Assembly: GCA_963827235.1 (NCBI GenBank)
Contig: CAWHAE010000012.1
Location: 1,344,001 to 1,408,000 of the forward strand
Source of the DNA: an uncultured bacterium
Lineage (GTDB): Bacteria; Chloroflexota; UBA5177; JANWHV01
Length of the DNA stretch: 64,000 bases
Reading direction: 5' to 3'
The notes under the pieces were generated by a model, which had not been told where the DNA came from, did no database searches, and saw only the letters and a program-made list of their open reading frames with translations. The position numbers and the translations under genes were made by a program. Positions 1 to 64,000 of this stretch are shown here, in pieces. Positions within the stretch are counted from its first letter, which is position 1, and each line of letters opens with the position of its first letter.

Positions 1-1
1 C

Positions 2-547
2 GCGTTCCTACCGCAAACGCTGGCAGTGGCAGTGCTTTCACTGTTCGTCACCCGCCGCCTCGTGGCGCGCCTGGGGGCCAAGCCGACCGTGATCCTCGGC
101 CTGATCCTGGTCGCGGCAGGCAGCCTGCTCTTCTCACGCGCCACGGTAGGCAGCAGCTACGCGGAGGCGGTGCTGCCGGCGGTCCTGCTGGCCGGCAGCG
201 GTGGCGGCCTGGCCTTCATGCCGACCGTCACGCTGGCGATGTCGGCAGCCGGTCCGGCCGAGGCCGGGCTTGCTTCCGGGCTGGCCAACGTTTCCGTCCA
301 GATAGGCGGTGCGCTCGGCGTTGCCGTCCTGGCAAGCCTCTCCACCACGCGGACCGGCGATCTGCTCGCCCGGGGCCACGCAGTCAAGGACGCGCTGACG
401 GGCGGCTACGACCTGGGACTCACGATCGCGGCAGCGGCAGTCTGTGTGGCCATCGTCGTGGCCTCCACCGTGCTCCGCACACTGCCGGCGACGCAGGCAG
501 CGCCGGCGCGGGCGTCGCGGCTGGTGGTCGAGCGGCAGGAGGCGTAG
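2..547 (+). CDS. MFS (DHA2/EmrB-QacA-like) efflux transporter, 5' partial
   Basis: Open frame from position 2; hydrophobic helices and the motif AGLASGLANVSVQIGGALGVAVL typical of DHA2 C-terminal halves. Confidence 0.85.
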   Translation, partial: AFLPQTLAVAVLSLFVTRRLVARLGAKPTVILGLILVAAGSLLFSRATVGSSYAEAVLPAVLLAGSGGGLAFMPTVTLAMSAAGPAEAGLASGLANVSVQIGGALGVAVLASLSTTRTGDLLARGHAVKDALTGGYDLGLTIAAAAVCVAIVVASTVLRTLPATQAAPARASRLVVERQEA

Positions 548-552
548 CTGGA

Positions 553-872
553 TCAGGACACCTGGCCTACCGCCTGCGCCCGGCTCGAGAGCCGGCGAGG
601 CGCCACCGTGCGCTTGATCTCCTCGCCGGACTGTGGCTCGGCCAACCGCAGCTCGTAGAGCTTCTGCAGGTTCAGCCAGAGCTCGGCAGACGTGCCGAGC
701 TCTGGCTGAACCGCAAGGCTGTATCGGCCGTCACGGCCCGCTTGCCGCCCAGTATCTGGCATGTGCGATTGGGCGGCACGTGCAGCGTGCGGGCCAGCTC
801 TGCCGGCGTCATGTCGAGCGCCTCGAGCTCGTCAGAGAGAAACTCGCCGGGGTGGATGGGATCGCGCGGCAT
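553..872 (-). pseudogene. higA: HigA-family antitoxin (HTH), frameshifted near 705
   Basis: MPRDPIHPGEFLSDELEAL...VTADTALR in one frame and GTSAELWLNLQKLYEL in another; SD AAGGAG upstream of ATG 872; no higB adjacent. Confidence 0.8.
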
Positions 873-1036
873 CGCGGTTGTCTCCTTCGGTGGTAGTCCG
901 CGGCAGGGACAAGCATGGCAAGAGAGACGTGTAACGTCAGGCATATTGGCGCCAGCGCGCTCTCACAGGACAGATCGGCTACGCTAGGCAGCAGGGCCGG
1001 CAGGCTGCATCCCTCGTGACATGAGTTGGGAGACAG

Positions 1037-1813
1037 GTGGCACAACAGTACCCGATCCTCGAGTTTGACCCCTCGCCGGAAGCGCTGATCAACCCCCGGC
1101 CCGGCGCTGCGCACTCCTGGCAGACGCCGTGCGCCGTGTTGTGCTTCTTCCAGGATGTGATCACGCGCCTCTCGCAAGAGCGGCGCGCCGTGGTGGTGAG
1201 GCACCTGCAGAGCGAGATCGGCCATCACCCCGTCTACCTGCTGGCTAAAGAGGATCGGCAACTGCTCGTTCTGCACCCCGGCGTCGGGGCACCCCTGGCC
1301 GCCGGCCTGATGGAGGAGATCATCGCCCTGGGCTGCACGAGCATCGCCGCCTGTGGCGGCGCCGGTACTCTAGACGCCAATCTGGCGGCGGGCCACGTCG
1401 TGGTGCCGATCGCCGCGGTACGCGACGAAGGAACATCGTACCACTACCTGCCGCCCAGCCGCGAAGTCGAGGCCGATCCGGCAGGCCTGGCCGCCGCCCA
1501 GACGGTGCTGAAGCGCCGCGGCGTGAGCTACGTGACCGGCAAGACCTGGACGACCGATGCCTTCTTCCGGGAGACACCGGACAGGATCCGCAGGCGGCGT
1601 GACGAGGGTTGCATCGTGGTGGAGATGGAAGCCGCGGCCTTCTTCGCCGTGGCACGCTTCCGCCGCGCTCGCTTCGCGCAATTGCTCTACGCCGGCGACG
1701 ACGTCAGCGGCAGTGAGTGGAACGCGCGCGACTGGACGACCCATGGCGTACGAGAGACCCTTTTTTGGCTGGCAGTCGAGACCTGCCTCGAGCTGGCAGA
1801 CGCCAATCGCTAG
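1037..1813 (+). CDS. Nucleoside phosphorylase (uridine phosphorylase/PNP_UDP_1 family)
   Basis: Motifs GVGAPLAA, RDEGTSYHY, TWTTDAFFRET, VEMEAA. Confidence 0.9.
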   Translation: MAQQYPILEFDPSPEALINPRPGAAHSWQTPCAVLCFFQDVITRLSQERRAVVVRHLQSEIGHHPVYLLAKEDRQLLVLHPGVGAPLAAGLMEEIIALGCTSIAACGGAGTLDANLAAGHVVVPIAAVRDEGTSYHYLPPSREVEADPAGLAAAQTVLKRRGVSYVTGKTWTTDAFFRETPDRIRRRRDEGCIVVEMEAAAFFAVARFRRARFAQLLYAGDDVSGSEWNARDWTTHGVRETLFWLAVETCLELADANR

Positions 1814-1898
1814 ATCGCCGGCCACAACGCCTCTGCTCGACGCATGACCACCCAAGTTGGAGGCGGTCCCGAGACCCAGGGCTCTGCCGGCCCCGTCA

Positions 1899-3128
1899 CT
1901 ACCTGGCGCCGCCGGTCGCCGCTGAGACGTGTGGCCCGGCCAGGAAGAATGCTCGCAGCAGGATCACGCCTACCGTCATGGTCGCCGCGCCCATCAGAAA
2001 AGCGGGTGCGAACCCTACACGCTGCTGGACGACGCCGCTCAGCGCCGGGCCGACGCTGAAGCCCACGCTCCAGGTTACGCTGTAGAGACCGCTCGCCGTG
2101 GCGCGCTGCTCGGCCGGAACCTGCGACATGATGAACGCGTTGTAGACCGGATCTCCCATGCTGCGGAAGCCATTGCGAAGCATCTCGCCGGCCATGGCGC
2201 CGATCTGGATCGGGGCAAGAGCGAGCAGCAGTATGGACGGCACGCCGGCGGCCTGCAACAGCACGGCGGCTCGCGTCGTACCCAGGCGGTCCGCGAATCG
2301 CGGTGCAAGGAGCACCAGCGTGCCTGCTACAAGTCCGCTGGCGGTCAGGAAACCGCCGAGCGCGTCCGGGCGCATGCCAAAGCGCAGGGTGAGGTACAGT
2401 CCCACGAAGCCGGCAACGGCACCTCCGCCACAGGTCAGCAGCACGTCCGGTACCAGGAGTCGAGCGTACAGCCTCAAGTCATACGGCACGCGCAGGGAGG
2501 GTGCCACGGCATGCTGTTTGGTCCGCCCAAGCCAGGGAAGAGGCACCGCCCCGGCAAATGCCACCACGACTACCGCGATCATACCCCAGCGCAGAGGCAC
2601 CACCGCGCGCGCAGACTCGTGCAGCACACTCGCCGCGAGCGACACCACCTGGCCGCCGATCAGGTACCCAAGCGATCCCGCGCCCCACAGGAGGAACGAG
2701 TTGACGGAGAACAGCCTGACGCGGTTGTCCTCGGAGGTGCTTCCGGTAAGGAAAGGCACATTACTTACCCAATAGAGCGTGGAAATGGCGCCGTTCGCCA
2801 GCCCGCAAATGATAAGCAAGGTGCCTGACGTTGTGAGAGCCATGCCCAGCATGGTGAGCGGGTTCAGGATACTCGTCAGCAGCAGCATGGTGCGCGCACC
2901 GATCCGGTCCGCCAGGAGCCCCACCGGCACCGCGCAGATCAGGCTGGTGATGGCGGGCATGGCGTTGACGATGCCGATGAACTGCTTGTCGAAGCCAATC
3001 GCGTACAGGTAGAGATTGAAGACGAGGCCAAACATGGCAAGCGTCAGTCCCTTGGTGAGCGTGTACCAGAGGACGATATTGGCATCGCGGGGAAACCGAT
3101 AGGCTGCAGGCAGGCGAAGGCGCACCAT
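1899..3128 (-). CDS. MFS transporter
   Basis: ~12 TM segments; motif A GLLADRIGAR; start inferred at MVRLRL (3128). Confidence 0.85.
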   Translation of the reverse strand: MVRLRLPAAYRFPRDANIVLWYTLTKGLTLAMFGLVFNLYLYAIGFDKQFIGIVNAMPAITSLICAVPVGLLADRIGARTMLLLTSILNPLTMLGMALTTSGTLLIICGLANGAISTLYWVSNVPFLTGSTSEDNRVRLFSVNSFLLWGAGSLGYLIGGQVVSLAASVLHESARAVVPLRWGMIAVVVVAFAGAVPLPWLGRTKQHAVAPSLRVPYDLRLYARLLVPDVLLTCGGGAVAGFVGLYLTLRFGMRPDALGGFLTASGLVAGTLVLLAPRFADRLGTTRAAVLLQAAGVPSILLLALAPIQIGAMAGEMLRNGFRSMGDPVYNAFIMSQVPAEQRATASGLYSVTWSVGFSVGPALSGVVQQRVGFAPAFLMGAATMTVGVILLRAFFLAGPHVSAATGGAR

Positions 3129-3257
3129 TGCACTCACGTTCCATCCTTGCACCTTCTGAACGCGGCGCGGACAAAATGGCGCTCGAAGGCATCCAAGGGG
3201 CCAGAATCCTTCTTGAGCATAGCGCACGAGACCCTCCACGCCAGGGTGCCGGGCGAA

Positions 3258-4217
3258 ATGAGAGTAACGGGCGCGCTCCCGCGCACGATTGACCTTGGCC
3301 CGGGAGACATTCAGGAAGTCAGGCTGGCGAGCCGGCTCGGCAGGCTCTATGTCGACGTGACCGCCGCAGGAACAGCGGGTCCGGGCAGCTTGCGCATCCT
3401 GGACACGCACACGGGTGCGACAGTGCGTGCCTTGCCCTTACAGCAGGGCGACCGCGGGTTCGTCGTCCATCAAGCCGCTTCCACCTGGTCGTGCTCCAGT
3501 CGACAGGATTGGTGCGCCTGTACGATATTCAACTCTGGAAGATGAGAGCCAGCCTGCGTATGGAGACACCGTGGTGGGGCGTGGCGGACGGATGCCGCGG
3601 TCAAGTTGCGATCGTCACACGGAAGCAGCAGACGGTCCTGACCTTCGTGGACCTCGCGGCCGGAGCCGTGATCCGCAACTTGCGCTTCACAGGTGCCTCC
3701 CAGATCGTGAATCTGGTGCTCGACGACCAGACGGACCATCTCTTTGTCATCCGCATTGGCGCTACGCCAAAGCAGAATCGGTGTCGGCGCGCGGCCTGAC
3801 GATCGCCGGCGGTGAGGATGGTGTGGTCGCGACAGTCGACCGTTCCACGGGCACGGTATTGCGCACGCAGCCTGTCGGTCTCGTGGCGCTGCAGGCGAGC
3901 GTCGATCCGGACACGCATCGGCTCCTCGTGTTGAGCTGCGAGCGCATCGGCACACGGACGGGCCGGGCCGGGTGACCATCAGCTCCTCCCGGGTGAGCAT
4001 GCTCGACACGCGGAGTGGGGCCGTGGTCCGTACAACCAGGATCCCGTTCGCGCCGGATCCCGAATTCCACGACCTTATCGTCTATGTGCAGGCCGGTCGC
4101 ACCTACCTCACCTCGTTTCCGCCGGACGGGCAGCAGAGCATAAACACGGGGCTGCTGCTCGACACGCATACCGGCTCAGTAGTGGGGACGGTGAGTCTGC
4201 CGGAGCCGAGCGCTTGA
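3258..4217 (+). pseudogene. YncE-like beta-propeller protein split across four frames
   Basis: Repeated blade-like motifs LDTHTGATVR, VDLAAGAVIR, VDRSTGTVLR, LDTRSGAVVR, LDTHTGSVV in ORFs 3147-3545, 3491-3799, the 3' part of 3415-3975 and 3972-4217. Confidence 0.65.
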
Positions 4218-4266
4218 GCCCTCGACGTGGGGTCGATTCAAGACCGGCGCCGCGCCCAGGGCACGC

Positions 4267-5460
4267 TCACGTGGCCGGTTGCGGCACCGCGACCGCATCA
4301 TGGCGGGCCGCCCAGCGCAGGACGGCTACGAGGAGCAGGCAGCCGAGCATCACGGGCACGGCGCTCAGCCGCAGGGCGCCCGCGATGCCCGCCTGCTGTG
4401 CCGTCGCCCCTACGAGAAGCCCGGCCACCAGTTGCGAAGCTGAGAAGCCTGAGCCATAGAGGCTGGTGGCGAATCCTTCACGGCCGGGCGCCAGGCGTTG
4501 CGCCTGCACGAAGGCAAGGCTTTCGAAGCCGGCCACGGCCGTGGCCTGGATAATCTGCAGTGCCAGCAGCGCCGGAGTGCTGGTGGCCACGCTGACTGCC
4601 AGCAAGTAGGGGACCGGCAGGGCAAAGGTGGCGACCAGCACCGGCCCGAGGCCGATGGCGTCGGCCAGCCAACCTGACAGCGGCATGGACGCCAGCTCGA
4701 GCACTGCCTGTACGCCGAATATGAGCCCAATCGTCGACGGTGGCAGATGCACCTGCTGGGTCAAGCGGAGCGGCAGGAACTGCGATTTGGCCTGATCCGA
4801 AAGCATAACCAGCATGCCCGAGAGGCAGAGCAGCAACAGAGGTGCCATGGATACTAGACTGGCCGGCGTCCGTTCGCGCCGCGCGGCCGGCGCCGAGCTC
4901 GCGGGGACCAGCCACCAGGCAAGGCCGGCCAGGGCCAGCAGCAACAGGCCGGTCACCGTGATCAGATCTACGTAGCCGACCGCTCCCGCCACGACGCCGC
5001 CAAGCGGTGCTCCCGTGGCGAAGCCGAGTGAGAAACCCATGCGCACGAACGACATGGGGCCGCTGCCCGACCGCTTCTGCGTGGTGCCGGTGCCGAGCGT
5101 GGCCAGGTTCACCGCGTCGACGAGCAGCAGCGGCATGGCAATGCCGCCGGCCGAAGCACCCAGCATGCCCACCAGGGCAACGGCCACCGTGCGGCTTCGA
5201 CTCAGCCAGAGCGTGCTGACGCCGCCCACGACCATGCTGCACACGATCGCGCTCTTGCGGCTGCCGGATCGATCGGTGAGCAGACCGACCAGCGGTCCGC
5301 CCACCATGGTGCCGACCGCGCTGCAGGCATACATCACGCCGATGCTCAGCGATGAAGCTCCAAGCTGCTGGGCGGCCCAGGGGCCGAGGTAGGGAGACAT
5401 GGCGCCGATTGCCAGCCCGAGACCAAAAAGTAGTCCCCAGTAAGCGGCAAAGGTCTTCAC
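4267..5460 (-). CDS. MFS transporter (sugar-efflux/SET-like)
   Basis: 12 TM; GLLTDRSGSRK and GWLADAIG motif-A variants. Confidence 0.85.
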   Translation of the reverse strand: MKTFAAYWGLLFGLGLAIGAMSPYLGPWAAQQLGASSLSIGVMYACSAVGTMVGGPLVGLLTDRSGSRKSAIVCSMVVGGVSTLWLSRSRTVAVALVGMLGASAGGIAMPLLLVDAVNLATLGTGTTQKRSGSGPMSFVRMGFSLGFATGAPLGGVVAGAVGYVDLITVTGLLLLALAGLAWWLVPASSAPAARRERTPASLVSMAPLLLLCLSGMLVMLSDQAKSQFLPLRLTQQVHLPPSTIGLIFGVQAVLELASMPLSGWLADAIGLGPVLVATFALPVPYLLAVSVATSTPALLALQIIQATAVAGFESLAFVQAQRLAPGREGFATSLYGSGFSASQLVAGLLVGATAQQAGIAGALRLSAVPVMLGCLLLVAVLRWAARHDAVAVPQPAT

Positions 5461-5621
5461 GGCATGCCAGCCCGGAAATCGCCGGTACGGGCCGGCAACC
5501 CGGTTCTAGAGATCTGCCTGGTGGTCACGCCACGATGGTATCACTCCGTCATGACCGCTCGCGGTCCTCCTACCAAACCGGCCGGCAGGGGAATATTGAC
5601 GGGTATTCCGAGAGTGATAGG

Positions 5622-6692
5622 TTAGCCCCGCTTGGCAGCGGCGCCCTGGTATTCATAGGCTCCCGCGTCGCACGTGGCCATGGCGTTACCCGGGCGGGGC
5701 TTGCCCCGCTGGTCGGCGGTCTGCAGGCAGGTAGCAGAGTGGATGGCGGCGCTTCCGGGCAGCAGGGCGATGGTCTCAGTGGGTCCGCCATTGTCGGCCA
5801 GTATACCCAGGTTGAGCGCGGTTGAAGACACCACGCTGGTCGCGCTGAAGCCGCACGTGGCGTCGTCGGCAAGATTGCCGCCGCCATCGACGAGAGGCTG
5901 CAAGGCAGCGCAGTCGCCGCCGACGGAGTCGGCCACGATGGTGTTGGCCACGACATTCCGCGCCGAGCTGTCATTGGCGATGCCGCCGCCGCGCCCCCCT
6001 CTGCCAGCGCTGTTGCCGCTAAAGGTGCTGCTGGTGATCGTCATGCTGCCGGCGCTGTTCGAGATGCCGCCGCCGTTACCGGCTTTGTACGTCGCGTGTC
6101 CGACGGTGCTGTTGCCGCTGAAGGTGCTGTTCGTAACGGTCAGCGTACCGCCGTTCAGGATGCCGCCGCCGGTTCCGGCCTTGTTGCCGCTAAACGTGCT
6201 GCCGCTGACGGTCAGGCTGCCGTTGTTGTCGATGCCGCCGCCGAAGGCGGCAAAGCTGCCGCTGAACGTGCTGTCGATCACGGCGAGCGTGCCGTAGTTC
6301 AGGACGCCGCCCCCAGCCGCGGTACCGCGCGCGTAGCCGTTGGCGATAGTGATATGGTTCAGCGTGGCGGTTACGCCGGTATTCACCACGAACACGCCCA
6401 CCAGGTGCCCGCCGCTGATCGTCACGGCCTGCCCGCTGCCGTCGATCGTAAGGTCTTTGCTGAGCACAATGGCACCGCCGCGCGTACTGGTCAGCGTGAT
6501 GGTGCCGCTGCAGGCAAAGGTCACCGTGTCATGCGCCGCCGCGCTGCTGATCACGGATCGCAGGTTGGACTCGGACGTACAGTCGGTCACCGTGTCCGTG
6601 GCCGCACGCACCGCCACCGGCCGTGCGGCTGCCAGCCCAGCCAACAGGACCGTCAAGGCCAGCGCCCGCCACCTACACACGGGGCGCCGCAT
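5622..6692 (-). CDS. Secreted beta-helix protein with polymorphic-membrane-protein repeats and choice-of-anchor-Q-like C-terminus
   Basis: Signal peptide; repeated GGGI(xN)...STFSGN; C-terminal LADNGGPTET.ALLPGS.AI...DQRG..R...CDAGAYE. Confidence 0.85.
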   Translation of the reverse strand: MRRPVCRWRALALTVLLAGLAAARPVAVRAATDTVTDCTSESNLRSVISSAAAHDTVTFACSGTITLTSTRGGAIVLSKDLTIDGSGQAVTISGGHLVGVFVVNTGVTATLNHITIANGYARGTAAGGGVLNYGTLAVIDSTFSGSFAAFGGGIDNNGSLTVSGSTFSGNKAGTGGGILNGGTLTVTNSTFSGNSTVGHATYKAGNGGGISNSAGSMTITSSTFSGNSAGRGGRGGGIANDSSARNVVANTIVADSVGGDCAALQPLVDGGGNLADDATCGFSATSVVSSTALNLGILADNGGPTETIALLPGSAAIHSATCLQTADQRGKPRPGNAMATCDAGAYEYQGAAAKRG

Positions 6693-7031
6693 CTCTTCGG
6701 ATGCTCTCATGGACGAGAAACGAAAAAAACCGGCACACGACACTCTCCGGTCGTGGCCGGTTTCACCAGTTGCTCGCTGCAGCCTAGGGTGACCAGGAGG
6801 GGGAAGGTGTCAGAAGAAGGGGAGCAGCGCCGCCACTCTCGCTTCCTCAGGCGCCGTCCTCTCTACGGCTGCAGGTCATCGCATCCACGGACCCTGTAAG
6901 GGATACTCTCAAGCTCAAGTATATCCTAAAAGAATGTTGCGTTCCAGCGATCGTCGTGGATTCGTGGCATCCTGGTCTTCTGCTCCCATTCCACCGCCGT
7001 CTCGTGCGGCCCTCGAATCGCGCGTCCGGCC

Positions 7032-7089
7032 AGGCACCGGCGCATCCTGCCGACCGTGCGCGCACAGTCGGCAGGATGCGCCGGTGCCT
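7032..7089. repeat. 58-bp near-perfect palindrome downstream of the epimerase gene (terminator/REP-like)
   Basis: aggcaccggcgcatcctgccgac-c-gtgcgcgcac-a-gtcggcaggatgcgccggtgcct; one mismatch. Confidence 0.9.
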
Positions 7090-7113
7090 ACGCGGTGCGT
7101 GGGCCGGACGAGC

Positions 7114-7947
7114 TCAGACCTGCGTGCGCCATGTCCAGGCAGGCGCATATCCGAGCATGCGGCGGGCTTTCTCGATCGAGAGCAGCGTTACCGTACCGTG
7201 CCCTTCCGCGCGTAGCGGCACGCCGGGAAACACCTTGGCCATCAGCTCCTGATTCGACTGCCGCATGACCGTATCGGCAGCCGCGATGATAAAAGCCTCG
7301 GCTCCCTGGGCATCGACCTCCAGCCCAAGGCGGCAGCTCTGAGCGACGTCGCGGGCGTCGACATACCCCCAGAGATTCCACTTGCGCAGGAAGGGATCCT
7401 GCTGGAAGCTGGGAAACGCCGCGTAGTCCGCCGGCTCCATCACGTTGGAAAAGCGCAGTCCGACGAAGGGTATGCCGCTCCAGCGGCATACGTGGCGCGC
7501 CATCTCCTCCGACAGCACCTTTGAGAGCGCATAGGTCGACTCTGGATTCAGCGGATGGTCCTCGTCGATTGGGGCGTAGACCGGCTTCACGCGGTCGAAC
7601 GGCAGACCGAGCGTTGTTTCGCTCGACGCCCATACGACGCGCTGCAGCCCGAGCAGCCCCGCAGCCTGGAAGATATTGAAGGTGCTGGTGATATTGATCC
7701 TGAAGGTAACCTCATCCGTCTGCAGGCCCGGCGCCGGGATGGCAGCCAGATGTACCACCGCCTCGGCGCCGCGAAGTGCTTCCACGGCCTGCCCGAAGTC
7801 CGTGATATCCGCGCGCAGGAATTGCCCGACCGGTACGGCCGGACGCTGCAGATCGACGTTGAGCACGTCATAGCCGTGATCCGTCAGCTCGCGCACGACC
7901 GCGCGGCCAGCTTTTCCGCTACCTCCGGTGACAACCAGCTTTTTCAT
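7114..7947 (-). CDS. NAD-dependent epimerase/dehydratase (extended SDR)
   Basis: TGGSGKAG Rossmann motif, VVHLAA, YALSK catalytic YxxxK. Confidence 0.9.
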   Translation of the reverse strand: MKKLVVTGGSGKAGRAVVRELTDHGYDVLNVDLQRPAVPVGQFLRADITDFGQAVEALRGAEAVVHLAAIPAPGLQTDEVTFRINITSTFNIFQAAGLLGLQRVVWASSETTLGLPFDRVKPVYAPIDEDHPLNPESTYALSKVLSEEMARHVCRWSGIPFVGLRFSNVMEPADYAAFPSFQQDPFLRKWNLWGYVDARDVAQSCRLGLEVDAQGAEAFIIAAADTVMRQSNQELMAKVFPGVPLRAEGHGTVTLLSIEKARRMLGYAPAWTWRTQV

Positions 7948-8024
7948 GCAACACCTCCCCTCCGCGCAGGCCGGTGCCGGCGCGGCATCACTCCGTTGGT
8001 GTGTTTCTGTCTTCTCTGTATGGT

Positions 8025-9182
8025 CTAGGAATGAGCCACGATGGTGCGCGCCAGCGCCGGGCTAACGTCGCCCCGCTCGCCGAACGCCGTCATGCCGTGC
8101 GCCTGCAGCTGCGCCTCGACGGTCTCCGCGGCCGCGGACGCATCGACCCCGTAATCGGCTAGCCTGGTCTTCACTCCCAGGTTCTCGAAGAACTCGCGTG
8201 TGCGCGCGATGGCGGCATCGATGCGCTCATCTTCGCCGCCGCTCGTGATGTGCCAGACGCGTTCCGCGTACTGCAGCAGCTTGGCGCGCTTGGCCTCGCG
8301 GCGCACGGTCGATCCCGGGGGCAGCAGGACGGCGAGCGTGCGTCCGTGGTCGAGACCGTAGAGCGCCGTCAACTCGTGCCCGATAGCATGCGTCGCCCAG
8401 TCCTGCGGCACGCCGGCGCCGATCAGTCCGTTGAGGGCCAGGGTGGCAGCCCACATCAGGTTCGCCCGCTCACTGTAGTCTTGCGGGGCTGCCAGGGCCT
8501 TGGGACCGATCTCGATCAGAGCCTGGAGGAGACCTTCGGCCAGGCGATCCTGCACCACCGCGTTGACGGGATAGGTCAGGTACTGCTCGACGACGTGCAC
8601 GAAGGCATCGACCACGCCGTTGGCGACCTGCCGCGGCGGCAGCGTGAACGTCTTCTCCGGATCGAGCACGGAGAATAGCGGGTACACGTGCGGGCTGGCG
8701 AAACCCAGCTTGGCGGTGAACTCCTTCCGGCTGATCACCGCGTTAGTGTTCATCTCCGAGCCGGTAGCGGGCAACGTCAGCACCGTGCCGATGGGAAGCG
8801 CCTTCCGCACGTTGGCTCCTCCCTGAAGCAGGATATCCCAGGGCTCCCCGTCGAAGACGGCGGCGGCGGCGACGAACTTCGTCCCGTCGAGCACGGATCC
8901 GCCGCCCACAGCCAGAAGAAAATCGATCCCGTCGCGGCGCACGATCGTCACGGCGCGCATCAGGGTCTCGTACGTGGGGTTCGGCTCGATGCCTTCAAAC
9001 TCCTGCACGTGCCGGGCCCCCAGCGCCGTCCGCACCTCGTCGAGCGTTCCGTTCTGCTTGATGCTGCCTCCGCCGTACAGCACGAGCACGTGCGCGTCCG
9101 CGGGAACGTGCTTCGCTATCTCGGCGATCTTCCCTTTGCCGAATATGATCCTGGTCGGATTGCAGAATTCGAACTCCATCAT
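8025..9182 (-). CDS. yqhD: Iron-containing NADPH-dependent alcohol/aldehyde reductase, YqhD-like
   Basis: NPTRIIFGKG, YGGGSIK, AVGGGSVLDGTK, TLPATGSE, DWATHAIGHELTA...HG. Confidence 0.85.
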   Translation of the reverse strand: MMEFEFCNPTRIIFGKGKIAEIAKHVPADAHVLVLYGGGSIKQNGTLDEVRTALGARHVQEFEGIEPNPTYETLMRAVTIVRRDGIDFLLAVGGGSVLDGTKFVAAAAVFDGEPWDILLQGGANVRKALPIGTVLTLPATGSEMNTNAVISRKEFTAKLGFASPHVYPLFSVLDPEKTFTLPPRQVANGVVDAFVHVVEQYLTYPVNAVVQDRLAEGLLQALIEIGPKALAAPQDYSERANLMWAATLALNGLIGAGVPQDWATHAIGHELTALYGLDHGRTLAVLLPPGSTVRREAKRAKLLQYAERVWHITSGGEDERIDAAIARTREFFENLGVKTRLADYGVDASAAAETVEAQLQAHGMTAFGERGDVSPALARTIVAHS

Positions 9183-9309
9183 CTCGCACGCCAGTCCTTC
9201 GAGAGCTTTTCCGTCAATTCACCGTCTCTCAATGTACCGTGCGGGGGCGAGAGCGTCCGCAGACGCCTGGTCCGGCGATCATCGGCCGGGCGGCCCGGTG
9301 CACCCGGTA

Positions 9310-10776
9310 TCACGCGGGTCCGGCCGGTGTGATGCGGAACGCTATGGCGTGAGAGAAAGCATGGCCTTCCGGGACGCCGACGACCAGCTTGTCCGCTTGC
9401 CTGGTCCAGGGAACCGGCTCGGCAGGGGGACCGTTGTATGCCTCGAGGCCGTTCAGTACCTCGACGCTGCCGATCGTCTTGTTGAACAGGCCGCTATCCG
9501 TGCCCAGCGACTCGATCTCGACCCGGCCCGTGCTGGGAATCGCCAGAGCCACCGCATAGAGCACTTCACCGCGCGTGGTGAACCGAATGTCCCGGCGCGT
9601 GAACGGGGGGCGCTTCGTGTCGTTGAAGCTGCCTCCGACTACTTTGGTGGGACCCTCGCCGTACACTCGCCAGGGGCGTGTGCCGTAGATCGCCTCACCA
9701 TTGATCTTCAGCCAGGCGCCCATCTCCCGCAGAATGTCCTGCTCGGGCTCGGGAATTGTGCCGTCGGGACGGGGGCCGACGTTGAGCAACAGGGCTCCGT
9801 TCTTGCTTACGATGTCCACCAGGTCGCCGATCAGATCGCCCGCGCTCCGGTAGTCGTGGTTCTGGATGTAGCCCCACGAGTTCTTCGAAACGGCGGTATC
9901 GGTCTGCCAGAACCGGGCCCGCTGATCGTCGAGCTGCCCGCGCTCGACGTCGAACACGGCGCTGCCTTCGCGGAAGGCGTTGAACTTGTAGTTGATCGCG
10001 ACGCCCCGCTGCCACCCGGCCGCGCGATTATAGTAATAGGCGGCAAAGCGCTGCAGATAGCTCGCGAAGGCGGGCTCCTCGATCCACCAGTCAAACCAGA
10101 CGAGCTGTGGCTGGTACTTATCGATCAGCTCGCACGTGCGGGCGAGCCAGTCGTCGAGGAACTCCTCGTTGGGCTGCAGCTCCTTCGGCTGCGCCGGCGC
10201 GTACAGCCCGGCAAAGCGCGGATCCTGCACATCGGACTCGTAGGCCATGCCGCCGTTGAAGAACCACCAGTGCTCCGCCCGGTGGCTGGAAAGACCGAAA
10301 ACGAGGAATTGCCGGCGAACGGCGGCGGCAAGCTCGCCGATCAGGTCGCGCTTCGGACCCATCTTCGCCGCCGTCCAGTCGGAAAAGCCGCAGTCATACA
10401 TGGCAAAGCCGTCGTGGTGTTCCGCCACCGGCACGACGAACTGGGCACCGGCCTGCCGGAACAGAGCAGCCCAGGCGTCCGGGTCGAAGCGCTCGGCTGT
10501 GAACAGAGGGATGAAATCCTTATGCCCGAAGCCCTTTTGCGGACCATAGGTCGCCAGATGATGCTCGAACTCGGGCGTGCCCTGGAGGTACATGTTCCTG
10601 GGATACCACTCGTTGCCGAAGGCCGGCACGGCGTAGAGACCCCAATGGACGAAGATGCCGAACTTCGCGTCCTCGTACCAACGAGGCACCCGATAGCCTT
10701 GCAGCGATTCCCACGTCGGCGAAAAGGGGCCGGAGGCGACCACCTCGTCGATGCCCCGCACATTCTCGTTATGCAT
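9310..10776 (-). CDS. Alpha-L-fucosidase, GH29
   Basis: WYEDAKFGIFVHWG, AEHHDGFAMY, LVWFDW nucleophile motif, DIVSKNGALLLNVGP, NGEAIYGTRPW. Confidence 0.92.
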   Translation of the reverse strand: MHNENVRGIDEVVASGPFSPTWESLQGYRVPRWYEDAKFGIFVHWGLYAVPAFGNEWYPRNMYLQGTPEFEHHLATYGPQKGFGHKDFIPLFTAERFDPDAWAALFRQAGAQFVVPVAEHHDGFAMYDCGFSDWTAAKMGPKRDLIGELAAAVRRQFLVFGLSSHRAEHWWFFNGGMAYESDVQDPRFAGLYAPAQPKELQPNEEFLDDWLARTCELIDKYQPQLVWFDWWIEEPAFASYLQRFAAYYYNRAAGWQRGVAINYKFNAFREGSAVFDVERGQLDDQRARFWQTDTAVSKNSWGYIQNHDYRSAGDLIGDLVDIVSKNGALLLNVGPRPDGTIPEPEQDILREMGAWLKINGEAIYGTRPWRVYGEGPTKVVGGSFNDTKRPPFTRRDIRFTTRGEVLYAVALAIPSTGRVEIESLGTDSGLFNKTIGSVEVLNGLEAYNGPPAEPVPWTRQADKLVVGVPEGHAFSHAIAFRITPAGPA

Positions 10777-10917
10777 CAATCCTTCACCTCTTGCGTGCCA
10801 ATGTCGTCGTGCCAAGACAAAGCTCGCTCGCTTTGAGCCCGGTGGTGCCGAAAGACCGACACTCCACGGCGCCCTCGCTCATCGCCGGTCACATCCGGGC
10901 CGGTGTGCCGGCGCGAC

Positions 10918-12988
10918 TCATTCTCCCCGCTCAAACACGACCATCGCATGGCCGTAGACTTCAGGCACGGTCACACGCGCGTAGTCTCCGTACATGGTCG
11001 CGGCCAGCGCCGAGCGGCCTGGTGCCAGGTAGGCGGCGCGCGGCCGCCAGCCGGTACGCACCGACACCGTCACGTCGTGCAACGGCAGCACGTCCTCCAC
11101 GAGGTCGAGGTCGGGCGTACGCCGCTGTGGCACGTAGTGCAGCAGGTGGCAGACCAGGCGCTCCGGCGAGTCGCCGTCGGTGCCCGCGGGCTGCCTCAGC
11201 ACGGTAACCTCCGCCGTGGTAGGCAGGTTGGCCCGCACCAGCGGCTCGGGCAGGAGCCGTTGCAGCAAAGCGCCCACGATCTGCCGGTAAACCGGATAGC
11301 CATGGGCCTGGTACGAGTGGAACAGCGGATGCGATAGGTAGGCAACCCGCCCGCGGACGGTGGCGGCGGCGAGGCCGGGCAGCCTGGTCGGGTCGGACGG
11401 CGTCTGCGCATGAGAAGAAAAGTGTGCCCAGGTCCGGGAGAAGTACGGCGAGACGATCTCCGCCAGCACCTCGGTCCCGGCCGCGGCCCGCACCGCGCTG
11501 CCTCGATCGTACAGCGCGTGATCCATCGCCGGGATCGAGCCGGCGAGCGCGCCGATCGGCCGGAAGAACTCCACGTCGTCCCGTCCTGGTGCCCACGTAC
11601 TCGATACCCATCAGGTCCTGCAGCGCGAAGCCGGACCCGTCGGGGCGCAGACCGGATTCATGGCTGAACAGGACGGCACCGCCGGCCGCGATATAGCCGC
11701 GGAGCTTGGCCTCCAGGTCGCCGGCCAGGCGCACGTGATCGGGCGCCACGATCACCCGGTATGGCGAGAAGTCCGCCGCCCTGTCGGTCACCGCCACCTG
11801 AGCGCCCATCTCCAGCAGCATGTGCAGAGCGCCCTCTTCGCTTTCCAGGCCGGCGACACGCGTGCCGGCCCCGGTATCCGCCGGCAGCAGGATCGCCACG
11901 TCCGCCAGGGGGACGGCACCGCGGCACCACGGCTCCTTGGCTTCCACCGAAGCGTAGGTCTTGCCGATGCGCCGGTAGGTTTCCGGCACCTGGGCTCCGC
12001 GCGGATGCAGCTGGTCGCCGATCGAGCACGCGGCGCCGCCGGCCAGGGCCCGGAAGCACTCGTAATCGAGCGCGGCCTGGCTCTTGACCGTGCCGAAATC
12101 GGCCCAGGATCGGTGAAACGCCGCCGTCATACCCAGAATCGGCTTGCCCAGGGTCTGGAAGAAGCGGTTGTAGAGGGCAAAGTGCGTGTAGCCCCAGCCG
12201 CCGGTCGGCAGCGACTCCAGCTCCCAGTGCGTGTAATACGGCGCTTCGGGCCGACTGCCTTCCTCCGGATCGCCGTTCAGGCGCATGCGGGCATTGAAGA
12301 ACAGCGGCAGCCCGGGCCGTTTCTCCCACACCCGGCGGCTGATGCGATCCATGAACCGCCGCTCCGCCGCCAGCGTATAGGCGTGCAACGCGGCGTCATC
12401 CTCCGGATTCACTCCTTCGGCCAGCATGCCGCGCAAGCAGTAGGCGCAGCAGCAGCCCGGCTCCCCGCTCATGACGATGTCGAAGAACAGGCCATCGGCC
12501 GCGTAGCCGGAGAGCACTTCCTCGGCCACAGCCGAGACATGGTCCGCATACGGACTATTCATGCAGAGCCAGTGCCAGCCGTGCTTGGCAAGCGGCCCAA
12601 CGGGGGCTCGGCCCACCGGGGTGCCGTCCCGGTGGACCTGACGCCACTCGGGATGCTCCTCCGCCTGGTGCTCGCTCCACACCACGGTGATGTAGACCGG
12701 CACGTTGATGCCGTACCGGTGGGCGGCCTCAATCTGCTCTCCCAGCAGATCGCGCTTGAGGTGCGGATGCATGAAGCCGACCTTGGTGGGGTAGTAGCTC
12801 ATGCCGTGGTGGCAGGTGGCGAAACAGGTAATCGAATCGATGTGCGCCTCACGCAGCCGGCGCGCCCAGGCATCGGCGTCGAACTCCTCACCCACGGCGG
12901 GAATCAGCGGGGACGTATGGAAATCCAGATGCACCTGGCGGAAGCGAAGACTTGGGCTCTTCGGCTCGAAATCAGCGTGTTCAGACAT
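10918..12988 (-). pseudogene. GH151-like alpha-L-fucosidase with trimerisation domain, frameshift near 11580
   Basis: RQVHLDFHTS, CHHGMSYYPT, ELESLPTGGWGY, GAACSIGDQLHP; C-terminus (HLLHYVPQRR) continues in ORF 10918-11574. Confidence 0.8.
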
Positions 12989-13054
12989 CATGCGCGTTCC
13001 CTTCAGCAAGCTAACGCGAATTGATACTCCAGATGGACGATGCGGGCCGCACGC

Positions 13055-13924
13055 TCATCGGAACGCCACCGCCTCTCTGAAGCGCCGTATGGCGTCGATA
13101 TGCGCCTGCGGTGAGGCGAGCCCCGCCTTCATGGTGACCACGCGCACGTGACCGACGCCCAGGGCGCGCCATGCCTCGACCGACCGTGCCCAGCCGTCTG
13201 GCGTCTGATCGGCGATGTCGATCCCGCCCTCGATGCCCAGCCCAGCAATGTCCCGCCCCGCGGCCAGCGCGTACTGTCGAAATCTCGCTATGGCGGAGCG
13301 GGCCTGCTCGCCCGGCGGCATTTGGGGAAACCAGCCATCGCCTAGCGTGCCGGCCCTCCGTATGGCCGCTTCAGCGCTTCCCCCAATCCAGATGGGGATC
13401 GGCCTCTGTATCGGAAGCGGATTGATTCCGGCAGCCTCGACGTGGTGCCATTTTCCGTGATAGGTGACCGATTCCTGGGTGAAGAGCGCGCGCAGGACCG
13501 CGATCTGTTCCTCACTGCGCCGGCCGCGATTGTGGAAGTCTTCGTTGAGCGCCTGGTACTCGACATCGTTCCAGCCGATACCGATGCCGAGTCGAAAGCG
13601 ACCGCCAGACAGCACGTCGACCGCGGCTGCTTGCTTGGCTACCAGCACCGTCTGCCGCTGCGGCAGGATCAAGATGCCGGTGACAAGCTCTATGCTCTGT
13701 GTCAGCCCGGCCAGGTAGCCGAATAGCACCATGGGCTCGTGGAACAGACTGTGCAGATCGTACGGTCCGCTCCAGTCCGGGCGGGTTCTGGTGTCCGCAC
13801 CCACGACGTGGTCGTACACCTGTAGGTGTGTATACCCGAGATCCTCGGCCGCTTGGGCAAAATCGCGCACCGCGACAGGATCGCTGCCGATCTCGATCTG
13901 AGGAAAGACGACCCCGATACGCAT
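13055..13924 (-). CDS. LLM-class (probably F420-dependent) oxidoreductase
   Basis: YDHV, FHEPMVLFGYLA, AKQAAAVDVLSGGRFRLGIGIGW, PIPIWIGG. Confidence 0.88.
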   Translation of the reverse strand: MRIGVVFPQIEIGSDPVAVRDFAQAAEDLGYTHLQVYDHVVGADTRTRPDWSGPYDLHSLFHEPMVLFGYLAGLTQSIELVTGILILPQRQTVLVAKQAAAVDVLSGGRFRLGIGIGWNDVEYQALNEDFHNRGRRSEEQIAVLRALFTQESVTYHGKWHHVEAAGINPLPIQRPIPIWIGGSAEAAIRRAGTLGDGWFPQMPPGEQARSAIARFRQYALAAGRDIAGLGIEGGIDIADQTPDGWARSVEAWRALGVGHVRVVTMKAGLASPQAHIDAIRRFREAVAFR

Positions 13925-14110
13925 AGTACCCCCCTAGTCTCAGTGGCCAGACGCCTGCCCGGCGGCACTGATGCAGGCGCGACTGCGCGCCTCGCCGGCG
14001 ACACACACTGCGCAGGTCGGTCCAGTTGGCGCGCCCACCGCGCCAGAGCCTTTCCCATCTAGCAGCGGTTGAAGGCATTTCTCGACCACTGCGTCCACCG
14101 TGCTCCGGCT

Positions 14111-14956
14111 CTAGCGCCCACCCAAGCCGCTAATACTGATGCCTTCGACGAGATACCGCTGCAGAAGAATGACCAGAACGATGCCAGGCAACATGGAGAT
14201 CGAGGCCCCGGCCATCATGTAGTTCCATGCCGTGGCGTACTGCCCCTGGTACTGATAAAGCCCCAGCGGAATCGTGGCCATGTCGGGCGTCGTGGTCACA
14301 ATCAAGGGCCACAGGAAGTTGTTCCAATAGCCAATGAAGGTGAACAGCCCCAGCACGCCGAGCGCGGGACTGGAGAGCGGCACCAGGATGCGCACGAGAA
14401 TGCCCCAGCGCGAGCAGCCGTCAATCAGCGCCGCCTCGTCCAGCTCTATCGGCAGGGTGCGATAGTATTGCCGCATCAGGAACGTGCCGAAGGCGGTGAA
14501 GGCCAGGGGCAGGATGAGCGCCTGGTAGGTGTTCACCCAGCCAAACTGCTTCATGATCAGAAAAGCCGGTATCACCAGCACGGCCTGCGGCACTGCCAGT
14601 GTACCCAGGTAGAGCACGAAGATGCTGTCCCGTCCGGGAAACGGCAGGCGCGCGAAGGCGTAAGCGGCCATGCTCGAGGTCGCCAGTACGACGAGCGTGC
14701 CGATAGACGACACCACGAAGTCGTTGAACATGTAGTGCCCGAACGGGAGGTACGTCCAGGCCTGCACGAAGTTGTCCCACATTGCCGTCCAGGGTATGAG
14801 GGATGGCGGCAATTGGAATACCTGCGCATCGGGCTTGATGGCCGTGTCGACCATCCAGAGTAAAGGGAAGAGGAAGAGGCCAATGACCCCGGCCAGCAGC
14901 AGGTGTGATAGCCAGGAGCCGGCCAGCCTCAGCCACGCGGCACGCTTACGACTCAT
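14111..14956 (-). CDS. Carbohydrate ABC transporter permease
   Basis: EAA motif ELDEAALIDGCS; WNNFLWPL. Confidence 0.92.
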   Translation of the reverse strand: MSRKRAAWLRLAGSWLSHLLLAGVIGLFLFPLLWMVDTAIKPDAQVFQLPPSLIPWTAMWDNFVQAWTYLPFGHYMFNDFVVSSIGTLVVLATSSMAAYAFARLPFPGRDSIFVLYLGTLAVPQAVLVIPAFLIMKQFGWVNTYQALILPLAFTAFGTFLMRQYYRTLPIELDEAALIDGCSRWGILVRILVPLSSPALGVLGLFTFIGYWNNFLWPLIVTTTPDMATIPLGLYQYQGQYATAWNYMMAGASISMLPGIVLVILLQRYLVEGISISGLGGR

Positions 14957-15884
14957 AGAAGACCCACTTCCGCTGCAGCGCGAACTGTACCCCGGTGAAG
15001 GTCATGATGATCAGGAACAACGCCCAGGCAATGGCGGACGCGTAGCCCATGCGGAAGTAAGAGAACGCGTTCTCATAGAGGTAGAGCACCATGCTCGTGC
15101 TGGCGATGCCGGGCCCGCCGCCGGACACGATGAACGGCTGATCGAACACCTGTAACGACGTGATGATCGTCAGCACGGCACCAAAGAAGATGGATGGCGA
15201 CAGCAATGGGATCGTGACATGCCAGAAGCGGCTCCAGGAACCGGCGCCGTCGATCGCAGCGGCGTCGTAGTATTGGCCGGGAATTGCCTGCAGCCCGGCC
15301 GAAAACACCAGCATGTTGTAGCCGACGTTCTGCCAAAGCACGACGACGATGATCGCCGGGATCACCCAGGTTGTCGATCCGATCCAGTCTGGCCCGGGGT
15401 TGTGGAAGACCGACTGCCACGCCCAGGCGATCACGCCGATGCGCGGCTGGTACATCAGCACCCACACCAGCGACACGCCTACCATCGGGGTCATCACCGG
15501 CACAAAGAAGAGGATGCGTGCGAGGTTCCTGGCACGCACGAGCGTCGACAGCCACATGGCAATACCCAGCGAGAGAACGATGTTCGCCGGCACGTAGCCT
15601 AGCACAAACAGCAGCGTATTCTTCAGAACCTGGTAGAAGGCCGGGTCGGTCGAGAGCATGTGCCGATAGTTCTGCAGACCGATGAAAGTAGGCGTCGAGA
15701 CCAGCGGCCAGTCGAACAGGCTGAGCACGAGCGAGGCGACAAGCGGCACGCAGGTGAAGAGCAGAAAACCGGTCAGGTTCGGCAGGAGGAATAGCAGCGC
15801 CGCCAGCGAGTCACGTCGCCGCCGCCTCCGGCTAGCCAGGGCTGCCGACAGCTCCGTCGCGTCGGTGCCAGCCACGATATCCAT
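14946..15884 (-). CDS. Carbohydrate ABC transporter permease
   Basis: YYDAAAIDGAGSWSRFWHVTIPLL; FIGLQNY; start inferred at MDIVAG. Confidence 0.92.
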   Translation of the reverse strand: MDIVAGTDATELSAALASRRRRRRDSLAALLFLLPNLTGFLLFTCVPLVASLVLSLFDWPLVSTPTFIGLQNYRHMLSTDPAFYQVLKNTLLFVLGYVPANIVLSLGIAMWLSTLVRARNLARILFFVPVMTPMVGVSLVWVLMYQPRIGVIAWAWQSVFHNPGPDWIGSTTWVIPAIIVVVLWQNVGYNMLVFSAGLQAIPGQYYDAAAIDGAGSWSRFWHVTIPLLSPSIFFGAVLTIITSLQVFDQPFIVSGGGPGIASTSMVLYLYENAFSYFRMGYASAIAWALFLIIMTFTGVQFALQRKWVFYES

Positions 15885-16097
15885 CAGGTACATCCCTTTG
15901 TGTGCCAGCGCTCGGCGGTCGAGTACAGGTGTTCTCTCGCGCACTGGACTCGGGCGCCGGCAGTGGCTACGCTGCCTGCGACGTGTCGCGAGCACGCCGA
16001 TAGCTTGCACTCGAGCGAAGGGCGGCGCGCGCTTCGGCGCAGCGCGCGCCGCCCTTTCTGGGCAGGTCACCGAAAGGACCTGCCGGCTCCCGCCTAC

Positions 16098-17363
16098 TTA
16101 CTGGCTGTTTGCCTGCTGCTGCACGGTCTTGAGGGCGTCGGCAGCCGAGCCGCCGCCATTGACCACTGACGTGCCGTACTGCTGCGTCAGGGTCTCTACC
16201 GCGTTCCAGTTTGGCGTGGTCAAGTACGGCACCGAATGCTGCTGTTGCCAGGAGAGTATCTGCTGGGCGCCCGGCACCGCGTTGGCGTACCAGTACTTCT
16301 GTTGGGCGACGCGAGCCGGAAAGGCCCGACCAACCGTGCCCAGATACTGCTCGGCCGCCGCGCTCGTGAGAACACTGATCGCCTTCCAGGCGTCGTCGGG
16401 ATACTTGGTCGTCTTCGAGATCCCGAAGCCCGACCCGGCCGTCACGCTGATGCTGTTGCCGTTGACGGTCGGTATGGTGGCGATACCCATGGGGAACTTC
16501 ACTGAAGATTTGAGGTTGACCATGTCCCATGGGCCGTCGATGTACATGGCGATGCTGCCGGACTGGAACTGGGCGTAGGTGTAGTTTTCCAAGGGAATCG
16601 ACTGGGCCGGCGAGGCGCCGTACTTATAGTCGAACTCCGCGTACTGCTGGAAGGCCTGCGCCATCTTGGGGTCCGTCAGGTTGAGCTTCCCATCCGCCGT
16701 CATGTAGTGCGCGCCGAGCGTAAGGGCGAACGGCAGCCAGTCGTCGATGGTCGGGTTGGCATTGATACCGTAGATCTGCACGTCCGGGTGGCTCAAGGCC
16801 AGGACGTCCTTATGGAAGGTGGCGTAGTCCCACTTGAACGACGGGTACGGCACCTTGTACTTGTCGAAGATGGCCTTGTTGTAGTAGACCACGAGCGGGC
16901 CGAAGTCGTAGGGCAGTGCGCGCACCGTTCCGCCGTAGCTGAGCGCCTGCACGATGAACGGATCGAACGACTTGAGATCAAAGTTGGCGCTCTTGATGTA
17001 GGAGTTCAGTGGCAGGAAGCTGGCACTGAATCCGGGAGTGCGCTGCATCTGCAAGGAGATAATGTCCTGCAGCCCACCCGTGGCGGCTTCCGCCGGCAGC
17101 TTGGTCCAGTATTGCGCCCATGCGGCGGTCTCGAACTTGACGTGGATCCACGGATAGGTTTTCGTGACCAGATTCGCGTCGTATTGCCAGGCGGCCACTT
17201 CCCCTGGGCTTGCCGACCACATGAACCAGGTCAGGGTCACGGGGGTCTGGGCATTGGTCCGCTGCGCGCGGCTCGGACTGGCGGATACGAGCATGCAGCT
17301 TACCACGCTGACGATTGCTACCAGTGAGAAGACGATACGCTGGGTTCGTCGTCGAACTCTCAT
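16098..17363 (-). CDS. Sugar ABC transporter substrate-binding protein
   Basis: Signal peptide; ALPYDF..VYYNKAIFDK; FQSGSIAMYIDGPW; start inferred at MRVRRR. Confidence 0.9.
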   Translation of the reverse strand: MRVRRRTQRIVFSLVAIVSVVSCMLVSASPSRAQRTNAQTPVTLTWFMWSASPGEVAAWQYDANLVTKTYPWIHVKFETAAWAQYWTKLPAEAATGGLQDIISLQMQRTPGFSASFLPLNSYIKSANFDLKSFDPFIVQALSYGGTVRALPYDFGPLVVYYNKAIFDKYKVPYPSFKWDYATFHKDVLALSHPDVQIYGINANPTIDDWLPFALTLGAHYMTADGKLNLTDPKMAQAFQQYAEFDYKYGASPAQSIPLENYTYAQFQSGSIAMYIDGPWDMVNLKSSVKFPMGIATIPTVNGNSISVTAGSGFGISKTTKYPDDAWKAISVLTSAAAEQYLGTVGRAFPARVAQQKYWYANAVPGAQQILSWQQQHSVPYLTTPNWNAVETLTQQYGTSVVNGGGSAADALKTVQQQANSQ

Positions 17364-17717
17364 GAGTCCTACCTCATCATCTGAAATGCGGGTGTGTGCC
17401 ATTGCGTCGTGAATTCGCCGCTCTGCCTCGGCCCATCCCCTGCTGGTCGTCCGCAAGCCTGGCGGCAACCCGAGGAAACGAGCAACCCCACGGATGCCTG
17501 GCCTGCGTCCCGCGCCCGAAGGCTTGAGCAGACAGACGCGAGCTGAATCCCAGTCCATGGCCGTGTCTATGCCATAGTCCTTCGTGGTCAGGTGCAAGTA
17601 GTGCACGCGGCGCCGGGTGAGCAGGAAGACCGGCGTTGGAGACTGCGGCAATAGCGTGCTATGCTCTGGGTGCTGTCTTGCAGCACTCGATCGGGCAGGA
17701 TCGAGTTACCTCAGGTG

Positions 17718-17746
17718 GGCCGCGCCTTCCTCATGTTGGCGCGGCC
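17718..17746. terminator. 9-bp GC hairpin downstream of lacI-family gene
   Basis: ggccgcgcc-N11-ggcgcggcc; no clear U-tract. Confidence 0.35.
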
Positions 17747-17803
17747 TCTGCTTGCCGTGTGGTATCACCTCCTTCCTCTGTACTGCGCGCCGCTGCAGGC
17801 CTC

Positions 17804-18895
17804 CTAGACAGCCAGCGCGTCATCCGGAAACACATGTGGACGGACAGCGGGACCGCTGCGAATCTGATAGGGCAGAACGATCTCCTGGCGGATATGCGGG
17901 CCGCTCTCCTCGAGGCGCTGTACCAGGCGCCTGGCCGCCGTCACGCCCATCTCGTACGCCGGCTGCACGACACAGGTGATCAGGGGAACTCCCGGCAGCG
18001 AGGACACCTCGTCGAAGGCAGCCAGGCCAAACGTCTCGGGCACGCGCAGTCCACGCTCGTGCAGGGCGCGCAGGGCACCCACGGTAATGGTGTAATTCGC
18101 ACTGAACAGCGCGTCGATCGACGGCATGCGATCGAGGAGGGCGTGGGTGAAGCGATAGCCGGTCTTCTCGTTGTACGTCCCGTGGCACTCCAGCGACGGG
18201 TCATACGGAATGTTCGCGGCGGCGAGCGCGGCGCGATATCCCGTGGCCCGATCGCGTCCCGTCATAGAATCCTCCGGCCCGGAGATGTGACCGATGCGGC
18301 GATATCCCTTGGCGAGAAGATGCTGTACGGCCTCCCGAGCTGCTGCGACGTTGTCGATAACCACGGCATCCGACACCTCGTCCGGCAGACGCTGATCGAC
18401 GCTCACGAGAGGCATCGCATGCTCGTGAAAGAGCTTTACGGACGGGTCGCGACCAGAGCGCGGCACCACGATGGCGCCGGCAACGGGCACGGTGACCATG
18501 AGCTCGATGTACTGGCGGTACTCGCGCACGCCGAGCGGATCTTCCTGAAAGTTGCACAGAATTGGCAGGTAGCCATGCTTCTTCAACGTCGCCTCGGCAC
18601 CGCAGAGGATCTCCATGAAGAACGGGATGCGAATATCGGCGATCAGCAGGCCGACCATCACCGACCGGCCACCGGCGAGTGAGCGCGCGGCGCGATTGGG
18701 CCGGTACTGCAGCGACGCGCAGGCCTCGCGTACCCGTTGTGCCATTCGCGGCTCGACTGTGGCCACCCCGTTGAGCACGCGCGACACCGTGGCGGTCGAG
18801 ACGCCGGCAGTGCGAGCCACGTCCCGTATGGTTGCCGCGTTGCGCGTGACGCCAGCGTCAGACGGTTTCTCAGCCGGCACCTGAGGAATCCTCAT
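17804..18895 (-). CDS. LacI-family transcriptional regulator
   Basis: ATIRDVARTAGVSTATVSRVLN HTH; YRPNRAARSL hinge. Confidence 0.95.
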   Translation of the reverse strand: MRIPQVPAEKPSDAGVTRNAATIRDVARTAGVSTATVSRVLNGVATVEPRMAQRVREACASLQYRPNRAARSLAGGRSVMVGLLIADIRIPFFMEILCGAEATLKKHGYLPILCNFQEDPLGVREYRQYIELMVTVPVAGAIVVPRSGRDPSVKLFHEHAMPLVSVDQRLPDEVSDAVVIDNVAAAREAVQHLLAKGYRRIGHISGPEDSMTGRDRATGYRAALAAANIPYDPSLECHGTYNEKTGYRFTHALLDRMPSIDALFSANYTITVGALRALHERGLRVPETFGLAAFDEVSSLPGVPLITCVVQPAYEMGVTAARRLVQRLEESGPHIRQEIVLPYQIRSGPAVRPHVFPDDALAV

Positions 18896-18915
18896 CCGTT
18901 CTGCTCAGACTGCTT

Positions 18916-18931
18916 GAGTAACCGCTTACTC
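18916..18931. promoter_or_regulatory. LacI-type operator upstream of the regulator and fucosidase cluster
   Basis: GAGTAA-CCGC-TTACTC palindrome with central CG, matching the AANCGNTT LacI operator pattern. Confidence 0.75.
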
Positions 18932-19254
18932 GGAATAGCTGCACTCTAGCACGTCAAAATGCGCGCGTCAAGACCTCTGCCAGGCAAATATCGAGGCTGT
19001 GCCTCATGCCGAATCTTGCCGTCCGGCAATGCATCCGGTCTCGCCGAGCAACCGTTTACTGACGAGAACGGGCTCGTGCGGCTGCCGCGGATGCTCCGCC
19101 TGCGGGCCCTTGTACAAATCCCACTTCTTCTGCTACGACTACCAATGGGCCGCAGTGTCGCGCTGCCGGCATATCCCGCTCCCTCGTCCGCCGGCGCACC
19201 TGAGGCCACATCACGCGCGATCATGCACGCCGCCTAGTCCAGTCGGAGAGTGAG

Positions 19255-20310
19255 ATGGAATATCGTCAACTCGGGCAGTCGGGCCTACGCGTTTCGGTGC
19301 TCTCGCTGGGCACCATGACCTACGGTGGACGGGGCGACTTCGCGAAGACCGGCGCCGTCGACGTCGAGGGCGCTCGCCGCTATCTCGACATGGCTCTCGA
19401 CGCGGGCATCAATCTCGTCGATACCGCCGACATCTATTCCTTCGGACTCTCAGAGGAGATCGTCGGTAAGGTGGTCGCCGGGCAGCGCGATCGCGTTCTG
19501 CTCGCCACGAAGGCCCGCATGCCGATGGGCGAAGGGCCGAACGACGCCGGACTGTCGCGTCACCACCTGATCCGCTCCCTGGAGGCAAGCCTTCGGCGCC
19601 TGGGCACCGATTATGTCGACCTCTATCAGGTCCACGAGTGGGATGGCCATACGCCTCTGACGGAGACCCTGAGCACGCTCGACGCAATGGTGCGGGCGGG
19701 AAAGATCCGCTACATCGGCTGCTCGAACTACGCCGCCTGGCAGCTCGTCAAGGCACTGGGTGTCTCCGACCGGCTCGGCTACCAGCGTTTTGCCAGCCAG
19801 CAGATCTACTACTCGCTGCAGGCCCGCGAAGCCGAGTACGAGCTCATTCCGGCCGGCCTCGACCAGGGTGTCGGCGTGTTGGTCTGGAGCCCGCTCGCCG
19901 GTGGGTTGCTCTCGGGCAAGTATCGTCGCGGCAAGGATACGCCTGAAGGCACCCGCAGACTGGCAGGCTGGGACGAGCCGCCCGTACGCGACGAGAACCA
20001 GCTCTACGACGTGGTCGAGACGCTGGTCGAGATCGCCGAGGGCCGGCATGTCTCACCGGCGCAGATTGCCCTCGCCTGGCTGCTGCGCAAGCCGGGTGTG
20101 AGCTCGCTGGTAGTCGGCGCCCGCACGGAAAAACAGCTTGCCGACAACTTGCAGGCTGCCGACCTGCGGTTGACCGACCAGGAGCAGGGCCGGCTGGATG
20201 CCGCGAGCGCGCCGCCGCTCCTCTATCCGTTCTGGCACCAGGCCGCCACGGCTGCCGATAGGCTGAGCGCGGCCGATCTCACGCTTCTGGCGCCGCACAT
20301 CCATCGCTGA
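19255..20310 (+). CDS. Aldo/keto reductase
   Basis: LGQSGLRVSVLSLGTM, DTADIYS, LATK, SLRRLGTDYVDLYQVH, WSPLAGGLLSGKY. Confidence 0.95.
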   Translation: MEYRQLGQSGLRVSVLSLGTMTYGGRGDFAKTGAVDVEGARRYLDMALDAGINLVDTADIYSFGLSEEIVGKVVAGQRDRVLLATKARMPMGEGPNDAGLSRHHLIRSLEASLRRLGTDYVDLYQVHEWDGHTPLTETLSTLDAMVRAGKIRYIGCSNYAAWQLVKALGVSDRLGYQRFASQQIYYSLQAREAEYELIPAGLDQGVGVLVWSPLAGGLLSGKYRRGKDTPEGTRRLAGWDEPPVRDENQLYDVVETLVEIAEGRHVSPAQIALAWLLRKPGVSSLVVGARTEKQLADNLQAADLRLTDQEQGRLDAASAPPLLYPFWHQAATAADRLSAADLTLLAPHIHR

Positions 20311-20962
20311 GCGCGCACGACAGGCGGCGTGGGACGGCGTGCTACGAATCCGGCAGGAAATCGGCTTCTGCGGTAACCTATAGGTTGTGGAGGCTGAGGA
20401 GCAGTCCCCGGTTCGCGTATCGGCATGAGCCGGGCTGCAGACTCCGAAGGATCGTACGCGTGCAGCACGATTTCACCGGTTTGCAGCTCATACGTGGAGT
20501 TGAGCCAGGCTCGTCCGCCGGCGTCGTCGAGTCCGGGTCACGTGGTGAGCCCGGCGCTGTGCGCACGTTCAAGCGGAGCCCCGACGTCGTCTACGCGGTG
20601 CTCATGCGCTACGTTGCGGGCACTCCGATCGGCTCGGATCCGGCACACGGCCCTGTGAGCGCAGCGCCCATCGATCTGCGCGAGGCCACGCTCGCGCTGC
20701 GGGGCCACGCGCCCACCACCGGCACGGAGACCGGTATGCCGGATGCGGATGCCGCGACCTGGGTTGTCGTCAGCTCGTCGGCGCCGACCGCGATCGTGCT
20801 GGGCACGGCCGGCAAGGATGCGCCCGAGCTGACCGTCCACTGCGAGATCGGGGACGGTGGGCCGGGCACTTCGAGCCTGGCCCTATTCCCGAGATCTCCG
20901 GCGGCAGCCTCTTCGGCCGCGCCGGCAGGAAGCGCAGAGCCGAAGAGCTCTGCCACGAGCTC

Positions 20963-21313
20963 ATGTCAAAAGCAGCCCTGGCTATCATCCGCTATGCCGG
21001 GAGCACGCAGCCACGTTGCTCGCCCCGCGAGTTCACGCGCGCCAGCGCGCTTCTGTTGGCGGGCGGCGCCACGTTCCGGGGTGAGCTGCGCGATATCAGC
21101 GCCGGCGGAGTCTCGGCCACGATCCCGAGGCATGCGCTGGATGCGGACGTGCCGGCACGCATTCCGGGCGCCGGTCCCCCGTTGGGTGGCGAGCTCGGCA
21201 TGAGCGGCACGCTGATCACTCGCCTCAATGGCGCGCACGTCACGATGCCCGTGCGGATCGTCCACGTCTGGCCGGTCGCACACGGCGTGCGCGTCGGCAT
21301 GCAGCTCACCTGA
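20963..21313 (+). CDS. PilZ-domain protein (may be the frameshifted C-terminus of ORF 20385-21203)
   Basis: RxxxR (RCSPR) followed by DxSxxG (DISAGG) and terminal GVRVGMQL. Confidence 0.6.
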   Translation: MSKAALAIIRYAGSTQPRCSPREFTRASALLLAGGATFRGELRDISAGGVSATIPRHALDADVPARIPGAGPPLGGELGMSGTLITRLNGAHVTMPVRIVHVWPVAHGVRVGMQLT

Positions 21314-21659
21314 TCGGGTGAGCGAAAGCCGGTACGGCGCCAACGCTGAGCTTGCCCCGAATCGTAAGGGTGTGGCGCATGCATCCGAGCCGCTGAGCGC
21401 CGGCGGGCGCAATCCGCCACAGACCGTCAGATGGACCCGGCGCACGCCTGGCCGGCGCTGCCCCAAGAGCCCGATCCGGGCCTTGCTCGTCACAGACGTG
21501 CCGTGCGAGGCCGGGGTATGAACCACTTCCTTTGCGCGCCAAACGGGCTCACCAAAAGGTCCAATCCACCGAAGAGGCTAGCCACCATGTGCCGGTGCGC
21601 CTGAGCTCGGAACATGGTATTGTGGCACTAGATGCAGCTAAGCTGAGGATCTAGGTGGA

Positions 21660-22079
21660 ATGGCCGCTCAATATGCTGACGTGTCGAAGCCGACCACGTC
21701 GCAGCGCACGATACTGGTAATTGACGACGACGTCCCGACACTCGAGCTCCTCTCGGCCACATTCACCCTCGAGGGCTACCGCGTTGTCGACGCGATAAAC
21801 GGTCGCGAGGGCCTCAGCCGGATGGTCAGCGACAGGCCGGACATCGTGCTCTGCGATGTGCTCATGCCCGACATCGACGGGCGCGGTTTCTCCGAGGCTC
21901 TCCATGCCCACAACGTGTTTAGGGACACACCTCTCGTGCTGGTGAGCGCAGGGCAGGAAGCCACGGTGGCCAAGGACATCGAGTATACCGCCTTCGTGGA
22001 GAAGCCGTTCTCCATCAGCGCCCTCATCGCGCTGGTGAAGAGCCTGCTGGACGCGCCGAAGCCGCACCAGACAGGCTGA
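21660..22079 (+). CDS. Single-domain response regulator (REC)
   Basis: ILVIDDD, PDIVLCDVLMP, VSA, KPF. Confidence 0.9.
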   Translation: MAAQYADVSKPTTSQRTILVIDDDVPTLELLSATFTLEGYRVVDAINGREGLSRMVSDRPDIVLCDVLMPDIDGRGFSEALHAHNVFRDTPLVLVSAGQEATVAKDIEYTAFVEKPFSISALIALVKSLLDAPKPHQTG

Positions 22080-22197
22080 CCGGGTGGGCGATCCATGTAG
22101 GGCCGCGCACCGGCGGCGCCGCTAGTCCCAAGTCTGCTACCGTGAAATGCGTGGGCTATGTGTCCATAGCAGGAGAAGCAGAGAAGGGATTAAGGTC

Positions 22198-22644
22198 ATG
22201 CCGAACGCCGCGTTGAGCACCGCGCATGCCGCTTGGGACGGCGATCTGATTCACGGAAAGGGAAGCTTCACGCTCGGCAGCGGGGCCGTGGGCGAGTTGC
22301 CCGTTACCTGGGCGGCTCGAACCGAGCGTACGCCGGGTGCCACGAGCCCCGAGGAGCTCATTGCCGCCGCGCACGCGGCGTGCTATGCCATGGCTTTCTC
22401 GCATACCCTGGCCGGCAAGGGCACGCCGCCGACCCACCTGGACGTCACCGCGACCTGCACCTTTGCACCTGCCGACGGCGGCTTCAAGATCAGCGCGATG
22501 GCGTTGCAGGTGCGTGGGCGCGTGCCGGGCCTGGACCAGGCGGGCTTTGAGGCCGCTGCCAAAGAAGGCGAGCGAGGCTGCCCGGTTTCCAACGCCCTGC
22601 GCAATAACGTCGAGATCACGGTCAAGGCCGAGCTCGCCGGCTAG
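22198..22644 (+). CDS. osmC: OsmC-family peroxiredoxin
   Basis: SPEELIAAAHAACYAMA and GCPVSNAL (two Cys). Confidence 0.9.
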   Translation: MPNAALSTAHAAWDGDLIHGKGSFTLGSGAVGELPVTWAARTERTPGATSPEELIAAAHAACYAMAFSHTLAGKGTPPTHLDVTATCTFAPADGGFKISAMALQVRGRVPGLDQAGFEAAAKEGERGCPVSNALRNNVEITVKAELAG

Positions 22645-22767
22645 CCTCCGCTCAGCCGCCGGGGCTGGATGCGCTTCGCTCGTCCAGACCGCGGATTCAC
22701 CATGGGCGGGCCGTGACGTCTCATCACGCCCGGCCCGCTCGCCGGCGCGGGTCACCGAGCAACAGCG

Positions 22768-23785
22768 CTACTCGGCGCAGCTCAGCACAATCTTGCCGAA
22801 CTGCGTGGAATCCTGCAGCCGCGCCTGGGCCGCGCCGGCTTCCGCCAGGGGAAAGACTCTGTCGATAGCCGGTTTCGCCACGCCGGCGGCAAACAGATCC
22901 ACCATGGCCTTGAACTCGGGCGGCGTGCCCATGGTCGATCCGCGCACATCGAGCTGCTTCCAGAAGATGCGACGCAGCACCATGCCGGGCACCGCGCCCA
23001 GCGTGGAGCCGTAGATCACCATGCGAGCGCCCGGTCGCGCCACGTCGAGAACCTGGTTGAAGAAATCGCCGCCCACGCTGTCGATCACCACGTCCGGCCC
23101 CTTGCCGCCCGCGGCAGCGCGGACCTGCTCCACCCAGCCGGTCGCTCGCAGAGTTAAAGCCGGCATCGGCGCCCAGCGCCGCGGCTCGCGCCAGCTTCTC
23201 GTCGCTCCCGGAGAGCACGAGCGTGCGCGCGCCGAGGTGGCGCGCGAAGATCAAGGCGAAGGTCGCCACTCCGCCGCCGATGCCCGTTATCAGCACCGTC
23301 TCGCCGCGCGCCACCCGAGCCCGCGTCACCACCGCCCGGTAGGCAGTGAGCCCGGCCAGGGGAATGGCCGCCGCTTCCTCCCACGACAGCGGCTCGAGGC
23401 TTGGGCACGACGGCGCTCGCCGGCACGCACACGAGCTCGGCGTACGTGCCGTTCTCCGGCAGGCCCAGAATGCGCCAGCCGGGCCCCTGGATCGCGGGAT
23501 CGTCTCCCCAGTCCAGCGAGGGGTTGATCACCACCTCCTGGCCGGTCTGCACCGTGGTCACGCCGCTCGCCGACCGCGGCTACGATGCCCGCGCCGTCGG
23601 AGCCGGGGATGATCGGCAGCCGTGATGCCGGCATACCGGCCGGTACGGATATACGTGTCGCGGCGGTTCAGCGCCGCCGCGCGGAGCCGTACCACCACCT
23701 GGCCCGCGCCGGCCACCGGGTCTTCCACCTCCTCCAGACGCAACACCTCGGGCCCGCCGATCTCGCGCTGCACGATCGCTCGCAT
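22768..23785 (-). pseudogene. MDR-family (quinone oxidoreductase-like) dehydrogenase with about four frameshifts
   Basis: Consecutive pieces AAALNRRD / IPGSDGAG / GQEVVINP..ILGLPENGTYAE / ITGIGGGVA / RGSTMG..FGKIVL in different frames. Confidence 0.8.
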
Positions 23786-24258
23786 TGGCTTCCTTCCTCC
23801 ACGGACTGGCCTCGCCGTCGCCGCTCCCCCGGCCCGTCTGCGCGGCGGACGCGGAAGGCCGGCACCAGACCGCACCTACCTCGACCCTTGCCGACGCGGG
23901 CGCCCTGCAGATGGCTCCCATTGTCCCCTCGTCCGCGTCAATGAGTGCCGGCCGGCGGCTGTTGTGGGTTATCCGGATTCACCTCTTGAGAACGCTGCAG
24001 CCGCCGAGGTCATAGTGGAAATGGTCGCGTGCCCAGCACCTTGCCTATGGACTGAGAACCCACGCGACCACCTTACCCGCGTGTCCTCCCGGGCGCAGGA
24101 AGCAGCCGCGCTATCACCAGCGATTCCCTATCATGTGGGTAGAGCGTGCTGCGGCGGCGAGGAGAGACAACCGTGAAGCGATCGTGCGACGATGCCGGGC
24201 TGCTGCCGGCCACGTGCGAGCGCGCTCGAGCGGGGCGTACCCAGGCGGAGCATCAGGC

Positions 24259-25509
24259 GTGAGTCCAGCTCCGGCCGGCCGCGAGCCGGCTGCGAGCGAG
24301 ATACCGCCCGCGGATTCGGGCCCGCCGTCGCGCGGCACGGCGGCGGAAGTCTTTCTGGCCGCCCTGAAGCTCGGACTCACCTCTTTCGGCGGCCCGGTCG
24401 CACACCTCGGTTACTTTCGCGCCGAGTACGTCGATCGCCGGCAGTGGATCGACAACGCTCGGTATGCCGACCTGGTCGGCCTCTGCCAGTTCTTGCCGGG
24501 CCCGGCCAGCAGCGAGCTCGGCATCGCGATCGGCATAATCCGGGCCGGCCTGCTGGGCGGCATCGCCGCCTGGCTGGGCTTCACCCTGCCTTCGGCCTGC
24601 GCGCTCACCGTCTTCGCCTTCCTGGTGCGAAGTGGCAACGCGGTAGACTCCGGGTGGATACACGGACTGCAGATCGTGGCGGTTGCCGTGGTTGCCCAGG
24701 CCGTCTGGACCATGGCGCGAAGCCTGGCGCCGGATCGGCCTCGGGCGACGCTCGCCGTGCTTGCCGCCATCGTCATGCTGATCACGAGCTCGCCCGCCGC
24801 CCAGGTGCTGGTAATCGCGGCCGGCGCCCTGCTGGGCTGGCGCTTCCTGCCGACGGAGAAAGGCGACGAGCGTTCGCACCTGCCCGCCACGGCCGGCCGC
24901 CGGACGGCGCTCGTCGCAGGGACGATTCTGGTCGCCCTGTTGATCGGCCTGCCGCTGCTGCGACGGTTCATCTCCGCGCACTGGCTGGCCCTGGTGGACG
25001 GATTCTACCGTGCAGGCGCGCTCGTGTTCGGCGGCGGTCACGTCGTCCTGCCCCTCCTGCAGGCAGCCGTGGCAGCGCCGGGTTGGGTGACGAACGCCCA
25101 GTTCACAGCGGGTTACGGTGCCGCGCAGGCCGTGCCGGGCCCTCTCTTCACCTTCGCCGCCTACCTGGGCGGCGTGGAGGGCCCGGCACCAAACGGCGTG
25201 GCCGGCGCCGCGATCGCCTTGAGCGCCATCTTCCTGCCGGCCTTTCTGTTCGTGCTGGCGGCGCTACCGCTCTGGAGCGCGCTGCAGGCCCGCCCCGCGG
25301 TAGGCACGGCACTCCGCGGCGTAAACGCGGCGGTAGTCGGCTTGCTGATCGCCGCGCTCTACAACCCGGTGTGGACCAACGCGATTCACCGCTCCCTGGA
25401 CGCCGCGCTCGCCCTAGCCGCCTTCGGGCTGCTTGCGATCTGGCGCCTGCCGCCGTGGTTGGTCGTCCTGCTGGCCGCCGGCGGCGGCGCCCTCATCGCC
25501 ACGCGCTGA
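24259..25509 (+). CDS. chrA: Chromate efflux transporter (long-chain CHR)
   Basis: LGLTSFGGPVAHLG, CQFLPGPASS, GALVFGGGHVVLP, AQAVPGP; start inferred at GTG 24259. Confidence 0.92.
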   Translation: MSPAPAGREPAASEIPPADSGPPSRGTAAEVFLAALKLGLTSFGGPVAHLGYFRAEYVDRRQWIDNARYADLVGLCQFLPGPASSELGIAIGIIRAGLLGGIAAWLGFTLPSACALTVFAFLVRSGNAVDSGWIHGLQIVAVAVVAQAVWTMARSLAPDRPRATLAVLAAIVMLITSSPAAQVLVIAAGALLGWRFLPTEKGDERSHLPATAGRRTALVAGTILVALLIGLPLLRRFISAHWLALVDGFYRAGALVFGGGHVVLPLLQAAVAAPGWVTNAQFTAGYGAAQAVPGPLFTFAAYLGGVEGPAPNGVAGAAIALSAIFLPAFLFVLAALPLWSALQARPAVGTALRGVNAAVVGLLIAALYNPVWTNAIHRSLDAALALAAFGLLAIWRLPPWLVVLLAAGGGALIATR

Positions 25510-25604
25510 GCCGCCGCCCAGTTGCCGGCACAGACTATTAGCTTCTCGGGGAGTACTATGAAGGACAACGTGGAACCGGATCAGCGTCCCAAGGGAGTCC
25601 GTCT

Positions 25605-25832
25605 ATGGCTACAGTCGTCACCTTCATGCAATCGCTCGGGGCTCGCCTCATGGTCCAGCTGGCCGGCAGGCACGGTGTTGCCTGGGTGCTCGGCTCGACA
25701 CTCGGCCTCGCCGTGATCGGCGCGGTCGCGACGAACCCGGCAGTCGCCGGTACGCCGTCGCGACCTGCCACGGTCCAGCCCAATGCGACAGTGGCCTCGC
25801 AGCCCAGCCATCACTGCGACGGCGACTGGTAG
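25605..25832 (+). CDS. Small hypothetical membrane/secreted protein (75 aa)
   Basis: SD AAGGGAG upstream of ATG; one hydrophobic segment; ends SHHCDGDW. Confidence 0.45.
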   Translation: MATVVTFMQSLGARLMVQLAGRHGVAWVLGSTLGLAVIGAVATNPAVAGTPSRPATVQPNATVASQPSHHCDGDW

Positions 25833-26378
25833 CCGCTGCGCCCAGACGCGCAGCCCTGCCCGGCACGGGCTCAATCGGGCCTTGCTGCTGGAGGAGGGCG
25901 TCCGCAATAGCGCTCCGCCGAAGAGCCTCGTTCACGGGCAGCACCGGCACTCGGTGACTATTGGCAGCCTGTGCTCTCAGCGCCGGCGCCTGATGGACTG
26001 CGCCGAGCCTGCGCGCACGGAATCGCGGCAGCATGCCGGGAGCGATCGTGCTTGCCCACACGGCGTGTCGCAACCCCCGTGGGCAGGCAGCGAGCTGCCG
26101 AGGCATGGGCATGGACCACGCCGCCGGCCACCGTCGTCGCGGCGCGGGCGCCTTCGTGGTGTGCCTGCTCTGCCGCACGCGGGAAGCTGCTCGCTTGCAC
26201 TGACGGCCCCGGCGCGGACCCGAATGCACCGTGCCCGGTCCGATGCACGCGAGCAAAAAGCGGCACGAACAGGAGGCAAAGAGGAGTAGACTGAGTGCAG
26301 GGCTTGGCAGTGCGGCGATCGCGCGAGCGGCATGATCGTACTTGGAACTGAGTCCGCTTGTACAGAGAGGAGGTCGCC

Positions 26379-27341
26379 ATGTACGCCCGCAAGCTTGGTC
26401 GTACAGGTCTCAAAGTCTCACCCCTGTGCCTGGGCACCATGCAGTTCGGCTGGACGGCCGATGAAGCAGTCTCATTCACCGTGCTCGACACCTACGTCGA
26501 GGCCGGCGGCAATTTCGTCGACACGGCCGACGTCTACACGCGATGGTCCGAGGGCAACCCCGGCGGTGTGTCGGAGCAGATCATCGGCCGCTGGATGAAG
26601 GCGCGCGGCAACCGCGAGAGCATTGTGCTGGCCACCAAAGTGCGCGGCGCCATGGGCGCCGGTGCAAACGACCAGGGGCTCTCACGCCGTCACATCGTCG
26701 GCGCCGTCGAGGCGTCGCTCAGGCGGCTGCAGACCGACTACATCGATCTCTACCAGGCCCATTTCGACGACGAGGATACGCCGCCCGACGAGACGATGAG
26801 CGCCTTCGACGATCTCGTGCACCAGGGCAAGGTTCGCTACGTCGGCGCCTCAAACTACAGCGCCTGGCGGCTTACCCGTGCTCTCTGGGAAAGCGACAAA
26901 CACAGGCTCGTCCGCTACGAGAGCCTGCAACCGCACTACAACCTGGCCCACCGCGAGGAGTTCGAGCGCGAGCTGGAGCCGTTGTGCCGCGAGCAGCATC
27001 TCGCCGTCATACCCTACTCCCCTCTGGGCGGCGGCTTCCTCTCCGGCAAGTACCGCTTGGGCCAGCCCTTGCCCGAGAGCGCGAGGACGGACAGGATCGT
27101 CAAGAGCTATCTGAACGAGCGCGGAATGCGCGTGCTGGCAGCACTCGACGTCGCCGCCTCGCAGCATGAGGCCACGGTGGCGCAGGTTGCGCTGGCCTGG
27201 CTGCTGGCCCGGCCGAGCATCACGGCGCCCATCGTCGGCGCCAACACGCCGGACCAATTGCGCGAGCTCTTGCCTGCCACGGAGATCAGCCTCTCGCTCG
27301 AGGCGATCATGGCGATCGACGAGGCGAGCACCTGGACGTAG
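26379..27341 (+). CDS. Aldo/keto reductase
   Basis: SD AGGAGG; [38 protein letters not shown]. Confidence 0.95.
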
Positions 27342-27451
27342 CCTGCGCCGATCCCTCTATGGCACTTGGGGACGTCGAATCGGAGATAGACACGGGCTGC
27401 CGCTCCGGCAGGGCGGCAGCCCGTGTCGCGTTCGGAGACCGAATAGCGCGC

Positions 27452-27868
27452 TCAGGCCGTCTTCAGCTCCGAGGTGCAGAAAGCGCAGCGAGTAGCGGCC
27501 GCGGGCACCGAGCTCAGGCAGAACGGGCAGTCCTTGGTCGTGGGCGCGGAAGGCACCACTTGCGTCTTGCGCAAGGTCAAGAAGAGGTTCAACGGCTTCA
27601 CCACGAAGAAGAAGATCGCGGCGGCAATGATCACGAAGGCAATCAGCGCGTTGATGAAATCGCCGTAGCGGAAGATACTGCCATGAATCGTGAAGGTGAG
27701 GCTCGAGAAGTCCGCCTTGCCCGGGATGGAGATGATTGGCGTGATGATGTCCTTCACCAGGGCGTTCACGACGGCTGAGAAGGCAGCTCCGATTACTACC
27801 GCCACTGCAAGGTCAACGACATTGCCGCGAAGAATGAACGCCTTGAACTCGCTCGCCAAGTTGCCCAT
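27452..27868 (-). CDS. mscL: Large-conductance mechanosensitive channel with C-terminal Zn ribbon
   Basis: EFKAFILRGNVVDLAVAVVIGAAF; YGDFINA; CPFC...RCAFC. Confidence 0.95.
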   Translation of the reverse strand: MGNLASEFKAFILRGNVVDLAVAVVIGAAFSAVVNALVKDIITPIISIPGKADFSSLTFTIHGSIFRYGDFINALIAFVIIAAAIFFFVVKPLNLFLTLRKTQVVPSAPTTKDCPFCLSSVPAAATRCAFCTSELKTA

Positions 27869-28193
27869 GGTGATCCCCTCCGCACTGCTGCGTACACGAC
27901 GGACTGCGCGATCAGCTGCCTGATGCGCTGGGCGCGAGCCGGCGAGACGCGTCCCGATGACTCGCTGCCTCTATGGCAGTGTAGCACAGCCCTGAGCAGC
28001 TCCGGCCCAGGCCTATTGGCCCGGGTTCACCTGGGCATTGTGACGCAACGGCCTGCCGTCTCGCGACGATGGAAGGCATGTCGGGCATGTCCGAAGGCGG
28101 TCGAGACGACCGCGGTCCCAGGATCCGCGCACAGAAGCGCTGGATCACGGATTTCAGGTCAGGGCCGCCGGCCCGGCCTGGTGACGGGAACCG

Positions 28194-28817
28194 TCAACCG
28201 GCAGGCTGGTCGGGCACGCCGATGCTGCGCAGCAGCAGCTGGCGCAGCGCCGGCAGGGTGGCCTCGAGCGCCCCAGGCGTGGCCTCGGGGTCGAGCAGCC
28301 AGTAGAGCACGACTTCGCTGATCGCGCCCAGCCACACGCAGGCGGCAACGCCGGTATCGAGCGGCGCGATGGCGCCCTCGGCTACCGCGCGCGCCAGATA
28401 CGACTCGATGATGCGCACGAATGTGCCGCGCGCCGCGCGCACCTCTTCGTCGATCGGAGGGCCAAGGCCGCTTGTCTCCACCAGCAAGAGGTGCGTCAAG
28501 CGGCGATTGGCGGCGAACGTGTGGATGACCACGCCGAGGGCGGCTTCGACCCGGGCCAGGGCCCCGTGCTCGCGGGCGATCGCTTCCTGCACCTCGGCGG
28601 CGAGCATGGTTACCAGATCACTGACCAGCGACTCGAAGATCGCCTGCTTATTGGCGAAATGGAAGTAGACGCCACCCTTGGAGCTGCCGGCCTGGCGCGC
28701 GATCTCGTCGACGCTGGCGGCCCCGTAACCGCGCTCGGCGAACACGGACATCGCGGCCTGCAGAATCCGTTCCCGCGTGGCGGCCTTGTCGCGCGGGGCT
28801 CGCGCCGTCGTGCTCAT
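28194..28817 (-). CDS. TetR/AcrR-family regulator, directly downstream of menG
   Basis: TRERILQAAMSVFAERGY...DEIARQAGSSKGGVYFHFANK. Confidence 0.92.
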   Translation of the reverse strand: MSTTARAPRDKAATRERILQAAMSVFAERGYGAASVDEIARQAGSSKGGVYFHFANKQAIFESLVSDLVTMLAAEVQEAIAREHGALARVEAALGVVIHTFAANRRLTHLLLVETSGLGPPIDEEVRAARGTFVRIIESYLARAVAEGAIAPLDTGVAACVWLGAISEVVLYWLLDPEATPGALEATLPALRQLLLRSIGVPDQPAG

Positions 28818-28819
28818 TG

Positions 28820-29575
28820 CTACTTGACGGCCAGGTGGATGGCAATCGTGCCGAAGTTCAGCAAGCGGTAGCGCGCGCGACTGAAGCCCGCCTCCACCAT
28901 CATCTCGCCCAGGGCATCGGCATCCGGGAAGCTGGTGAGCGAGTGCGGCAAGTAGAGGTAGGCGTCCCGGTCCCCGGAGAGCACGGCGCCCAGCAGGGGC
29001 GCTATGTGAAAGAAGTAGAAATTGAAGGGCAGGCGAACGAGCGCCGATCGCGGGTGCGTCAGCTCCAGGCAGACCAACCGGCCGCCCGGCTTGAGCACTC
29101 GCCACATTTCGTGCAGGCCGCCCGGCAAGTCGGACAGGTTGCGCATGCCGAAGGAAATGGTCACCGCGTCGAAGCCGCCGGTCGCGTAGGGAAGGCGAAG
29201 CGCATCGCCCACCACGAAGACGGGCACCGCCTGCAGACCGTCGGCGAAGCCGCGGCGTGCCGCGGCTTGGGCCTGTGCGGCCACTATCATGGGCTCACAG
29301 AAGTCCAGCCCGTCGATCCGCGCCGACGGTGCGCGGCGAGCAAGCGCAAAGGCGACGGCGCCGGTCCCGGTGGCCACGTCCAGCGCGCGGCCTCCCGCGG
29401 GCACGTCTGTGGTCCGCGCTACCAGCTCTCGCCAGCGGCGATCCTGACCGAACGTGGAGAGGGTATTGAAGAGATCGTAGCGGGGCACGATACGGGCAAA
29501 GAGCGATCGCACGTACTCGGCACGCGCCGTGCCGCTCAGGAACGCTCCCCGATCGCCCGGCACCTGGCTGGACAT
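28820..29575 (-). CDS. menG: Demethylmenaquinone methyltransferase (UbiE/MenG)
   Basis: VRSLFARIVPRYDLFN, LDVATGTG, FGMRN, RVLKPGG, YLYLPHSL..F. Confidence 0.9.
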   Translation of the reverse strand: MSSQVPGDRGAFLSGTARAEYVRSLFARIVPRYDLFNTLSTFGQDRRWRELVARTTDVPAGGRALDVATGTGAVAFALARRAPSARIDGLDFCEPMIVAAQAQAAARRGFADGLQAVPVFVVGDALRLPYATGGFDAVTISFGMRNLSDLPGGLHEMWRVLKPGGRLVCLELTHPRSALVRLPFNFYFFHIAPLLGAVLSGDRDAYLYLPHSLTSFPDADALGEMMVEAGFSRARYRLLNFGTIAIHLAVK

Positions 29576-29693
29576 AGCCGTCTCCTTGAACTGCGCCGGC
29601 GGCAGCCACCGTGGCCGTGTCTCGGGCTGGGCGCCACTTCGTCCCTCAATGGATGATACCGGCGCGGGGCGACGACGGGTTCAGACGTGGAAG

Positions 29694-31792
29694 TCAGCTT
29701 TGTTCCATGGGAGGATTTCCTCTGAAAAGCATGTAGCACAGAGATGTCACTTTGTAGAGCCATGGTATAGTCAGAAACCGTGTCCTCGCCCCGAGGACTC
29801 GGCATACAGGGCGATCACGGCCCGAGATCCAGCCGCGCTGCTGCAACACCTGCCTGCCCAACTGGCCCAGCGTGACGTCGTTCCCGGTGGCGGCCAGCTC
29901 CGGATGGTATTCCATGCGCGCGTTCTCGAAGTACTGCACCAGGTATGTCCGGCCCGTGCCGTCGCCGTTCTGCTCGTACAGCGGCTGCGAGATCGGCGGT
30001 CCGAACAGCAGCGCGCCATGACGGGTGTTCCAAAAGGTGAGGAACAGGCCGGAGAGCGTGTGGTGCGTGGCGGCAAACCACGTCTGCCCGGACGAACCGC
30101 AGCAAGCGGCGGCAGGGAACTTCCGTCCTGCCGTCAGCTGCGCACCCAGCGGGCTGATGACCACGTGTCCCTGCGCGACCGCCAACCGGCTGCGTTCGAA
30201 GTACTGCACGAGCTGCCCGCTCTCCGTGAAGGCCTCGGTCAGGGGGAGGCCGAAGATCTTCAGGCCGCCGTTCGCGGTGTAGAAGGCGAGGAACGGCGCC
30301 CGCAGCGAGTGATGCGTGGCGGGGAAGTAGGTATCGCCGGTCGGATTGCCTGGTGGCGCGGGCACCGGGCTCGTGGGAATGCTTGACCACGTGCCGCCCA
30401 CGCGGGTGAACACGTAGGCCACGCCCTGGTCTTTGTGGCCGTCGACGTTCTTGCCGTCAGCGCCGATCAGAATGGTGGCACCGTCGGCGCTCAGGGCCAC
30501 GGCACTGCCGAAACTCTCGCTGGGAGCGCCGTCGCCGTCGGTAAGCTCGCTCTGTTGGCTCCAGGTGCCGCCGGAACGGGTGAATACGGAGGCTGCGCCT
30601 TGCTTGTCGTTCTTGCCGACCTTCTTGTTGCCGTCGCCGGCCAAGGCGGTGGCGCCGTCGGCGCTCAAAGCCACGGGGCCGCCGACCGGCAACTCGCTCC
30701 GCCGGCTCCAGGTACTGCCTGACCGCGAGAACATGTAGCCCACGCCGCCGGCTGCGACCAGGGCGGCGGTGCCGTCGCCGCTCAGGGCCACGAAGCCGGC
30801 CGTCAGCTTGCTCTGCTGGTGCCACGCGCTGCTCGTACCGCTGGAGCGAGCGAACACGTAGGTCACGCCGTGACCGTCGCCCCGCCAGGTTATCATGGTC
30901 TTATGGTCGGCGCCGACCAGCGCAGTGGCGCCATCGCTGCTCAGAGCCACGGACGAGCCGAGGTCGTCGTATTGGGCGCCGTCGCCGGCCGTCAGCTCGC
31001 TCTGCTGGCGCCAGGTGCCGCCGGAGCGGGTGAACACGTAGATCGCGCCCTGACTCTCGTTGTCGCCGACCGTCGTGCCGCCGGCTCCGACCAGGGCGGT
31101 TGCACCGTCGCCGCTCAGGGCCACGGAGTCCCCGAAGTAGTCGTTGCTGTCACCGGCAGGAGCAGTCAGTTCTTCCCCCTGCTCTGCTTGCTCCAGGTGT
31201 CGCCGGAGCGGGTGAACACGTAGGCCGCGCCCTCACCGCCCATGTCGGTGCCGGCCGCCGAGCCCCAAGCGCCGACCAGGGCGGTGCTGCCGTTGGCGCT
31301 CAGGGCCAGTGACGAGCCGAAGTAGTCATCGGCATTGGGATTGCCGTCCTCCGGCTCACTGGAGCCTGCACCGGTATCTCCGTCGCTCAGCTTGCTCTGC
31401 TGGGTCCATGTGCTGCTCGTGCTGCTCGGGCGCGTGAACACGTAGGCCGCCTCAAAGGCGCCGACCAGGGCGGTGGTGCCGTCGGCGCTCAGAACCACGG
31501 ACCGGCCGAAATAGCCGTTGGCAGCACCGTCGCCGGCTGTCAGCTCGCTCTGCTGGCTCCACGTGATGCTCGTGCTGCTCAGGCGCTGCACTGCCGCCGC
31601 CGGCCCCGTCTGGGCCTTCGCCCGGATCATCGGGCCACCAAGCGTGGATGCCCGCCCCGCCGGCGAGAACGCGCCGGGCGCGGCACGTGTCACCGCGGGC
31701 CTCGCCCCCTGCTCGGCCTGTGCACCCAGCATGCTGAGGAACAGGGCACAGGGACACCACACGCCCAGCAGTCGCAGAGCTCGCCGCTTCAT
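29694..31792 (-). pseudogene. Secreted FG-GAP-repeat protein with C-terminal YFPxTxH repeat domain; frameshift near 31165
   Basis: Repeats FGxSVALSxDGxTALVGA...AYVFTRSGGTWxQQSEL; C-terminal YFPATHH..GGLKIFGLPLTE..QYFER / QYFENARMEYHP. Confidence 0.8.
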
Positions 31793-31894
31793 GTCGCCAT
31801 TCCCTTCCTCGCACGTGAATGCCGGTGCAGGCTACGGGCTTATCGGCGACATGGCACGCGCGTGAGACCTGGCATACGCCATGCGGAGGATCCA

Positions 31895-31998
31895 AGCCCG
31901 GGCACCGGCCTCATCATACAGCCGGACTCATGCGTGTGTCACCGTCGTCTGAAACGCGGCGCTCCCGGCCGGCGCCATGGCAGCGAGCCGCCGGAACG
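31895..31998. repeat. Left copy of ~105-bp direct repeat (att-like; duplicated 3' end of the CPT-like gene)
   Basis: Matches 44084-44188 with ~5 substitutions and 1 indel. Confidence 0.9.
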
Positions 31999-32353
31999 GC
32001 CACGATCCCCACAGCGCTGAGCCGCCGGCTGCGGCCGGACGGGAAGGGATCCCCACTGCGGTGGGCGCCCGGCCGGCTGCGGCCGGGTGTGGCTGAAACG
32101 CAGATACACACAGATGACGCAGATGGGCTCGGCGAGGGGGTGTGACGGAGAAGGCGAAAGGGCCGCCTGCTGTGGCCGGATGAGAGCGAGCGGTGCGGCC
32201 GTCGATCTGCGGCCATGGTGCTGCCCGTTTCTTGCGTATATACACCGTATCGCCCGTCCTCCTTCCCCCAACCATTTGCAACCATTTGCAAGCATTCTGA
32301 GATCCGCGACCCGGCTGGACCCGGTACATGGGCTCCGTCCGGGCGCCGGTAAG

Positions 32354-32408
32354 TAGAACAGATATTCTATATCCGGACGTAGTATAGCACGGAATGGCAG
32401 GGTGTCAA
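32354..32408 (-). promoter_or_regulatory. Sigma70-type promoter with downstream LexA-like box
   Basis: Minus strand TTGACA-16 nt-TATACT with extended TG (32408-32381); TAGAAC-agat-ATTCTA at 32354-32369. Confidence 0.65.
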
Positions 32409-32798
32409 GGAACACGCGCGGAGCCGCGTGGGGTGAGCCCATAGCCTGGCGCGAGCTGCAAACGCCGGCAAATCACCGGCCGGTGCCACGTGGACGTCGA
32501 CGGCCTGAGCATCACCCGCAGGCGGGTACCCGGCTCATGGCAGAGACGAGAGCATAATGCTCTCTGGTTCGGCAGCTGAGGCTGTCGAGGAGCAAAGCAG
32601 AGAAAGGCGGTCGGCCCATGCATCGGGCGACTCTTATAGACGGCGCTTGGGGAATGGATTCGCGCGCGATCCGTGGTGCAGGTCGTCCTCGTGGCCACGG
32701 TCATCGGGTGCTCGTCGCGGGGCGCGGGTCGTCTCCAGCGGCGAGGATCCCTTGACCTCGCAAGCAGTGGGGTGGCAATTACATCCTGTATGTACTGG

Positions 32799-33410
32799 CT
32801 ACGTAAGAGCGGCAATCAGCTGGGCGACCTCGCGATAGCACTTATCGAAAGAGTCGGCGCTGCGCGCCTGCTCAAGATCAAAGAGGGCGGTGAGCGCGGG
32901 CTGGTCCGTCGTCTGGCTGTACTTTCTGCCGTACGGCATATGCCGGCCAAGCCATTCCTTTGCACCGCGAATGCTCTCGGGATCGGGCGGTGACTGAAGG
33001 TCGTCCGGCAGGCCGCGTTTGCCGGCGAGGGATGCCGCCGCCGCCAGGAACCATGCCTCACACTCGCGTTTTGCCAGCACGACACTGATTGGCCGGTCCG
33101 GGCGCACCTGTTGGGCGCGATCTCGCAGCTGCGGCCCAAGCGCTGCCGGACAATCGTCATCGGCGTCGGCGAGCACGACGATCGCGCCGCCACGGCCTAT
33201 CATGCGGGCAGACAGCTCTACGGCCCGTTCGATGCCATCGGGCTGAACCAGAGCCCCACGAGGAATCCGCTTGGTGACCTTGACATCTACGTAGGTATTC
33301 GGGTCGAGGTCCGCGGCAATTCGGCGCACCAATATGGGAAGGGCCAGCTCGTCCGCCTGGCCCTCGACGATGCACGCGATCGTGCGCTCAGCGCTACGCT
33401 CATCCGCCAT
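32799..33410 (-). CDS. DUF4276-family (TOPRIM-like) protein
   Basis: IVEGQADELALPIL, VLADADDDCPA, ECEAWFLA, YSQTTDQP, SFDK. Confidence 0.8.
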   Translation of the reverse strand: MADERSAERTIACIVEGQADELALPILVRRIAADLDPNTYVDVKVTKRIPRGALVQPDGIERAVELSARMIGRGGAIVVLADADDDCPAALGPQLRDRAQQVRPDRPISVVLAKRECEAWFLAAAASLAGKRGLPDDLQSPPDPESIRGAKEWLGRHMPYGRKYSQTTDQPALTALFDLEQARSADSFDKCYREVAQLIAALT

Positions 33411-33414
33411 TCGT

Positions 33415-34587
33415 TCAGGCCGACCGCTCAGACGGCGCGGGCCAGAAGTTGCTGGTTCGCAGCAGCTCGCCGGCCGTGGCCAGGTGATCCCTGATAATCG
33501 ACCGCTGGCCTTCGCCCAGCCTGCCGATGCTCGTCACGCCTGCCCTCACGACTGCGGCGAGAATCGCGTCCTCCGCGATGTCCGCATCGTCGAGCAGATC
33601 CGCGCTTTGCGTCGTAAGAATGACTTGGGAGCGCGCAGCGGCCTCGGAGAAGGCATCGCGCAAAACGGCGGTCGCCGCCGGATGAAGCGCCGTTTCCGGC
33701 TCCTCAATGCCAATCACTGCCAACGCCCGATCCTCGCCTACGCCACCCTGGAGCAGCGCCGTGAGCACCGCCAGGGCGTGCAGCGTGCCATCGGACATAG
33801 ACCTGGCCACGTACGGCTGTTCCTGGGCACTCCCTCCAGCCGTCTGATAGAACCGCAGCACGTCATAGCCCTCGATCGGCGCCGCCTGTACACGTGCCAG
33901 GTCAGGCACGATTGCACGCAGGTATTCGCCAATGCGCTCGAGGGCATGAGGCCGCTGAGCATCGAGACGGAGCAGGACGCTCGCGCAGTTACTGCCATCT
34001 GGGAGCAGTACCTCGTCGTTGTCGTGCTCGCTTGGGCGATGCATGTGCGCGGGCACCGGGTTGTAGAAGGCCATGCGTGAGAGCGTCTCAAAGACCGGCC
34101 TATCATAGTGCATGGCCGAGACGGGAAGATACAGACGGTCCGCCGGCACGGGCCGCTCCGCATTTGTGCCGCGATCGAGCACGCCGTCGTGTATCGAGAA
34201 CCCCGTGGGCGGGTGCCCTGTAAGTGGAAACTCGACAGTGCACTCTTCCTCTGCTACTGCCAGGCCACCGTGCGGTCTCTGCGCAAGACGAAGGGCGTAC
34301 GAGCCGATCTGACCGCCGGGCAGGGCAAGCTCGAAACGCAGGGCTATCGCGGCATCGGCTGTCGCACCCCGGTGCCGTAGATCATCGACGCCGCCGCGAG
34401 CGCGTATCGCCGCATCGAGCGAGGTGTTGAGCGCGTCCGCGATAAAGTGCAGCACATCGAGGAAATTGCTTTTGCCGGCGCCGTTCCGGCCGACCAAGAA
34501 CGTGAGCGGGCCGAGCCGTACGTCGCAGCGGGCGATGCTTTTGTAGTTCTCGATCGTCACACGCGTGACGAACGGCGGTTCGGCCAT
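33415..34587 (-). CDS. AAA_21-type ABC ATPase paired with DUF4276
   Basis: IENYKSI, GRNGAGKSN, MSDGT, IEEPETALHP, TTQS. Confidence 0.9.
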   Translation of the reverse strand: MAEPPFVTRVTIENYKSIARCDVRLGPLTFLVGRNGAGKSNFLDVLHFIADALNTSLDAAIRARGGVDDLRHRGATADAAIALRFELALPGGQIGSYALRLAQRPHGGLAVAEEECTVEFPLTGHPPTGFSIHDGVLDRGTNAERPVPADRLYLPVSAMHYDRPVFETLSRMAFYNPVPAHMHRPSEHDNDEVLLPDGSNCASVLLRLDAQRPHALERIGEYLRAIVPDLARVQAAPIEGYDVLRFYQTAGGSAQEQPYVARSMSDGTLHALAVLTALLQGGVGEDRALAVIGIEEPETALHPAATAVLRDAFSEAAARSQVILTTQSADLLDDADIAEDAILAAVVRAGVTSIGRLGEGQRSIIRDHLATAGELLRTSNFWPAPSERSA

Positions 34588-34772
34588 GTCAGGTGCCCCA
34601 GTCTGCCGGTTTGCGCGTGTTCTTGCGCGAACTCCGGTTCCTCCTCTATCGTATCCGTTCGCGCAGGGATGCCGCTTTCACAGGATGCGGTCTGTTGCGT
34701 CTCTGGAGAGTGCCGCTCGTTCCCGGAGGCCAGGCTATCCAGGTCGCCGAGGTACTGCTGTTTCGCGCCGTT

Positions 34773-34933
34773 CCATCCGTATGAACGCGGGTTCGACGTA
34801 CGCACGGTCCCGGAGAGTCTCGACCTGCCCTCGCGCTGGAAGAAGCCGCGCATGGTCTTCGTCAACTCCATGGGCGACCTATACCACGAGGACGTGCCGC
34901 TGGAGTTCATCCGGCAGGTGTTCGCGGTGATGG
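34773..34933. repeat. 161-bp direct repeat, copy A
   Basis: Identical to 36704-36864 except one base. Confidence 0.95.
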
Positions 34934-35379
34934 GCCAGGCGCGCCGGCACACGTTCCAGATCCTGACCAAGCGCCGCGAGCGGTTGGAGCGAATCGCGCC
35001 GCTGCTGCCGTGGGCGCCGAACATCTGGCAGGGCGTGAGCGTGGAAAACAATCGCTGGGCTCGGCGAGCCGACGCCTTGCGGTCGGTGCCTGCGACCATC
35101 CGCTTCCTGTCCTGCGAGCCGCTTCTGGGCCCGCTGGACAGGCTCAACCTCGAGGGCATCGACTGGGTGATAGCCGGCGGCGAGAGCGGTCCGCGACACC
35201 GGCCCTTCCGTGTAGAATGGGCGCGCAATCTGCGCGATCGCACGAAGGCGGCCTGCCTGCCGTTCTTCTGGAAGCAGAACGGCGGCATTCACGCCAAGGC
35301 CGGCGGCATTGAGCTGGACGGGCGCATGTGGCAGGAGTGGCCCAGCATACCGCTTGCCTCTACAAGAGCGGCAGGGTAG
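34773..35379 (+). pseudogene. DUF5131 (phage Gp37/Gp68) gene, 3' part
   Basis: FVNSMGDLYH, HTFQILTKR, NIWQGVSVE, RFLSCEPLLG, DWVIAGGESG, FFWKQ; lacks N-terminal Cys motif. Confidence 0.85.
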
Positions 35380-35568
35380 CCGGCTCATAGCCTCATGCCG
35401 GCCGAGGCTTGCTATGCGGCAGGGAAGGCGAGCAGGTGTCGTTCCCTGCAGTACTCTGTTGCTCATGCTTACGGCTTGCGTGGCGATGTTGCCAACTACC
35501 GCTGAAGCAGCGCGTATACTTGATCACGACAGACGGCACGGCAGCGGACGGCGCGGGAGGAGTCGCAC

Positions 35569-35808
35569 ATGGCAAGCCCGGTGAATGAAGTGGCTGAGTT
35601 CTTCGCGCAGGCGCCGACACGGGAGCAGATCGCGGCGTTTCAGTTCTCATCTGAAGCCCAGCAGCGTGTACGTGACCTGCTCGCGGGCAACGCGGCAGGA
35701 ACGCTGACGGCCAGCGAGCAACGGGAACTGGATCAATTGGTAGTGCTCGACGACGTCGTCTCCTTGATCCGTGCGCGTGCGCAGAGAAACGCCAGCTCTG
35801 CCGCCTGA
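35569..35808 (+). CDS. Small protein upstream of HNH nuclease (putative antitoxin)
   Basis: SD GGAGGAG; QQRVRDLLAGNAAGTLTASEQRELD resembles proteins that precede such HNH genes. Confidence 0.65.
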   Translation: MASPVNEVAEFFAQAPTREQIAAFQFSSEAQQRVRDLLAGNAAGTLTASEQRELDQLVVLDDVVSLIRARAQRNASSAA

Positions 35809-35811
35809 CCT

Positions 35812-36234
35812 GTGACGGCTGTAGCCGCGTCCATGCGCCGCGCGGTTGCGCGTCGTGCCAAGCATTGCTGCGAGTACTGCGGCATCGCCGATGATGCAGT
35901 GCTTGTTCCTCATGAGCCCGACCACGTCATTGGCGAACAGCACGGTGGGACAACGTCGCTGGAGAATCTGGCCTACGCGTGTTTTCGCTGCAACCGGTTC
36001 AAGGGGCCAAACATCGCGACGCACGATCCCGAGACGGGCAGCCTTGTCCCGCTCTTCAATCCGCGGCGCGACCGCTGGCAGGAGCACTTTCGTCTTGACA
36101 GCGTCGAGATCGTGCCGCTCACGCCAATCGGTCGTGGCACTGCAGCCCTCCTGCGATTCGACGATGAGCAGCGGCTGCTCCTCCGTGCTGAACTGCTTCG
36201 CCAGGGTAGATACAGGGAGCCGCAGCCGTCATAG
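35812..36234 (+). CDS. HNH endonuclease
   Basis: CEYC...DHVI..QHGG...NLAYACFRCN..K, LFNPR..W..HF, LTPIGRGT. Confidence 0.9.
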   Translation: MTAVAASMRRAVARRAKHCCEYCGIADDAVLVPHEPDHVIGEQHGGTTSLENLAYACFRCNRFKGPNIATHDPETGSLVPLFNPRRDRWQEHFRLDSVEIVPLTPIGRGTAALLRFDDEQRLLLRAELLRQGRYREPQPS

Positions 36235-36533
36235 CGCGGCGCATTCCTATTGCGTCTCGGCCAGGCACGTCGCAGGCTCTCTTGCTGCCCTGGCGTATAC
36301 GGTCAGCAGCTTGCCGGAGGCGACCGTGCAGAGCGAACGTGTCGCGAAGTAGTCCGGGGTCTTACAAGCCAGCTATCTGCGGATGGATGCCAGGCATCCG
36401 CCCGGGCACAGCCGCATCCCCATCTCACGTGATGGGCGGGGTGCTTGAGCCTAGGCCCTGATGAGGCACAGCCTGTCTGCCCTCGCGACGATCCATTAAG
36501 CTCCCATCGAGCACGATGCCAGTTGTTGGGTTG

Positions 36534-36553
36534 TAGGATAGGAACGAACGTTC
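36534..36553 (+). promoter_or_regulatory. LexA (SOS) box with possible -10 element upstream of the DUF5131 5' half
   Basis: Perfect GAAC-gaac-GTTC at 36542-36553, just after TAGGAT (36534-36539). Confidence 0.65.
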
Positions 36554-36572
36554 TAGAAGAGGGCCCACGCCC

Positions 36573-36864
36573 GTGGCTGTGACCTCAACAATCGCCTGGA
36601 CGAACTCGACGTGGAACCCGGTGCGTGGTTGCACCGAGGTGTCGCCCGGCTGCGCCCATTGCTACGCCAAGACGCTCGCCGAGCGCTTTCGGGGCGTGCC
36701 GGGCCATCCGTATGAACGCGGGTTCGACGTACGCACGGTCCCGGAGAGTCTCGACCTGCCCTCGCGCTGGAAGAAGCCGCGCATGGTCTTCGTCAACTCG
36801 ATGGGCGACCTATACCACGAGGACGTGCCGCTGGAGTTCATCCGGCAGGTGTTCGCGGTGATGG
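36573..36864 (+). pseudogene. DUF5131 gene, 5' part
   Basis: TIAWTNSTWNPVRGCTEVSPGCAHCYA three-Cys motif; homology stops at the end of repeat copy B. Confidence 0.88.
36704..36864. repeat. 161-bp direct repeat, copy B
   Basis: See copy A at 34773-34933. Confidence 0.95.
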
Positions 36865-37972
36865 AAGAAGGCTGCCCGGATCGGTGTAGCGCGTCAGATC
36901 GGATCCATCGACAAAGGCGGTAACGAGATAAGGGCGTGTGCTCTCGGGGAGTATGCCCGCGTCAAACACCTGCACGATATGGGGGTGGGAAAGCGCCGCG
37001 AGAGCCTGTCCTTCCTGCTCAAGCATCTGGTGCGAGTAGGATTCGTCCGAGCCGTGAAACACCTTGAGCGCGCAGCGCCTATTGAGCAATGGATCGTGGG
37101 CCTCGTACACGGCTCCCGACCCGCCTTCGGCGATGCGGCGCACGATAGTGTACTTGTCGTTCACTCTGTAGCCGGGAGGAAGCCGGTTAGGCTCTGTCGA
37201 TATGATGGCGGGTCCGGCGCGGGAGCCGGCCGATTCCCTCGAGGCGAGCCGATCCCATGCTTCCAGCACCAGCCGCCTCGTCCGGTACTCGCCGTACTGC
37301 CTCAACTCGCGTTCCTTGAGCACACGGAACGTCTCGCCTGGGAAGCTCGTCGTGCGCGGCGTATCCGGTGGGTCCTCCTGTGGATCGAGGATGTCCTCGA
37401 GCTCACGATCTGTCAGGTCGTGCGGGTCCAGAATGTACCGCAGCTGCTTCCGGGTGAGACCGCAGAGCCGGGCGTAGTAAGCATCCAGTTCAGCGCGCAG
37501 CAGTACCCTTCTCTCCTGGTTCCAGGCGAACGGCGGTCCGATGTGGCCGAACTCGCGGGCGAACGCTTGCAAGTCTTGTGGCGTGTAAGCGAGCTCGAGC
37601 ACCCGCGGCGCTATGAACTCAGTATATGCGGGCGAATAGAACGCCGGGGGGAGCACGGGCAGCTGCTTAAGGACAAAGAAGTTCAGACTCGGCAGGCGTG
37701 AGGTCACGCATATCATTTCCCTCGTACGTGGCCCACCGATGGTCGAACTGGTGCAGCAGCTTCGACTCGTAGAGGGGTGCGAGATCTGGGCCAGAACTGT
37801 CGCGGAACAGGTGACTGTCGTTGGACATATCAAACATTCGCAGGAAAGACACACCCCACGGATTCTCGCCGGTGGTCTCGTTTGCCAGCACCGGAACACG
37901 GCGTTATATCGTTTTGGTCAGCTCGGCGTCGGCACGCGTGCGAAAGATAGGACAGGTCCTGGTGTTCGGATT
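36865..37972 (-). pseudogene. C-terminal remnant of an Eco57I/DrmMI-like DNA methyltransferase fused to a truncated Ser/Thr kinase N-lobe
   Basis: [79 protein letters not shown], then AEGGSGAVY..ALK..HPHIVQV. Confidence 0.7.
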
Positions 37973-38122
37973 GGGGTACAGCCGAGAGAGGTGCAAAAAT
38001 AGGAAATAGCGCGAGCCGAGGCTCGGATGTTAGCGGTCGCCTTCGTCGAGCGATTGTGCAATAAGGGCTTTGGCAACGAAAGGTCCGCACGACAGCCACG
38101 TACAGCATCCCAGCGCAGTACC

Positions 38123-39358
38123 TCATCCCGCCGTCGAGGACGCTTCAAGCTGGGGAAGCGGCAGCTTCTGCGGCGCCAAGACCCAGATACCACCGCCGAT
38201 AGCCAGGGGCAGCAAGCTGCCGAGCGAAACTGGCACCAGGGCACCAACCGCCTGGCTCGTGCTCAGACAGGTGACGATGAGGGCACCAGTCACCTCGCCG
38301 AAGGCGAATGACCAGAGTAGCAGGGCGACCAGCCGCCCCTGGAGGTGGTCGGGCACCGCGCGTTGCGCGAAGACATCGAAGACAATCAGCGTGGCGGCGT
38401 CAGCCACTTCGATCACGACGAGAAGACACAACGCTACCCAGGCGACATGAGTGAAGGCGAGTAGCCCCCACATGGGAATAAAGATGAGCGTCAGTATCCC
38501 GGAGGTGGTTGCGTTCAGGTAGCCGTGCTTCTGCCCATGTTTGGACCACGCGCCGCCCAGGAATCCACCGACGGCCAGGGCGCCGAACAGCACGGTCAGG
38601 AACGTGGACGGCTGGCCGAGGTGCGTCGCATAGACGACCGCCGAACTCATGAAGAAGTAGCCCGGCACGCACGGCGCGGCGCTTGCCAGGCAGATGGCTG
38701 CGACACGCGGATACGCGCGCAGGATGTCGACATAGCCGCCCAAGAGGTCTGCCACCCGCACAGGTGGCCTGGGGGCCCGAGGCCCTGCTGGAAGGCGGGC
38801 GAGCAGGGCCGCAGAGAGCGCGAAGCTGGCAGCGTTGGCGATAAATCCCGTGGTCGCGCCCGCGAAGGTGACCACGGGCGTGGCGATAAGCGGCCCGGCA
38901 AACTGGGCGCCGGTCACCGACCAGAGCGTGAAATCGGTAATCGCCTGCCCGACCTGCACGTCCCCCGCGAGTTGGCGGAGGTAGGCCTGCTGGGGCGGTC
39001 GGTAGATGCACTCGAGCGAGGTCAGGACGAAGCCGCAGGTGTACAGGAGCGGCAGCCATGGCCCGGATGTGACCAGCACCATGAGCCCTGCAGCGACGAC
39101 GCTGACGAGGTCCAGCCGGATGAGCAAATCCCGGCGGGCGAAGTGATCACCAATCGCGCCGCCTGGGAGCAGGAGTACCAAACGCGGTAGCAGGGAGAAG
39201 AGATAGGCGGCGCCCGCCGCCGCGACCTGTCCGGTCAGCCGGAACGCGACAATCGCCGCTGCCATCCGGTAGAACTCCGTACCCGTGTTGGATACGAGCG
39301 AGGACCAAATGACGAACTGGTAGCGATACGGGAACGTGGGTAGACGGAATGCGCGCAT
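38123..39358 (-). CDS. MFS transporter (DHA3/macrolide-efflux-like)
   Basis: LVSNTG..., GAIGDHFARRDLL, FIANAASFALSA, QRAVPDHLQGR. Confidence 0.85.
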   Translation of the reverse strand: MRAFRLPTFPYRYQFVIWSSLVSNTGTEFYRMAAAIVAFRLTGQVAAAGAAYLFSLLPRLVLLLPGGAIGDHFARRDLLIRLDLVSVVAAGLMVLVTSGPWLPLLYTCGFVLTSLECIYRPPQQAYLRQLAGDVQVGQAITDFTLWSVTGAQFAGPLIATPVVTFAGATTGFIANAASFALSAALLARLPAGPRAPRPPVRVADLLGGYVDILRAYPRVAAICLASAAPCVPGYFFMSSAVVYATHLGQPSTFLTVLFGALAVGGFLGGAWSKHGQKHGYLNATTSGILTLIFIPMWGLLAFTHVAWVALCLLVVIEVADAATLIVFDVFAQRAVPDHLQGRLVALLLWSFAFGEVTGALIVTCLSTSQAVGALVPVSLGSLLPLAIGGGIWVLAPQKLPLPQLEASSTAG

Positions 39359-39552
39359 GGACCTGCCGGCCTCCATGCCGCGACCTCTTGGGTCTCCCGA
39401 GTCGCGTATGCTCGACAACCTGCACGATTGCGGTTGATGTCACATTCTCTAGTTTATGGCCTTCCCGCAGTGAGGGCAGCGGATATCGCGCGTGTTCCCT
39501 CCCTCGACCCTCGACGGTAGTGGCAGTTGAGGTGCCTCGCTCCCCTTGCTGG

Positions 39553-40524
39553 CTACGCCCATGCGATCTTCTCGACCTCTTTCTGCAGGTCACTCTTGGT
39601 CGCCCGGACATAGGTCATCGTGGTGTCCAGAGAGTCGTCGCCCATGATCTGCGCCAGGCGGTGCAGCGGGACCACCTCTGCCATCCGATAGCCGAAACGG
39701 TGCCGCAGATCGTGCGGGCTGACGTCGGCGAGACGGGCCAGGGCTGCATAGCGCTTGACGAGATGGCCAAGTGCACGTTCGCTGAGTGCTTGGCCCGTCC
39801 GGCCCGACGGGAAGAGGGACGTCGTGCCCGACTTGAGCGAGGGCAGGTACTCATTGAGGGCGCCACGTGCACTCGCGTTGAGTGGCACGTCGCGCACCTT
39901 GTTGCGCTTGCCGGTCACGCGCAGGCTACTGCTCCGCTTGCCGATCGTCACATCGGTACGCTCGAGTTGACAGACCTCAGTGGCGCGCAACCCCGTATGG
40001 AGCATGAGCACGATCTCCGTCCGGTCGCGCAGAGTGCCGCTCGTGCTGACCGCGAGGAGGGCGCCCTCATCCTGATCGCTCGAGTGCCGCGGCGCCGTCT
40101 CTTGCTGGCCCGCCGGCTTGACGACCTTCGCCGGATCGCGTACCAGGACGCCAGCCTCGACGGCCCAGGCACAGTAGCGCTTGATGCTGATGAGCGCGCG
40201 ATTGATGCTCGCCGGCTTGAGCATGCGTGTGCGCTGCAAGTAGGTCCGGGAGCGGGTCAGGAGCGGGGTGGTGATGGCCGCCGGCGCGAACGACGCCTCA
40301 ACCTGTTGTCCTGCACTCCACGTCGCTTCACACCAGGCGATGAATTGGCGCAGATCGCTCAGGTAGTTCCGCAGCGTGGCGGGCCGCACGTCCACCTCGT
40401 CGCGCAGATACGTCGAATACTGAGCGAGTGCCGCGAGCGCGCCACCAGATACCGCCGGCATAGCTGGGCGGGATCGCGCGCTCTGCCCGGAACCCTTAGC
40501 AGACATTCCCCAGTGATCCTCCAT
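39553..40524 (-). CDS. Tyrosine recombinase/integrase (start uncertain, 40461-40524)
   Basis: TLRNYLSDL, HTGLRATE, GKRNK.R.VPL, SPHDLRH, MGDDSLDTTMTY. Confidence 0.9.
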   Translation of the reverse strand: MEDHWGMSAKGSGQSARSRPAMPAVSGGALAALAQYSTYLRDEVDVRPATLRNYLSDLRQFIAWCEATWSAGQQVEASFAPAAITTPLLTRSRTYLQRTRMLKPASINRALISIKRYCAWAVEAGVLVRDPAKVVKPAGQQETAPRHSSDQDEGALLAVSTSGTLRDRTEIVLMLHTGLRATEVCQLERTDVTIGKRSSSLRVTGKRNKVRDVPLNASARGALNEYLPSLKSGTTSLFPSGRTGQALSERALGHLVKRYAALARLADVSPHDLRHRFGYRMAEVVPLHRLAQIMGDDSLDTTMTYVRATKSDLQKEVEKIAWA

Positions 40525-40678
40525 GGGCCGTTAGCTGTCACTTCGATCGGTATTCGGCCGATGATCTTGGGCGGTATGTGGCCAGCTCAGCAGCTCTGCC
40601 GCGATAGCCTGTGGTCCGTCGTGGGCTGAGCCCGGCCAGAGCGGACCAACGCCCTCCGTCGTCGGCACTGCTCTACCG

Positions 40679-40697
40679 TAGCACCAAGTGCTATACT
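40679..40697 (+). promoter_or_regulatory. Inverted-repeat operator overlapping an extended -10 of the TA operon
   Basis: TAGCAC-caa-GTGCTA overlapping TGcTATACT. Confidence 0.5.
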
Positions 40698-41113
40698 TAT
40701 GGGGAGAGGAAGCCGGAGCGGCCATCTATGTAACACGCTGGTTCGACCGGTGGGCCGACCAGCAGGGCGTGAGTGCCCAGAGCCTCTGTGCCGCCGTGCA
40801 GGAAATGCAGGCAGGGCTGTACGACGCCGACCTGGGCGGCGGCCTCTACAAGAAGCGCCCGGCACGGCCCGGGCAAGGCAAGCGGGGCGGCTTTCGCATG
40901 CTGGTGGCCAGCAATCGCGAGAGCCGGTGGTGCTTTGTGTTCGGGCTCGCGAAGAGCGCACGCACCAACATCGATCAGGACGAACTGCAGGCACTCAAGA
41001 GACTGGCCAAGTACCTGCTGGCGCTGCCCGAGGAAGGACTGGAGCGCGCACAGCAGGCAGGAGAAGTGAAGGAGGTACGGTGCCATGCGCAAGACGCCAT
41101 CGGCGATTCTTGA
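40688..41113 (+). CDS. RelE/HigB-like toxin (start uncertain)
   Basis: TRWFDRWA, DADLGGGLYKKR.ARPGQGKRGGFR, AKSARTNI. Confidence 0.8.
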   Translation: MLYLWGEEAGAAIYVTRWFDRWADQQGVSAQSLCAAVQEMQAGLYDADLGGGLYKKRPARPGQGKRGGFRMLVASNRESRWCFVFGLAKSARTNIDQDELQALKRLAKYLLALPEEGLERAQQAGEVKEVRCHAQDAIGDS

Positions 41114-41402
41114 GGCGGTGCACGAGACGGCGCGAGGGCTGCACGCTGCCGGGGTGATGGATCAGGTCACCTTGCGAGAGCTTGACCGGCTCTGCCTCGC
41201 ACCAGTGACCGCGCTGCAGCCGGAGGACATCAAGCACATCCGCGAAGAGGCGCGCGTCAGCCAAGCCGTCTTTGCGGCCTTGCTCAACACGAGCGTCTCC
41301 ACCGTGCAGAAGTGGGAGATCGGTCAGAAGCGGCCGACGGGCACGGCACTGAAGCTGCTGCACTTGGTACAGGCACGCGGGCTGGACATCCTCGTGGCCT
41401 GA
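41085..41402 (+). CDS. HigA-like Xre HTH antitoxin
   Basis: ILEAVHETARGLH, IKHIREEARVSQAVFA..LNTSVSTVQKWEIGQKRP. Confidence 0.88.
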   Translation: MRKTPSAILEAVHETARGLHAAGVMDQVTLRELDRLCLAPVTALQPEDIKHIREEARVSQAVFAALLNTSVSTVQKWEIGQKRPTGTALKLLHLVQARGLDILVA

Positions 41403-42030
41403 CCGTCGCCCAGGCGCAGCGGCGCTCGCCACGCCTGCACCGTGGCACTGCTGACCACACGCACCGCAGGCGGGAGCGAGGCGACGACCAGGATCTCCCG
41501 TGCCGCCTCCACCACCCCGTGAGCAAGGCTGCCCCATGCGCTGGTTGCGCCTGGGTGTGGACAAAACTCCCTTGCCTGCACGTGCGTGCACACTGCATGG
41601 ACGGTTGGATGGATTGTGCTCAGAGCGTGTGCACTATCTACGCGTCGTGGTCCCGATCGAGCGCCTCGAGGCCCTCTTTGAGCCCGAGCCCGTCCAGCAG
41701 GACGGTAGGTTCAGGGATGGGCGAAGTGTTTGACATGAGTGCCTGCTGCAATTCTGGAGTGGCCCGGTGCGGAGGAGAGGTGAAGACCTGGTGATGAGAC
41801 GAGCGACTGCTCACTACCGTCGCTGTTCTCTGTGTAGGGTGGGCGATTTCTCGGGCTAGGCAGGTGCGCCGTAAGGTGCACATGCAGGCCAACAAGGCCA
41901 ATCCCGAATCGTGGCTACGTATCGTTGAGGACGGCCGCTGCAATCCTGCGCACACGAATTGGGTCTCGACCGCCCCTCTTCTGCCGACACCGCTCACACC
42001 CTGCTTTCCCTTATCTGAACCGTGTTGGGC

Positions 42031-42727
42031 CTAGGCGCAGGTGTGGGCCTCGTCCACGATCACGAAGCTGGGGCAGGCGCGCACGAAGTCCGCGCGGCGC
42101 ATATCGCTCTTGATGTAGTCGATGCTCACCACGAGGAACGGATAGTGATCGAAGAGGGAGCGATCCTGCGGCATGCCCCGCTCCAGGCGACCGACCGTGC
42201 CGGGCCGCACCACCTCGGCGTCGACGTGGAACTTGGCCACGAGCTCGGCCTGCCATTGCTCGCAGAGATGCGGCAGGCAGAGCACGCAGAGCTGCGAGAT
42301 CTCGCCGCGATCGAGCAGCTCGCGCGCGATCAGCGCCGCCTCGATCGTCTTGCCGATGCCGACGTCGTCGGCGATCAGCAGGCGCACCGGCTCCAGCTTC
42401 AAGGCCATCAGCAGCGGCACGAGCTGATAGGGGCGCGGCTCCACGGCGATGCGCCCCAGCGAGCGGAACGGGCCGGCGCCATGGCGGAAGCCGAGGCGCA
42501 CGGCGTCGCGGAGCAGTGACGAGGCGGTGAAGTCGCCGGCAAATTCGGGATCCGGCGGTCCGAACGTCGCCGGCTGTACGTCCGCGCCCTCCAGGGGCAT
42601 GTACACGCCGGTGACGCGAGCGTCGGTGCCGCCGAGCGGGCGGAGGAACAGCACGTCCTCGTCGTCCTCGTCGGGCGGCAGGACCACCCACTCGTGCCCG
42701 CGCCAGGGAGCCGACCGCGTAGGCCAT
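42031..42727 (-). pseudogene. SNF2 helicase (DrmD-like) N-terminal remnant
   Basis: [16 protein letters not shown] (frameshift ~42700), [26 protein letters not shown], then stop; no C-terminal RecA domain. Confidence 0.82.
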
Positions 42728-42780
42728 GCGTCACCGCCTCATGAATGCTCTACACCAGATTCCGCGCGACCAGAGCAGAT

Positions 42781-43044
42781 TCACGGTTCATAGATGTCAC
42801 TTCGGTGACGGATGCGTGTGATTTCCACCAGGAGATCATCATCGTCAATGGTGTACACCACGCGGTAGTCCCCCACACGGATGCGCCATACTTTGTCACC
42901 GCCCTTCAGCTTCTTGCACCCTGGCGGCCGCGGATTCTCGGCAAGCACTTCCAGCCGTGGCATGATGCGCGCGACGACGGGACCCGGAAGCTTGTCCAGC
43001 TCCCTGGCGGCACTGGGTTTGACCGCGATCCGGTAGCTAGCCAC
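42781..43044 (-). CDS. relE: RelE/StbE toxin
   Basis: YRIAVKPSAARELDKL, NPRPPGCKKLKG, WRIRVGDYRVVY. Confidence 0.92.
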   Translation of the reverse strand: MASYRIAVKPSAARELDKLPGPVVARIMPRLEVLAENPRPPGCKKLKGGDKVWRIRVGDYRVVYTIDDDDLLVEITRIRHRSDIYEP

Positions 43045-43228
43045 GCAGCTTTCCGCGCTTGACGAGGCCGGCTTTCACCTCCTCCAGCGGAATGCCCTGC
43101 TCGTGCTCCCGCGTTTGCGAGACGAGCACATCCTGGATGTCCTCCCAGAGCGTCTTGTGGGTCTTGAGGTCGATAATCACCGCGGTCTTGCGGCCTTGCT
43201 CATCGGTGACAAAGTGGATGCCAGTCAT
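43037..43228 (-). CDS. Antitoxin for RelE
   Basis: FVTDEQGRKTAVII...WEDIQD...IPLEEVK; overlaps relE start. Confidence 0.75.
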   Translation of the reverse strand: MTGIHFVTDEQGRKTAVIIDLKTHKTLWEDIQDVLVSQTREHEQGIPLEEVKAGLVKRGKLRG

Positions 43229-43459
43229 GTTTCTCCCCTTTTCGGACGTGGGCGGCACGGGGTCGTTGCCGTATGCTACCCCCTGTGGCCGCGCCGGTCA
43301 CTTTCAATCGTGCATGCTGACGTGCTTTATCATACGCCCTTCCGTGGTCGTCACCCGAGGGGCGACGAGCGGCACCGCACAACTCACACTTCGGGCACAC
43401 CGGTAGGTCCCGATGTTTCGTCCAGCCTCCGTCGAGCAACGTATAGGGCAGACACATCA

Positions 43460-43930
43460 TCACGAACCCTGCCCAAAGACCCAGCCATATTCGTGCAGGG
43501 CTTGCGGCCAGGTCTCCTCACCCTGCACGCGAATAACGAGATAGCCAATGTCCTCGAGTTTCCGCGTGATACCGGCATCTCGAGACTGTCGCTCGGGGAA
43601 CTCGTGGTAGGGACCGTCGACGTAGACGCAGGCCTGCCGGTCGGGCGCCGTGTAGGCGAAGTCGGGCCGCGTGCCGGCCTGCGCGATCAGCGGCTGCGCC
43701 TGATCGGGCAGGCGATGGTGGTGCTTGGCGAGATGGAGAAGCAAGCGCCGCTCGAGATCCGATTCGCACCGCGCCAGCAGCAGCTCGAGCTGCCCATCGC
43801 CGCATGGCGGTCTGCATCTCGTGGACCTGGCGCAGCCGTTCCTCCTCGTCCGAGGTGATGCGGTCGACCCGGCGTGTGGACACGTTGTCCAGCTCGAGCA
43901 GGTTGCCCAGGTAGCGACCGCCCGTGAGCA
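43460..43930 (-). pseudogene. Remnant of a DEAD/DEAH (DUF1998-type) helicase with C-terminal DUF559/Vsr-like nuclease
   Basis: NVSTRRVDRITSDEEERLRQ joined (internal deletion) to ESDLERR..RPDFAY..VYVDGPYH..RD..LEDIGYLVIR. Confidence 0.65.
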
Positions 43931-44083
43931 ACGGCAAACAGGGCGATCACGGCCCTGAACCGAAGCCACGGTCAAACCCGCAGGCTTTATCTCAAGTGCA
44001 CCGGCGGAATCACGGGGGTGGGCAAGATGCCCGCGGCCCAGGGCTGGGAGGCATATCGGCAGATGGCGGCGTGGCCTGACTCT

Positions 44084-44188
44084 AGCCCGGGCGCCGGCCC
44101 GATCATACAGCCGGACTCATGCGTGTGTCACCGTCGTCTGAAACGCGGTGCTCCCGGCCCGGCGCCATGGCAGCGAGCCGCTGGAACG
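44084..44188. repeat. Right copy of ~105-bp direct repeat, containing the CPT-like stop codon
   Basis: Matches 31895-31998. Confidence 0.9.
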
Positions 44189-44783
44189 CCTCCGCCGGCG
44201 GCCCATTCAGGAGGCGCAGCTGGATTGCCTCGGCGCACGCCCGTGGACTGAGCAGCGAGGTATCGACCTCCAGATCGTAGATACCCGGCACATGCACCGC
44301 CTCCTGCCACAGGCGAACGGGCCGCGGCACCGCGCCGTCCTCCGCCTCGGCACCCGGCCACGTCGCGCGCCGCCGATTCACGATCACCCCGAGCGGGCAT
44401 CGCACGCCGACGAACAGCACCGGCAGGCCCTCTAGCTGCCGGGCGCAGGCCGGGAGAATCCCGCGCGGCACAGAATAGGCGTCGTGGTGTCCCACGTCGA
44501 CCACGACGTTGAGACCGAGGCGGCTGTGGTGCGCGATGGACGCGTACATGGCGCGATACAGGAGCACGACGAGCGGCTCCAGATCGGGGCGCTCGCCTCC
44601 GGGTCGCAGTCCGATCCCCGGCTGATAGCGCGCGGGTGTCATCTGCATGAAGTGGTCGACGCCAAGGTTCATCCATACGCCGGAAGCGCTCTCCTGGACG
44701 GCGGCGGCGATGCTGGACTTCCCGGAGCGCGGTGCGCCGTTCACGATGACGATCTGCCCCGGGGAATCTGCCGGGTTCATCAC
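44103..44783 (-). CDS. Chloramphenicol phosphotransferase (CPT)-family P-loop kinase
   Basis: IVIVNGAPRSGKSS, LGVDHF, VLFVGVRCP, VHVPGIYDLEVDTS. Confidence 0.88.
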   Translation of the reverse strand: MMNPADSPGQIVIVNGAPRSGKSSIAAAVQESASGVWMNLGVDHFMQMTPARYQPGIGLRPGGERPDLEPLVVLLYRAMYASIAHHSRLGLNVVVDVGHHDAYSVPRGILPACARQLEGLPVLFVGVRCPLGVIVNRRRATWPGAEAEDGAVPRPVRLWQEAVHVPGIYDLEVDTSLLSPRACAEAIQLRLLNGPPAEAFQRLAAMAPGREHRVSDDGDTRMSPAV

Positions 44784-44805
44784 TTCCCGCCTTCGCGAGC
44801 TCCGG

Positions 44806-45357
44806 TTATGTCAAAAGCAGCGAATCGTCCGGCCGGGCCGCGTGTTCGCGATTCAGTCGCCAGACGGCGAGGTTCAGCGTTGCCGCAAAGCTCACCCAGA
44901 GCACGTAGGGGAGCAGCAGGATCGCTGCTCCACGAGACACGCGGTACATGGCCCGCACGGTGAGGAGTAGCACAAGCCACAGGCCGGTAATCTCGATGAA
45001 GGCAGAGCGCGGCGACTTGAGGCCGAAGAAGATCCAGGACCAGAGCGTATTGAGCAGAAGTTGCAGCTTGAACAGACGGACGGCGGTGGTTGCCCGTGCG
45101 TCAGAGCGCCGGGTGCGCCGTGTGAGAAACCAGGACACCGCCATCATGAGATAGAGCACGGTCCACACGGGGGCGAAGACCCAGCTGGGTGGCGTAAAGG
45201 CCGGCTTGCGGAGCGTGCTGTACCAGGTGTTGACGGAGCTGCCGGTGATGGCTGCCCCGGCAGCTCCCGCGCCCTCACACACGAGAATACAGGCGATGAG
45301 CGCGCGCACGTCCCGGGGCGTAAACCGGCTTGCGGGATCGCGGCTTTCGTTGTCCAT
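44806..45357 (-). CDS. tspO: TspO/MBR-family protein
   Basis: WYSTLRKPAFTPPSWVFAPVWTVLY, QLLLNTLWSWIFFG, LLPYVLWVSFA. Confidence 0.92.
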   Translation of the reverse strand: MDNESRDPASRFTPRDVRALIACILVCEGAGAAGAAITGSSVNTWYSTLRKPAFTPPSWVFAPVWTVLYLMMAVSWFLTRRTRRSDARATTAVRLFKLQLLLNTLWSWIFFGLKSPRSAFIEITGLWLVLLLTVRAMYRVSRGAAILLLPYVLWVSFAATLNLAVWRLNREHAARPDDSLLLT

Positions 45358-46116
45358 AGCACCCCGTGCGCGCTGGCGAGAAACGTCGCCTGAGCTCCGG
45401 ACCCTGTCGTGCGAACGACCAAGCGGCTCTACTGGCATTGTAGTGGCTGCAGGCTCACGCGTCCTCGTCACGTGTAGCCAAGTGCCTTCCGTGTGGACCG
45501 TGGGCGGCCCGTGTGATTACCGCTTCATCCGTGGAATAGAATGAGCACGACGCTGATTCTGCTGCCATGCTCAGCGTAGAATGGTGCACGGTTCAAGCGT
45601 AGAAAAAGTACGCTGATCGGGTCTCAAGCGTGGAGACGAGCGCGACCTAGCCGCTGACCTTCAATGGTACGCGAGCGGCGCGAGCCGAAGCCAGCCGCAT
45701 GGGCGGAATCGCGTCCAACAGCCACGAGAGCGTTTCACAGGCCGCTGGAGGGCGGCTCGGGACCGTGGGTCGCCAATACGCTAAGCTATAGCAAGGCTTG
45801 GATTACCATGAGGAGAGTGCGTCGGATGTGCGGTCTACGAGGACTTGGCAAGTGATCACCTTTCCCGTCTTCCATCGACTGGACATTGACAAGTACGCCT
45901 TGTTCCCTGGTGGCGACGGGCGGTCATCAGGGCTTCATGTCTACTTCATGTCTGGCATGACCCTGATTCTTGGATCCAATGGTTTGGGCAAGACAACGCT
46001 CATCACAATACTCTATCGCATGCTGACGGGCCCTTTCGACGTCCCGGCGCTCTCTGGTGGGGGTGCAGTGGGAACCAGCAGCCTGGAGCCCAGGCCCTTG
46101 TCTCCATCTGCTCGAA

Positions 46117-46690
46117 CCAAGACCAAGCCATTGCAGGGACGCTGCCTAGTGGTGATAAGCTACTGGGCTATACCATAGTCCAATATCCCGGTCATCCCCT
46201 CGCTGGCCGCAGCGTCCCCGTGGTACGGCGCTACGGTCGCCGCGAGCGAGGGCAGTGGGTGATCGAACTGCCGGATGGCAGCCGGCAATACCTTCCCGCC
46301 TCCTGGTGTTCGCCGCTCGTTGCGGCAGAAGGAGCGCTTCCTGTGCCCGCATCGTCCCCGGATGAATCGTCCGATGGTGGTGCCCGTCCGCTGCTGAGCG
46401 TGACCGCGCTGCGTGACCTGGCTGCCCTGGTGCGTCGCCTGCAGGAGGCGGCAGCCCCGCGTGGAGAGGAGCAGGGCGATGCAGGGGACGCAGGAGTGGC
46501 CGTGCCCGGAAGCGAACGAGCGGACGGGCGTGGTGAGCAGCGGGAGCGGGGTGGTGGCGTTGCCGAACTGGGAGAGCTTCCAGGAGGCGGACCGGCGCCA
46601 GCTGGTGCAGACCATCCTGCACGTGGCGCGTCGGCAGGTGGAGCAAGCGGGCCCGGCAGACCGACTCCGCGGAAAGTGAGGCAGCCGTGA
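46117..46690 (+). CDS. Body of a DUF5372 (Y4bD/Y4pK)-like gene; its RBS and ATG lie at 49347-49366
   Basis: Frame open from the element edge; TIVQYPGHPLAG, LPDGS...LPASW, LRDLAALV; stop overlaps the recombinase start (GTGA). Confidence 0.7.
46488..46679 (+). CDS. Small hypothetical ORF overlapping the DUF5372-like gene
   Basis: SD AGGAG before ATG; WESFQEADRRQLVQTILHVARRQV helix; ends just before the recombinase. Confidence 0.4.
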   Translation, partial: TQEWPCPEANERTGVVSSGSGVVALPNWESFQEADRRQLVQTILHVARRQVEQAGPADRLRGK

Positions 46691-48948
46691 GCGCGAACAC
46701 AGCGGCAGGCGCGGTGTGGGACCAGGTGGCGGCAGGTACGGCCGATCCCAAAGTCCGGGCCCAGCACCTGGGCCGCCAGGCGCTGATCTACGTGCGCCAA
46801 TCCAGTCCCAACCAGGTACAACGCCACCCCGAAAGCGCGCGCCGGCAATATGGGTTGGTCGAGCGAGCCGCCCAGTTGGGCTGGCCACGCGATCAGATTG
46901 TGGTCATCGATGAGGACCAGGGCAAGAGCGGCGCGGGCAGCGCCGCCAGCCAGGGTCGTGATGGCTTTGCCCGGCTGGCCGCTGCCGTCAGCCTGGGTGA
47001 GGTCGGCTTAGTGCTGGCGCTGGAGGTGGCCCGGCTGGCGCGCAATTCGGCGGAGTGGTATCGCTTGCTCGAACTCGCCGGCTACAGCGGCACCCTGATC
47101 GCCGACGAGGCGACCGTCTACGATCCTCGGCTCTTCAATGACCGCCTGCTCTTGGGCCTGCGGGGAACGATCAGCGAGGTGGAACTGCATTGCATCCAGG
47201 AGCGCCTCCACGGCGCCCGCATGAGCAAGGCACAGCGCGGAGACTTACCGATCCGCCTGCCTGCTGGCTACCTGGCGGACCACGCCGGCCGCGTCGAACT
47301 CGATCCCGACCAGGAAGTGCAAGGGGCGATACGGACGATCTTCGCCCAATTTGAGGGGCTGGGCACCGTCACCGCCGTGCTGCACTTCTTCACCGCGCAC
47401 GGGCTGCTGGTGCCCCGGCGCCGCTGGCACGCCGAGAGCGGGTCGCAGATCGTGTGGATGCGGCCCAGCTACCAGGCATTGCACACGGTGCTCACCAATC
47501 CCGTCTATGCCGGGGCCTACGTCTACGGGCAGCGCGGACCGGCCGCGGATTTGGGGGCGCCAAAGCGGCGCCACCGGTATGCCGCGGAGGAAGCGGCGGT
47601 GCTGCTGCGCGACCACCACCCCGCGTATATTAGCTGGGAACGCTTTCTCGCCACGCGGGCAACCCTGCAGGACAATGCCAGCCAGTTCCCCGCGAGCAGA
47701 GGCGCACCGCGGCGCGGGCATGGTCTCTTGCAAGGCCTCGTGGTCTGCGGCCGGTGTGGCTGCCGCATGCGGCTGCAGTACGGCGACACCAGCACTGCGT
47801 ACGTCTGCATCACGCGGCATCAACGCTACGGGGAGCCGCTCTGCCAGAGCCTGACCATGGACCACGTCGACCGCGCCGTCAGCGAGGCGTTCCTAGCGGT
47901 CATCGCGCCGGCACAGGTCGCGGCGGCCCTGGCGCTGGCGGAAGACGTGGAGCGCGACCGGGCTGCTGCCCAGCGCCAATGGGAGTTGCGGCTGGAGCGG
48001 GCTCGCTACGAGGCCGAACGGGCCTTCCGGCAGTACGACCTCTGCGAGCCGGAGAACCGGCTGGTGGCGCGGGAGCTGGAAGGGCGCTGGAATGGCACGC
48101 TGCGCGAGGTGAGTGCGCTCGAGGCACAGTACCGGCAGGAGCAGGACCGCAGCCTGGCGCCGCTCACCCCCGCAGAACAGACCGCGATCTGGCAGCTCGT
48201 GGGCGACATGCGTGCCCTCTGGGCGGCAACGCAGACGACCATGGAGGATCGCAAGCGCCTGCTGCGCTGTCTCATCCGCGAGGTGGTGCTTCTGCGCGAC
48301 GACCGGCCCAGAGCGACGGGTGGCCTGACGACCATCCGCATTGGCTGGTGCAGCGGCGCCTGGAGCACCCTGCAGGTGCACCGGCCCGGCAGTGGCGATG
48401 CCGCCAACACGCCGGAGGCCGTCCTGAGCCGGATTCGGGGGCTGGCGCAGGACCATGCCGACGATCAAGTCGCCCGGATCCTGAATGCGGAAGGTCTGCA
48501 AACGCGGCAAGGTCTGCCCTGGACCTACCTGCGGGTGCAGCAGGTCCGCCTGCGCCACCGCATCCCGACCGCCTGTCCGATCGTACCGCGCGACGGCGGC
48601 CCTCGCGGCGATGGTCTGGTGCCGGCGGGTACCGTCGCCGCCCAACTGGGCGTGGCGCGATCGGTGGTGGCGGAGTGGTGCCGGTGCGGCTTTCTGCGCG
48701 CCGAGCAGAAGGCGAGACTGGATCCCCGCTGGATCCAGCTCACCGCGGAGGACCGGGCGCGTCTGGACGGGACGCTGGCCGCGCAGGGCTACGGCCAGTG
48801 GCGGATCCGTGACGCCCAGCAGGTGCTCGGGCTGAACGCCGAGGCGCTGTACGCGCAGGTGCGAGCAGGCCAGCTGGTGGCCTATCGCGCGCACGTCGGG
48901 GCGCACTGGGAGTGGCGGGTCGGTCCGGCCACGCCGCCTGAACCGTAA
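46687..48948 (+). CDS. Large serine recombinase (resolvase + recombinase + Zn ribbon + coiled coil + C-terminal HTH-like extension)
   Basis: ALIYVRQSS, EDQGKSG, ARLARN, LLLGLRGTISEVE, LTNPVYAG, LQGLVVCGRCG, PENRLVARELEGRW. Confidence 0.95.
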   Translation: MSANTAAGAVWDQVAAGTADPKVRAQHLGRQALIYVRQSSPNQVQRHPESARRQYGLVERAAQLGWPRDQIVVIDEDQGKSGAGSAASQGRDGFARLAAAVSLGEVGLVLALEVARLARNSAEWYRLLELAGYSGTLIADEATVYDPRLFNDRLLLGLRGTISEVELHCIQERLHGARMSKAQRGDLPIRLPAGYLADHAGRVELDPDQEVQGAIRTIFAQFEGLGTVTAVLHFFTAHGLLVPRRRWHAESGSQIVWMRPSYQALHTVLTNPVYAGAYVYGQRGPAADLGAPKRRHRYAAEEAAVLLRDHHPAYISWERFLATRATLQDNASQFPASRGAPRRGHGLLQGLVVCGRCGCRMRLQYGDTSTAYVCITRHQRYGEPLCQSLTMDHVDRAVSEAFLAVIAPAQVAAALALAEDVERDRAAAQRQWELRLERARYEAERAFRQYDLCEPENRLVARELEGRWNGTLREVSALEAQYRQEQDRSLAPLTPAEQTAIWQLVGDMRALWAATQTTMEDRKRLLRCLIREVVLLRDDRPRATGGLTTIRIGWCSGAWSTLQVHRPGSGDAANTPEAVLSRIRGLAQDHADDQVARILNAEGLQTRQGLPWTYLRVQQVRLRHRIPTACPIVPRDGGPRGDGLVPAGTVAAQLGVARSVVAEWCRCGFLRAEQKARLDPRWIQLTAEDRARLDGTLAAQGYGQWRIRDAQQVLGLNAEALYAQVRAGQLVAYRAHVGAHWEWRVGPATPPEP

Positions 48949-48971
48949 CGTGACGCATCAGGGAGACCGCC

Positions 48972-49295
48972 ATGCCCCAGCCACGCCGCTATCAGGACAA
49001 CGCCGCCAAGCAACGCGCCTACCGCACGCGCCAGGAACAGGCCCGGCGCGAGGAGCAACAGGCCAAGGGACTGCCGCCCGCCCCGCCGTTGCCGACCCTG
49101 CCCAGCCGCGAACGCTGGCAGGCGCTCCTCACCCAGGCGCGGCTGGCCCTAGAAACCGCGCGCGACGAAATGCACGCATATTACGACGACCGGTCCGACG
49201 CCTGGCAGCAGGGCGAGCGTGCGGCGACACTCGCCGAGGAGATCGAGCAGCTGGACGTGATCCTGGAGGAACTTGAGGCAGTGCTATTGCCTTAA
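48972..49295 (+). CDS. Small basic/coiled-coil accessory protein of the recombinase element
   Basis: SD GGGAG; YQDNAAKQRAYRTR basic motif followed by helical acidic C-terminus. Confidence 0.7.
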   Translation: MPQPRRYQDNAAKQRAYRTRQEQARREEQQAKGLPPAPPLPTLPSRERWQALLTQARLALETARDEMHAYYDDRSDAWQQGERAATLAEEIEQLDVILEELEAVLLP

Positions 49296-49315
49296 ACGCC
49301 CAACGCAGCGGCTGA

Positions 49316-49339
49316 CGTGCCCGCTGATAGGCGGGCACG
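49316..49339. other. GC hairpin just upstream of the orphan RBS at the element right end
   Basis: cgtgcccgc-tgatag-gcgggcacg; no U-tract. Confidence 0.6.
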
Positions 49340-51148
49340 CCTCATCAAAGGAGATGCATTCGAATGGGCTCACTGAAGGTTCTTTGCACAGCGTGTGATG
49401 GACAACGCATACAACGCAACCGCAAAGTTGCACTTCAGCCTCGGTGACCACCGGATCGTTGTTGAGCGACGCCTGCGCGATATGGCTCTAGCCTACTTCG
49501 CAGTCGATGGGCGAGAATGTACAGCGCAGGAAGATGATTACCAGCAGGAAGTCGTGCGTCTGGTCGATGTGTGGTCGTTCGGCGATTGGATTTTGCTGCT
49601 TCGCAGCCTAGTGTTCTACTTCGAGGATCGCCGCGCGCTGGTTTGGGATAAATCCGCACAGCGCCAGGTGCTCCGCACGCTCTTGCTACCTGCAGCCACG
49701 TCTCGCAAGTGGGCAGAGGACGAGCGCTCGGTGCTCGAACTGGATAGTCGTGTTCGAAACTTGAGTGCAGCGTTCTTTCGAGAAGAACAAGACGTGGCCA
49801 GAGAAGAGGGCAAGACGGCTGCTGGCGCAGCCGTCATCGCCGAGTTGAAGACGTTGGAGCCGCTCCAGCAAGCAGATGAAGCGAAGCTTGAGGAGTTCAA
49901 TTCGAGGCTTGTCAGCCTTGATGCCGATCGACACCAAGGTCGCCTACGCGTTCTCAAGGCCGAACAAGAACGTGAGAGCCAATACCGCGAGATTGAGCAC
50001 GCCAGACTGACAGCACTCGATGCGAGTTTCCCTAGCAAGTCGGACACGGCTAGGTACATCCTCGCCCAACTCCTATCTGATTAGCACTGTCTGGTTTGTG
50101 GTCACCACGTCCCAGCGGTGGCAGATCTCCTAGAGGAGCGCATCTCAGAGGAGCGTTGCGTGGTTTGTGGCTCTGACTTGTCACAAGAGGAGGCGGACCG
50201 GCCCACCTCGGCAAGCAAAGTCGCGGATCGCCGCGTGAAAGTTGTGACCGGCGGGTTGGCCCCGATTGAGGCCGAGGTAGCCGGCGCTCGTGAACAACTC
50301 GCGGCAGCGGAACAGCACTATGACGGGTGCCTGCGTGAAGTTAGGCGCCTGAACGATTCGGTCATCGCGAGGTCAGCGCGGATGGACGAGTTGATCAAGC
50401 AGCTGCCTCCCGGGGAGGCTCAGCTACATAGGGCCCGACAGGGCCTCGCGCTCCTCCGGGGCCGGCTCGACGAACTCCGCGCGGATCTCGTGCGGCAGCG
50501 TCACGAATTCGAGGCGTTCGTAGCTGACGAGCAGAGAGGGATGGCAGTAAGCTCCGAGCGCATACCGGCCGCGTTCGCTGACTACGCGAAGGAGTTCTTG
50601 TTCGAAGACTCAGAACTCACCTGGTCGCCTCAGCGCGCACAAGTGGGCCAGACGGGCAATGCCGTGGTATATCCGGCCTTTGAGCTTGAGATGACTGGCG
50701 CATCCTTCCCGACGCCTATTCGACGCAGCGGACCAGACGAGGTCTCTGAGAGTCAACGCGAGTTCATCGATCTAGCCTTCCGCATGGCGCTCATTGACGT
50801 CATCGGCGCCGACAGAGTGGGAAGCATAGTCATTGATGCACCGGAAACCTCGCTCGATGCTCTGTTCGTGTCCCGAGCTGCTGGCGTACTGGCCCGATTC
50901 GCGGAACCGGCTCGCGGCAATCGGCTGATTATCACGTCGAACCTGATCGAAGGCCAGTTGATTCCAACACTCCTGAGGCTAGCCTCGACGCCTGATGATC
51001 GCTCGAAACGGCTGGTGAACCTGTTTAAGCTTGCCGCGCCGACGGCAGCGGTCCGCGCATTCGGGGACAGATACGATTCTATTCTGCAGGCTATGCTCGC
51101 GCAGGTTGACAGTGGAGGAGAAGCCCTCAACTCGGCGGAGCCTGTACA

Positions 51149-51844
51149 ATGACCGGTCAAGAGCTGCCCCCCCGTTCGAGCGGAACGCCAACTCAAGCTG
51201 CCGAGTGGTTTGCCACCACACGCCGGCGGGTACGTCTGGTCGTGCTTCTGGATGCCGCTGAGGAGGCCGGTCTCGTACCGATAGACATCACCCGCCTCCA
51301 CACACTCGCGTATTTGTCGAACGTGCTGGCGCCAGTGTGGGATATTTCGGTGCTCGACGGTAAGGTCCTGAAACATCGCGGGGCTCCTTTTTATCCTGCG
51401 TTGCAACACGATCTGGACCGGCTAGTAGGCATGGGCGTTGTGATCATAAGTGGGCTCGGGCACAGCGTTGATGCCGATGGTCGGTGGCGTTTGGAGGGAG
51501 CATATCGCCTTAACCGCGTGTTCGCGGAGCCCGTACTACGGCATCTCGCCGCCTACGATGACGAAAGCCGTCTTGTCGCGTTCGTGCGTGAGCTTGCGTA
51601 TGCCCTGTCGGCACTGGGCGATGACGAGATCACGATTGCTACTCGCGAAGATGCCACATACGCAGATCCACGGGTCAGCGCTGGCAACGTGATCGACTTT
51701 GACGAGTGGCAAAAGGAAAACTATAGCGCGGACGCGGCGCGGTGCGTCGGCCACTTGGTGCCTACCAAGTTCGGCGTTACTCCCGGAGAAAAGTTGCACC
51801 TGTATGTTCGCCATCTGCAGCGGAGGATACAGGGTGGAAGGTAA
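51149..51844 (+). CDS. Hypothetical wHTH-like protein (ABC three-component middle-component-like)
   Basis: ATGA overlap with ATPase stop; RLHTLAYLSN..., GAPFYPALQHDLDRLVGMGVV. Confidence 0.7.
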   Translation: MTGQELPPRSSGTPTQAAEWFATTRRRVRLVVLLDAAEEAGLVPIDITRLHTLAYLSNVLAPVWDISVLDGKVLKHRGAPFYPALQHDLDRLVGMGVVIISGLGHSVDADGRWRLEGAYRLNRVFAEPVLRHLAAYDDESRLVAFVRELAYALSALGDDEITIATREDATYADPRVSAGNVIDFDEWQKENYSADAARCVGHLVPTKFGVTPGEKLHLYVRHLQRRIQGGR

Positions 51845-52925
51845 CGCCATTTCAAGCTCGCTGGGTCCGTGGAGCACCTCTGAACTCGAGGAGACTGTGC
51901 GCGCGAACGCGAGGATTGGTGTTGACCAGGGACTCGCGGACGATGTAAGGTTCAAGTCCGGCGTAGCCAAACTGCTGCGCCGGCGAGCGGCAGGGACCCC
52001 TCGTGATGATCCACTGGAGCCCGCGATCTTCCTCCTCCGTGGGACACCGCCGGACGCTGCCTTGGCTGCCGGCGCGAAGCGGGAGCCCCTGCTGGACAAC
52101 GGGCGAAGCCCCCTCAATGGTCGTGCTTGGTTTGTGAATCCCGCCACCGTCTCTGGTCACTACCTTCCGTGCGCGGCCGCGGATGACGATGAGATGTTTC
52201 GCTGGATCGTAGAGTCGCTTGGCCTTGGCAGCACGCAGGCGATCATATTCGATCCAAGAGCGGTCGTGCTTGAGCTGCGCTATTACCCTCACGGTCTCGG
52301 GTGTCCCGATGACTGCGAGTTGGTACCGCTAGGTGACGCGGAGATGACTATCGACCGCATCGTCGCAGCAATTGAGCCTATCTACAGGAAGAACTTGATC
52401 ACCTCGGAAGCTCAATCCGAGATGGGCAAGCTGTGGGAGAACAGCGACAAAGCTTGGCCGACATCCAAGGCCGAGAAGATCGTTCAACTCTACATTAGGG
52501 CCGGACTAACGTCACGATTTCCAACGTGTGATATCAGAGAAGAGCAACCTGGGCCAGAGGGCCGCTACGACATCGGGATCGAACGTGAGGATCCACTTGA
52601 GCCAGGTAGAATAACAGTCTTCGCGATCTTGGAACTTAAGGTGCTTCGGAGCTGCAGCCAGAGTGGAAACGTGGCGGGATACTCAGCGAACGATGTACTG
52701 GACTGGGTTAGGTCCGGTGTACAACAAGCAGCGGCCTACCGTGAAGGAAGACACGCAAAGTATGGCGCGCTTTGCTGTTTTGATATGCAGCAGAATCCCA
52801 GCGGCGAGGTGTGCTTTGACCATGTTCGGCGTCTAGCAGCCGACTTGGCGGTTGTGCTCAAGTGTTGGATCTTGTATCCCACGTCCGCAGCCTGGCGATC
52901 GGCAACCTATCAAGCGCAAGGATAG
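51834..52925 (+). CDS. Protein with C-terminal PD-(D/E)xK nuclease-like domain
   Basis: SD GGAGG; EEQ..EGRYDIGI...ILELKVL...GVQQA. Confidence 0.65.
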   Translation: MEGNAISSSLGPWSTSELEETVRANARIGVDQGLADDVRFKSGVAKLLRRRAAGTPRDDPLEPAIFLLRGTPPDAALAAGAKREPLLDNGRSPLNGRAWFVNPATVSGHYLPCAAADDDEMFRWIVESLGLGSTQAIIFDPRAVVLELRYYPHGLGCPDDCELVPLGDAEMTIDRIVAAIEPIYRKNLITSEAQSEMGKLWENSDKAWPTSKAEKIVQLYIRAGLTSRFPTCDIREEQPGPEGRYDIGIEREDPLEPGRITVFAILELKVLRSCSQSGNVAGYSANDVLDWVRSGVQQAAAYREGRHAKYGALCCFDMQQNPSGEVCFDHVRRLAADLAVVLKCWILYPTSAAWRSATYQAQG

Positions 52926-54190
52926 TCATTCCTCAGGACCACAAGGGTCTCCACGAGATCCAGCCGACCGCCCTGCTGCGCCGATGAGCGCATCGAACGA
53001 CAAGGCTCCATGGCGGTGACTCGCCAGCTCACGGCAGGTGAAAGTTCAGCGATTATCTTGCCGGTTTCTACAGGTATCCCGGAATAGCGACTATCGCCAA
53101 CCACCAGCCACGCGGATCCACCTCGTGCGACTGAGCAGCGCAGCAGGCGGAGCACGTGAACGATGTCGGCGAAGTAGCCGCCGACCATGTCAGGAATATT
53201 CCGATCCCACAGCTCGATGCGCCTTGCGCGCAGACGCTCGAGCGTTGACTCGAGCAGCGGCGAGGCACTGGGCGCCGGCGGATACTCCCGATCCAGTTGT
53301 ACATGCGAGCATAAGGTCGAGTGACGGAGGCGGCGATTCGACGCTCCATCTTTCAGGTATCCGAGCATCCACAGTTCGACGTTATATACGTCCGTGTAGT
53401 CAAAGGAGTTGGGATAGGGCGGCGAGAAGACAGCGATCTCACATGGAACCGGCTCGGCTAGTAGTACTCGGCTGTCACCTCGGTACAGTCGGTAGGTCGG
53501 GCATGCACGCCGAGTAAAGGTGTGGATATCCGTGATCGCCTGCTGAACAGCGGCGCAATACAGGTCGTCCACCGATCGCCTCTCGCTGCGCCTCTGATCC
53601 CAGCTTCCTCGGTAGCGACGCCCCTTTCCATTGACCACGACATTACTGGCATCGATCAGGACACCCGCCAGGAGCACACGGAAGAGTCGGCGGTGCGATT
53701 CCGTGTCAAGCGTATCTATCGCGGTGAGGAGCGTGCCTACACGAGCTGCTACATCGCGGTCGAAGATCCAACGGCCACGCGCGCCAGGTTCGACAAAAGT
53801 CGCTGGCAACTGCTGGAATGCCACGAGTGGGTCAACTTGGATGCCTGCACCTCTGCGAACGATCGCGCCGAAGTCGCGAGCCAGCGAATCGGCGTCGTAT
53901 GTGCTGAGTTTCGCTTCGATCAGATCGGCCAGGAAAGGGTTCACCTCGATCGTCATTGGCTGCACGCCAAGGAATTGACACGCAAGTGCAGTCGTTCCCG
54001 ATCCACCAAAAGGGTCCAGACATCGCTGAACTGGGATGGGACTTTCTGCGAGCGCACGCGCTACGAATTCCGGCGCGAAGGACTCCTTAAAGTGACGCCA
54101 CGCCTGGAAAGGCAGTCGATTCGCACCAGCGTTTGTTCCCCAAGACGAGACTGCACGCTTTCGCGTCCAGTCCTCGAAAGTGACCTGCAC
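52910..54190 (-). CDS. Amino-DNA methyltransferase (probably N4-cytosine, alpha order)
   Basis: Motif I LDPFGGSGTT precedes motif IV FSPPY; WRHFKESF; VVGDS. Confidence 0.88.
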   Translation of the reverse strand: MQVTFEDWTRKRAVSSWGTNAGANRLPFQAWRHFKESFAPEFVARALAESPIPVQRCLDPFGGSGTTALACQFLGVQPMTIEVNPFLADLIEAKLSTYDADSLARDFGAIVRRGAGIQVDPLVAFQQLPATFVEPGARGRWIFDRDVAARVGTLLTAIDTLDTESHRRLFRVLLAGVLIDASNVVVNGKGRRYRGSWDQRRSERRSVDDLYCAAVQQAITDIHTFTRRACPTYRLYRGDSRVLLAEPVPCEIAVFSPPYPNSFDYTDVYNVELWMLGYLKDGASNRRLRHSTLCSHVQLDREYPPAPSASPLLESTLERLRARRIELWDRNIPDMVGGYFADIVHVLRLLRCSVARGGSAWLVVGDSRYSGIPVETGKIIAELSPAVSWRVTAMEPCRSMRSSAQQGGRLDLVETLVVLRNDYPCA

Positions 54191-54462
54191 TCAGGAATCC
54201 CCCCAACACGAGCCTCTGTGTACTCCTTACAACGTACGGGAAGCAGCATGCAGCAGCAACACCGAGTACCACGCCATCCAACCTCGCTGGTTCGCGGCCA
54301 TGCTCGTGCCAAGAAATCCGTTCGGAGGACCGAGTTGTACTGCGGCCCGTCTCGAATGCTCGCCCATTTTCCACGCTTGAACTGGGAACAGCGTCCATTC
54401 TACAGATAGAGTGGTAGCCACATGCCCGCGGCGGGCGCAATCGGGCCCGCCCAACCCGTGGT

Positions 54463-54504
54463 ACACTGAGTTACAGACCGACGCGTCGGTCTGTAACTCA
54501 GTGT
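54463..54504. promoter_or_regulatory. Perfect 42-bp palindrome upstream of menF (candidate operator)
   Basis: acactgagttacagaccgacg|cgtcggtctgtaactcagtgt. Confidence 0.7.
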
Positions 54505-54536
54505 GATCAGCGTCTGGATGGTTAGCACCGGTGCTC

Positions 54537-56420
54537 ATGTCGTCTTGCCATTCCGTCTCCGCCGAGCCGCTCGTCGATTTGCTCTTGCAGGGCTCGCGTC
54601 GCGCCCGAGCGGCAGGGCGCCGCATCCTGGTGAGCTATGCCGAGCCGGCGCCCGCGCTGGACCCGCTCGCCGTCTACGCGGCGGCACCTGCCGGCACGGT
54701 GCGGCTGTTCTGGCATCACCAGGATCGCCTCGTGGACGGTGCATCCGGGCAGGCTCTGGCCGGGATCGGCGCCGTGCACACGATCGAGGCACGGGGCGGC
54801 GGCAGGTTCGAGGACGTCAAGAAGGCCTGGCGGGATCTCCGCCTGGATGCCATCGTGGAGACGTCTACCGGCGAGGCGCCACCCTGGGGAGCCGGACCCT
54901 TGCTGCTCGGCGGGTTCAGCTTCGATCCACAGCGGCCTTCCACGGGCACCTGGCGGGGATTTCCGGACGCGCGTTTCACCCTATCCCGCTTTACCGTGGC
55001 CAGCGCCGGCGGCCGCACCTGGGTGACCACCAACATGCTGGTCGACGGAGAGGAAGACTGCGAGGCGCTCACGCAGGATACGTTGCGCGAGCGACACCTC
55101 GTGCTCGACCGGGCGCGGGCCTGGCATCCGGAAGCGGCGATCCGGGCCCTCGCATCCGCGGACACGGATGCCCCGGCCTTCGCGCCCGATGCCGTTGATG
55201 GCCGCCCAGCCGGGATCCCTGTGCCGGGGACACATGGCGGTTTGGCGGCATATCGCGGTTCGGCTCCGGATCACGGCCCGGCACAGATTCACGGCACCGC
55301 GGCCGAGGCGTTGCCGGCGGGCGGGCGGGCGGCGAATGGCGGTTCGGCTCCGGATCACGGCCCGGCACAGATTCACGGCACCGCGGCCGAGGCGTTGCCG
55401 GCGGGCGGGCGGGCGGCGAAATCTGGCCTTGCCGCGGGCGGGGCGGCCGGTGATGGCACCGTGGCGAAGCCGGCGGCGCGGCTGTGGGCGGTCGACGATC
55501 CGGCGCCCGAGCGGAGTGTGGAGCGCGGGGCCGGAGCACATGGCAACGTGGAGCGCGCAGGGCATGCTTCCTCGGCGGCAGCCTTGGTGGCGGTGGATGC
55601 GCTGCCGGCCGCGGAATGGCAGGCAATCGTCGGCCGCACGGCGGCTGAGATTCGCGCCGGTCGCTTCGCCAAGGTCGTGCTGGCGCGCGAGGCTCGCGTG
55701 GCGGCGGCGGAGACGGCGTTCGACGCCGCGGCTACGCTGGACGCGCTCCGCTCGACTTACCGTGCCGGCTTCGTCTTTGCCTTCACCTTCCCGGAAGGCG
55801 GTGCCGACCGCACGTTTCTCGGCGCATCGCCCGAACGGCTCGTCCACCTCCACGATCGCGTGGTGGAGACCAGCTCGCTGGCCGGCTCTATCCGCCGCGG
55901 TGCTACGCCGGAGGAGGACGATGCGCTGGGCGCGGCACTCTTGCGCGACGAGAAGGAGCGTACCGAGCATGCGGTGGTCACCGAGACGCTGCGCGAGGCG
56001 CTGGCTCCTCTGTGTCGCGGCTTGAGCGTGCCCGCCGTCCCCACGCTGCTGCGGCTGGCCAACGTGCAGCACCTCTTCACACCGATTCGCGGCGTGCTGG
56101 GCAACGGCCAGACCATCCTGGACCTGGTCGAGCGGCTGCACCCGACTCCTGCCGTGGGCGGCTTTCCCCGAGACGTCGCATTGGCGGTCATCCGCGCACG
56201 CGAGCAGATCGATCGGGGGTGGTACGCCGGACCGGTCGGCTGGATCGACGAAGAGGGCGAGGGCGAATTCGCCGTCGCCATACGGTCCGCCCTGCTCGAC
56301 GACTCGAAGCGCGAAGCGCTGCTCTTCGCCGGCTGCGGCATCGTCGGCCATTCCAACCCCGCCGCCGAGTACGCGGAGTCTCGCCTCAAGATGCAGGCGA
56401 TGCTCTCCGCGCTGCGCTGA
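54537..56420 (+). CDS. menF: Isochorismate synthase with long Ala/Gly-rich insertion
   Basis: GGFSFD, KVVLAR, FLGASPERL, LAGS, KERTEH, LHPTPAVGG, DRGWYAGPVGW, FAGCGIV. Confidence 0.92.
   Translation: MSSCHSVSAEPLVDLLLQGSRRARAAGRRILVSYAEPAPALDPLAVYAAAPAGTVRLFWHHQDRLVDGASGQALAGIGAVHTIEARGGGRFEDVKKAWRDLRLDAIVETSTGEAPPWGAGPLLLGGFSFDPQRPSTGTWRGFPDARFTLSRFTVASAGGRTWVTTNMLVDGEEDCEALTQDTLRERHLVLDRARAWHPEAAIRALASADTDAPAFAPDAVDGRPAGIPVPGTHGGLAAYRGSAPDHGPAQIHGTAAEALPAGGRAANGGSAPDHGPAQIHGTAAEALPAGGRAAKSGLAAGGAAGDGTVAKPAARLWAVDDPAPERSVERGAGAHGNVERAGHASSAAALVAVDALPAAEWQAIVGRTAAEIRAGRFAKVVLAREARVAAAETAFDAAATLDALRSTYRAGFVFAFTFPEGGADRTFLGASPERLVHLHDRVVETSSLAGSIRRGATPEEDDALGAALLRDEKERTEHAVVTETLREALAPLCRGLSVPAVPTLLRLANVQHLFTPIRGVLGNGQTILDLVERLHPTPAVGGFPRDVALAVIRAREQIDRGWYAGPVGWIDEEGEGEFAVAIRSALLDDSKREALLFAGCGIVGHSNPAAEYAESRLKMQAMLSALR
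55255..55420. repeat. In-frame tandem duplication in menF (84-bp period, 82 bp identical)
   Basis: Copies at 55255-55336 and 55339-55420 both encode GSAPDHGPAQIHGTAAEALPAGGRAA. Confidence 0.95.
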
Positions 56421-56433
56421 GGTGCCCCCTGCG

Positions 56434-58251
56434 ATGCTCGAGCAGCCGCCAAACGCCCTCTACGCCTACGCAGGTGCCTTCCTCGACGAGCTGGCGCGCA
56501 GCGGAGTGCGTCACGTCTGCGTCTGTCCCGGATCGCGCTCCACGCCCCTGGCAATCTGCGCGGACCGGCAGCCCGGCCTCCGCGTGTGGATGCATCTGGA
56601 CGAGCGGTCCGCCGCCTTCTTCGCCCTCGGCCTGGCCAAGTCGACCGGGCTGCCCGTAGCGCTCGTCTGCACGTCCGGCACGGCCGCGGCAAACTTCATG
56701 CCTGCCGTCGTGGAGGCGCGACTGGCCCACGTGCCGCTGCTGGTACTGACGGCCGACCGGCCGCCCGAGCTGCGCGAGGTGGGGGCACCGCAGACCATCG
56801 ACCAGATCCACCTGTACGGCAGCCAGGTCAAGTGGTTCGTGGAAATGGCCACTCCAGGCGCCTCCGACGATCTGCTCCGGTACGCGCGCGTCACCGCCTG
56901 CCGCGCCGTGGCCGCCGCCGTGGCAGTGCCGCGCGGACCGGTCCATCTCAACTTTCCCTTCCGCGAGCCCCTGGTCCCGGTACCGGCACCCGAGGAGATC
57001 CCGGCAACCGTGTCGCCGCTTGCCCTGCATGGCCGATCGGGAGGGCGGCCCTACGTCGACCTGCCGCGCGTGGCGTCCGCCGAGGCGCCGTCGAGCGATG
57101 CGCTGGACCAGATTGCCGATCTCATGCTGCGCTCTCCCCGGGGGCTGATCGTCTGCGGACCGCTCGATGCCGGCGACCTCGCGGAGCCGCTCACCGCGCT
57201 GGCCGCCCGGGCCGGTTATCCAATCCTGGCCGACGCGCTGTCCGGGTTGCGCGCCGGTAGTCACGACCAGGCGCAGGTGATCGATGCCTACGACGCGTTT
57301 CTTCGCTGCGCTCCCGTGGCAGGGAGACTGGCGCCCGAGCTCGTGCTGCGGCTGGGGGCCACGCCTACGTCGAAGCCCCTCCAGCAGTTCCTGCAACGCC
57401 GGCCGGAGGTCACGCACGTGGTCGTCTCACACGGCGATTGGCAGGATCCGTCGTATCAGGCCGGTATCCTGCTCGACGCCGACCCGGCAGATGTTTGCCG
57501 CCGGCTCGCCCGGCGCCTCGAACCCGGTGCCCAAGCCACGGGCGACGGCCGATGGCTGTCCGAGTGGCTCGCCACGAACCGGACAGCCCGCCAGGCGCTT
57601 GACCGCAGGCCGGCTTCCGGCGAGGATCTCTTCGAGGGCCGCGTGCTTGCCGAGCTGTGCTGCCTCCTGCCCGGCGGTGCCACGCTGTGGGCCGGCAGCA
57701 GCATGCCGGTGCGCGACCTGGACACCTTCTCCGGCAAGACCGAACGGCCGTTGCGCATGCTGGCCAACCGCGGCGCCAACGGCATCGACGGCGTCGTCTC
57801 CAGCGCCCTGGGTGCCGCGGCGGGCGGCCAGGGTCCGCACGTGCTGGCGATCGGCGACGTCTCGTTCTACCACGATATGAACGGCCTGCTGGCAGCGGCG
57901 CGGCACGGCCTGGATCTCACCATCGTGCTGCTCAACAACGACGGCGGCGGCATCTTCTCCTTCCTGCCCCAGGCGGAGCAACCGGCCCTGCTCGAAGAGG
58001 ACGGCGATGGCTGCTCGCCGTTCGAGCGGCTGTTCGGCACGCCGCACGGCCTGGACTTCTCGCACGCCGCCGCCCTGTACGGCGCCGGGTTCGTGCGCGC
58101 CGGCACCTGGGCGGAGTTCCGGCAGGCGGTATCGGCAGGGATCGAAGCCGGCGGTCTGCACGTCGTGGAAGTGCGGACCGATCGCGGGCGGAACGTGGCG
58201 CAGCACCGCGCCTGCTGGCGAGCCGTGGCCGAGGCGCTGGGCCACGCATGA
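56434..58251 (+). CDS. menD: SEPHCHC synthase
   Basis: CPGSRSTPL, DERSAAFFALG, CTSGTAAAN, TADRP, NRGANGIDG, GDVSFYHD..NNDGGGIF. Confidence 0.97.
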   Translation: MLEQPPNALYAYAGAFLDELARSGVRHVCVCPGSRSTPLAICADRQPGLRVWMHLDERSAAFFALGLAKSTGLPVALVCTSGTAAANFMPAVVEARLAHVPLLVLTADRPPELREVGAPQTIDQIHLYGSQVKWFVEMATPGASDDLLRYARVTACRAVAAAVAVPRGPVHLNFPFREPLVPVPAPEEIPATVSPLALHGRSGGRPYVDLPRVASAEAPSSDALDQIADLMLRSPRGLIVCGPLDAGDLAEPLTALAARAGYPILADALSGLRAGSHDQAQVIDAYDAFLRCAPVAGRLAPELVLRLGATPTSKPLQQFLQRRPEVTHVVVSHGDWQDPSYQAGILLDADPADVCRRLARRLEPGAQATGDGRWLSEWLATNRTARQALDRRPASGEDLFEGRVLAELCCLLPGGATLWAGSSMPVRDLDTFSGKTERPLRMLANRGANGIDGVVSSALGAAAGGQGPHVLAIGDVSFYHDMNGLLAAARHGLDLTIVLLNNDGGGIFSFLPQAEQPALLEEDGDGCSPFERLFGTPHGLDFSHAAALYGAGFVRAGTWAEFRQAVSAGIEAGGLHVVEVRTDRGRNVAQHRACWRAVAEALGHA

Positions 58252-59144
58252 CGCCGCCCTTTCCACTCCGGCACCTGGCGGTGGACGGCGTCCGCTACGG
58301 CGTACGGGTGGCCGGTCAGGGACCGGAGCTCGTGCTGCTGCATGGATTCACCGGCAGCGGCAGCACGTGGCAGCCGCTCGTCTCGAGCCTGGCCGGATCG
58401 CGGCGCCTGATCGCCATCGACGCGCCGGGCCACGGCGCCTCGCCGGCGACCGCGCATCCGGAGCGGTTCACGATCGAGCGCGCGGCGCGGGACGTGCTTG
58501 CGCTGCTGGACCGTCTCGAGGCGAAGGAGGCGGCGCTGCTCGGCTATTCCATGGGCGGTCGTCTGGCGCTGCACGCGGCGCTGGCGGCGCCCGGGCGCTT
58601 CACGGCGGTCGTGCTGGAAAGCGCGTCGCCGGGCATCCGGGACCCCGGGGAGCGCGACGCCCGCATTCGAGATGACGAGGCGTTGGCAGCCGAAATCGAG
58701 CACCAGGGCGTGGAAGCATTCGTAGCGCGCTGGGAGGCCTTTCCTCTGTTTGCCAGCCAGGCGAACCTGCCCGCCGGCGTCCGCGGTCGACTGCGCGCGC
58801 AACGCCTGGCCAACAGCGCCGCCGGGCTGGCAAACAGCCTGCGCGGCATGGGCGCGGGCGCCGCGCCTCCGGTGTGGGAGCGCATCGCGGAGCTCCGGAT
58901 GCCCGTGCTGCTGATCGTGGGCGCGCTGGACGGAAAATACCTGGCCATTGCTCGGGAGATGCTGCACTGCCTGCCTCACGCCACGCTGGAGGTCGTGGCC
59001 GGCGCCGGCCATGCCGTTCACCTCGAGCAGCCGGAACGCTTCGACGAGATCGTGAGCCGGTTTCTCGCCGCATGTGGGCGCCGGCCGGGTGAGGATCGCG
59101 CCCTCGAGCCCGAGGATATCCACCTCGAGCTCGACATTCCCTGA
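58248..59144 (+). CDS. menH: SHCHC synthase (alpha/beta hydrolase)
   Basis: ATGA overlap with menD; LHGFTG, GYSMGGR, LFASQ, D.KY, GHAVH. Confidence 0.93.
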   Translation: MTPPFPLRHLAVDGVRYGVRVAGQGPELVLLHGFTGSGSTWQPLVSSLAGSRRLIAIDAPGHGASPATAHPERFTIERAARDVLALLDRLEAKEAALLGYSMGGRLALHAALAAPGRFTAVVLESASPGIRDPGERDARIRDDEALAAEIEHQGVEAFVARWEAFPLFASQANLPAGVRGRLRAQRLANSAAGLANSLRGMGAGAAPPVWERIAELRMPVLLIVGALDGKYLAIAREMLHCLPHATLEVVAGAGHAVHLEQPERFDEIVSRFLAACGRRPGEDRALEPEDIHLELDIP

Positions 59145-59183
59145 ATCAGGCCGTTCGGCCTGCAAGCCATGGAGGAGAAAACA

Positions 59184-60032
59184 GTGAGCGATCAGGATCG
59201 CGCCATCCGTCCGTCTGGATTGCAGTGGGAGCACCGCCGCCAGTACGGCGACATCATCTACGAGGTGGCGGAGGGCATAGCCCGCATCACCATCAACCGG
59301 CCGGAAGTGCGGAACGCCTTCCGGCCGCGAACGGTGGTCGAGCTGATGGATGCCTTTGCCGCCGCGCGCGAGGACGCCGGGGTCGGCGTCGTCCTGCTCA
59401 CGGGAGCCGGCACCAGGGCCTTCTGCTCCGGAGGCGACCAGCGCGTACGCGGCGAGGCCGGCTACGTGGGACAGGACGGCGTGCCGCGGCTCAACGTGCT
59501 CGATCTCCAGCGCCAGATTCGCACGCTGCCCAAACCGGTGATCGCCGTGGTGGCAGGGTACGCCATCGGCGGCGGCCACGTCCTGCACGTGGTCTGCGAC
59601 CTGACTATCGCGGCGGACAATGCCGTGTTCGGCCAGACCGGGCCCAGGGTCGGCAGCTTCGACGCCGGCTTCGGCGCCGGTTACCTGGCGCGCCAGGTGG
59701 GCCCGAAGAAGGCCAAAGAGATCTGGTTCCTGTGCCGCCAGTACGATGCGCGGCAGGCCCTGGCCATGGGTCTGGTCAACACGGTGGTGCCGCTGGAAGA
59801 CCTGGAGATCGAGGCGGTAGCCTGGGCCAGGGAGATCCTCGGCAAGAGCCCCATGGCCATTCGCTGCCTGAAGGCCGCCTTCAACGCCGAGACCGATGGG
59901 CTGGCCGGTATCCAGGAGCTCGCCGGCGACACCACCCTCCTCTACTACATGAGCGAGGAGGCGCAGGAGGGGCGCAACGCCTACCTGCAGAAGCGGGCCC
60001 CGGATTTCGGCCGCTTCCCCCGCCTGCCGTGA
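59184..60032 (+). CDS. menB: 1,4-dihydroxy-2-naphthoyl-CoA synthase
   Basis: [50 protein letters not shown]. Confidence 0.97.
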
Positions 60033-60190
60033 CCTAGTCCGGCAAAACCGGCCCGGGTGTCCCGCACTTGTGTGCAAAGCGGGCGGAGGCATATGATCGA
60101 GCCATGCTGATGGCAGCCGTCATGCCTCACGGTGCCGGCCGCGCATCATACCGATTCGCATCCGCCGGTGCGATGCGCAGAAGGTAGCTC

Positions 60191-61279
60191 ATGGCACGAG
60201 ACAATGCACAGCCACCGGCAGGTGGTGAGCTGAGTGCAACGTTGCTCGAAGCGCTGCCCGTCATCGTCTGGACTGCCTCCCTGGACAGCCGGATCGACTA
60301 TGCCAATGCGGCTTGGCTCGAGTACACCGGGTTGTCGCACGAGGACGTTCTGGCCGGCGCTGCCCACTCCGCCGTACACGCCGACGACGAGCTCTCTCTG
60401 GAGGAACAGTGGCAGCGCGCGCGCGCTGCGGTCGCCGGCTTCGCGCTGGAGTGTCGCCTGCTGCGGGCTGACGGCATCTACCGGTGGCATCTCGTCCGCG
60501 TCGTGCCGCTTCGAGACGGCGACGGGCAGGTCACGGGCTGGCTGGGCAGCGCGGCAGACATCCACGATCAGAAGCAGCTCGAGGAAGAGCGCGCCGAGTT
60601 CCTGGCCCTGATCTCGCACGATTTGAAGAACCCGTTGACCAGTATCCTGGGCACGGCCCAGCTCATGCTGCGGCGCGCCGGACGCGGCGACGGCGCGGAT
60701 CGCCTCGGCGAAGGGCTCACCGTGATCTTTCAGGCGGCGCAACGTATGGCGGCACAGCTCGACGTGCTGTTCGATCTGGCATCCACCAAGGCAGGAAGCC
60801 CGGTCGAGCTCAACAGACAGTCCACGGACCTGGCCGTGCTCCTTCGCCAGCTCTGCGACGAGCACAGGCTCTCGTCCGAACGGCACACCTTCTCGCTCGC
60901 CATTGCCGAGCTGCCGCTGGTCGGGCTGTGGGACGGGCGCAGGCTGGAGCGCGCCCTGGCCAACGTGCTGACGAACGCCGTCAAGTACAGCCCCGGGGGA
61001 GGGGAAGTCGTGGTGACCGCCCGGCAGGTGCACCTGGCGGAGGCCGACTGGGCCGAGGTCGCCGTGACCGACCACGGCATCGGCATCCCGGCCAGGGACT
61101 TGCCTCACGTGTTCGAGCGCTTCTATCGCGCGCGCAATGTCGCCGGCCAGATCGCGGGCACCGGACTTGGACTGGCCGGCGTCCGGCAGATCGTGGAGGG
61201 TCACCGTGGAGTCGTCACCGTGGCGAGCCGCGAAGGGCAGGGAACCACGGTCACCATACGCCTGCCGCTCTCAAGGTAG
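60191..61279 (+). CDS. PAS-domain sensor histidine kinase
   Basis: PAS/PAC, SHDLKNPL H-box, NAVKYS, DHGIGI, FERFYR, GTGLGL. Confidence 0.93.
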   Translation: MARDNAQPPAGGELSATLLEALPVIVWTASLDSRIDYANAAWLEYTGLSHEDVLAGAAHSAVHADDELSLEEQWQRARAAVAGFALECRLLRADGIYRWHLVRVVPLRDGDGQVTGWLGSAADIHDQKQLEEERAEFLALISHDLKNPLTSILGTAQLMLRRAGRGDGADRLGEGLTVIFQAAQRMAAQLDVLFDLASTKAGSPVELNRQSTDLAVLLRQLCDEHRLSSERHTFSLAIAELPLVGLWDGRRLERALANVLTNAVKYSPGGGEVVVTARQVHLAEADWAEVAVTDHGIGIPARDLPHVFERFYRARNVAGQIAGTGLGLAGVRQIVEGHRGVVTVASREGQGTTVTIRLPLSR

Positions 61280-61332
61280 CGTGGCCGGTCGTCCAGTTCG
61301 GTTTGGCTCTGGGAGAAACGGGCACGGCCGGT

Positions 61333-63135
61333 TTACAGCAGGCTCTCCAGCTCGCTCACGGCGCGATCGAACTCGTCGAATGCCGCCTCGATCGGCGCCG
61401 CCGCCGTGACGTCGATACCTGCCGCCTTGAGCAGCTCAACCGGGTAATCCGAGGAGCCCGCGCTCAGCAGGTCGAGATAGCGCCGCGCGACCGGCTCGCC
61501 CTCACGGAGCGCCGCCTGCGCCAGGGCAGAGGAAGCTACGAAGCCCGTCGCGTACTGGTACACGTAAAAGCCCATATAGAAGTGGGGCACGAGAGACCAC
61601 TCCCAGGCGACGAGCTCGTCGACCACCACGCCTCCCGCACCGTAGTACTGCTCGACCAGCGAGCGGTAGATGTCCTGCAGCACGTCGACGGTCAGCGCAC
61701 CGCCGGATTCGACGACCTCGTGCGCCTTCAGCTCGAATTCGGCGAAGAGCGTCTGCCTGATCACGGTGCTGCGGAAGCTCTCGACGTACTGGTTGAGAAT
61801 GGAGGCGCGCTGGTCCCGGTCGCCGGTGCGCTGCAGCAGATAGTGCTGCAGCAGCGCTTCGTTGAACGTGGACGCGATCTCGGCCAGGAAGATGGGGTAC
61901 CGCGCGTAATGATAGGGCTGCGCCCGGTTCGACAGGTAGCTGTGGAGCGAGTGTCCCAGCTCGTGCGCCAGCGTGAACATGTCGTCGCGGCGTCCCTGGT
62001 AGTTCATCAGGATGAAGGGCTCCGTGCCGTAGGTGCCGGCGCTGTATGCCCCGGTCGCCTTTCCCTCGCTCTCCAACACGTCGACCCAGCGGGAGCCCAG
62101 GCCGCGCTCGACGATCGCGGTGTACTCGCGGCCCAGGGGCGCGAGCGCTTCCACGACCAGCCTGCAGGCTTCGTCGTAGGTGACCTTGAGATCGACGGCG
62201 GGCACGAGCGGCGCGTAGAGATCGAACATGTGCAGTGGCTCGCCCAAGGCCAGCACCCTGCTTCGCAGAGCGAGATAGCGGTGGAGGCTGGGCAGCTTGG
62301 CGCGCACCGTCTCGACGAGCGTGCGGTACACCTGTGTCGGGATGTGTGTTTCGGAGAGTGCCGCTTCGAGGCAGCTGCCATAGCGGCGCGTGCGGGCGAA
62401 GAAGTGATCCTTCTTTACCTGGTTGGCCAGCGTGGCGGCCAGTGTGTGCTGCACCTTCTTGAAGCCGCCCAGCATCCCTTCGAACGCCTCGCGACGCACG
62501 CGCCGGTCGTTGCTGCGCATGAAGCCGATGTAGGTGCCATCGGTGAGCTGCACCTCCTGCCCGCCTTCGTCCGCGACGAGCGGCAGCTGCCGGTCGAGCA
62601 CGTGCACGGCGTCGAAGACCTGCAGGGGACTGTGGCCCAGCTCGAGCACGCCGGCCAGCACCTGCTCCACCTCGGCGGAGCGCACGTGCGCCCGCTGCGC
62701 CGTGATCACGTCGATCTCGTGCCGGTAGGCCTCCAGACCGGGCTCCTCGGCGTAGTGACCCTGCAGCCGTGCCGGCTCGATGGCCAGGATCTCCGGTGCC
62801 ACGAAGGCGATCGCCGCTTCGAGCGAGGAGCCGAGCGCGATCGCCCTGTCCGCCATGGAGGCGTATATCGGGCGCGCCAGGTTCTCATCGTGGCGCCGCG
62901 CCGCGAACTCGTAGACGCGCTCGAATTGGTCGCACACATGGTCGCGAGCCTTCAGCGCGTCCAGGAGATCCCGGCCGGAGCGATCGAGCGTGCCCTGCAG
63001 TCGCTCGAGCCCGGGAAGCTGCCGTTCGACGGCGGCAAAGGCCTGCTCCCAGGTCTCGTCGTTGGGGAAAAGCGAGCTCAAGTCCCAGGTAAGCTCGACC
63101 GGGATGTCGCTGCGCCGTGCCACGGCTTCCACCAC
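61333..63135 (-). CDS. pepF: Oligoendopeptidase F (peptidase M3B)
   Basis: SD AGGAGG; TWDLS, GAYS, TLAHELGHSLH, AEIASTFNE, RQTLFAEFE, PHFY..FYVYQYATG. Confidence 0.95.
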   Translation of the reverse strand: MVEAVARRSDIPVELTWDLSSLFPNDETWEQAFAAVERQLPGLERLQGTLDRSGRDLLDALKARDHVCDQFERVYEFAARRHDENLARPIYASMADRAIALGSSLEAAIAFVAPEILAIEPARLQGHYAEEPGLEAYRHEIDVITAQRAHVRSAEVEQVLAGVLELGHSPLQVFDAVHVLDRQLPLVADEGGQEVQLTDGTYIGFMRSNDRRVRREAFEGMLGGFKKVQHTLAATLANQVKKDHFFARTRRYGSCLEAALSETHIPTQVYRTLVETVRAKLPSLHRYLALRSRVLALGEPLHMFDLYAPLVPAVDLKVTYDEACRLVVEALAPLGREYTAIVERGLGSRWVDVLESEGKATGAYSAGTYGTEPFILMNYQGRRDDMFTLAHELGHSLHSYLSNRAQPYHYARYPIFLAEIASTFNEALLQHYLLQRTGDRDQRASILNQYVESFRSTVIRQTLFAEFELKAHEVVESGGALTVDVLQDIYRSLVEQYYGAGGVVVDELVAWEWSLVPHFYMGFYVYQYATGFVASSALAQAALREGEPVARRYLDLLSAGSSDYPVELLKAAGIDVTAAAPIEAAFDEFDRAVSELESLL

Positions 63136-63393
63136 AATACGCCTCCTCGCCGGCATTCTGCTGATCTGCAAGCGTCGACTCGCCTGCCGGATGCCGCTCG
63201 TGGTCGGGTAAGCGCGGCGGACGTCTGCCGATGAGCAGGCCGGCAACAGCCGGCCCCAGGTCGTTTCGACTACTCTGAGTCTAGCGCAACATGCCACAAT
63301 CCGGTCACCCGGTCACCAGGCCGTGTGGCATGGTCAATCCGCCGGTACACTGGATGCAGGAGTTCCAACAGCCTGTGGGAGCCGTTTGCGCAC

Positions 63394-64000
63394 ATGCCGG
63401 AGCCTGACCGGTTCGAACCCTTCGATCGCCTCAATGGCTGGGTCATGGCAGCCCGTCCTGCCACGCTTCCCGCTGCCGTGGTGCCAGTCCTGGTCGGCAC
63501 CACGATGTCCATCGCCGGCAGGCATCTCCATCCGCTCGTCTTCCTCGCTACGCTAGTGGGATCATTGCTGATCCAGATCGGCACGAACTTTGCCAACGAC
63601 TACTTCGACTTCCAGAAGGGAGCGGATACCGGCGAGCGGCTCGGACCGACCCGCGTCACGCAGAGCGGCATCTTCACGCCCTATCAGGTGATGATGGCCA
63701 CGCTCGTGGCCTTTGGTCTCGCCATGATCGACGGCCTCTACCTGGTTTCCGTGGGCGGTCTGCCGATCGTGCTGGTGGGCCTGTTCGCCATCGCCTGCGG
63801 GGTCGCCTACACCGGCGGCCCGTTCCCGCTGGGCTATCATGGGCTTGGCGACCTCTTCTGCTTCATCTTCTTCGGCCTGGTAGCGGTCGACGGTACGTAT
63901 TACCTGCAGACCGGATCCATGAGTGCCGCTGCCCTGATCGCCGCGGTACCCGTGGGACTGCTGTGCACGAATATTCTGGTAGTCAACAACCTGCGCGACA
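63394..64000 (+). CDS. menA: 1,4-dihydroxy-2-naphthoate prenyltransferase, 3' partial
   Basis: Hand translation: [60 protein letters not shown]. Confidence 0.93.

Follow-up and report, generated by a model that had tools for sequence, protein, structure and literature searches.

A Chloroflexota serine-recombinase element whose first gene is divided between its two ends

In an uncultured bacterium of the Chloroflexota we found a mobile element, 3,261 bp in size, that occupies 46114-49376 of the window (by which we mean the whole 64,000-nucleotide stretch that was analysed) and whose first gene, here called 1a, is divided between its two ends: the body of the gene lies at the left end, and a start codon in frame with it, preceded by a Shine-Dalgarno-like motif (SD), lies at the far right end. 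We consider it likely that this layout serves as a circle-stage switch, in which attP splits 1a, only the excised circle would make 1a and additional recombinase, and both products would favour re-insertion. The coordinates of all features are given in Table 1.

Table 1. Features of the element and of the host gene that it interrupts, in window coordinates.
Feature	Position	Strand	Basis or remark
5' part of interrupted host gene, SMC/LmuB-like P-loop ATPase, ending in the core	45798..46115	+	Pfam AAA_23 4.7e-6
attL core, left GA crossover dinucleotide	46114..46115	.	identity of copy 1 and copy 2 starts at GA
Gene 1a, selected part: DUF5372-related, predicted SH3-like beta-barrel, linker and helix; no start codon of its own	46115..46478	+	synonymous fraction, AlphaFold2, homologues
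Putative left-end recombinase-binding arm, doubling as 1a codons 2-7	46116..46135	.	DNA-level conservation
Tail of the 1a frame, open but not protein-selected	46479..46690	+	TGA overlaps recombinase GTG
Gene 1b, 66 aa, overlapping	46479..46679	+	own SD GGAGAGGAG 7 nt upstream
Large serine recombinase, 753 aa, GTG start	46687..48948	+	Pfam, PHROG
ORF3, 107-aa cargo gene	48972..49295	+	in longer relatives only
GC-rich 10-bp hairpin between ORF3 and SD	49316..49339	+	RNA fold
Shine-Dalgarno-like AAAGGAG	49347..49353	+	10 nt upstream of right-end ATG
Right-end ATG, three codons and first base of the next codon, ending in GA; doubles as putative right recombinase-binding arm	49364..49376	+	
Right GA core copy	49375-76		within right-end segment 49364..49376
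3' part of interrupted host ATPase gene	49377..51152	+	ORFs 49395..50084 and 50118..51152 in same frame

The element, its ends and its targets

A second genomic copy (G000:C9:987949-991211) is 100% identical to the window element across 3,263 nt, and its flanks are unrelated to those of the first, the sequence common to both starting only at GA. The ends of the window element are thus real, and left flanks ending in GA were found in 57 of the 62 distinct flanks of relatives. The earlier note on this DNA had proposed a GAA core; because the right side of copy 2 reads GA and then G, the core shrinks to GA, and the joined reading stays the same either way. GA is all that either copy has in common with its flanks, and in-silico removal of the element restores the target reading frame in both, which identifies a simple insertion with a 2-bp shared crossover and no longer target duplication. 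An empty site was found for neither copy: the left flank of copy 2 occurs just once in its own genome, and that of copy 1 has no orthologous gene in four genomes of the same genus, the sole match spanning only 45512-45634. Public sequencing runs matching part of the stretch numbered 20, each holding at most 0.25 of its words, and at 90% likeness four runs gave only short contigs of relatives with no end-to-end joint and no empty-site bridge, which have no bearing on circles or expression. Two run contigs begin exactly at 46114.

The recombinase matches Pfam Resolvase (PF00239, 1.1e-14, residues 32-186) and, C-terminal to this catalytic domain, Recombinase (PF07508, 5.8e-16) and Zn_ribbon_recom (PF13408, 7e-10), as well as the integrase family phrog_95 of PHROG (5.7e-56). 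Residues R37, Q38 and S39 do not vary among 27 sequences, and S39 would by its position be the nucleophile. Its ORF (46687-48948) is intact in the integrated element, the split gene being 1a. Resolvase, Recombinase and zinc ribbon domains and a 2-bp crossover are shared with the phiC31, Bxb1 and SPbeta integrases, whereas the element described here is minimal (2.7-3.4 kb among its relatives) and has many target copies. In large serine recombinase systems, direction is expected to be set by small accessory proteins encoded beside the recombinase gene; searches of the Pfam, NCBIfam and PHROG libraries revealed no likeness of 1a or 1b to a described directionality factor. ORF3 has no Pfam family and only a weak phrog_4068 match (3.8e-4); relatives of 2,916-2,950 bp lack it, and other lineages hold different ORFs in that slot. 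The element is best read as an autonomous IS-like transposon.

In the window the element interrupts an ATPase gene whose 5' part has weak PADLOC LmuB/PtuA matches and whose frame resumes at 49377 once the element is removed. The 3' part contains an extra in-frame TGA at 50082-50084, and its second piece (50118..51152) matches PADLOC LmuB at 9.4e-7. Copy 2 sits in a DDE_3 transposase gene, cut across the motif ...NQIE/IYFS... (slash, cut). Most relatives are likewise inserted in the active-site codon of genes belonging to other transposons, and the insertion site of the family is the catalytic-E codon of IS630-type (DDE_3) transposase genes; a distant lineage targets group II intron reverse-transcriptase genes.

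A first gene divided at the core

The frame of 1a is open from upstream of 45899 to 46690. The earlier note had stated that no start lies ahead of the conserved N-terminal motif, and this is borne out: no in-frame ATG, GTG or TTG occurs between the preceding stop and GTG 46220, which leaves the conserved PGHPL motif without a canonical start upstream. Over 46114-46444 the synonymous fraction is 0.41-0.80 in the 1a frame versus at most 0.35 in the other frames, and wobble-type variation shows that purifying selection on 1a begins at codon 46136 at the latest, at most 7 codons from the core. The G of that codon is kept in 41 of 46 sequences (328 synonymous versus 51 non-synonymous pair differences) and that of codon 46166 in 45 of 46 (639 versus 19). 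Bases 46115-46133 are nearly invariant, with few synonymous changes in the per-codon table.

The orphan AAAGGAG (49347-49353) and ATG (49364-49366) that the earlier note had seen at the right end are placed correctly, and the ATG is in frame with 1a across the GA core. Because selection approaches the core and no start follows it ahead of the conserved part, we place the attP crossover between the initiation region and the body of 1a, in agreement with the earlier claim that the crossover separates the start of the gene from its body.

The AlphaFold2 model of 1a (mean pLDDT 70.8) predicts strands at residues 17-60 and a helix at residues 95-112, and 17 columns are invariant in an alignment of 54 sequences. 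Homologues of 1a number 80 at E<=1e-3, of which 5 carry a precomputed PF17342 (DUF5372). The window protein itself gave no match to PF17342 even at E<=10, nor did any protein in the whole genome, and 16 of the 54 aligned homologues match it at E<=0.01 (best 2.3e-7); the label 'DUF5372-like' given in the earlier note is thus upheld by transitive homology, though not by a direct match. No family was found for 1a or 1b in Pfam, NCBIfam, PHROGs or PADLOC, and for 1a neither a recombination-related nor a DNA-binding repressor family. A PDB sequence profile search for function returned a single chance match (E 0.16), and Foldseek against PDB returned generic SH3-like and eS4 matches, none at E<=0.001. 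No paper on DUF5372 or PF17342 was found in literature whose coverage of subscription journals was thin.

Joining the ends had been described as producing one uninterrupted 195-aa ORF. The frame is indeed open throughout, but selection in it covers just the first ~120 codons: over 46534-46683 its synonymous fraction falls to 0.12-0.22, and the coding signal over 46534-46654 is held by the 1b frame (0.45-0.55), so that in the last third of the ORF the selected frame is that of 1b. As the frame under selection switches, we rejected the 195-aa ORF as a single long protein. The 1b motif LPxWESFxxxDRxxLVxxILxxARRQV was found in 42 of the 44 loci scanned. A programmed frameshift from 1a into 1b was set aside, since almost every locus provides 1b with an SD and an ATG of its own.

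Even so, no stop interrupts the tail of the 1a frame across 1b in 20 of 22 representatives, versus 10.1 expected. The overlap of the 1a stop with the recombinase start, noticed before as GTGA at 46687-46690, is found there and recurs as ATGA or GTGA in 29 of 29 distinct elements. Coupled translation of the recombinase, which the earlier note had suggested, is supported by the last ~70 codons that run open without protein selection into this overlap, and we infer the coupling itself from that arrangement. The same tail and overlap would also suit a junction start that mainly loads ribosomes, i.e. a leader driving the recombinase and a translational counterpart of the TnpX junction promoter on Tn4451 circles, with the 1a protein dispensable or merely structural. 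We regard this as improbable, because the N-terminal ~120 residues are strongly conserved (the 17 invariant columns and the synonymous fraction of up to 0.80), because a confident small barrel is predicted that a mere leader would not need, and because the recombinase and 1b each have an SD of their own.

The layout in relatives and the start of 1a

Loci extending at least 2,900 nt beyond the left core number 40, and a right end with an in-frame start was found in 36; once L051 and L063 were added, the set comprised 31 distinct right ends. An in-frame start no more than 6 codons from the core is present in all 31 (shuffles give 6.8), and in 30 it is preceded at 5-17 nt by an SD-like motif (shuffles give 1.9), counts that come from mutually related sequences and from a search pattern that itself demanded NTG for 29 of the 31 ends. 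The expectation of the earlier note that relatives circularised in silico would bring an SD and a start codon into frame with the gene body finds support in every relative that could be resolved. The ends are not placed by the start codon alone, since the right flanks read from the core as transposase C-termini. Three loci were left out (L013, broken recombinase; L033, contig too short; L057, right end deleted); the right end of L071 was not found, and L066 of the same subfamily has a proposed end with only 10 nt of flank.

The start codon is ATG in 18 of the distinct ends, TTG in 10, GTG in 2 and another codon in 1, which has an ATG ending at the core; in the 30 NTG cases the first base is never C. 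Lineages whose TTG is poorly spaced possess an additional start, ATG or GTG, that ends at the core and has GAGG or AAGG 9 nt upstream. The right end of L009 lacks an SD. The SD-to-ATG spacing of 10 nt in the window is at the long end of the usual range, which counts against a start at the junction. The left and right arms form an imperfect inverted repeat (6 of 11 bases, as read from the sequence) to which the TGG of the start region belongs, so that recombinase binding alone could keep the TG at the right end, and the arguments for a start codon there are limited to its first base, the SD and the frame.

Two far more distant elements with a DUF5372-type gene and a recombinase show the same split layout. 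L094, of a second Chloroflexota lineage, is inserted in a reverse-transcriptase gene, and L099, on a plasmid of Rhizobium jaguaris, has the core AA; each has an ATG in frame across the joint. In all three lineages the DUF5372-type gene lies directly upstream of the recombinase gene and overlaps it. The PLSDB gene table, which is incomplete, lists no CDS under the DUF5372 match of L099.

That 1a is instead translated while integrated is unlikely in our judgement. Its start would then be an internal or near-cognate codon (CTG 46142, ATA 46175, GTG 46220), or ribosomes would re-initiate after the stop of the truncated target ORF, which in interrupted DDE_3 genes comes 5-13 codons inside the element; the right-end NTG and purine tract would be a recombinase-binding site, as the mirroring of the left arm by the TGG allows, or recombinase C-terminal coding sequence in short elements, whose last recombinase codons contain the SD-like tract. 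Codon 46175 is ATG in 27 of 46 homologues and codon 46142 is GTG or ATG in 14 of 46; gene callers use such positions, and some homologues could start integrated 1a from one or the other. However, the internal ATG is missing from the window element and from 19 of 46 relatives, amino-acid selection acts upstream of both positions (G at 46136, T at 46139), and a start at codon 46175 would delete most of the predicted first strand (residues 17-21). Furthermore, conservation of the SD tract extends to long elements, in which it lies outside coding sequence, the absence of C from the first base of the NTG is general, and the two distant lineages, with other end sequences and another core (AA), still have an in-frame ATG.

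Gene callers mis-annotate 1a genes, whose database entries start at internal codons or carry +1-frame N-termini of the target transposase. Database N-termini of the form '...STAVGSTW(L/R/P)(N/K)QDQ' were considered as right-end sequence from circle or tandem contigs and were rejected, since they come from reading the conserved DDE_3 target motif in the +1 frame.

A proposed circle-stage switch and its known counterparts

In the switch that we propose, the element would move by its large serine recombinase through an excised circle, as established serine-recombinase chemistry leads one to expect. The attP crossover GA would sit inside the first gene, with the right end supplying the ribosome-binding site, the start codon and four initial codons and the left end the remainder of 1a, leaving integrated 1a without initiation signals. 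In the integrated state 1b and the recombinase would still be made, through their own SDs, from read-in or internal transcripts. Excision would join the ends, and transcription across attP would produce an mRNA on which 1a could be translated; ribosomes would then traverse the open, unselected tail, stop at the ATGA/GTGA overlap and raise recombinase synthesis. The circle would thereby report its own state through a circle-only protein and extra recombinase, both promoting re-insertion of a non-replicating circle, and 1a may promote integration, for example by acting as a cofactor or by antagonising an excision factor like 1b.

As to transcription across the joint, a scan of the linear sequence over 45600-49700 for sigma-70-like promoters, which does not cover promoters of this phylum, found 0 sites. 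The RNA fold of 49290-49377 (minimum free energy -32.3 kcal/mol, z = -2.0) contains a strong hairpin 8 nt before the SD, which counts against a transcript reaching the junction in the long variant; no T-run follows it, and it might act as a terminator-like structure or bind a protein. Short relatives offer no space for a terminator, as just 14-17 nt separate the recombinase stop from the right end.

Circles of IS3, IS21, IS30 and IS110 elements form junction promoters, and in 2000 Lyras and Rood reportedly described one that drives TnpX on Tn4451 circles. According to a published account, end joining on excised circles turns on recombination genes and favours re-insertion, as at Pcirc of ICEclc and at P3'end of ICEKp1 (PMC13023037). 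Our element would resemble these systems and Tn4453 in that the joined ends activate recombination genes, and resembles Tn4451 (TnpX) also in using a large serine recombinase. In junction-promoter elements, however, integration leaves the genes whole and end joining creates or positions a promoter, whereas here the joint unites an SD and a start with an ORF body, placing the proposed switch at translation and at the very existence of the protein.

The earlier note knew of no precedent for such an arrangement, and here its claim has to be narrowed. In the SSV-type tyrosine integrases of archaeal viruses and plasmids att lies inside the integrase gene, which integration splits and which is whole only on the free circle, and a review calls these 'suicidal' recombinases exclusive to archaea (PMC8371274). 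Our element is alike in that att lies inside one of its own genes, the core separating the 1a body from its start region. It differs in that the SSV split yields N and C halves of a tyrosine integrase, whereas here the serine recombinase is intact, an upstream accessory gene loses just its initiation region and four codons, and the hosts are bacteria. Integration of mycobacteriophage BPs and its relatives removes the 3' end of the repressor gene, leaving a stable, active form in the prophage. This integration-dependent immunity places attP within a regulatory gene whose integrated and free products differ (PMC4557955). The likeness again is attP inside a gene of the element; here, in contrast, the 5' initiation region is separated and the gene is expected to be silent, the element is an IS-like transposon and not a phage, and 1a is modelled as SH3-like and has no repressor family match. 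We found no description of this split layout in bacteria in the literature searched, in which subscription journals were thinly covered.

The SSV case also suggests that the split might be incidental or disabling, 1a serving circle-stage maintenance, transfer or host interaction or being supplied in trans to crippled integrated copies (two genomic copies make this conceivable, and 1a matches no recombination-related family), but we hold this to be highly improbable, since adjoining and overlapping genes in all three lineages argue for a joint function of 1a and the recombinase and the elements, just 2.7-3.4 kb long, have no replication or transfer genes.

Returning to the circle-stage switch, a wider reading can be offered only tentatively: elements combining DUF5372 with a large serine recombinase may be widespread, undescribed minimal transposons (in at least Chloroflexota and Alphaproteobacteria) that act as hyperparasites at conserved-motif codons (the third acidic residue of DDE_3, the 'FD' of group II intron reverse transcriptases) and sense their topology by translation, 1a flipping the recombinase from excision to integration and perhaps countering 1b. 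Insertion of these elements disables other transposons and group II introns at conserved codons that are probably catalytic, and recombinases that recognise short conserved coding motifs may serve genome engineering. If our reading of the divided gene is true, 1a would be translatable as a unit only on the circle, and bacterial mobile DNA would have a third route for sensing the free versus the integrated state, the other two being junction promoters and the placement of att within repressor or integrase genes. DUF5372 would gain a testable role as a serine recombinase cofactor, and the finding would bear on how transposon-like large serine recombinases set their direction without a phage-type directionality factor.

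The element, its crossover site and its targets

The window carries a discrete element (see table), and a second copy with 100% identity across 3,263 nt lies on another contig of the same genome (7.98 Mb, 21 contigs). Both junctions of both copies were read (copy 1: left ...tgctc-GA-accaag..., right ...ctcact-GA-aggttc...; copy 2: left ...aaatc-GA-accaag..., right ...ctcact-GA-gatcta...), and a GA dinucleotide is the sole sequence common to element copies and flanks. Because both copies match their flanks at GA alone, we assign GA as the core, the crossover dinucleotide shared by the two ends; the GAA core proposed in the earlier note does not hold, since the right side of copy 2 reads GA and then G. 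A core of 2 nt is the size expected of a serine recombinase. When the element is removed in silico, both target genes come back into frame. No empty site was found in the genome itself or in four genomes of the same genus. Among the relatives, the same element occurs with differing flanks in L055/L056, L053/L054 and L022/L023/L024.

Copy 1 interrupts a P-loop ATPase gene whose N-terminal part matches AAA_23, with weak LmuB-like matches. This LmuB/SMC-like gene also contains an extra in-frame TGA (50082-50084), between ORFs 49395..50084 and 50118..51152, and may be a pseudogene. Copy 2 interrupts a DDE_3 transposase gene (L002:451-1503), rejoined across the motif ...SWLNQIE-IYFS... (joint at the hyphen). 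Among 62 distinct left flanks a strict [LMWFY][ND]xxE motif stands at the core in 50, a looser form in 6 and neither in 6, the last group including copy 1 of the window and loci L064/L065. The latter two have a TC core in the same DDE_3 NPIE motif in reverse orientation, as would follow if polarity were set by the core dinucleotide. All 10 left-flank ORFs tested match Pfam DDE_3 (9 over the curated cut-off). Nine of the ten matches extend to profile position 123 of 146 and one to 121; the usual insertion place is the ...LNxxE codon of an IS630-type gene, at about profile position 123 (left flanks of L007-L086). We take the E of this motif to be the third catalytic residue of IS630-type transposases. 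Since it inserts into such transposase genes, the element can be regarded as a parasite of other transposons. Right flanks, translated from the core, yield transposase C-termini, providing independent support for the end positions, as do the relatives that share an element but differ in flanks.

Coordinates of the element, its features and related sequences (window positions unless a genome and contig are given; G000 is the element's own genome)
Feature	Coordinates	Size	Remarks
Element	46114-49376	3,261 bp
1a (first gene)	46115-46690
1b	46479-46679	66 aa	Separate frame; overlaps 3' third of 1a frame
Recombinase	46687-48948	753 aa	Resolvase, Recombinase and zinc-ribbon domains
Weak HTH_17 match	48805-48909		Excisionase-type; recombinase residues 707-741; E 0.0013, below cut-off
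ORF3	48972-49295		Cargo
Hairpin	49316-49339		Perfect 10-bp, GC-rich, 8 nt 5' of right-end SD
ORF3-region matches (L003-L005)	G000:C17:213761-214026; C13:6319-6412; C10:313678-313718	41-266 nt	Partial and weak, 72-90% identity

A first gene probably parted from its start codon

The 1a frame, described in the earlier note, stays open from a point before 45899 up to 46690, and the ORF listing places its first ATG, GTG or TTG at 46220. To gauge coding, 46 loci were aligned and codon pairs with a single difference were counted per frame. The synonymous excess lies in the 1a frame over 46114-46444 (0.41-0.80 versus at most 0.35 in the remaining two frames), no frame is prominent over 46444-46534, and over 46534-46654 the excess shifts to a different frame (0.45-0.55 versus 0.12-0.21). 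The proposed ORF is therefore upheld as coding sequence over 46114-46444 and not in its 3' part, where the excess belongs to the frame of a second gene, 1b.

At the left edge, codons 46115-46133 are nearly constant at the DNA level, which we read as a putative recombinase-binding arm. From codon 46136 onward third positions vary and amino acids are kept: G at 46136 is retained in 41 of 46 loci (pair differences: 328 synonymous, 51 non-synonymous), L at 46163 in 43 of 46 and G at 46166 in 45 of 46 (639 versus 19). Because amino-acid selection is visible from 46136, translation of 1a must start upstream of it; no start codon exists between the core and 46136. In the integrated state the sequence 5' of 1a is target DNA, in DDE_3 targets the +1 frame of the transposase, with no conserved start. 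The right end reads AAAGGAG, 10 nt, ATG and three further codons, with the core at its end, and once the ends are joined this SD and ATG share the frame of 1a, as claimed. The observation stands, and comparison lends good support to the structural reading, by which the core would part the start from the body of 1a.

The same arrangement was sought in 80 loci from metagenomes and one from a genome, together with the window and copy 2. A left end was found in 76 loci, 40 of which extend at least 2,900 nt beyond it; a recognisable right end is present in 36 of these 40, and all 36 have an in-frame start within six codons of the core. The other four are L013 (broken recombinase), L033 (short contig), L057 (right end deleted) and L071. 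In L066, of the same subfamily as L071, the proposed right end has just 10 nt of flank, and in both loci TTGCCTCACG is repeated two or three times directly after the recombinase stop (L066:3170-3302, L071:3060-3330). The collapsed set together with L051 and L063 gives 31 distinct right ends; in this check, of the kind the earlier note proposed for homologous elements, a start is present in all 31 and an SD-like motif 5-17 nt upstream in 30, versus 6.8 and 1.9 in mononucleotide shuffles; the right ends are related to each other, and 29 of them were found with a pattern demanding NTG. For the codon starting 13 nt ahead of the last base of the element, 18 right ends have ATG, 10 have TTG and 2 have GTG; the remaining one has an ATG ending at the core. 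Lineages whose TTG abuts the SD have an additional ATG or GTG ending right at the core, with GAGG or AAGG 9 nt upstream. The TGG of the right end is mirrored by the left arm, with 6 of 11 positions matching, so recombinase binding could account for part of its conservation.

The family of 1a is systematically mis-annotated by gene callers. The '...STAVGSTW...' N-termini of some database entries arise because the +1 frame of a DDE_3 transposase is read through; such artefactual N-termini occur among the 1a homologues, and others begin at internal codons (P0002, P0009, P0017, P0052, P0063 and P0073). The 1a protein of the window had no Pfam match, not even with the threshold relaxed to E<=10, and the PF17342 (DUF5372) profile found nothing in the whole genome. 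There are 80 homologues at E<=1e-3, and 16 of the 54 aligned match PF17342 (best 2.3e-7), making the window's 1a a divergent relative of DUF5372; the label 'DUF5372-like' thus holds through homology and not by direct profile match. An AlphaFold2 model from the 54-homologue alignment (mean pLDDT 70.8) predicts a confident small barrel of five strands at residues ~17-60, which a disordered linker connects to a helix at 95-112. Foldseek of this model against the PDB gave nothing at E<=0.001, only generic SH3-like, eS4 and PsaE-type matches, and a profile search with 1a against PDB sequences gave no meaningful match.

The overlapping gene, the recombinase and the cargo

Gene 1b has its own SD, GGAGAGGAG, 7 nt before its ATG, and matched no family in the libraries searched. 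Its motif LPxWESFxxxDRxxLVxxILxxARRQV is present in 42 of the 44 loci scanned (missing in L009 and L036), and in 33 of these 42 the 1b stop precedes that of 1a by 11 nt. The noted overlap between the 1a stop and the recombinase start (GTGA in the window) recurs in all 29 distinct elements, as ATGA in 27 and GTGA in 2. Where 1b overlaps it, the 1a frame is free of stops in 20 of 22 representatives, with 10.1 expected from synonymous reshuffling of 1b (for the two exceptions the stretch examined extends beyond 1a's own stop), versus 1 of 22 for the third frame, with 4.4 expected. An open but unselected 1a tail fits a putative role in delivering ribosomes to the recombinase start.

Recombinase residues R37, Q38 and S39 are unchanged across 27 relatives. 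The protein also carries a C-terminal extension of ~230 aa past the zinc ribbon and coiled-coil region. Its gene is broken in L009, L019, L024, L058 and L013 (ORFs of 73-564 aa), and part of the family is therefore decaying. ORF3 is missing from relatives of 2,916-2,950 bp, and different ORFs fill its slot in other lineages; the partial matches in the genome itself indicate that ORF3-like cargo is present elsewhere in it. The fold of 49290-49377, spanning the hairpin, has an MFE of -32.3 kcal/mol (z -2.0), and in other relatives with ORF3 the equivalent position is taken by different hairpins, as judged by eye. In nine short elements 14 or 17 nt separate the recombinase stop from the right end, the stop coming directly before the junction start. 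This leaves no room for a terminator, so that on the circle transcription and translation could cross attP, the core in its excised form.

Distant lineages and known junction systems

Relatives were found in 5 of 401 genomes of the phylum, presumably Chloroflexota, and in none of four same-genus genomes. Weak matches L094 (G187:C54) and L095 (G338:C573) belong to a much more distant DUF5372 and recombinase lineage, whose members sit in antisense orientation within reverse-transcriptase genes of the group II intron type, at CFD-x(I/V/L)xH (core at the hyphen). L094 has a GA core and a right-end ATG in frame across it, overlapping the TGA stop of the recombinase. A tblastn search of plasmids revealed the same gene order on Rhizobium jaguaris pRCCGE525b (L099), with core AA, again a reverse-transcriptase target, and an in-frame right-end ATG after a G-rich tract. 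In the incomplete gene table of PLSDB no CDS is entered at the DUF5372 match of L099, and downstream of the match come an ORF of 52 aa and a 'recombinase family protein'. In a Cupriavidus plasmid copy (L098) the recombinase is interrupted by an IS256-like insertion.

On IS circles, junction-activated expression is established and acts via promoters, and Lyras and Rood reportedly described the same in 2000 for Tn4451. It is likewise established and promoter-based for ICEclc and ICEKp1, according to PMC13023037; all four act through promoters at the joint. In SSV-type 'suicidal' tyrosine integrases (PMC8371274) and in mycobacteriophage integration-dependent immunity (PMC4557955) the att site lies within the element's own gene, as it does here. 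Within a limited literature coverage no paper turned up on either DUF5372 or PF17342, nor any on a bacterial serine-recombinase element whose attP parts an accessory gene from its start. A sigma-70-like scan of linear 45600-49700, a model that does not cover the promoters of this phylum, found no promoter-like site. Logan contigs of four runs showed neither a circle nor an empty site nor a junction transcript; these are contigs of relatives and informative neither way.

Judged from their sequences, three lineages with differing ends retain the same split start. As to function, we infer that the joint acts at the level of translation, and we consider it fairly probable that 1a would be translated only from the excised circle.
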